A stretch of 63,684 nt of DNA, filler included, from Octopus bimaculoides (lineage: Eukaryota): NCBI RefSeq assembly GCF_001194135.2. It is 7 parts of 7 records of this genome, joined end to end, with 100 filler letters (N's around TTAATTAATTAA, not from the genome) between each part and the next. Parts side by side here need not be neighbours in the genome. Positions count along the whole stretch, not along the records: positions 25,875 to 37,076 come from NC_068985.1; 6 more parts are not named here. One strand, given 5' to 3'. Within the stretch, counting starts at the first letter, position 1; every line of letters begins with the position of its first letter. Below, one piece after another: positions 1 to 63,684 of the stretch. The translations under genes were made by a program, and so were the position numbers. Below the pieces are notes generated by a model, which was given only the letters and a program-made list of their open reading frames with translations, was not told the DNA's origin and made no database searches.

Positions 1-13222: not shown

Positions 13223-13933
13223 CTATCTATCTATCTATCTATTCTATTAAAATTTGCGTGCATATTGTATGTGTATGGGCGCGCGTGTATATGTGTGCGT
13301 TTGCACGGGCGCACACGCACACGTTTTCTTGTTTCACAAACGAGATTACAATTACTGAAGAAATATTGTAGCGGTTATATTATTTATTTATTCACAGCTG
13401 GTATTTGCTCCGTCACTGCTCAGATTTCTCTGCTCTTAACGCTCGTCCAGGCAAAATATAATGGAAAAACAGGGAAAAAAAAATGGCGTCTGTATAATCT
13501 CTATCAACCATTTAACGTATAGTTATTTATTTACTCTACTACCTATCAAAAGATTAGACGACTTAAATGCCATGCTTCACTCAAAGCACACACTCAATAT
13601 GAAACAATCTATGGTGTGTAACGTGTATAGATTATAATAGAAAATATATACAATTGTTTTGGTGTGTATTTTCTAATGAAATTACTCTCAATGTATCTAA
13701 CTTGGCGTAAGTTATGAGGCAGAGCTAGTTTTATATGAATAATGTGATGGATCCTTTACCAACTTGGTATACGGTCAAAATTTGTGTTCTTTATTTGAGT
13801 GTGCAATTTGGCGATGTTCCTGCATCGTAATGGTTAGCACGCTTGCTTGATCAGCAGGATATCCGTTCGATTTTTTTTTACAACTATATAACGTTTTATA
13901 TTGTATGTGTGTGGGTATGTATGTATGTATGTA

Positions 13934-13986
<53 letters not shown>

Positions 13987-14470
13987 NNNNNNNNNNNNNN
14001 NNNNNNNNNNNNNNNNNNNNNNNNNNNNNNNNNNNNNNNNNNNNNNNNNNNNNNNNNNNNNNNNNNNNNNNNNNNNNNNNNNNNNNNNNNNNNNNNNNNN
14101 NNNNNNNNNNNNNNNNNNNNNNNNNNNNNNNNNNNNNNNNNNNNNNNNNNNNNNNNNNNNNNNNNNNNNNNNNNNNNNNNNNNNNNNNNNNNNNNNNNNN
14201 NNNNNNNNNNNNNNNNNNNNNNNNNNNNNNNNNNNNNNNNNNNNNNNNNNNNNNNNNNNNNNNNNNNNNNNNNNNNNNNNNNNNNNNNNNNNNNNNNNNN
14301 NNNNNNNNNNNNNNNNNNNNNNNNNNNNNNNNNNNNNNNNNNNNNNNNNNNNNNNNNNNNNNNNNNNNNNNNNNNNNNNNNNNNNNNNNNNNNNNNNNNN
14401 NNNNNNNNNNNNNNNNNNNNNNNNNNNNNNNNNNNNNNNNNNNNNNNNNNNNNNNNNNNNNNNNNNNNNN

Positions 14471-14524
<54 letters not shown>

Positions 14525-15481
14525 TGTGTGTGTATGTATATGTGTGTGTATTGGTATGTTTGTGTATTTATTCATAGCTATTCGTCTCTGCATAACTGCT
14601 TGCCTATATTTCCAACACAGTAACTAGACATATACCTCTTATACACAGACGAATATATCTATTACCATCTGCATTAGTTTATTTACTTATCTACAACGCC
14701 CGTCTAACGACCTCACTATCACCATACCTACATATCAGCCCATATACCTATCCATCGTAGATATTTTCCACGTGATTGGTCGAATGTACAAGCTAAATAT
14801 AACCGCTAAATATCCTCCAAATTACACTGCACAGTCTTCAAAAGATGATGGGAGGCACATCAGATAGTGGTTTCCAAAATTTACAATAGCAACGAAAGAA
14901 CGCGATAACCATCGATTAAACGTTTTTGATCATAAGGCTTCCATTTTAGTTTATCAATCTAAGTTCCCATTTTCCAACCAATACCTTATGTCTAGCATAG
15001 CGTAACACTTTTGTCTATTGTTGTTTGCTACAATATTATTGATAATTATATGTATAAATGTGTTTTACAACATTCCTTTTGGTTGCACAAAACAAGTGCA
15101 GTTTGGTTCATTTAGACTGAATAATTTCAGTCACCGGAGCCATATTTCCATCTGTAACTTTATTCAGTAAATGTAAACTGTGTTTACTTTTTAAGCAGAA
15201 AGAAGCTAACTTTACATGTATACAGACACTCAAATGAAACACGCACGCACACAAGAACACACATATATACACACACACACACAAGAACACATATGCACGC
15301 ATAAACAGACAAAAATAACATTATATACGTGTGTTGTGTGTGTGTAGGCAGGTAGGTATGTATGCATATATATGTACACATACACATATATATATATATA
15401 TACATACATCAATACGCATATACATACATACATACATACATACATACATACATACATACATACATGCATACATACATACAT

Positions 15482-15534
<53 letters not shown>

Positions 15535-15685
15535 ATAAGTATCCGCATAAATTATGTGTAAAACTACATACGTATATACAGCGATAGAAATACAATTTCA
15601 TACAAACGTACACACTAGCTGAAAAATATATATATACCTACAAATGAATGCAAAGACACATACATACATACATACATCTATACAC

Positions 15686-15760
<75 letters not shown>

Positions 15761-15844
15761 CATATACATATGCATAGAAACATATATGTATGTATATATA
15801 NNNNNNNNNNNNNNNNNNNNNNNNNNNNNNNNNNNNNNNNNNNN

Positions 15845-15856
15845 TTAATTAATTAA
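15845..15856. other. Assembly linker TTAATTAATTAA inside an N gap (also 25819, 37121, 45585, 53803, 62114)
   Basis: Identical 12-mer embedded in N runs six times, with stops in all six frames; marks scaffold joins. Confidence 0.9.
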
Positions 15857-15900
15857 NNNNNNNNNNNNNNNNNNNNNNNNNNNNNNNNNNNNNNNNNNNN

Positions 15901-16210
15901 GCGAGAGGTTTCACCAGGATATTCTGAACATGGAAACCCGATACCAAGGAAAGTGGAGCTCTTCTATGTTGGCTAAATATTGTCGAAAATAATATGCCCC
16001 TATCTTTTAAAGATAAGCTTCTTTGAAATATCAGGCTGGTTTTTGAATTCATGAAATACAATTGTTTAACAATTCACATTTGCTATCACAGAAAAACTAT
16101 GAATTATAGAAAAAAATCTGAAAATACACTGAATTCTGCAGATAAAATATTAAGTTCACCTACTTTTGTTTGTGGGACAGAATTTTTCATTAATTCTGTT
16201 GACCAATTGT
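15901..16210 (+). mobile_element. Chapaev/CMC-type DNA transposon 3' fragment
   Basis: (G)ERFHQDILNMETRYQGKWSSSMLAKYC matches the GERFHQD...RYQG.W...M.ADYCW motif; starts at a gap. Confidence 0.6.
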
Positions 16211-16765
16211 AGTTTTGTCAGACTTATTTCTGCATTAGTATAGTACTAAGGCCCCGAGCTGGCAGAATCGTTAGCACGCCGGACGAAATGCTTAGTGGTA
16301 TTTCATTTGTCTTTACGTTCTGAGTTCAAATTCCGCCGAGGTCGACTTTGCCTTTCATGCTTTCAGGGTCGATAAACTAAGTACCAGTTGTGTACTAGGG
16401 TCGTCGATCTAATCGACTGCCCCCCCCTCCCCAAAAACCTCAGGCCTTGTGCCTAGAGTAGAAAAGACTATAGTACATTTACTGTATAATTTAATTACTC
16501 TGTCACATAAAAACCATGCCTGATAGAAAAATTCTAAAAACAGATTCGAAATCTGCGTTAAAAGTACTGTAAAGTTCGCTTCCTTTACTTCATGAGACAG
16601 CAAAAACGTTGGATTTTGTTGATCAGTGTAATTATTCTCGCAGTCCCAAACAACATGTGTGTGTATGTATGTATAGAGTGTTTGAAGTGATGTACAGATG
16701 TTGTATATTGAGAAAAAGGAGGCAGAATTTTGGATATTTTTTTATTTAGTGCTTTCATCTTTTCG

Positions 16766-16841
16766 GGGGGTTTAGCTCAATCGCTCAGAGCATCGTGACG
16801 CGTAATCACGGAGATGTGAGTTCGAGTCCACAGCTAACCAC
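16766..16841 (+). pseudogene. Isolated tRNA-Thr(CGT)-like pseudogene
   Basis: TAGCTCAA A box, anticodon arm CGTGA-CGCGTAA-TCACG, GTTCGAGTC B box, T-run just downstream; G at position 33 and poor acceptor stem. Confidence 0.55.
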
Positions 16842-18104
16842 CTACACTTTTTTCTGCAAAATAGGGGTAGTTTATCCTGTTCAGGCTATATTATTAGCAT
16901 TATCCTGCGATTGAGAATTTAAAATCACTTCTTTAACTTTTCAAAATAAATTTTCTAGAAAGTTCCTTGGCTTTTATACAAATGGAGATGTGTGTGTGTG
17001 TGCACGGCAGGTTTCTACATAGATTCCATGTATGAAATTCACACACAAGTTATTATTGGTCGGCTGGGGGTTATAGTAGAAGACATCTGCCCAATGTGCC
17101 GCACCACTAGGCTACCGACAATCTTACTAGTTCTATCACATAGCTCTCTAGATAAAAAAAAAAGAAAAAATGTTAATTAATGAGGAGGTAATCAAGAGAT
17201 TCGATGCAAAGTTTTGGAAATAGTAAACAACATAACACACACACATATATACAGACTTACAAATATACACACACTGGTTACACACGCATATATACATACA
17301 CGAATACATACACACAGGCACACACACATACAGATAGTTTGTGTATTTGTTTCTATGGAAACATATTTTGTTAGTATCCAGTGAAGAAATAACAACAAAA
17401 CAAATAAGAAAGAAAAAAGAAAAGTATTATGTTTTAATCAACATAATTATTACTGTAACTTTACTCCATGTTTTTCGTAAATGAATAAATAGTCATAATG
17501 GTATATGACGGCAACGAGAGGTGGTGGTGGTGGTGGTGGTAGAGGTGGTAGTGGTGGTAACGGCGGTGAGGAGGAGGAGGAAGAGGGGAATGATGGTATT
17601 AATNNNNNNNNNNNNNNNNNNNNNNNNNNNNNNNNNNNNNNNNNNNNNNNNNNNNNNNNNNNNNNNNNNNNNNNNNNNNNNNNNNNNNNNNNNNNNNNNN
17701 NNNNNNNNNNNNNNNNNNNNNNNNNNNNNNNNNNNNNNNNNNNNNNNNNNNNNNNNNNNNNNNNNNNNNNNNNNNNNNNNNNNNNNNNNNNNNNNNNNNN
17801 NNNNNNNNNNNNNNNNNNNNNNNNNNNNNNNNNNNNNNNNNNNNNNNNNNNNNNNNNNNNNNNNNNNNNNNNNNNNNNNNNNNNNNNNNNNNNNNNNNNA
17901 CCCTAATAATAATAATAACAATCCTTTCTGCTATAGGCACAAGGCTCAAAATTTGACGGGAGCGGAAGAGTCGATTACATTGATTCCAAAAGGATGTAAG
18001 TCAAAGTCGACCTTGATGGAATTTGAACTCAGAACCTAAAGACGGACGAAATGCTGCTAAGCATTTTGTCCGGCGCGGTAAGGATTCAGCCAGTTCACTG
18101 TGTT

Positions 18105-18909
18105 AGACCAGAGAGAGCAGATGAAGAAAATCTGGCAGGGCAAGAAAATGCACAATCAGTTCTTGAAGAATAAAGATGAGATTGATTGGAATAGAACCTG
18201 GCAATGGCTGCAGAAAGGAGACTTAAAAGGGCCCACTGAGGCATTAGTGTACAGCTAGAACAAGCTCCCAGAATAAACTACTCCAAATATCACATTGATA
18301 AAAGCACTGACACACCTAGTGTAGGATGGGCTCTGAAAAGGGAGAAAGTATAAGCCATATTGTTAGTGAGTACTGTAAGCTCGCACAACGTGAATACAAA
18401 AGGAGACACGACAATGTGGCCAGATATGCCCACTGGCTGTTGTGCGGTAAAGCAAAGAGGGAGGCCGTGAACTTTTACAAATGGCATTAACAATGAATAT
18501 TGCCACAATTGGCCTAGACACCTACCTGAAAAACTCTGAGGACTGGATGTTAAAACTTGTCTCAAAACATAAAAACAAGAAAGCATCATACTCAATAGTA
18601 AAACAGGCAAAGGAATATCTAAGTGAATTCCAAATACAACAAATTCCAGAATAAGACGTACTGGAAACAGAGAAAAAGTTAAGCGTATGAAAACCCGTGC
18701 TAAAACTGCTGCCTTAGATATTCTTTCTGATAAATGGCAAGAAAACCTCTCAATGACTAATACCCAAAGAGAACTAATAGTGCCGGTGTTGACAAAGCCC
18801 TTACCCATCAGTGGCTAGTGTTTTCTGGCTTAAAATCTGAAACAGAAGGGTTTATCATAGCAGCCAAAGATCAATGCATACCTACAAGAAACTGCAAAAG
18901 TCAAACATA

Positions 18910-18910
<1 letters not shown>
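18105..18910 (+). mobile_element. Two fused fragments of R4/Dong-like non-LTR retrotransposons
   Basis: 18105-18450: WNRTWQWLQKGDLKGPTEAL, decayed zinc knuckle, KLAQREYKRRHDNVA. 18451-18910: decayed EGGRGL, KNSEDWMLKLV, VDKALTHQWLVFSGLKSETEGFIIAAKDQCIPTRN. Ends in (TAA)n. Confidence 0.8.
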
Positions 18911-18961
<51 letters not shown>

Positions 18962-21091
18962 CCTTTCTACTGTAGGCACAAGGCCTGAAATTTGGGGGAA
19001 GGGATTAAGTTGATTATATCGCCCCCAATGCGTAACTGGTCCTGAATGGATGAAAGGCAAGTCGACCACGGCGGAATTTGAACTCAGAACGTAGCGGCGG
19101 ACGAAATACCGCTAAGCATTTTGCTTGGTGAGCTAACGATTCTGCCAGCTCGCCACCTGAATAATAATAATAATAATAATAATAAAAATAATAATAATAA
19201 TGATGATGATAATCATGAGGAGGAGGAGAGGAAGGAGGAGGAAGAGAGGAAGAAGAAGAAGAAAGAGAAGAAGAAGGAGGAGGAGAAGAAGAAGAAGAAG
19301 AAGAAAGTGAAGAAGAAGAAGTGAAAGAAGAAAGAGAAGAAGAAGAAGAAAGAGAAGAAGGAGGAGGAGAAGAAGAAGAAGAAAGAGAAGGAGGAGGAGA
19401 AGAAGAAGAAAGAGAAGAAGAAGGAGGAGGAGAAGAAGAAAGAGAAGAAGAAGAAGAAGAAGAGCTGGGACATATCTCATAGGAATAGAGTCATGCAAAT
19501 TTCATTATTAAAAGCGATGGTGGGATGCAATGTTTGATTTGTGTCAAACCAACATTCGTACGCCATGTCAATTATATTGATAAGTTGTGATTAAATTTAG
19601 ACATGGCGTTATGTTTCTGTAAAAGAGATTTGAATGCTTTTTTGTTTTATGGAGAAACAATTATGTTTATCGAATTAATTAAATCAAAAGCAGAAAATAG
19701 AACGAAAACACCCACACAAAGTAACAAACAACCCGCGCATACGTACGTACATACATACATACATATATATATACACATACACCTAGGCACGCGCACGCAC
19801 ACATATACATAGGCATACACATACACACAGGCACGCGTATGCACACCCATATAGAGGCACCCATACAACCGAACATATACATATATACACACAGAAGCAG
19901 AAGCGTTAGGCGCCCGATCACTATCCCCGCTGGTATTCGTTCAGAGTGTAAGGCAAATCCTGCTGTAGTCCATGTTTGTGTGTATACAAACATACATACA
20001 CATCACGTACACAGATACATACATACATACATACATACATACATACATACATANNNNNNNNNNNNNNNNNNNNNNNNNNNNNNNNNNNNNNNNNNNNNNN
20101 NNNNNNNNNNNNNNNNNNNNNNNNNNNNNNNNNNNNNNNNNNNNNNNNNNNNNATCCTTTCTACTATAGGCACAAGGCCTGAAATTTGGGGGAGGGGAAT
20201 AATCGATTACATCAACCCCAGTGCTTTACTGGTACTTAATTTATCAAACCCAAAAGGATGAAAGGCAAAGTTGACCTCAGCGGAATTTGAACTCACGACG
20301 TTGCGACAGTTGAAGTGCTGCTAACAATTCTGCCAGCTCACTGCCTTAATAATAATGATGATGAAGATGATGATTTCAAATTTTAGCACAAGGCCAGCAA
20401 TTTCCAAAGAGTTCATTACATTGAATCCATTATGCAACTGGTACTTATTCTATCGACCCTGAAAGAGTGAATGGCAAAGTGAACCTTGGCAGCATTTGAA
20501 TTCAGAATGTAAAGATAGATGAAATGCTACTGTGCATTTTGTCAGGTGAGTTAATGATTCTAGCAGCTCGCCACCTTAGCAACAACAACAACAATAATAA
20601 TAATAACAACAACAATAAGAGTAATAAGAACAACAACAAAATTATAATAATAATTGTTAGCACTGACACAAGGCCTTGGTAGAATTTGAACCCAGACACT
20701 CTACTGACTCATATGATTACAACAGTCTGACTTTTGTTAATTAGGTTTTTAATTAATTTCACAAATTTATGGTTTTGTTAATTCCTTTATACATTTAAAA
20801 TAATAAAGTTTTCTGGTAGTTTCATTTCTTGTCATTTTGTCCAAAATCAGATCTGATTGAGGAAATCTATGATCAAAGGCTTTCCAGCCATGACCATCCC
20901 ACCTTATATATTTCTCAAATATCAAATATTGTTTCTTTTTAATTATTTTTAAAGTGAATCACAGAGTGTTAATTTCAAGGAAATTTGACTGCTATTTCTA
21001 GCATGTCTTAGCAACCATGCACAAGCACTCTATATTTCAGAGCAGTGGTGGTGGTGGTCATGCTGGTGTTGGTGGTGGTGGTGGGGTTAAT

Positions 21092-21166
21092 TCAACGTCT
21101 CTCAAGTTTAAGCCAGATTCCATTCTTTGCAGAGAGAAGAGGCTGCTTGTTAAGGATAATCGGGTT
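21092..21166 (-). CDS. Cytochrome P450 terminal coding exon
   Basis: Acceptor TTTGTTATTTTTAG|, phase 0, NPIILNKQPLLSAKNGIWLKLERR then TGA; resembles the CYP3A C-terminus in length and character. Confidence 0.9.
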   Translation of the reverse strand, partial: NPIILNKQPLLSAKNGIWLKLERR

Positions 21167-21646
21167 CTAAAAATAACAAAGAAAGAAAGAAACAGGGTAA
21201 AAGACAGTAGTAGTAGTAGTAGTAGTCGTAGTAGTAGTAGTGGTAGCAGCAGCAGTAGCAGTAGTGGTGGTGGTAGTAGTAGTGGTAGTAGTAGAAGTAG
21301 TAGTAGTAGTTGCAGTAGTAATAGTAGTAGTAGTAGTAGTAGTGTGGTAGTAGTAGTAGTAGTAGTAGAAGAAGTAGCAGTAGTAATAGTAGTGGTGGTG
21401 GTGGTGGTAGTAGTAGTAGTAATAGTGATGGTGGTGGTGGTAGTAGTGGTGGTGGTATTAATAGCAGTTGTAGTAGTAATGGTGGGGGAGATTACGGGGG
21501 TGGTGTTGGTAGTAGTAGTTGTAGTAGTGGTGGTGGTAACAGTAATAGAATTACTGGTGGGAGTGGTAGCAACAGCAGTAGTAGCAACGGTAGCAGATTA
21601 TTCAATTAATTTAATCAATTAATTAATTAATTAATTAATTAATTAC

Positions 21647-21809
21647 CTCAGTTTTCTCACATGGCACAAATCTATATGTGGCGAGAATCTTGATCATTGC
21701 AAATTTGACTTCCATCTGAGCCAACCTCAGGCCAATGCAAATCCTGGGTCCGGCGCCAAAGGGCAAGTATGCAAACTTGGTATGTGTCTTCTGGGCTTCA
21801 TCTGAAAAT
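21647..21809 (-). CDS. Cytochrome P450 heme-binding exon
   Basis: Acceptor TCTTTTTACAG| and donor GAG|GTAATT. 163 nt, in frame with the previous exon: (R)FSDEAQKTHTKFAYLPFGAGPRICIGLRLAQMEVKFAMIKILATYRFVPCEKTE. Contains the FxxGxRxCxG signature; intron positions match those of vertebrate CYP3A (PER|F phase 2, xTQ| phase 0). Missed by the ORF track. Confidence 0.97.
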
Positions 21810-21875
21810 CTGTAAAAAGAAATTCAACAGAGTGAGAAAAAAAAAATCATACATATATATCATCACCATCACCAT

Positions 21876-22285
21876 AGGCGCAGGAGTGGCTGTGCGGTAA
21901 GTAGCTTGCTTACCAAGCACACGGTTCCAGGTTCAGTCCCACTGCGTGGCACCTTGGGCAAGTGTCTTCTACTGTAGCCTCGGGCCGACCAAAGCCTTGT
22001 GAGTGGATTTGGTAGACGGAAACTGAAAGAAGCCCTTCGTGTATATGTATATGTGTGTGTGTGTGTGTGTTTGTATGTCTGTGTTTGTCCCCCCATCATC
22101 GTTTGACAACCGATGCTGGTGTGTTCATGTCCCCGTACATTAGCGGTTCAGCAAAAAGTGACCGATAGAATAAGTACTAGGCTTGCAAAGAATAAGTCCT
22201 GGGGTCGATTTTCTCGACTAAAGGCGGTGCTCCAGCATGGCTGCAGTCAAATGACTGAAACAAGTAAAAGAGTAAAAGAGAGAGA
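21876..22285 (+). mobile_element. Near full-length tRNA-derived CORE-type SINE (family 2). Other copies near 4015-4330, 5245-5580, 7470-7865, 11515-11760, 24661-24860, 24930-25135, 45145-45540, 50160-50740, 52185-52330, 53530-53700 and 57610-58050
   Basis: tRNA-like head (GTGGCTGTGCGGTAAG...GGTTCAGTCCC), CORE-like GGCACCTTGGGCAAGTGTCTTCTACT, internal (GT)n, tail GACTGAAACAAGTAAAAGAG; resembles octopus OR/OK SINEs. Confidence 0.9.
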
Positions 22286-22751
22286 GTATCATTGTCATTG
22301 TTACCATATTGTGTTCAAATTTTGAGCCAAGAACAGCAATTTTGGGGCAGGAGATAAGTTGATAGCACTGACCCCAGTGCGTAACTGGTACTTATCTTAT
22401 TGATCCCCCAAAAGGATGAGAAGCAAAGTTAACCTTGGTGGAATTTGAACATGGAATGTAATGCCACTTAGCATTTTGTCTGGTGTGCTAAAGATGCAGC
22501 AAGATTGCTGCCTTAATAATAATAATAATAATAATCCTTTCTACTGAAGGCACAAGGCCTTGAAATGTTGGGGGAGGGGACTGGTCGATTTCATCAACCC
22601 AATGTTTCACCAGTTCTTGATTTATCGACCCTGAAAGGATGAAAGGCAAAGTTGTCCTTAGCAGAATTTGAACTCAGAACGTAGCGATTGATGGGCGAAA
22701 TACTGCTAAGCATTTCGCCTGGCATGCTAATGATTCTCTCAGTTCACTGCC

Positions 22752-22789
<38 letters not shown>

Positions 22790-22791
<2 letters not shown>

Positions 22792-23155
22792 GAGCACTCG
22801 GAGAACGCAAACTTCTGCCATGGCAACACCAATGTCTTCTGAACAATTAGCCAGAGATGGTTTTTAAAATGAGAATGTCTAAAAGAAACTCGACTGCTCT
22901 CACAAATGAGAATACTAAGAATGAATGCAGCTGCTCTCAAAAATTAAGTAAAAGAACAGGAAAAATAACCCAGAATCCTTGTCCGGTATCGGATCAATCC
23001 CAAAATCTAATCAGTTTGTGCCAGCCATGAGGCTGAAAGTTCCATGCAAATCCATCCAGCAGTTCTTGAGATATCTTGTCCACAGACAAACAAACAAACA
23101 AACAAACAAACTGAAACCAATACCTCCACCATCGCTAAGGCGGAGGTAATAATAG
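22790..23155 (+). mobile_element. Probable non-autonomous Helitron/Helentron-associated element (HINE-like)
   Basis: Starts AAGAGCACTCGGAGAACGCAAAC, has internal (ACAA)n, ends in hairpin TACCTCC..GGAGGTA followed by ATAA. Confidence 0.5.
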
Positions 23156-23372
23156 TTTCAAATTTTGCCACAAGGGCAGCAATTTTGGGGGGAGGGGATG
23201 AGACGATTAAGAGGGGATTAAGTTGATCCAAAGATTCTCAGTACAGGAAACGCTATGTAGAGCTTAAAAGATCCGAACATAGACTGGTGTTTTTACGAGG
23301 GATCAATTCTGTGGAGTAAAGAGTGGTTATAAGAGGGATAAAGTTGAGTAGATATGAAAGCAAATATGTGGA

Positions 23373-24044
23373 TAAACAAATTAGATATGTTAAATAGAAC
23401 AGCTTGTGTATGAAATACAAAATATGTATACATGCAAAATGAGAGAAAGCAAAAGGTGAAGACTTTTAGGGGATGAATATTTAAGTATAAATATATAGAT
23501 ATTTATATTAAGGGATCCAACTTACACAGAGTGCAAACGATGGAGAAAATTAAAAGAGACGAAGAAAGGTGTTATAAGTCCAACAGCTGTTTCTGGGGGC
23601 TTGGAAATCCATCATAATGTTGGTAGATGCAGTTCATCACAATATACAGCTGTAATGGAAGCAATCAACATTCCACCTTTGAACTTCTCTGAATTATGAC
23701 TCTGAAATGTAACATCTTTTCTACCCTGATGACAGAGGCTCATCTTGTCCAAAGTTGATTGCTTCCATTATGGCCACATATTGTGATAAACTACATTTAC
23801 CAACATTAAGATGGATCTCCAAGCCCCCGGAAGCAGCTGTTGGACTTACAACACCTTTCTTCGTCCCTTTTAATTTTCTCTGTCGCTTAGACTCTGTGTA
23901 AGTTGGACCTATTAATATAAATATCTATATATTAATGCTTAAATATTCATCATCTGAAAACCCTCCACCTTTTGCATGAATACCTATATTCATATTTTGT
24001 ATTTCACACCAAAGCTGTTATATTTAATATATTCAATTTGTTTA
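23373..24044. mobile_element. Foldback element with inverted arms of about 295 bp (23373-23669 / 23754-24044) in a CYP intron
   Basis: TAAACAAATT...GAAATACAAAATATG...GACGAAGAAAGGTGTT...GGAAGCAATCAAC mirrored by GTTGATTGCTTCC...AACACCTTTCTTCGTC...CATATTTTGTATTTC...AATTTGTTTA; loop about 85 bp with a decayed CTGATGA motif. Confidence 0.9.
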
Positions 24045-24501
24045 CCTGCATAATTCCCAACATACATACCTATATTTATACATATGAACAGACATGATAT
24101 ATATTTCTACATACATACCTATATTTATACATATGAACATACATACATACACACACACATAATATGATGATGGTAGTCTCATGTAGTCCAAGAAAGGTGG
24201 TTCTGCAATTTCTTGTTGAACAAACCTTTGCATAAACGATTTGTTTATACTGATCAAATGTATGTGTTGTACCTAATGGTCATTCCCTCCATCAAATTGA
24301 TGTTGCTTCAACAAGTGCATGGTGTACCACACATCAGGTGTCAGAGTGATTGCAGAGCAACACAGGATGAAGAGTTCAGCTCAAGACCACAACACACCAA
24401 CCAGTCAGTGAATTGAAACCGCAATCTCATGATCATGAAGGCAACACACTAACCACTAGACCATGCACCCTCACATACAAATATATACATACACAACTTA
24501 C

Positions 24502-24639
24502 CTGTCAGGATCGAATTTTTCAGGATCAGGCCAATATTTCGGACTATGGTGCAGAGCATAGATTGGAATGTTAATGCTGATATTTGCAGGAATTATCCAA
24601 TCTTTGATGGTGATTTGCTTCTTACTTTTTCTCAGAACA
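24502..24639 (-). CDS. Cytochrome P450 (clan 3, CYP3A-like), internal coding exon ending in the PERF-like motif
   Basis: Acceptor TTTTGCAG| and donor AG|GTAAGT. 138 nt, phase 2-2, encodes VLRKSKKQITIKDWIIPANISINIPIYALHHSPKYWPDPEKFDPD(R), the post-K-helix/meander region of P450s. Confidence 0.93.
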
Positions 24640-25739
24640 CTGCAAAATACAAAAAAGTTTTCCATCTTACTTGTTTCAGTAATTAGACTGTGGTAATGAT
24701 GGGACACTGCCTTGAAGCTGAGGTGCCAACATCAATCAAATTTTAGTTGATTCAATCAAATCAATTCCAGTATTTTTTGTCACTTTAAGCCTAGTACTTA
24801 TTTTATCTGTCTGCTTTTGATGAACTGTGAAGTTACTGGGACATCAACACACTGACACTGATAGATAGATGGATGGATGGATGGATGGATGGATGGGTGG
24901 GTGGGTATATATTTATGCATGTGTCACTATTTGTGTTTGTCCCCCACTACTGCTTGACAACCAGTGTTGCTTTGTTTACTTTCTCTTAACTTAGCAGATC
25001 AGGGAAAGAGACCAATAGAATAAGTACCAGGCTTTAAAAAAAAAATAAGTACTGGGGTTGATTCACTCAACTGAAACCCTTCAAGGCAGTGCTCCAGCAT
25101 GGCTGTAGTCCAATGGCTGAAACAAGTAAAAGATAAGAGGTATGTATATTCTATTTATTCTTTGCATCCCCTTCCTTGATTTATTGGATTTAAAATTCAA
25201 ACTTTTACTCCAACTGTTTGATCTACAAAAGATTATCTCCCTTGCAATCTCTGATCACCAGGGTGTATCATGTATCTGTAATAATCTTTACCATAAAGCA
25301 AGTACAACATTGACCTTCTGAAGCCTTTAGTTCCAAAGCCTATCCAGGTTACTGAATTACTGATTTCTATGAACTAGGGATGGCCACCTTGGTCAACACA
25401 TTCTAAATTAAACAAATATCAAATTTATTTATCACTGGATGGGGGATGTCAGTGTGCATATATGAGAGAGTACAAGTGATTTGAGAGGAAAACTGAAAAT
25501 ACAAGGCATCAGATGTATTATGCAAGGGAGAAGACTGTGTTGATATGGTCATCTTGGTGTCAAACCTGTTTTCCAGATTAACTTACTGAATGATCTTCAT
25601 GATAATAATAAATTGTCATATATTCCATCTTCTGTCTTTCATTTGCCATATACATAAAGGTCACTGTAAAAGTGACCATGCTTTACCAGTAAAAGCTACC
25701 AGGTGTAAATCATTCGTTTTATTTTATCCATTATATATG

Positions 25740-25774
<35 letters not shown>

Positions 25775-25864
25775 NNNNNNNNNNNNNNNNNNNNNNNNNN
25801 NNNNNNNNNNNNNNNNNNTTAATTAATTAANNNNNNNNNNNNNNNNNNNNNNNNNNNNNNNNNN

Positions 25865-26440
25865 NNNNNNNNNNGAGATCTCGTAGGTTATGGGCTCGTT
25901 TGAAGGAAGGGAGGGGTCGATTAGGGAAGATGTGGGAGGTGGAGGGGTCGAACTGGAGGCGCCGGAAAGCTCGGAGAATGGTGCGTTGGAGGGTAGGGTG
26001 GTGGGATGGTAGGTGAGGGGAAAAGGGAGGCGGGAAACGGCAGGGCGGGTTCGGGGGGAGAGAGCAGATGCATAGTCCATGGAATGTGCTCTGGCAAGGG
26101 AGGTGTGGATGGTGGTGAGGGGATGAGTCTCAAAGTCATGGCTGTCACTACAGAGCCTGCATAGATGGAGGAATTGGGAATAGGGGATGGAGAGCTTGGT
26201 GTGTTTAGGGTGGGAGGAGGAGAAGTTAAGATAAGAGTGTGAGTCTGTGTGTTTGTAGTGGATGGAGGTGCTAAGAGTGGAGTAATGGATGCTGACCGAA
26301 ATGTCAAGAAAGGGGACAGAGGTGTCAGAGATAGTGCAGGAGAAGTGGGGGGCAGGATGGAAGGATTGGACAAAAGAGAGGAACGAGTCAAGATGTTCGC
26401 GGGAGAGTGAGGTGGCACCGACACAGTCGTCAATATAACG
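25865..26440 (-). mobile_element. Penelope-like (Neptune-type) RT fragment
   Basis: A frame not shown in the ORF track reads RYIDDCVGATSLSREHLDSFLSFVQSFHPAPHFSCTISDTSVPFLDISV...YKHTDSHSYLNFSSSHPKHTKLSIPYSQFL...RLPFPLTYHP; truncated by a gap. Confidence 0.9.
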
Positions 26441-26926
26441 ATTAGAAACAGTAAAATCAGTTAAAAATTAATGCCAGCATTTAAAAATATCCACCCATTG
26501 TAATGACTACAGGCTAATGTTGTGAGAAATATCTTGGAATGTAAGCAAACAACAACCAGTTTGGAAAAAGAAGAGAGACAGACAGCAACCAGTGAGTGTG
26601 TTTAAAGACTTTATTAATTTCTCACATATAACAATACTGGTTTCAAAAGATGGTTTCAGGTCAAAATTCTTGAAATTCTCACAAAACAAATTTGGAATTG
26701 AATTAATGCATTTTTAAAAATTTCATTTCAGATACCTGCACAACACATACAAGCAATAAATAATTTTTCATTTTTTTTTTTAAAGATGTGGAAGGTAATT
26801 ATGAAACTATTTCAATCAAGCCAAACAGTAAGTATAATTAATGCCATTAGCAAATAGTATTTTATTTCATATTACTTTCAGAATTATATATATAATCAAT
26901 ATATATATATATTATATAATATATAT

Positions 26927-26995
<69 letters not shown>

Positions 26996-27379
26996 ACATA
27001 TCAACAGGAGAGGAAAAGTTTGGTATACTTTTAATTCTCTGTTACACATGTTTCATTACACGTTTGTCTGGCATGCTAATGCTTCTGCCAGCTTGTTGCT
27101 ACCCCATAACAAAAGAAACTGATGTAATACAATACTGGGAAGAGTTTGCACTCCCCCAACAACAAAAAGGAACACACAATGCTGCACACATCCCAGCAAC
27201 ACGGAGGTGTAGCAGGTCATGCAATAGAAAATTGTCTAAAACTACTAAATCATGAATAATAATAATAATAATAATCTTTATTTCTATAGGCACAAGGTCT
27301 GAAATTTTATGGGAGGGTTCTAGTGAGGCTAAATTTAATGAATTTTATCTCCTTTTCCGAGAACAACCTGATGTATTGG

Positions 27380-28110
27380 TGAATACTCCATTGGAAAGTA
27401 TAAAGATTAATGTGGTGGTTGAGAAAAGAATGATGATTCATGCTGGATATCAAAATGCTGAAGTCATGACTACTGCTCAATGCTCTGTGGGCACTGTAAA
27501 AGCTGTAAAATATGACATGAACAGCTGCAACAGAGACTATAATGCCGTGGCCAACAGGGACACAGCAGGCATTCTGTGCCTACATACTGGAATTCACCCA
27601 ATATCTAATGAAGTGGGCTTGAAGCTCAATTCAGATGGCTATGTGAAACTGCTAGAGACTGGTCAAACCCTAGCTAGTTAGAGTTGTTGCTGGAAAGCCA
27701 TATGTGAGACAACAGGATTCAGCTTCTTACCATACCTCCAGAAAGAATTAAAAGGATTTCTATGACTTCATCAACCCCAATTTCTGGTCTCCTAATTTCC
27801 CCAATTACTATATATTGGGCACAGTTGAAAAAGACACCAACTGCTCTGTCTGCAACACCAAGGCTGTTGGCCAAGATCAAGGAGGTGTTCACAGATCTTC
27901 CTAAGGACAAAGTGAGGAATGCCTGTGCCAGGTTTTGGAGCCATCTTAAGGCCATGGTGGAAGCTGAGGGCAGCTACTTTGAGTAAACTGTTATTTCCCA
28001 GCCATAATCTAGTTGATGCTTTTTTATATTTTAAAAAAATACTTGAATTTTTGGATGAAATATTGTGTTTTCTTTTCCTTTTATGCAAACTTTAAAATTT
28101 ATTCCAAACA
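27380..28110 (+). mobile_element. Tc1/mariner (maT/DD37D-like) transposase remnant
   Basis: FYDFINPNFWSPN..NYY.LGTVEKDTN followed by LAKIKEVFTDLPKDKVRNACARFWSHLKAMVEAEGSYFE*; frameshifted and internally deleted. Confidence 0.8.
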
Positions 28111-28734
28111 TTCTGTATGTATGTATGTAATGTATGTAATGTATGTATGTATGTATGTATGTATGTATGTATGTATGTATGTGTGTGTGTGTGTGTGTGG
28201 TATACATCATCATCATCATCATTTAACACCCACAAGGAACAGTGGGGGTAGTATAAGTAGTACAGAGGGGATAGAGTATGTTCCATGAGACCGTAAAATG
28301 TTTCGAGATAACAGAGATGTTGAGAAGAATTAGAGTGATGTTGAGAAGAATTAGAGTGGCTGTAGAGATAGCAAGTGATGGTAAATATGTAGCGAATGAT
28401 AGTGAGAGAGGGTATGTTAGATATATAGCAAGTGATGTGGAGTGGAATCGGAAGTGGCTGGGAAGGTTGATATGTGAGGGAGAAGGGGGACCTGCAGTAA
28501 GTGATGTGGGTGTAGGGAAGATAAGTTGTGGAGGAAGTCTGATACAGAACAGAATTATATGTGTGAGAGAGAGAGAGGGCATGGCAGTAAAGGACACGCC
28601 TGCATGTATGGATGGCCTCGATTTTACTACAATAGATAGACAGAGATTGACAGACATTTTTTCTTTATCTCTCTCTCACCCACTCTTTTAAGATTATTAT
28701 TTTTCATCTTCACTTTTTCCCTCTATCTCTATTT

Positions 28735-29090
28735 TCGGTCTTCCTTCTTACTTACTAAAACTTTAATTTCCCTAAGTTTATTTGAAGGCTTTTCAATTTC
28801 AGGTTTTACTTCCATTTCTGTAACTTTGTTTCACTTCCACAGATTCTGTTATGACAACTAAGTCATTAGTATTTAGGAAGGAATTCCCAAAGGTAGCTTG
28901 TCATAATTACTTTGTGGCTTGCAGGACTATAAGAAACAGTAGGGGATTGAGAACTGAACCCTTATAAATACCTACCTACACACTGAATTCAGCACTGAAC
29001 TCATTGCTGACTTTCACTTTGTTAACTGAAGCTCCTCTCTGAACTTTTTCCAACTTTTCTTAATCTGGTCACCATACATTTAGATCAACC
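28735..29090 (-). mobile_element. RTE LINE RT fragment
   Basis: SKVKVSNEFSAEF..VGIYKGSVLNPLLFLIVLQA...DLVVITES. Confidence 0.75.
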
Positions 29091-29799
29091 ATGTCCCTTG
29101 CTAATTATGTTTTCATTTCCTAGGTAACAGAAGCTACATGCATTTAAGTTGTAGCAAGTTGTCTGGAGTGTTCTGTTGCAAGTTTTGTTTAAAATGTTGA
29201 AGGAAAGTCTGAAGGCGAATGTATGAACAAATTCAACATACTTTATTTCAGGAGAGGTAACCCTCTTGTACAAGCAGTAGTAAGTGGTATTACAATTTTT
29301 AAGTAAACGTTGTATAAAATGTGTGGGAACAGAATGTACAATTGTGAGTGTTGGATGACAAGAAGAGTTTCAACAGACTTACTAAAGGATGACACTTCGT
29401 GGCTTAAATGATTCCAGGAGTGGCATGGCATAGTTGATTTTAGAGTCATGCCTGCATATCAAAATGTGATGTTAACACTATGCCAGTCAAGCTGCAACTA
29501 ACTAGCCCTTTCAAAAAGTGCGTGATACTGCTGCGCAGAAGCTGCCACATGTATTCTTCTGCAGCCAGCTCTAATGGTTTGAAGTGGACATAGCATGGCA
29601 TGTTACTCTGCCAAAACAAAATAAATCCCTCCTGGCAGCCTACAGAGTGAATCAATTTCAAGTGTGCTCATAATATGTATTGCTTCAGGACATCTGACAC
29701 ATATGAAGCTTACTTATTCTATTAGTCAGCCTGTGATTCCACTACACCTCTTGAATGCCCATAGCTTACTTTATGTATTGTATATAATTTACTCCTACT

Positions 29800-30090
29800 C
29801 CTGTTTCTTTCTTACCTACTAAAACCTTACTCTTTGCTCTACCTTTAGGTTTTTTCTTTTCTCTGTTTAGCTTCCTTGTACAGAATTTCCTCTGTAACTT
29901 CACTTTAGATTCAGGTGTGAGAACTAGATTAGCATATATGAGTTCCCATGGACAGCCAGTCTTAAACTCTTCTGTAGTGATCTATAGAACTATGATGAAT
30001 AAGAGAAGACTGAGGACTGAGCCTTAATGGACACTTACTTTCATGCTAAATCCATTACCTGTTGCCTAGCTACACTTTAAGCCATTTGAT
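29800..30090 (-). mobile_element. RTE LINE RT fragment (second copy of the same RT segment)
   Basis: FSMKVSVH*GSVLSLLLFIIVL*ITTEEFKTGCPWELIYAN resembles VGVHQGSVLSPLLF...CPWELLYADD. Confidence 0.8.
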
Positions 30091-31537
30091 AATACTCCCT
30101 ACTACCATCTTCCTCCCAGGTTTTCCAAGCCCGTCGTTTAGCTGTTAGCAGCATTTCATTCCACTTTATTTTCTGAGTTCAAATTCTGCTGAGGTCAACT
30201 TTGACTTTCATCCTTTTGAGGTCATTAAAATAAGAAGCAATTGAGTACTGGGGTTGATGTAATCAACTTATACCCTCCCCCGAACTTGCTGGCCTTGTGC
30301 CTAAATTTGAAACCAATATTATATGTCATTTTCCATCATTCACTCATTCTTCGCAGTAACTGTGTCTACCACAAAAGTTGTAGTTTGCAACTATTATCTA
30401 TAAATAAATATATAGTAAATCTTCATAGTCTGTTAATATGTCTGATATCATGGGTGTTTGCTATGTCTTTTTATTAGTCATTAGTAGGATGTTGATATGG
30501 GTGAAGGAGTTGGGAGGGAGACAAAAGAAAGATTTCCAATATAGGTGGTGGGGGCATAGGCTCTGGAACACTGTGTGCAAGATCACCTACTGAAATATTT
30601 TGGGGTCGGGTGGGGTGCGAGTGGAAAGGGTGCTAGGAAAATGCTTTGAACAATTTGGGTTGGACCTGGATTTGCATCTACTAAGCAAATTTCATTCCTG
30701 CACTTATGGTGGAGTGTGTGAATTGCAAGTAGGCAAGCAGCAAATATTCATGAGAGAGAGACAAAATATCCAAATTGTCATGAGAAATACAAAATATTGA
30801 TATTAAGAGAACAGGAAGCAATCCACCATGTTCATATGAGAAAAAGAGGTTTTAATAAGAATAAAACTATATCAGATTAAAGAAGGGACATGTTAGATTA
30901 AGGATGATGCATAAAAGGCTGTTTGACACAGTAGAAGGCGAAGTTTATGGCAGAAATTAAAGCTGGGAAAACAGAGATTGGAGCTTATTTTGACACCATT
31001 TTTCATGTCTGGTAGTAGCCAAGCATTGACAGTAATATGAAAACAGGGTAGTATGTAGTGTAAACATGACAAGAGGAGGAGACAGGAAGCTGAGATACTA
31101 TTAAAGGAAGTAGTGAACATGCATTGTGAGCAAGTGAACTGCAAAGTTCTATGAGAGAGATGAAATATTAGTTTCAAATTTTGGCTCAAGGCCAACAATT
31201 TCAGAAGGGATAAATCAATTACATTGACCTCAATGCTCAACTGGTACTTATATTATCGACCCTGAAAGGCAAAGTCAACCTCGGCAACATTTGAACTTCG
31301 AACATAAAGACAGATGAAATGCTGCTAAGCATTTTTCCCAGTGAGCTAACAATTCTGCCAGCTTTATGAGAGAGGAAATATTGATATTAAGAGGACAGTA
31401 AGTGAACTACCACACTCACATAAGAGAAAGAAATATTAAAAAGAAATATTTATATATGTCTATTTGTGTATGTATGTATGTATGTACAAGACCTAAGCTT
31501 CATAAGTTGATTTGGTAGGTGGTGAGAAGTCTGTCAT

Positions 31538-31594
<57 letters not shown>

Positions 31595-31655
31595 NNNNNN
31601 NNNNNNNNNNNNNNNNNNNNNNNNNNNNNNNNNNNNNNNNNNNNNNNNNNNNNNN

Positions 31656-31695
<40 letters not shown>

Positions 31696-31817
31696 TTGTT
31701 TACATGTTCATGTATATCCTTATGAATGTTACATTTACACTTCTCTGAAGATTGCAAATTAAAAGAAGCGATCTTACCATTTCTCCAATGAACAAGATAT
31801 TCAGGCAAGAGTAAATC

Positions 31818-34800
31818 TGTAGAGATACTATAAGTTATATTCACTTAGTGAGTTTACATGTGCAAGGAATGAATTATGATGTTGTCATTGTTGTCATTGT
31901 TAGATGCAGTAAGAGCTGGTAGCAGCAATATTGGCAATGATGAATGTCATTGTGTTGTAATGCAGGGAAAGTGAGCAAATAGCTTCCTGGTGCAAATGCA
32001 AACTAGACTCTCTAAGCAGAGAAAAACTGATCTATTTAAGGAAATTGCTAGGCTCCACAGATGTAAAAGATTTTTTTAACCAAGAGAACACGTGATCCAT
32101 TGAGCACATTTGTAATTGTTTAGGGGACAAATTGCACCAAAAGCTAACTTAGCAGAACAAATGGTTGAAACATGATATTTATAGCTAAGTGTTCTCTGCA
32201 ACATCCAAACAACAACTATAAATAAATAAAAGGAAGAGAGAATAGTTTGTCATTTATGCTTTTGTCAATCTATTCTGCTACAGAACTCCCCTACCAGAAC
32301 ATTTCTGGGACACAAATGTGTGATAAAAGGAAAGAATTCCTAGCAAAAATGGGAAGACAAAAGTGTTGAACATGCTAGTACAGTTATTAGACTGCATGCA
32401 GAATTATGCAGAGCAAGAAAAATACAGCATCTTACAATAAAATAAAATGTGTGAAACTTCAAACAAGGTATTGAAAAGAATGTAGGAAATTGGCATATAA
32501 ATAGCAAGGCATAGAAATGTATGCTTTGAACACAAAATAAACATCACCTGAAAATGCATATGTATGATTACAAAAAACTGGCGGTCATAGAAATGTTTTT
32601 AAATATATAAAGTTTTGCATGGTTTTGAAGTGCTTTGTTGAATGGACTGGCTTGCTTGGTTGAGAAGTGAGATTCCTAAGATCAGGAAACTTATTTAGGA
32701 GAGCTTGATACGAATCGCCTGCGGCAGCAATAAGATTCGATGGGCTAATACTTGGAGTCAGCAAGTCTTAACCAGTAACAGATAAAGCGGTGGAGCTATC
32801 CTACAAGCATCATTTTCAGACATCTACCATGAAGGAAAAATAATGAAAGAAATCTGCACCCAAAATTGGAAATAGAATGTCAGCAATGACAAAAATCCAC
32901 TTGAAGTCCCATCTAAGCACCAAATCTAAGACAGAGATATCTGGCCATACATTTTTATAGGTGAATGATTCACCACTTGTAGCATGACATCTGTAAGGAA
33001 CTTTACCGGCCAAATGCTGCATGATGCGCCAGTGTCTACCATAAAGAATTTTCAAGAATTAAAGTCCGCCACAAAAAATTGCATGGTTTTGAACTTGGGA
33101 AGAGGAACCTGCTGCCATGCTCAAAGCTTCCTCCACAAGTTTTCCAGATGTGGGATAAAACAAAGAGAAACACATTTCCATACATTCTTATCAAAAGGGG
33201 CATGATACCAACAATATGTCAAGGCAGAAGGAGAAAACAATCAGAGTCTTGGAGATGGGGAATGACTGGAGTACTAGCAACATGAAGAATGTTGCAAAGA
33301 GCACAACTTTTTAACTTCTTTTGTAAGTTTTAATATCATATGCAGCATCACTGCTTGGTCTGAATGACTGATGGCTGAAGGAGAAGAAGAAAACAGAGGC
33401 AAACTCGAAGCAATGACTTTATGTTCAACAGGAGAGCTGTCTAAAAATTCCATTATTTTATCTGCACTTGTTACCAGCTGGTCCCTGGAACTGATCTCTA
33501 ACATAGGTGCTAAAATCGATTGAACGTTCCTTGGGAGACAAGAGAAGAAGAGTTGTTTGACCACAGAACTGTCCTCTGGTGAAACGTCTGTTAATTCACG
33601 AATTCTATGCAAAAATTCAGTAGACCATCTGTTGTCTAAATGCTCATCATTTAAAAAGATTTTGAAATGACACTCAGCAGATAAAGTCATTCTTCTAAGA
33701 ATTTTCTGTTTGATTGACAAATATGTAACATCACCAGTGGGTATCTGTAATTAAGTTCTGGATGTGTACAGAGAGTGCTGATGGAATCGCCCTGAGCAAA
33801 ATATGTAGTTGCTGCTGTATCAACTGGATGTTCGATGCATGGAAATGCTATTTCACCTGAGTTAACCATAATTTAGCATTGCCATTAAAAACTGGTATGG
33901 TTGATGGATTCATACTGCTGGAAATTTGTAGCAAAAACGATAGTTAACATAAGAAAGAAAGCAAATTCGGGCACCAAACTGGTAGAGATGGCACACTGTG
34001 TTAAAATAAATGGTTGGTATTCAGAAATTCTTGGGCAAAGAGATACCAACAAGCCATTAGTTGTACAAGCTGCTTAAACATAAGAAAAGCTGGGTATAGT
34101 CAAAATTCCCTTTGTTTGAGACAAAGGTGTGAAGAAAATATTTCTACTCCAAAGTATAAGTTAAACACCGTATCTCCTGGAAAAATTCAAAAGCAGAAAA
34201 TTCTTCAGATGAAAGCAGAAAGTTCTTGAGATGGAGTCACCAATTTTTAGTGAGAAGACCAACTGATAGTCTGGAAACCTGCTAAAATAAACATTAAAAA
34301 TCAAAAGGAGAAAATAAACAGCTTTGCAAGTTTAACTCAGTGTTTATTGAACAAGACAGGTGCAAAATTTAAGAAGTGACTTGTTAGAATATACATATCT
34401 GTGAGGGGACAATAAACAAGAATAGCAAAAATCTACAATACCAATAGGACTGGTAATACATACATTACAAGTGTTCTGTGAAGAGAAAATAAGGTTGCTG
34501 CATAATTCGATGTGAATGTGAAACGATATTAAACATCGTATAAGGTAAATGAAGGATTCTGTAGGAACGCTATAAGTCATTCACTTAGTGAATGACTTAT
34601 AGCACAAGGAATGAATTATGATGTCATTATTGGAGTTAGATGCAGCAAGAGCAGGTAGCAGTGATATCAGCAGTGATGAATTTCATTTTGTCATAATGTG
34701 GAGAATGTGAGCAAATAGCTTCCTGGTGCAAATGCAAGCTAGACTCTCTAAGCAGAGAAAAACTGATCTATTTAAGGAAATTGCTAGGTTACACAGATGT

Positions 34801-35069
34801 GAAAGGATTTTTTGTCAAGAGAACATGTGATCCATTGAGCGCATCTGATTGGTTTACTGGGTATTTTGGCATAATTGTTTAGGAGACAAATTGCACTTAA
34901 AAACTAACTAATCAGAACAAAAGGTTAAAACATGATCTTTATAGTTAAGTGTTCTCTGCTACGTCCAAACAACGACTATAAATAAAAAGAAGAGAGAATA
35001 GGAAGAGAGAAAAGGAAGAGAAAAGAGAGAAAAGTTTGTCATTTATGCTTTTCAATCCATTCTACTACA
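31818..35069 (-). mobile_element. Internally deleted Gypsy/Ty3 LTR retrotransposon
   Basis: Direct repeats 31818-32282 and 34560-35069, both TGTAG...CTACA. Gag-like 33720-33274 (KQLFFSCLPRNVQSIL), protease-like 33055-32816 (WIFVIADILFPILGADFF), RT start near 32760-32620 (YQALLNKFPDL). PPT-like GGTAGGGGAG before 32282; flanks AATC/CATC. Confidence 0.85.
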
Positions 35070-35352
35070 CATCAATGAGAGGATGAAGAACTTACACTGT
35101 ACATGCAGTTTGGTTGGAATATTTTTTGTTTCTGAATACATGTGTATATATATGTAATTTACTGAGTGAAATATACAGAGTAAAAGGCAGACAGTTTTCA
35201 GTCAAACTGTCCAACCCATGCCAACATGGAAAGTGGTCATTAAATTATGATGACACCATGTATTTTATTATATTTTTACCTTCTTTCTGTGCAATATTTA
35301 AAACATCCTTTGCAAACAATAAATATGCCCATTTCAATTCAATTTCTTGAAG

Positions 35353-35412
35353 CTGAGGAAAAGCAGTACACTGAAATTAGTGAGCACGAATATGAATGTA
35401 CAAAACACCGAG
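35353..35412 (+). CDS. Candidate 60-nt phase 1-1 micro-exon of an unidentified gene ((A)EEKQYTEISEHEYECTKHR)
   Basis: Acceptor TTTCTTGAAG|, consensus donor GAG|GTAAGT, open symmetric frame. The paralogous copy near 35820-35877 has lost the AG and has a stop. Confidence 0.5.
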
Positions 35413-36128
35413 GTAAGTATAATCAATGTACATAGTACATAGCATGATCTTAGAAATGATTTTAAAGAGAAACAGAGAGCTAACCATAATGAAATGTATC
35501 ATTCTCTTTTTGTGTTAGAGTCTATCTCATTAGCATTTATTATGGTAGTATCAGCACAATATTAACATAATTTAAATGCTATTTATAGCCATATTTAAAA
35601 TTTTTTAAAAAATTTCTTAAATATATGGATGGTGCTCTTATGTTAATGATTCACAGAAACCTGAGCAATCCATTCTAAAATTACATTCATTAGAGCAAGA
35701 GTTAGCAAATATGAAATATACAATTTTTTTTTGTTGCTATTTTCTGTGCAACTTCAAAATATTTAAGACACCCTCACTAAATAATAAATATACCCGTTTT
35801 TTTATTCAACTTCTCTATGCTGTAAAAGAGCAACATGCTAAGTTCATGAGCCTAAATATTTATATATAAAAGAATCAGTAAGAATAATCAATAATGTTAG
35901 TACACAGCATGATTTCAGAAATGATCTTAAAGAAAAACAGAAAGCTAACAATCATGAAATGTCTACTCCCTCTTTGTCTGTTAATGTATGTGTACATACA
36001 AGTATATGTGTATGAGTGTGTTAGAGTCTATCTCATTAATGTTTATTATGGTAGTCTCAGCACAGTACTAACATAATTCAATTGTTATTTATACCCATGT
36101 TTATAATTCTTGTTTTAATTTCTGAAAG

Positions 36129-36170
36129 ATGTGGATGTTGATTATGTTAATGCTTCAAGGAAACCTGATG
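36129..36170 (+). CDS. Candidate 42-nt phase 1-1 micro-exon ((D)VDVDYVNASRKPD)
   Basis: Acceptor TTAATTTCTGAAAG|, donor ATG|GTAAGT; splices in frame to 35353-35412. The paralogous copy near 35622-35664 has lost both splice sites. Confidence 0.5.
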
Positions 36171-36257
36171 GTAAGTATATAAGCAACTCATTAATAAAAT
36201 TACATTTATTAGAGCAAAAGTTAGTAAATATCTTGGTTCATTCTTTCTTTGTGTAGC

Positions 36258-36307
<50 letters not shown>

Positions 36308-36473
36308 ACAAAATTAAGAGGAATGACCACTAAAGTGGACACCTAATATGCTAAACATAGACGTCAAATCGCCATTACCAAGAAGAGTATGTTCTCAAGA
36401 AAAATCTCAGCAAAACGCCAAAATGTAAAAATGAGCAAGACAAATGAAAATATACGAAATAAAAAACGATTAC

Positions 36474-36538
36474 CTACATACCATGGTTTCACTTGTTAAT
36501 ATTTACATATGTAAATATCTGCAAGATCATCAGTGTAG
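36474..36538 (-). ncRNA. Type I hammerhead ribozyme motif (opposite-strand copy)
   Basis: Reverse complement reads CTACA-CTGATGA-T-CTTG...CAAG-T-GAAAC-CATG-GTA-TGTAG; stem I CTACA/TGTAG is compensatory relative to the plus-strand copy. Confidence 0.75.
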
Positions 36539-36737
36539 TTTTTAAATAAAGATGTTCTCTAACCGGTAAATTAGCTGCTGAGATTTATTAACTGCAGAGT
36601 TATTTCTGGCCTCAGCATGCCAAAGTAAAGACATTTGAAAAATACACCCAAATATAATTTGTAGAACTTTATACATGCTCTATTTCAGTTGAGTGTTCTG
36701 TATCTAGTCCTGGAAATTGTGTTTTGTAAGCAACAGA

Positions 36738-36802
36738 CTACGCTGATGATCTTGCAGATATTTACATACGTAAATATTAACAAGTGAAACCATGGTACGT
36801 AG
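36738..36802 (+). ncRNA. Type I hammerhead ribozyme motif
   Basis: CTACG-CTGATGA-T-CTTG...CAAG-T-GAAAC-CATG-GTA-CGTAG. Intact core, stem I CTACG/CGTAG, stem II extended by ATATTTAC/GTAAATAT, palindromic stem III ACCATGGT, GUA cleavage triplet. U-U mismatch at the base of stem II. Confidence 0.75.
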
Positions 36803-37338
36803 GTAATCGTTTTTTTATTTCATATATTATCATTTGTCTTGCTCATTTTTACATTTTGGCGTTTTGCTGAGATTTTTCTTGAGAACACACCCTTCGTGGT
36901 AATGGCGATTTGACGTCTATGTTTAGCATATTAGGTATCCACTTTAGTAGTCATTCCTCTTAATTTTGTATGTAATATAATTTTTAATCTTCAGATTTTT
37001 TAAATATGCTAAGCCATTGATTTTAATTGATTGTTATCAATTTCTACCCTTATTATTTAATTTATATATATATATANNNNNNNNNNNNNNNNNNNNNNNN
37101 NNNNNNNNNNNNNNNNNNNNTTAATTAATTAANNNNNNNNNNNNNNNNNNNNNNNNNNNNNNNNNNNNNNNNNNNNATTTTGTGTAAATACCGCAAACGT
37201 TTTGCGATGTATTTTTTTCATCGTTGTCCCCACTTTTGTTTTTTTTTCTGCTTTGTTTTCGCCCCCCTCGAAAAGAAAAACTCTACATTTGTATTTTGTC
37301 CCCTCTATGTTGAGCCCTGTGTGGCTAATAAAGAAACA

Positions 37339-37385
<47 letters not shown>

Positions 37386-37390
37386 TTATC

Positions 37391-37452
<62 letters not shown>

Positions 37453-39049
37453 CCTATGTATCTATCTACCTATCTACCTATCTACCTATCTATCTATCTA
37501 TCTATCTATACATCTATCTATCTATTCATCTATCTATCAATCTATCTATCTTTCTATTTATTTATCTATCTATCTAGCTAGCTAGCTAGCTATCGTCCCC
37601 CCCCCCCCNNNNNNNNNNNNNNNNNNNNNNNNNNNCCCACTGAGAATAGGATGCACAAATGATGCCGAAGTAAATAGCATTTTCCTTCGAAACATATGTC
37701 TTTTGAAACATCACCACTGAAAAATGTTTCACACTAATTGCAAATTCGTTAGGCTTTATCATTAGTATCCCTAAAGACAACTACTATACATACTATCCAA
37801 ATATAATTTACTATGTTTCATTCGACTGAAAAATTCCACTAAGAAAAAGAGAATGCGCGCACAATTTCTTTTAATGATACGCAAGACTGTGCGTGATACT
37901 TATTTCTAAGCCCTATCGAGTTCCAGTATGTGCTTCCTTTTTGCTGTTGTTGAGTCTATTTGTCGTTTCTTTTCGTAACGGCCATCTTTGTTGAAGTTTG
38001 CGAAACTGTCCGTTTCTCGATTAAATCATAATTTCAGAGGTCTTGTTCTTGCTTGTATTTCGGTTGGTATTTCAATCTTCCAAACTACATTTCTTTTGAT
38101 CATGACTCAATAATGCATTGTTATTATATATCTGTGTTCGTGATTTGTGAGTTTATGCCTGATGTTTCTCAGCGAGTGAACAACTTGTCTGTAAGTTATA
38201 TTTTAAAGACATTTTTACCTTATATGATTTTTTTTTTTTTGATTGATTGAATTGTTTTCCTCAAATTCTAATAACGGCATTGTTTCATTACATCTGTTAG
38301 CTATGTAAAACATTAGTTTCTCAGTTAGGTTTTAAATTACTTTTCTTATTTTTGAAGTTGTGTTTTATTTAGATATGTAGATATAGCTATTACACGTATC
38401 TTTCTTCTACGTTTTACACCCGATAGTTTATTTTTACAATAACATCATTTCCTGAATGGTTTCTATTTTCTCCAGTTTTCAATCAGATTATAGTGCAATG
38501 AAATTTTCATGCCATATTTCTAAATGATTTACGCTTTCGACAATGTCGGGGAATATTTTACTGTTTGTTAATATTTCACATTTTTTTTTTAATATTTTAT
38601 TTACACATAAATGAGTTACAAATACTTAATACAACTAAATTTCTCAACAAAAGAAAATAGTTCTGTTTTTTTTTACAAGTTGCAGTTGGTACAACGTAGT
38701 CATTCAGTGGCATGGAATTGCAAATCTATAGGCAAAAATATACTATCAAATATTGGCACAAGAAACCAGCAAGCAACAACTTTCATGATGCTGTAAAGAC
38801 TCTAAAGTGAACCTCCTTATAGGGGTTCATTCTACAAAGTGGAAAGTGTTTATCATCACGGGCTTCATCGACTACGGCATGAGAAATATATGTTGCTATA
38901 GATTATTGAGGATGTCATCTTATGCTTTGGAGTTTTGTATAGAAGTTTTGTATACAATATTTAATTTGAATCTGATGATGGAACTTCCTTTCCTGAGAAA
39001 GTGACACATTCTTCACAGAAAATTTAAAATACATTTTTATATATCCATG

Positions 39050-39227
39050 GTTCAGTTCTCCATATTTAATTAATAAAACATTGGTTCGTTATTTACATTA
39101 TTTACATTTGACAGATATTTGTCCTCATCTTGTTTATTGTTAGCACAACGTTTCGGTTGATATACCGTCTGGCTTTCATCAGGTGTCTTGGAGAAATTTC
39201 TCATTCCTAAGGTATTTTTCGATGTTG

Positions 39228-39261
<34 letters not shown>

Positions 39262-39335
39262 GGTCACTCCCTGGAATCGAACTCGGAATCTTGTGGGTTA
39301 GTAGCCGGCGCTCTTAACCATTACGCCATATGCCC
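39050..39335 (-). mobile_element. Short non-autonomous element: tRNA-Ser(ACT)-like head + (TAA)n + PLE terminal repeat with degenerate hammerhead (39143-39186)
   Basis: Head GGGCATATGGCGTAATGGTTAAGAGCGCCGGCTACTAACC...GAGTTCGATTCC (A and B boxes, 39262-39335). Body CATCGAAAAATACCTTAGGAATGAG...ACACCTGATGA...GAAACGTTGTG matches 41930-42070 and 44120-44290. Confidence 0.75.
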
Positions 39336-41390
39336 GTGGGCATATAGAACTGTAAAACATTGATTGATCGCCTCTATATCAAGAAACTATCCTTTTCTAG
39401 CAATTTATGATATGATAATATGCGCCAAATATTTTAGATATACGTATATTCTGGTTATAGGAGTTTCATATTACGAAGAAGATAAATATCAATATTTTTC
39501 ATCAAGCTACTTTAGAATAAAATATTGCTATCTGCTTGGCAAGGAATACAGAGTTTTTGAATTGTTTTCAATAAGATATATCTTGATAGTAATAAATACA
39601 TTATGAAGCCGAATTAGTGCTCCTTGTGATTTACAGGAAATATTGTTGCTACTTTGCTTTCTTACAGAATTGAAGCACATGCGCGGCAAGATAATATGGC
39701 ATGCCGATTTACAATTAATGAATTCCTACTTGTTTTGTTGTTGTCTGGCAAATCGTTTCGTTTAAGTTTGTGCAGTTGTTTTCCTTTAGTCGACAATGAG
39801 ATGCATGGATTTCGTTACCTCTGAGAAATGCTTGCGTGGTAAATAATCTCAATGTCACCAATCCGACTACAAAACGAATCAGAATACGTGAGAGGCAATT
39901 GGCTAAGAATAAAGTAACTGTTGGGACATAAAAATGTATGTGGCTACAGTATACATCATTCTATTGAGTAAACAGAAAGACGTAACAACTACACAGTTGT
40001 AATTGTAACGATAAAAATTAATTAAAAAATATAAACAAGAATCTTTGATATGGTTTGAATCGTGATAAATAATTAATTTGGCGGATAGGATTGATTCAAT
40101 GCCAAGTCTTATTTAATTTCAGTAATAAATTGCCAAAGAGTAATAACATTTTCGTCAATCCGATATCAGTCTGGGAATAGACCAAATGTTGATTGGAAGA
40201 AAAGTTTTCAAACTCACACACTCTATATTCGGCAAGCAATAAATCCGCATTACAATGATAAGAAATATTTCAACGTTGTCTGTTTTCATTTGGTGAGTAC
40301 AGCTAAAATACTACTTTCCATTTCTAGTCCTTTACTGATTATTATAAACGTGATCAGTGGCCACGTCTATATAAAGGATGATAAATGATTTAGTACAACA
40401 TATACTTCTGGTACAAACGTTCAATCTGATAACACTGTCTCTCTATATGCATATCTTCATCTTCGGACCAGTTTATTTACAAACACAATCACAATCATTT
40501 TACGCGGGACTCGACCCGCATAGCTATAGCAGCTATCATCATCAAACAAAAACGTATTGTCGTAAAAACAAATGGAAGAAAGAATGAGAAATGTGTTGCA
40601 CATATATCTTTCAATAGAGTTAAAGATAGCAAGTCTTGTCTAGTGCTAAACAATACTAGTAGTAAATAAAAAGTCATAAATTAAACGCCTAAGTCGTACG
40701 TATATAATCTCAGTATGTACAGAAACGCAGAAGCTGCAAGAAATCAAATCAAACTCCCACAGGAATCATATTCTACTGTCTTAAAAATATGAAAATCACA
40801 TCCACTTTGTGGGTTTGTCGTGATACAGATATGGCTGAAAATATTTGGCATCAACAAAGGTTGCATTCTCTGGAGTGTGAATCTAACATGAGCTTCAGTT
40901 CATCTCTCTGTCCAGCGTGTTCTATGTCAGTGTAATGTTGTACACAGATTTCTGTTCAAGAAGTCTAAGGGCTTTTGCACTTTCAAGCTTTACGTATATG
41001 AGAGACAATTAGAAAAGAGTCCATTGTTGAATCCGACATAAAATGTAAAAGAAGTAATTAAGAAATTCGTTTGAATAAGTATGACTTCTGCATGGATTTA
41101 AAAACTGTATCAAGGACTTCTAAGATAAAAATTAATATAGGAATATGTGTGGTTGGAAGAAATCTAAGACATTTAGTGTTCCTCAATTATCCCACGAGCA
41201 TAATGTATCTATGATGTTATATTTAACACTGCAATAGAAAAATATCCAGAATATGAAAATAGGAAAGCTCCACGAATTAATTTTAATTATTGGTATTAAC
41301 AAAAACACTGACCTAGTATTGTAGTTATTGTTCTATATTTTAGAGATGAAGAATTCTGTATATTGTTTACATTATTTACATTAGACGGAT

Positions 41391-41580
41391 ATGTGTCCTC
41401 ATTCTGTTTTTTGTTACCACAACGTTTCGGCTGATTTACTCTCCAGCTTTCATTAGATGTCATGTTAGAATTTTGAACACAACCCTAGGTTGGGTTCAGA
41501 ATTCCATTAGGATACTTGATGAAGGTTGGAGAGTAAATCAGCCGAAACGTTGTGGAAATAAACAAGATGAGGACACACAT
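41391..41580. repeat. Nearly spacerless palindrome of two degenerate PLE/HHR terminal segments
   Basis: ATGTGTCCTC...CACAACGTTTCGGCTGATTTACTCTCCA pairs with TGGAGAGTAAATCAGCCGAAACGTTGTGG...GAGGACAC; centre CCTAGG at 41484-41489. Confidence 0.85.
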
Positions 41581-41929
41581 TTTCTTTGTTTACCTATTAC
41601 AGTTCTAGATAAAGCAAGACCTTGAAACTTAATTATATACACATATATTTTATTGTTGTATGTTATAATAGCGAAAGAGTCTCTTAGACATAAACGAGCT
41701 TGGATTTGTATTGTATTTTTTATGATATATAGAAATATATTTCAATAGCTGTAGATTACACTTAATCATGTTTTGTGTTTTTTTAATTGTAACTGATATG
41801 TAATTGAATATTTAACGCTCACGCTCATAATACATAGGCATTTGAATTATTATTATTTATTTTAAAATCCAGCCGTTTTTTCACACGGAATTTCGTCTCT
41901 CTTTAAACTCTATAAGGGAATTAATTTAT

Positions 41930-43085
41930 TTACATTATTTACATTTGACGGATATTAGTCCTCATCCTGTTTGTTGTTAACACAACGTTTCGGCTGATAT
42001 ACCCTCCAGCCTTCATCAGGTAAATTGGGAAAATTTCGAACCTGGGTTCTCATTCCTAAGGTATTTTTCGATGTTAATATTATTATGTTGTTTTTTTTCT
42101 TCTTTCTTCACATTTTCTTCCATTTCTCGCCGAGTGTTTTCCGTACACCTAGGTCAGAGAAACTCGTTGTATGCATTCCCAGTTTACACACGCAAATTCA
42201 CAGGTAAAACATGTATTTAAGAAAAAAAAATTCATGAATGGATGTTGTTTTCACATCGATGATGCTCTTTATTATTAAACAGGTGACTGCCTGGATTCGA
42301 ACTCAGAATCTTGGGGTTAATAGCCTGTGCTCTTAACCACTATGCCAGATGCCCGTAGGCACTTCTTGTTTGAATTTTAGGGCTTATAAATCGTATTTTT
42401 CCCTATCCAACCTTAATACCGGTTCCCATATGTTATTCATATCTTCACTTGGTCTGCTTAGGAGGCTGTTGTGTCCTAGCCTATGTGCTGCTTCTTTCAG
42501 TTTTCGTATTTTCCAGTGGTGTTCTCTGTCTATCATTTTAGCTTCATCCCACAGGGGGGAGGTGGTCTCCGTTTTTCCATACATGATCAGCTGTACCCGA
42601 TTTATCCATATCTCCTTGTTTCAAAGCTTTGTAATGTTCATCCACTGTTATTTTAAGGGGGCGACATGTTTCGCCTTTGTGTAACATACCACAGCTGCAC
42701 GGGATGGAGTACACGCAGGTCTTAGTCATATTCTCTTCTATAGGTGGTTTTACTCGAAGAAGATATTTGCGAAGTGTTGTATTACTCTTGAATACTGTCC
42801 TGGTGTCATATGGGCCGCATATCTTTTGTATTTTCCGGACAGGCCTTTCACATAGGATAGACAGACTATGGACAGTTTATTGGTTTCATCCTCTCTTTTC
42901 TTCATAACTGGAGTGGATATTATGTTTTGAGGTAGTTGTTGCTTAATACATTGTTACTAAGCTTGATCATTTCTTCGTGGTGGGTATCACGATCGCTACA
43001 TATATTCTTTACTCGATGTTTTAAGCACTGAGCAATCCCTCTCTTTACGCTCTATGGATGGTGGGAATTAAAGTTGAGGTATCGT
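41930..43085 (-). mobile_element. Penelope-like element 3' part: RT C-terminus, GIY-YIG endonuclease (frameshifted), tRNA-like segment and HHR terminal repeat
   Basis: RYLNFNSHHP; CVYSIPCSCGMLHKGETCRPLKITVDEH; LWDEAKMIDREHHWKIRKLKEAAH. tRNA-like at 42282-42354, HHR at 41980-42023. Confidence 0.88.
41980..42023 (-). ncRNA. Minimal type I hammerhead motif in a PLE terminal repeat
   Basis: TTAC-CTGATGA-A-GGCTG-GAGGGTATAT-CAGCC-GAAAC-GTT-GTGT. Intact core, perfect 5-bp stem II, palindromic AACGTT in place of stem III; stem I only partly paired. Confidence 0.65.
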
Positions 43086-43121
43086 ACAGTAATAATAATA
43101 ATCATAATAATCATCATCATC

Positions 43122-43160
<39 letters not shown>

Positions 43161-43198
43161 CCCAAGGCACACAGAGCTGCGCTCGGTAGGGAAGTGTT

Positions 43199-43347
43199 GC
43201 TGGGGCTACTTGCTGGAGCCTAGCAGCGGGACGTTTAGACAGTGTCATGTGACAACTTGCTGGTGCTGCCTACTGGACCCTAGCAGCGGGAAATTTAGGC
43301 AGTGTCACGTGACAACTAGCTGGGGCTGCCTGCTGGAGCCTAGCAGC
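43199..43347 (+). repeat. 60-bp GC-rich tandem repeat, about 2.5 copies
   Basis: Unit GCTGGGGCT.C.TGCTGGAGCCTAGCAGCGGGA..TTTAG.CAGTGTCA.GTGACAACT starts at 43199, 43259 and 43319. Confidence 0.9.
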
Positions 43348-43991
43348 AGATATAAAAAGGGGAACTTGACATGACGATCAGTCGGACGCTAACACTCGTT
43401 GATGCTGCATCGAAGAGGCCAGGGAATAGAAGAAAGAAGACATGCACCCAACACCAGAGCTGAAGACNNNNNNNNNNNNNNNNNNNNNNNNNNNNNNNNN
43501 NNNNNNNNNNNNNNNNNNNNNNNNNNNNNNNNNNNNNNNNNNNNNNNNNNNNNNNNNNNNNNNNNNNNNNNNNNNNNNNNNNNNNNNNNNNNNNNNNNNN
43601 NNNNNNNNNNNNNNNNNNNNNNNNNNNNNNNNNNNNNNNNNNNNNNNNNNNNNNNNNNNNNNNNNNNNNNNNNNNNNNNNNNNNNNNNNNNNNNNNNNNN
43701 NNNNNNNNNNNNNNNNNNNNNNNNNNNNNNNNNNNNNNNNNNNNNNNNNNNNNNNNNNNNNNNNNNNNNNNNNNNNNNNNNNNNNNNNNNNNNNNNNNNN
43801 NNNNNNNNNNNNNNNNNNNNNNNNNNNNNNNNNNNNNNNNNNNNNNNNNNNNNNNNNNNNNNNNNNNNNNNNNNNNNNNNNNNNNNNNNNNNNNNNAAAC
43901 CGGACGTGGTTCCTCCTGATGATGTCTTGAGCTAACTGGATCCTATAAAGGAGCTGTTGTGGTAGCAGACCACGAGACATGGTTGAAATTC

Positions 43992-44068
<77 letters not shown>

Positions 44069-44119
44069 AAGAAGAAGAAGAAGAAGACCACCACCACCAC
44101 CAACAACAACAACAACTAC

Positions 44120-44290
44120 AACATTCCTCAGGAATGAGAACCCAGGTTCAAAATTTCCCCAATACACCTGATGAAGGCTGAAGGGTATATCAGACGAAAC
44201 GTTGTGTTAATAATAAGCAAGATGACAATTATCCGTCAGATGTAAATAATGTACAAAATTTCTCATCTCTTAAATATAGAATTGTATAAG
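44120..44290 (+). mobile_element. PLE terminal repeat, inverted relative to 41930-43085
   Basis: CCTCAGGAATGAGAACCCAGGTTCAAAATTTCCCCAATACACCTGATGA...ATCCGTCAGATGTAAATAATGT matches the reverse complement of 41935-42060. Confidence 0.85.
44164..44207 (+). ncRNA. Minimal type I hammerhead motif, same family
   Basis: ACAC-CTGATGA-A-GGCTG-AAGGGTATAT-CAGAC-GAAAC-GTT-GTGT. Stem I ACAC/GTGT perfect; one mismatch in stem II. Confidence 0.6.
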
Positions 44291-45640
44291 GGAATTGTTT
44301 ATATATGAAAAAAATGTATATAAATCGAAACAAATTGTTGGCATTTTGATGTCCAATCGGTGGTCTTCAACAGTGTGACGAATTAAGATTACCTCTGTGA
44401 AAATTGAACTGATTTGAATTCTACCGGATTGCTTTAAAGTAAATTTTGCTCACATGTATTTACTCGACCAAGGCTATTGTATACGTCACTCACTCAAGTT
44501 CCCTATCAGGAATATATAACAATAAACCAGGTCAGTCAAATGCAGAAGTTAATGCACTAACATTTCGACTACATAATACTACTCTTGACAAACTGGAATG
44601 TCAAGTTTTAATCTTTGAAATATATATTTTGATGTGCATGGGAAGGAGCACAATTTAATCTGGTGACTCAAATACTAAACAAAAAGAACGTGCATCTATT
44701 TATTCATCATTCGTACATCTTTTATACACAAACGTAAAGCAGAAATTATAAACATGAATTTCATAATTTACTACAGACAAAATGGTAATAGCAAAATTTT
44801 ACCAACACAAAACCATTTTTTTAACATGTGGTATAGGAATATGTTTGTTGCTAAAACGCCATATTTAAAAACATAATTTGGATCACAATGGTTATTACTT
44901 GTCAGTTTATCGGCAATCTGTTGCGTATCTGATAGCCTACTGATAATGGGATCATATTGCTTATTGTATAAGTGTAATTACCATATTTTCATAGCTACAG
45001 ATATTGATAACCTTCCGAACTATCATAAACGTAATAGGAAAACTGAATATGATAGGAAATTAATATAAACTCTAATTTTATTCTTACATATATAGGAGAG
45101 AGTGAGTGTGTACCCTAGTATACATACATACCTTTTATTATTTTATTCCTTTAATTGTTTTAGTCATTTGACTGCGCCTCTATTGGTGCACCACCTTAAA
45201 GAGTTTTAGTGGAAGAAATCGATCCTAGGATTTATTTTCTGTAAGCCTAGTACTAATTGTATTGGTCTCTTTTGCCGAACCACTTAGTTACGGGGACATA
45301 AACACGACGACATCATTTGTCAAGCGTTGGCGGGAAGACAAACACAGGCAGGAAGACAAACACAGGCAGGAAGACACACACATAGATATGCGGTGGGTTT
45401 CTTTCAGTTTCCGTCCACCAAATCCATTCAACGCTTTGGTCGGCCCGAAGCTATAGCATAGGATACGTGTTCAAGTTGGCATGCAGTGGGACTGAAGCCG
45501 GAACTCTGTGGTTGGGAAGCAAGCTTCTTACCATACAGCTNNNNNNNNNNNNNNNNNNNNNNNNNNNNNNNNNNNNNNNNNNNNTTAATTAATTAANNNN
45601 NNNNNNNNNNNNNNNNNNNNNNNNNNNNNNNNNNNNNNNN

Positions 45641-45676
<36 letters not shown>

Positions 45677-48600
45677 CATACATATATATTTATATGCATA
45701 CACATACATACATATACATGCATATCTATGTACCTATATGTCTATCTATCTAGCTATCTCCCTCCCCTCTCGCTCTCTCTCTCTCTCTCTCTAAATATAT
45801 ACATATGCTCACGTATACATACATATATGTACATATACATGCACATACACACATACACAAGAACAATAGCTAACCGCGATGAAACGCAAAAAATAAATTT
45901 TTACTACACATTATCAAAGACCCGTTGGCAGTATATGTCTACTCTATTGAATGCGCAGCTTAACAATATGTTATATCCGACCATGATTGCAGTAGCTGGG
46001 TGTGTATGAGATTGGTGTATGAAAGCAATATAATTAACTATAAAAACATTCTCAACAATACTATCCTGATGACAGCAATACATTAATATCAGCACCTGAG
46101 CGACTATAAAAAGGTTCAGGTAAATTGCAACATTTTGCTAAGATGATAAAATAGAGAAATTAAAAGAAATTAAAGATAATTATTATATTACTACGACGAT
46201 TAGTGCTACCGATAAGAATAATAATGATTTCTAACATAGATAGAAGAGGATAAACCCTGATAGAAAATACATTTGATAATATATTCGACTTTAGTATACA
46301 GCCTGTGTATATTTTAACTATGAGTAGGGGGCGATCTGACAGAATCGTTAGCACGCTTTGCAAAATTCTTAGCGACACTTCGCCCGTCATTACGTTGTGA
46401 TTTCAAATTTCACGGTGATCGACTTTGATTTTCGTCCTTTCTGTGTCGATGAAATAAATACCAGTTGAGTACTGAGAGATTGATGTAATCGACTTACTCC
46501 TCCTTTGAAATTGCTGGCCCTATGCCAAAATTTAACATCATTATTTTAACCATGCGAGGGCGACGATCTGGCAGAATCGTTAGCAGACCAGGCGAAATGC
46601 TTAGCGGTATTTCGTCTGCCGTTACGTTCTGAGTTCAAATTCCGCCGAAGTCGACTTCGCCTTTCATCCTTTCGGGGTCGATAAATTAAGTACCAGTTGA
46701 GTACTGGAGTCGATGTAATCGACTTAATCCCTTTGTCTGTCCTTGTTTGTCCCCTCTATGTTTAGCCCCTTGTGGGCAATAAACAAATAAGAATCGTTAA
46801 CCCGTCGGACAAAATGTCAAGCAGCGTTTTATCCGTTTTTATGTTCTGAGCCCTGGCTTTGGGTAAAAGAAAATGCAGGTGGATCAGTTAATTATGATTT
46901 CATTCAACATATTCCTCTCTCAGATTCAGACACTTATTGCAGCGATCCTTCAGTTTTTCTAAAACCTGCGAAAGAACTCGGAAGTTTGGGCCTCTAACCA
47001 GGCCTCTCATGATACCTTTAAAGCCAGGAACTTTTCAGCACCACCGTGTTGTAAGGTACTCTTGCATTTCTGCTACCCACCCCACCTCTCTTATTGTTTA
47101 TAAATTAGTTACAATGCTGGAAATTTGGGGTGAACCATTTAGTCGATACCATCAACCTCCAGGTCCTGACTGACACTTTATTTCAAATTTCTTTGCCTTA
47201 TTTCACTGTTGAGGCTAAAAGTATTGAACATTGATTATTTCTGCTTTCTTTGCTAACTCTTGAGATCTATTTTAAATTTAATATTGTAGACACTCTTACC
47301 TCATTTTTGGTCAAGACATCCCAGCACATAAACAGCCAAACGAAGGTCAATACAACGCTGTTAGTGTTCCATTACCCAAGCCAATTTTCTATGTCAGTAA
47401 TTTCCGGTAATGGTTACTGCAGAATAAGGAATGACAACTTAGTCGAACGCGAAAGTTGTAGTTCAAGTGATGGTGTGCATATCTGTGAGAGATAACGAAG
47501 TTATTCACGATGTGGCTTGGAATTTGATTAATAAAAGGGCGATACATGTGTCTAGAATATATTCTGCATCTCTGGAAACAAATAAACCGTTATGCAACGT
47601 AATTGTTTACAATCTTAATATACGACTGGAGTTTATAAATATTTTGGCCACCAATAAAAAACAGGCTCAAATAATCATTAACCATTAGAGGAATATATTT
47701 ATTTTAAAACTATTTATCTATCCCAAGTCGAGACAACTAACATTCAAGTACAATATCCGGAGAGAAAATAACCCCGATAGTGAAGTGATTTTGGATTCCA
47801 ATGGAATAGTTAATTTATGATCAAAACAGAAATCAAACTGAAAAATAGAATTCATAAAAAAAAACGGAAACTACAATCAATGAAAACAAACTCTGGAAAC
47901 AAAGATCACGAAGATAAACGTAAAGCAAGAGAAGAAGCAAAATAATAGAATACGAGAAATCAAAGATCAGCATATTTACAAAATATCGACGAACAAAGAC
48001 CGAACTCAAACTGTACGAATGAAAATAAGTACACAAGTGAATAAGAGAAAGATTTAAAAGTAGACAGCTATAAAGCTAAAAAAAATTGAATATGACAATA
48101 ATCTAAAAGTGGAAAAATTCAAAGATTTAAAATCGATACATCTACTTATGGACGAACGAAATACCCCCATCCTAAACTTATTGATGAGACAGAACAACAA
48201 TAAAAACACTAACTAGGCCATCATAAATATATTGGAAACAGATGCAAACTTCAATATCACCAGGATAAATAATCTAATATCATATATCATATACGAACAT
48301 CTAAATCTAACGAAACAACATAGAAAACAAACTTGCAAAAGAAGAAAATAAAGAAAAAGTACCTCAATGCTTAATGAGATCGACAAGAAAAAGGCATAAA
48401 TTGTAAAAGAAAAAAAATATATGAATAAATACAACAGATACAAAGATAGGGCATGAGAGAAAAACGATGGAACCAGAATCAAACAGAACCGAAAAGAATC
48501 TGAGTTTGAAAAGTGACATTTAAAAAAAAAATAACAAAAAAAAAAACAAGCAGTTTATCTCCAACTCTTGACGATTTTAACAGGAGCTAGGTAAAAACAA

Positions 48601-49310
48601 ATCAAAAATTAACGCAGCATAAACAATCAAAAAGCATAGATTTTGTCGGAAGAGGAACAGAGAAAGCGGATCGTTTGCCATGAAAGAGAGTGTTAAAAAT
48701 AACAACAAGCAACAGCAGACCACTCATAAAAAGACGTTAGAAACACAGCCCAGAAAGTAAAGAATCCAAACAAGTTGAAAACTCCCCTGCAAACAAGATG
48801 GGCCCTAGCAGAAATATCTAACCGGTAGCCATCGGTTGACGATATAGAAATAATACTTGAATGGCTAACCAAGTCCTTGAAATCAAATCCCTGAAATTAC
48901 AAGCGTTTACTTTTCCAAAGAGTACACAACCGTAACAGTGATATTACCAGTAACGTCACGTGAACAAAAACAACATTCTGCTAAACGAAGAGACAATGTA
49001 GAAACATATTGATGTGAAAAATCAACAAAATAATAACTAAATAGTACAGTTTGAATGTTTATTGTTGCTGTTACTTAGGCTGCGAACTGGCAGAATTATT
49101 AGAGCGTCGAAAAAAGGCGCTTTGTAGTATTTCTTCTGACATATTACATTCTGAGTTAAAACTCCGCCAAGATCAGCTTTGCCTTTCATCTTTTCAGGAT
49201 TGATAAAATAAATATAAGCGCTGAAGTCGATGTAATCGATTGCACCCCCCACTCGCCTGAGTATTACTACTCTTATTACCAAACTTGAAAAGAATTGTTG
49301 CTGCTACTTT

Positions 49311-49356
<46 letters not shown>

Positions 49357-49390
49357 NNNNNNNNNNNNNNNNNNNNNNNNNNNNNNNNNN

Positions 49391-49435
<45 letters not shown>

Positions 49436-63684: not shown

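What the first reader, a model, noticed from the sequence alone, without database searches (positions are those of the whole stretch)
35280..36232. Reciprocal exon decay in a tandem duplication reveals a hidden Tyr-motif gene
Seen: each duplicate unit holds an exon A and an exon B homologue. Copy 1 keeps A (35353-35412, AG/GTAAGT) but has lost B (acceptor AG>AT, 14-nt deletion of the donor). Copy 2 has lost A (acceptor AG>TG, stop, length change) but keeps B (36129-36170). A1+B2 splice in frame to EEKQYTEISEHEYECTKHRDVDVDYVNASRKPD. Complementary retention is unlikely under neutral decay. Known: YxN is a Grb2-SH2-type motif and phase-1 micro-exons are typical of receptor tails. Inference: cytoplasmic tail of an unannotated receptor or adaptor, antisense to and possibly nested in the CYP locus.
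Basis: partly seen in the sequence, partly recalled or inferred. Interest (0 to 1): 0.7.

Follow-up and report, generated by a model that had tools for sequence, protein, structure and literature searches.

The report
Duplicated micro-exons of an unidentified gene
A roughly 1-kb stretch was duplicated in tandem inside what looks like an animal gene, and one copy of each of its two tiny exons has since decayed; this is an ordinary outcome, and the exons probably, but not provably, encode a tyrosine-rich protein segment.

Summary
Window 35268-36232 is a two-copy tandem duplication, about 80% identical in non-exon sequence. Copy 1 keeps exon-like A1 (35353-35412) and carries a broken B. Copy 2 carries a broken A and keeps B2 (36129-36170). 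A1 and B2 join in frame to the stated 33-residue peptide.

In a neutral simulation, exactly one A and one B stay intact in 14-21% of runs. Open frames of this size are common here (0.32-0.45). A second frame is also open in every exon.

B0 (26786-26827, + strand) lies 9.3 kb upstream. It has B2's length and phase, the same GTAAGTATA donor, and a related peptide (DVEGNYETISIKPN against DVDVDYVNASRKPD). It matches B2 at 44 of 61 bases; no shuffle exceeded 36, and identity falls to chance just outside.

So these are probably real, symmetric, phase-1 micro-exons of a + strand gene. The acidic, tyrosine-rich reading is favoured. The idea of a receptor or adaptor tail is inference only. No homologue, transcript or organism could be found with these tools. 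Interest is low to moderate.

The parts
26786..26827 (+). Exon B0. Flanks are TTTTTTAAAG| and |GTAAGTATAA. Peptide in the phase-1 frame: (D)VEGNYETISIKPN.
   Evidence: Searches give coordinates, flanks and frame; 44/61 ungapped identity to B2 including splice flanks; the best unrelated window scores 32/61; 200 shuffles reach at most 36; the next 60 nt on each side score 20/60 and 17/60; the flanks do not align to the duplication unit.
35268..35724 (+). Copy 1 of the tandem duplication unit. It contains intact A1 and decayed psiB1.
   Evidence: repeat families D1, D3, D7, D8, D9; 82% mean column identity. One search gives identity by region.
35353..35412 (+). Exon A1. 60 nt, flanked by AG| and |GTAAGTATA. 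Phase-1 frame peptide EEKQYTEISEHEYECTKHR. GC 0.40, against 0.24-0.27 in the surrounding non-exon sequence.
35623..35663 (+). psiB1, the decayed copy of exon B. The acceptor AG has become AT, there is a 2-nt insertion, and a 14-nt deletion removes the donor.
   Evidence: tblastn remnant YVNDSQKPE at 35639-35665.
35725..36232 (+). Copy 2 of the tandem duplication unit. It contains decayed psiA2 and intact B2, plus a 41-nt TG/TA-rich insertion at about 35976-36016.
35820..35877 (+). psiA2, the decayed copy of exon A. The acceptor AG has become TG, two 1-nt deletions shorten it to 58 nt, and stops occur in all three frames. GC has fallen to 0.28, the background level. The donor GTAAGA is still present.
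36129..36170 (+). Exon B2. 42 nt, flanked by AG| and |GTAAGTATA. Phase-1 frame peptide (D)VDVDYVNASRKPD(G).

Best explanation
The piece is intron-rich, transposon-littered DNA of an AT-rich animal genome. A + strand protein-coding gene probably runs through it.

At least three very short exons of that gene are visible: B0 (26786-26827), A1 (35353-35412) and B2 (36129-36170).
- Each is a multiple of 3 nt long (42, 60, 42).
- Each is open in the same phase, with introns of phase 1 on both sides.
- Each ends at an identical strong donor, GTAAGTATA.
- Because they are symmetric, any of them can be duplicated, skipped or lost without shifting the frame.

Inferred history:
1. An old exon duplication gave B0 and B. 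Their introns have since diverged beyond recognition.
2. Much later, a segment of about 460 bp carrying A and B was duplicated in tandem. Non-exon identity is now about 80%, a Jukes-Cantor distance of roughly 0.23 by my own calculation.
3. The redundant middle pair, B1 and A2, lost their splice sites and frames. This restored an A...B arrangement using A1 and B2.

In the favoured frame the exons encode an acidic, tyrosine-rich, probably disordered segment: DVEGNYETISIKPN / EEKQYTEISEHEYECTKHR / DVDVDYVNASRKPD. Each tyrosine follows acidic residues. The motifs are of the YxxI and YxN types, which SH2 domains bind after phosphorylation. The most likely function is a modular phosphotyrosine docking region of a signalling receptor tail or an adaptor.

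Status of each step:
- Shown: the duplication, the decay of one copy of each exon, and the exon-limited B0/B2 homology.
- Inferred: that the exons are spliced, which frame is used, and the function.
For: Duplication and lesions.

B0/B2 homology:
- 44/61 identity. The best unrelated window in the piece scores 32/61. In 200 shuffles the maximum identity per shuffle averaged 31.6 (sd 1.1, highest 36).
- Identity drops to chance (20/60 and 17/60) immediately outside. MAFFT finds no flank similarity.
- An island of conservation bounded by an acceptor and a donor is what purifying selection on an exon gives.

Splice signals and geometry:
- GTAAGTAT(A) occurs three times in 11.2 kb on both strands together, against about 0.5 expected per strand. 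All three are the donors of the three candidates.
- In one search's list of + strand candidates (GTRAGT donor, AG acceptor with pyrimidine-rich upstream tract, open frame containing Tyr), the three candidates with lengths divisible by 3 are exactly these. Two overlapping 25/28-nt rows at 29252-29279 are the rest of the list.

Direction of decay:
- A1 keeps GC 0.40 while psiA2 has fallen to 0.28, against a non-exon level of 0.24-0.27.
- The excess A1/psiA2 divergence sits at A1's G/C sites: 14/22 against 23/80 in non-exon sequence, p=0.005.
- B2 keeps the B0 state at 3 of 4 informative substitutions.

Frame:
- The phase-1 frame gives conservative replacements between B0 and B2 (E/D, N/D, N/D) with D, V, Y, S, K and P conserved.
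- The rival frame gives Met- and Trp-rich peptides, with 4 Met in the 14 residues of B2.

[quoted passage not shown] Tyrosines lie in exons 9 and 12-15, and exon 14 is 19 amino acids (PMC2132561).
Against: - No transcript, spliced read or homologue was available.
- Both open frames were searched against 5.8 billion proteins and no candidate shared three 5-residue words.
- Pfam found nothing, and degenerate DNA patterns found nothing in metagenome contigs. These negatives are weak. The collections appear not to hold this genome: window ORFs are not on record, and the best relatives of the transposon fragment are only 50-68% identical and sit in metagenome assemblies.
- Frame 0 is open in all three exons with the same BLOSUM62 score, 28 against 28.
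- By my own count from the two sequences, B0/B2 differences show no third-position excess (4/5/6). Coding is therefore not demonstrated by the substitution pattern.
- Open frames of this length are common here.
- A crude splice-site score gives equally good decoys on the minus strand.
- No transmembrane segment, start, stop or other exon of the gene lies in the piece.
Confidence: 0.6

Rival explanations
1. Relics of a dead gene or of a captured gene fragment. B0, A and B were once real exons, which explains the B0/B2 island. The gene is no longer expressed or spliced, and A1 and B2 are simply the copies that have not yet been hit.
For: - Neutral simulation: an intact A survives with probability 0.20-0.31 per copy and an intact B with 0.35-0.47. 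Exactly one of each survives in 14-21% of runs.
- No homologue or annotated product was found.
- The neighbourhood is full of transposon fragments.
Against: - All three donors still carry the full 9-nt GTAAGTATA.
- A1 keeps an exon-like GC of 0.40 while its duplicate has relaxed to background. B2 rather than psiB1 keeps the ancestral B0 states.
- If the gene had died before the recent duplication, both copies should have decayed alike.
Confidence: 0.2
2. Real spliced exons, but not the Tyr-motif peptide. Either they are translated in frame 0 (MWKVIMKLFQSSQT / LRKSSTLKLVSTNMNVQNTE / MWMLIMLMLQGNLM), or they are non-coding exons of an untranslated region or a long non-coding RNA.
For: - Frame 0 is open in B0, A1 and B2, and the B0/B2 BLOSUM62 score is identical to that of the Tyr frame, 28 against 28.
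- B0/B2 differences are spread evenly over codon positions (my count from the sequences).
- No protein homologue was found for either frame.
Against: - Frame 0 peptides are oddly rich in Met and Trp, and their replacements are non-conservative (K/M, K/L, Q/L, T/M).
- All exon lengths are multiples of 3, and B0 and B2 have kept exactly 42 nt. That is expected for coding cassette exons and not required for non-coding ones.
Confidence: 0.12
3. Chance. These are exon-like strings in AT-rich repetitive DNA with no history as exons.
For: - Short open frames are common here: 0.45 for 13 codons and 0.32 for 19.
- Decoy 'exons' with similar crude splice scores exist on the minus strand.
Against: - The B0/B2 match of 44/61 lies far outside the shuffles, whose maximum is 36.
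- The match ends exactly at the splice signals.
- The only three GTAAGTATA in the piece are these donors.
Confidence: 0.03

Closest known systems
Tandem exon duplication followed by loss of the redundant copies (pseudo-exons left in introns), as described in surveys of animal genes. This comparison is from my own knowledge and was not looked up here.
   Same: - Short symmetric exons are duplicated together with their intron.
- The duplicates keep length and phase.
- Some copies lose their splice sites and persist as recognisable dead exons inside the intron.
   Different: - Here a two-exon unit was duplicated and the inner pair, B1 and A2, was lost, so the surviving exons come from different copies.
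- There is no evidence that the duplicates were ever used as mutually exclusive alternative exons.
Duplication-degeneration-complementation (reciprocal loss between gene duplicates). From my own knowledge.
   Same: Complementary degeneration of parts in two duplicates, so that both copies are needed to give one full set.
   Different: - That model concerns whole genes and their subfunctions, preserved by selection.
- Here the parts are exons within one transcription unit.
- The outcome is also fairly likely without selection (14-21%).
PECAM-1 (CD31) cytoplasmic domain
   Same: - It is a signalling tail built from a string of very short exons. [quoted passage not shown]
- Tyrosines lie in exons 9 and 12-15, and exon 14 is a 19-amino-acid tyrosine-bearing cassette exon (PMC2132561).
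- A1 is likewise a 19-20-residue Tyr-bearing exon.
   Different: - No sequence homology was shown.
- No immunoglobulin or transmembrane exons are visible here.
- The PECAM-1 tyrosines lie in ITIM-type motifs (from my own knowledge), and the motifs here do not fit that consensus.
ITAM/ITIM-bearing invertebrate receptors (for example Hydractinia Alr proteins; Drosophila Draper)
   Same: - Tyrosine motifs of the YxxI/L type in fast-evolving cytoplasmic tails of invertebrate receptors.
- Alr tails are too diverse to align across the family (PMC9546547). That fits the absence of detectable homologues here.
   Different: - Using the consensus sequences quoted in that paper, no ITIM is present.
- YETI-x10-YTEI lies outside the ITAM spacing of x6-9, and it exists only if B0 is spliced directly to A1, which is unknown.

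Membership tests
Intragenic tandem duplication of an exon-containing unit | Two adjacent, head-to-tail copies that can be aligned over their whole length, introns included | tested here: met
   copies at 35268-35724 and 35725-36232, 82% mean column identity; non-exon identity 80%.
Intragenic tandem duplication of an exon-containing unit | The unit lies inside a transcribed, spliced gene | not testable with these tools
   No transcript data and no source genome. Support is indirect, from the exon-limited B0/B2 homology and the shared donors.
Paralogous (duplicated) coding exons | Same length, same phase, conserved splice sites, and similarity confined to the exon | tested here: met
   B0 and B2 are both 42 nt, open in the same frames, and end at AAAG|...|GTAAGTATA. 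Identity is 44/61, with flanks at chance.
Paralogous (duplicated) coding exons | Substitution pattern typical of coding sequence (an excess of third-position or synonymous changes) | tested here: inconclusive
   The B0/B2 differences (14's 28/42 exon matches; 15 in my uncomputed position-by-position tally) fall 4/5/6 on codon positions 1/2/3 of the Tyr frame (that tally). Both open frames score 28 with BLOSUM62.
ITIM ([I/L/V/S]xYxx[I/V/L], as quoted in PMC9546547) | A consensus match at any tyrosine | tested here: not met
   GNYETI (position -2 is G), KQYTEI (-2 is K), HEYECT (-2 is H, +3 is T), VDYVNA (+3 is A). Read directly from the peptide; the consensus is.
ITAM (Yxx[I/L]x(6-9)Yxx[L/I], as quoted in PMC9546547) | Two YxxI/L motifs 6-9 residues apart | tested here: not met
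   YETI and YTEI would be 10 residues apart, and only if B0 joins A1 directly, which is unknown because 8.5 kb lies between them. Within A1+B2 there is no second YxxI/L.
pYxN (Grb2-SH2-type) docking motif | Tyr with Asn at position +2 | tested here: met
   YVNA in B2. This is a motif match only. Whether the tyrosine is phosphorylated or bound by an SH2 domain cannot be tested here. The motif rule itself is from my own knowledge.
Receptor cytoplasmic tail | An upstream transmembrane segment and extracellular domain in the same transcript | not testable with these tools
   No such exon lies in the piece. Only 25875-37076 is available.

The most novel reading that the evidence does not exclude
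The three micro-exons belong to a gene that no annotation reports. It would be a lineage-specific signalling receptor or adaptor whose phosphotyrosine docking tail is assembled from interchangeable phase-1 cassette exons. The tail would evolve by duplication of exon units followed by pseudo-exonisation of the surplus copies, which would explain why no homologue can be found by sequence.
Probability: 0.25. Interest if true: 0.4.

Novelty: new member of a known kind. Interest (0 to 1): 0.28.

Why it matters
If the exons are real, gene finders and homology searches easily miss them. They are 14-20 codons long, lie kilobases apart, and have no detectable relatives. They would mark part of a signalling protein with modular tyrosine motifs in an invertebrate.

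The locus also gives a clean small example of how symmetric micro-exons are duplicated and pruned. The paralogue B0 shows that this happened more than once in the same gene.

The practical lesson for the scan is that complementary survival of duplicated exons is not strong evidence of function. An older paralogous exon whose similarity stops at the splice sites is strong evidence.

Tried and rejected
- **Protein homology.** The 49-residue B0+A1+B2 peptide and the 48-residue frame-0 peptide were searched against 5.8 billion proteins. No candidate was found. Pfam found nothing for either.
- **Exhaustive HMMER library.** I did not submit a window-exact ORF, because a 19-residue match could not reach significance against 1.84 billion proteins.
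- **Exact look-up of window ORFs** (62 aa across A1; 148 aa at 33274-33720): not on record.
- **Identifying the organism through the reverse-transcriptase-like fragment.** This gave 453 hits with PF26215/PF00078. The best are 50-68% identical and sit in ENA metagenome assemblies, without names or accession numbers. The organism remains unidentified, and 'cephalopod' is untested.
- **Degenerate DNA patterns** for A1 and for B2 plus its donor in metagenome contigs: no match.
- **Search for further A- or B-like exons in the piece** by tblastn and blastn: only psiB1 and B0 were found.
- **A third, partial copy of the unit after 36232:** not significant.
- **Crude splice-site scoring.** The three exons rank 2-4 on the + strand, but the minus strand gives equally good decoys, so I discarded this as evidence.
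- **Rfam and tRNA scans:** only microsatellite artefacts below the gathering scores.
- **Pfam on eight transposon-like ORFs:** no hits at E of 0.01 or better.

Full report
**1. What is in the sequence**

Window 35268-36232 consists of two head-to-tail copies of a unit of about 460-510 bp (35268-35724 and 35725-36232).
- The repeat finder returns five collinear families spaced 457-519 nt apart.
- A MAFFT alignment gives 82% mean column identity.
- Split by region, non-exon identity is 260/323, or 80%. That is a Jukes-Cantor distance of roughly 0.23 by my own calculation.
- Copy 2 carries an extra 41-nt TG/TA-rich stretch at about 35976-36016.
- A third partial copy after 36232 is not supported.

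**2.

- A1 (35353-35412, 60 nt) is flanked by TTTCTTGAAG| and |GTAAGTATAA.
- B2 (36129-36170, 42 nt) is flanked by TTTCTGAAAG| and |GTAAGTATAT.
- Joined, they read EEKQYTEISEHEYECTKHRDVDVDYVNASRKPD.
- The B homologue in copy 1 (35623-35663) has AAAT instead of AAAG at the acceptor. It also has a 2-nt insertion and a 14-nt deletion that removes the donor.
- The A homologue in copy 2 (35820-35877) has TATG instead of GAAG. It is 58 nt rather than 60 and has stops in all three frames.

**3.

- I simulated neutral decay of intact A and B exons at the observed per-lineage divergence (0.10-0.13) and indel rate.
  - An A copy stays intact in 20-31% of runs, and a B copy in 35-47%.
  - Exactly one A and one B survive in 14-21% of runs.
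  - The specific A1+/B2+ pattern occurs in 4-5%.
- Open frames of 13 and 19 codons occur at 45% and 32% of positions in this piece.
- A second frame, frame 0, is open through all the exons.
- A crude splice-site score ranks the exons 2-4 on the + strand but yields equally good decoys on the minus strand.

None of these features, alone, shows a gene.

**4. What does show a gene: a third exon**

At 26786-26827, 9.3 kb upstream on the same strand, lies a 42-nt segment. It is flanked by TTTTTTAAAG| and |GTAAGTATAA and open in the same phase. It encodes DVEGNYETISIKPN, against B2's DVDVDYVNASRKPD.
- Over 61 nt (10 nt upstream, the exon, 9 nt downstream) B0 and B2 share 44 positions.
- The best unrelated window on either strand has 32. 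In 200 composition-preserving shuffles the maximum identity per shuffle averaged 31.6, and none exceeded 36.
- The next 60 nt on either side match at 20/60 and 17/60, which is chance for this composition. MAFFT finds no flank similarity to the duplication unit.
- An island of similarity that begins at an acceptor and ends at a donor, in otherwise unalignable DNA, is what long-term selection on an exon produces.
- GTAAGTAT(A) occurs three times in the whole 11.2-kb piece on both strands. These are precisely the donors of B0, A1 and B2, against about 0.5 expected per strand.
- In the + strand scan for candidates with a GTRAGT donor, an AG acceptor behind a pyrimidine-rich tract, and an open frame containing Tyr, the three hits whose length is divisible by 3 are these exons. 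The two other hits are overlapping 25/28-nt decoys at 29252-29279.

**5. Direction of decay in the young duplication**

The A region is more diverged (62% identity) than non-exon sequence (80%; Fisher p=0.003). At first sight this contradicts purifying selection on A1.
- The excess sits entirely at A1's G/C positions: 14/22 mismatched against 23/80 in non-exon sequence, p=0.005. A/T positions show 8/36 against 40/243, not significant.
- A1 has GC 0.40. psiA2 has 0.28, the local non-exon level being 0.24-0.27.
- The simplest reading is that psiA2 relaxed from exon-like to background composition under AT-biased mutation, while A1 was held.
- Using B0 as an outgroup, B2 keeps the B0 state at 3 of 4 informative substitutions and psiB1 at 1.
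- Both results are small samples, but they point the same way.

**6. Frame and product**

All three exons are multiples of 3, so they cannot fix the frame among themselves. Frame 1 is closed.
- Frame 0 gives MWKVIMKLFQSSQT / LRKSSTLKLVSTNMNVQNTE / MWMLIMLMLQGNLM.
- The B0/B2 BLOSUM62 scores are equal, 28 against 28. By my own count, the differences fall 4/5/6 on codon positions.
- I favour the Tyr frame. Its conserved residues (D, V, Y, S, K, P) and conservative swaps (E/D, N/D, N/D) look like a constrained motif. Frame 0 would need four Met in the 14 residues of B2. This is a judgement, not a demonstration.

**7. Function (inference)**

In the favoured frame there are four tyrosines, each preceded by acidic residues: NYETI, QYTEI, EYECT and DYVNA.
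- Against the consensus sequences quoted in PMC9546547, none is an ITIM.
- YETI-x10-YTEI misses the ITAM spacing of 6-9. It exists only if B0 is spliced directly to A1.
- YVNA fits the pYxN rule for Grb2-type SH2 domains. YETI and YTEI resemble the pYEEI preference of Src-family SH2 domains. Both rules are from my own knowledge.
- A modular phosphotyrosine docking segment is therefore the most likely role.
- The nearest documented layout is the PECAM-1 cytoplasmic domain. It is encoded by exons 9-16, with tyrosines in exons 9 and 12-15 and a 19-amino-acid exon 14 (PMC2132561).
- Whether the protein is a receptor or a cytosolic adaptor cannot be told. No transmembrane or extracellular exon lies in the piece.

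**8. External evidence: none obtainable**

- Both peptides found no candidate among 5.8 billion proteins. Pfam found nothing, and degenerate DNA patterns found nothing in metagenome contigs.
- These negatives weigh little. Window ORFs are not on record.
- The reverse-transcriptase-like fragment at the left edge finds only relatives 50-68% identical, in metagenome assemblies. The source genome therefore seems absent from the collections.

**9. Verdict**

| Question | Assessment |
|---|---|
| Observation | Confirmed |
| Interpretation | Partly supported |
| Real phase-1 micro-exons of a + strand gene | About 0.7 |
| Tyr-motif frame | About 0.6 overall |
| Receptor or adaptor docking tail | About 0.35 |

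The evolutionary pattern is tandem duplication of symmetric exons followed by loss of the surplus copies. It is a known and unsurprising process. I file the finding as a new member of a known kind, with low to moderate interest.

Noticed in passing
window 36305-36972: A near-perfect long hairpin lies 135 nt downstream of the B2 donor. Its arms are about 235 nt (36306-36539 and 36737-36971, 96% complementary) around a loop of about 197 nt. It sits directly after an (AT)n microsatellite at 36258-36308. It folds at -397 kcal/mol, against -131 +/- 6 for shuffles. It looks like a foldback or MITE-like insertion or an inverted duplication in the intron, and it could give double-stranded RNA if transcribed.
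   Followed up: partly
window 25875-26436 (minus strand): A G+C-rich block (55% GC against about 35% elsewhere, strong GC skew) is cut by the piece's edge. It encodes 188 aa of a reverse transcriptase C-terminal part (YIDD...FLD...HYKHTDSHSYLNFSSSHPKH). The 453 database relatives carry PF26215 (HTH_animal) and PF00078; the best are 50-68% identical. It is a retroelement fragment, antisense to the proposed gene.
   Followed up: partly
window 27376-27986 (+), 32816-33720 (-), 28223-28691 (both strands): Further ORFs of 74-148 aa look, from memory, like transposase and gag/protease remnants. None hits Pfam at E of 0.01 or better. They are probably decayed mobile-element fragments filling the 8.5-kb interval between B0 and A1.
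   Followed up: partly
window 29252-29279 (+): A 28-nt segment has a textbook acceptor (ctttatttcag|) and donor (|GTAAGTGG). Its length is not a multiple of 3, and including it between B0 and A1 would put a stop into A1. It is probably a decoy. If used, it would act as a frame-breaking ('poison') exon.
   Followed up: no
window 31540-31692: An assembly gap of 61 N (31595-31655) sits inside a (GT)n microsatellite. Other long microsatellites are (AC)34 at 26930-26998 and (TGTA)21 at 28114-28198. They are the source of the weak mir-297/mir-1277 Rfam matches, which are artefacts.
   Followed up: yes
window 35353-35412 vs 35820-35877: The A exon pair is significantly more diverged (62%) than the surrounding intron (80%). 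Compositional relaxation of psiA2 explains the excess at G/C sites. Positive selection on A1 after the duplication is not excluded, because there is no outgroup for A.
   Followed up: partly
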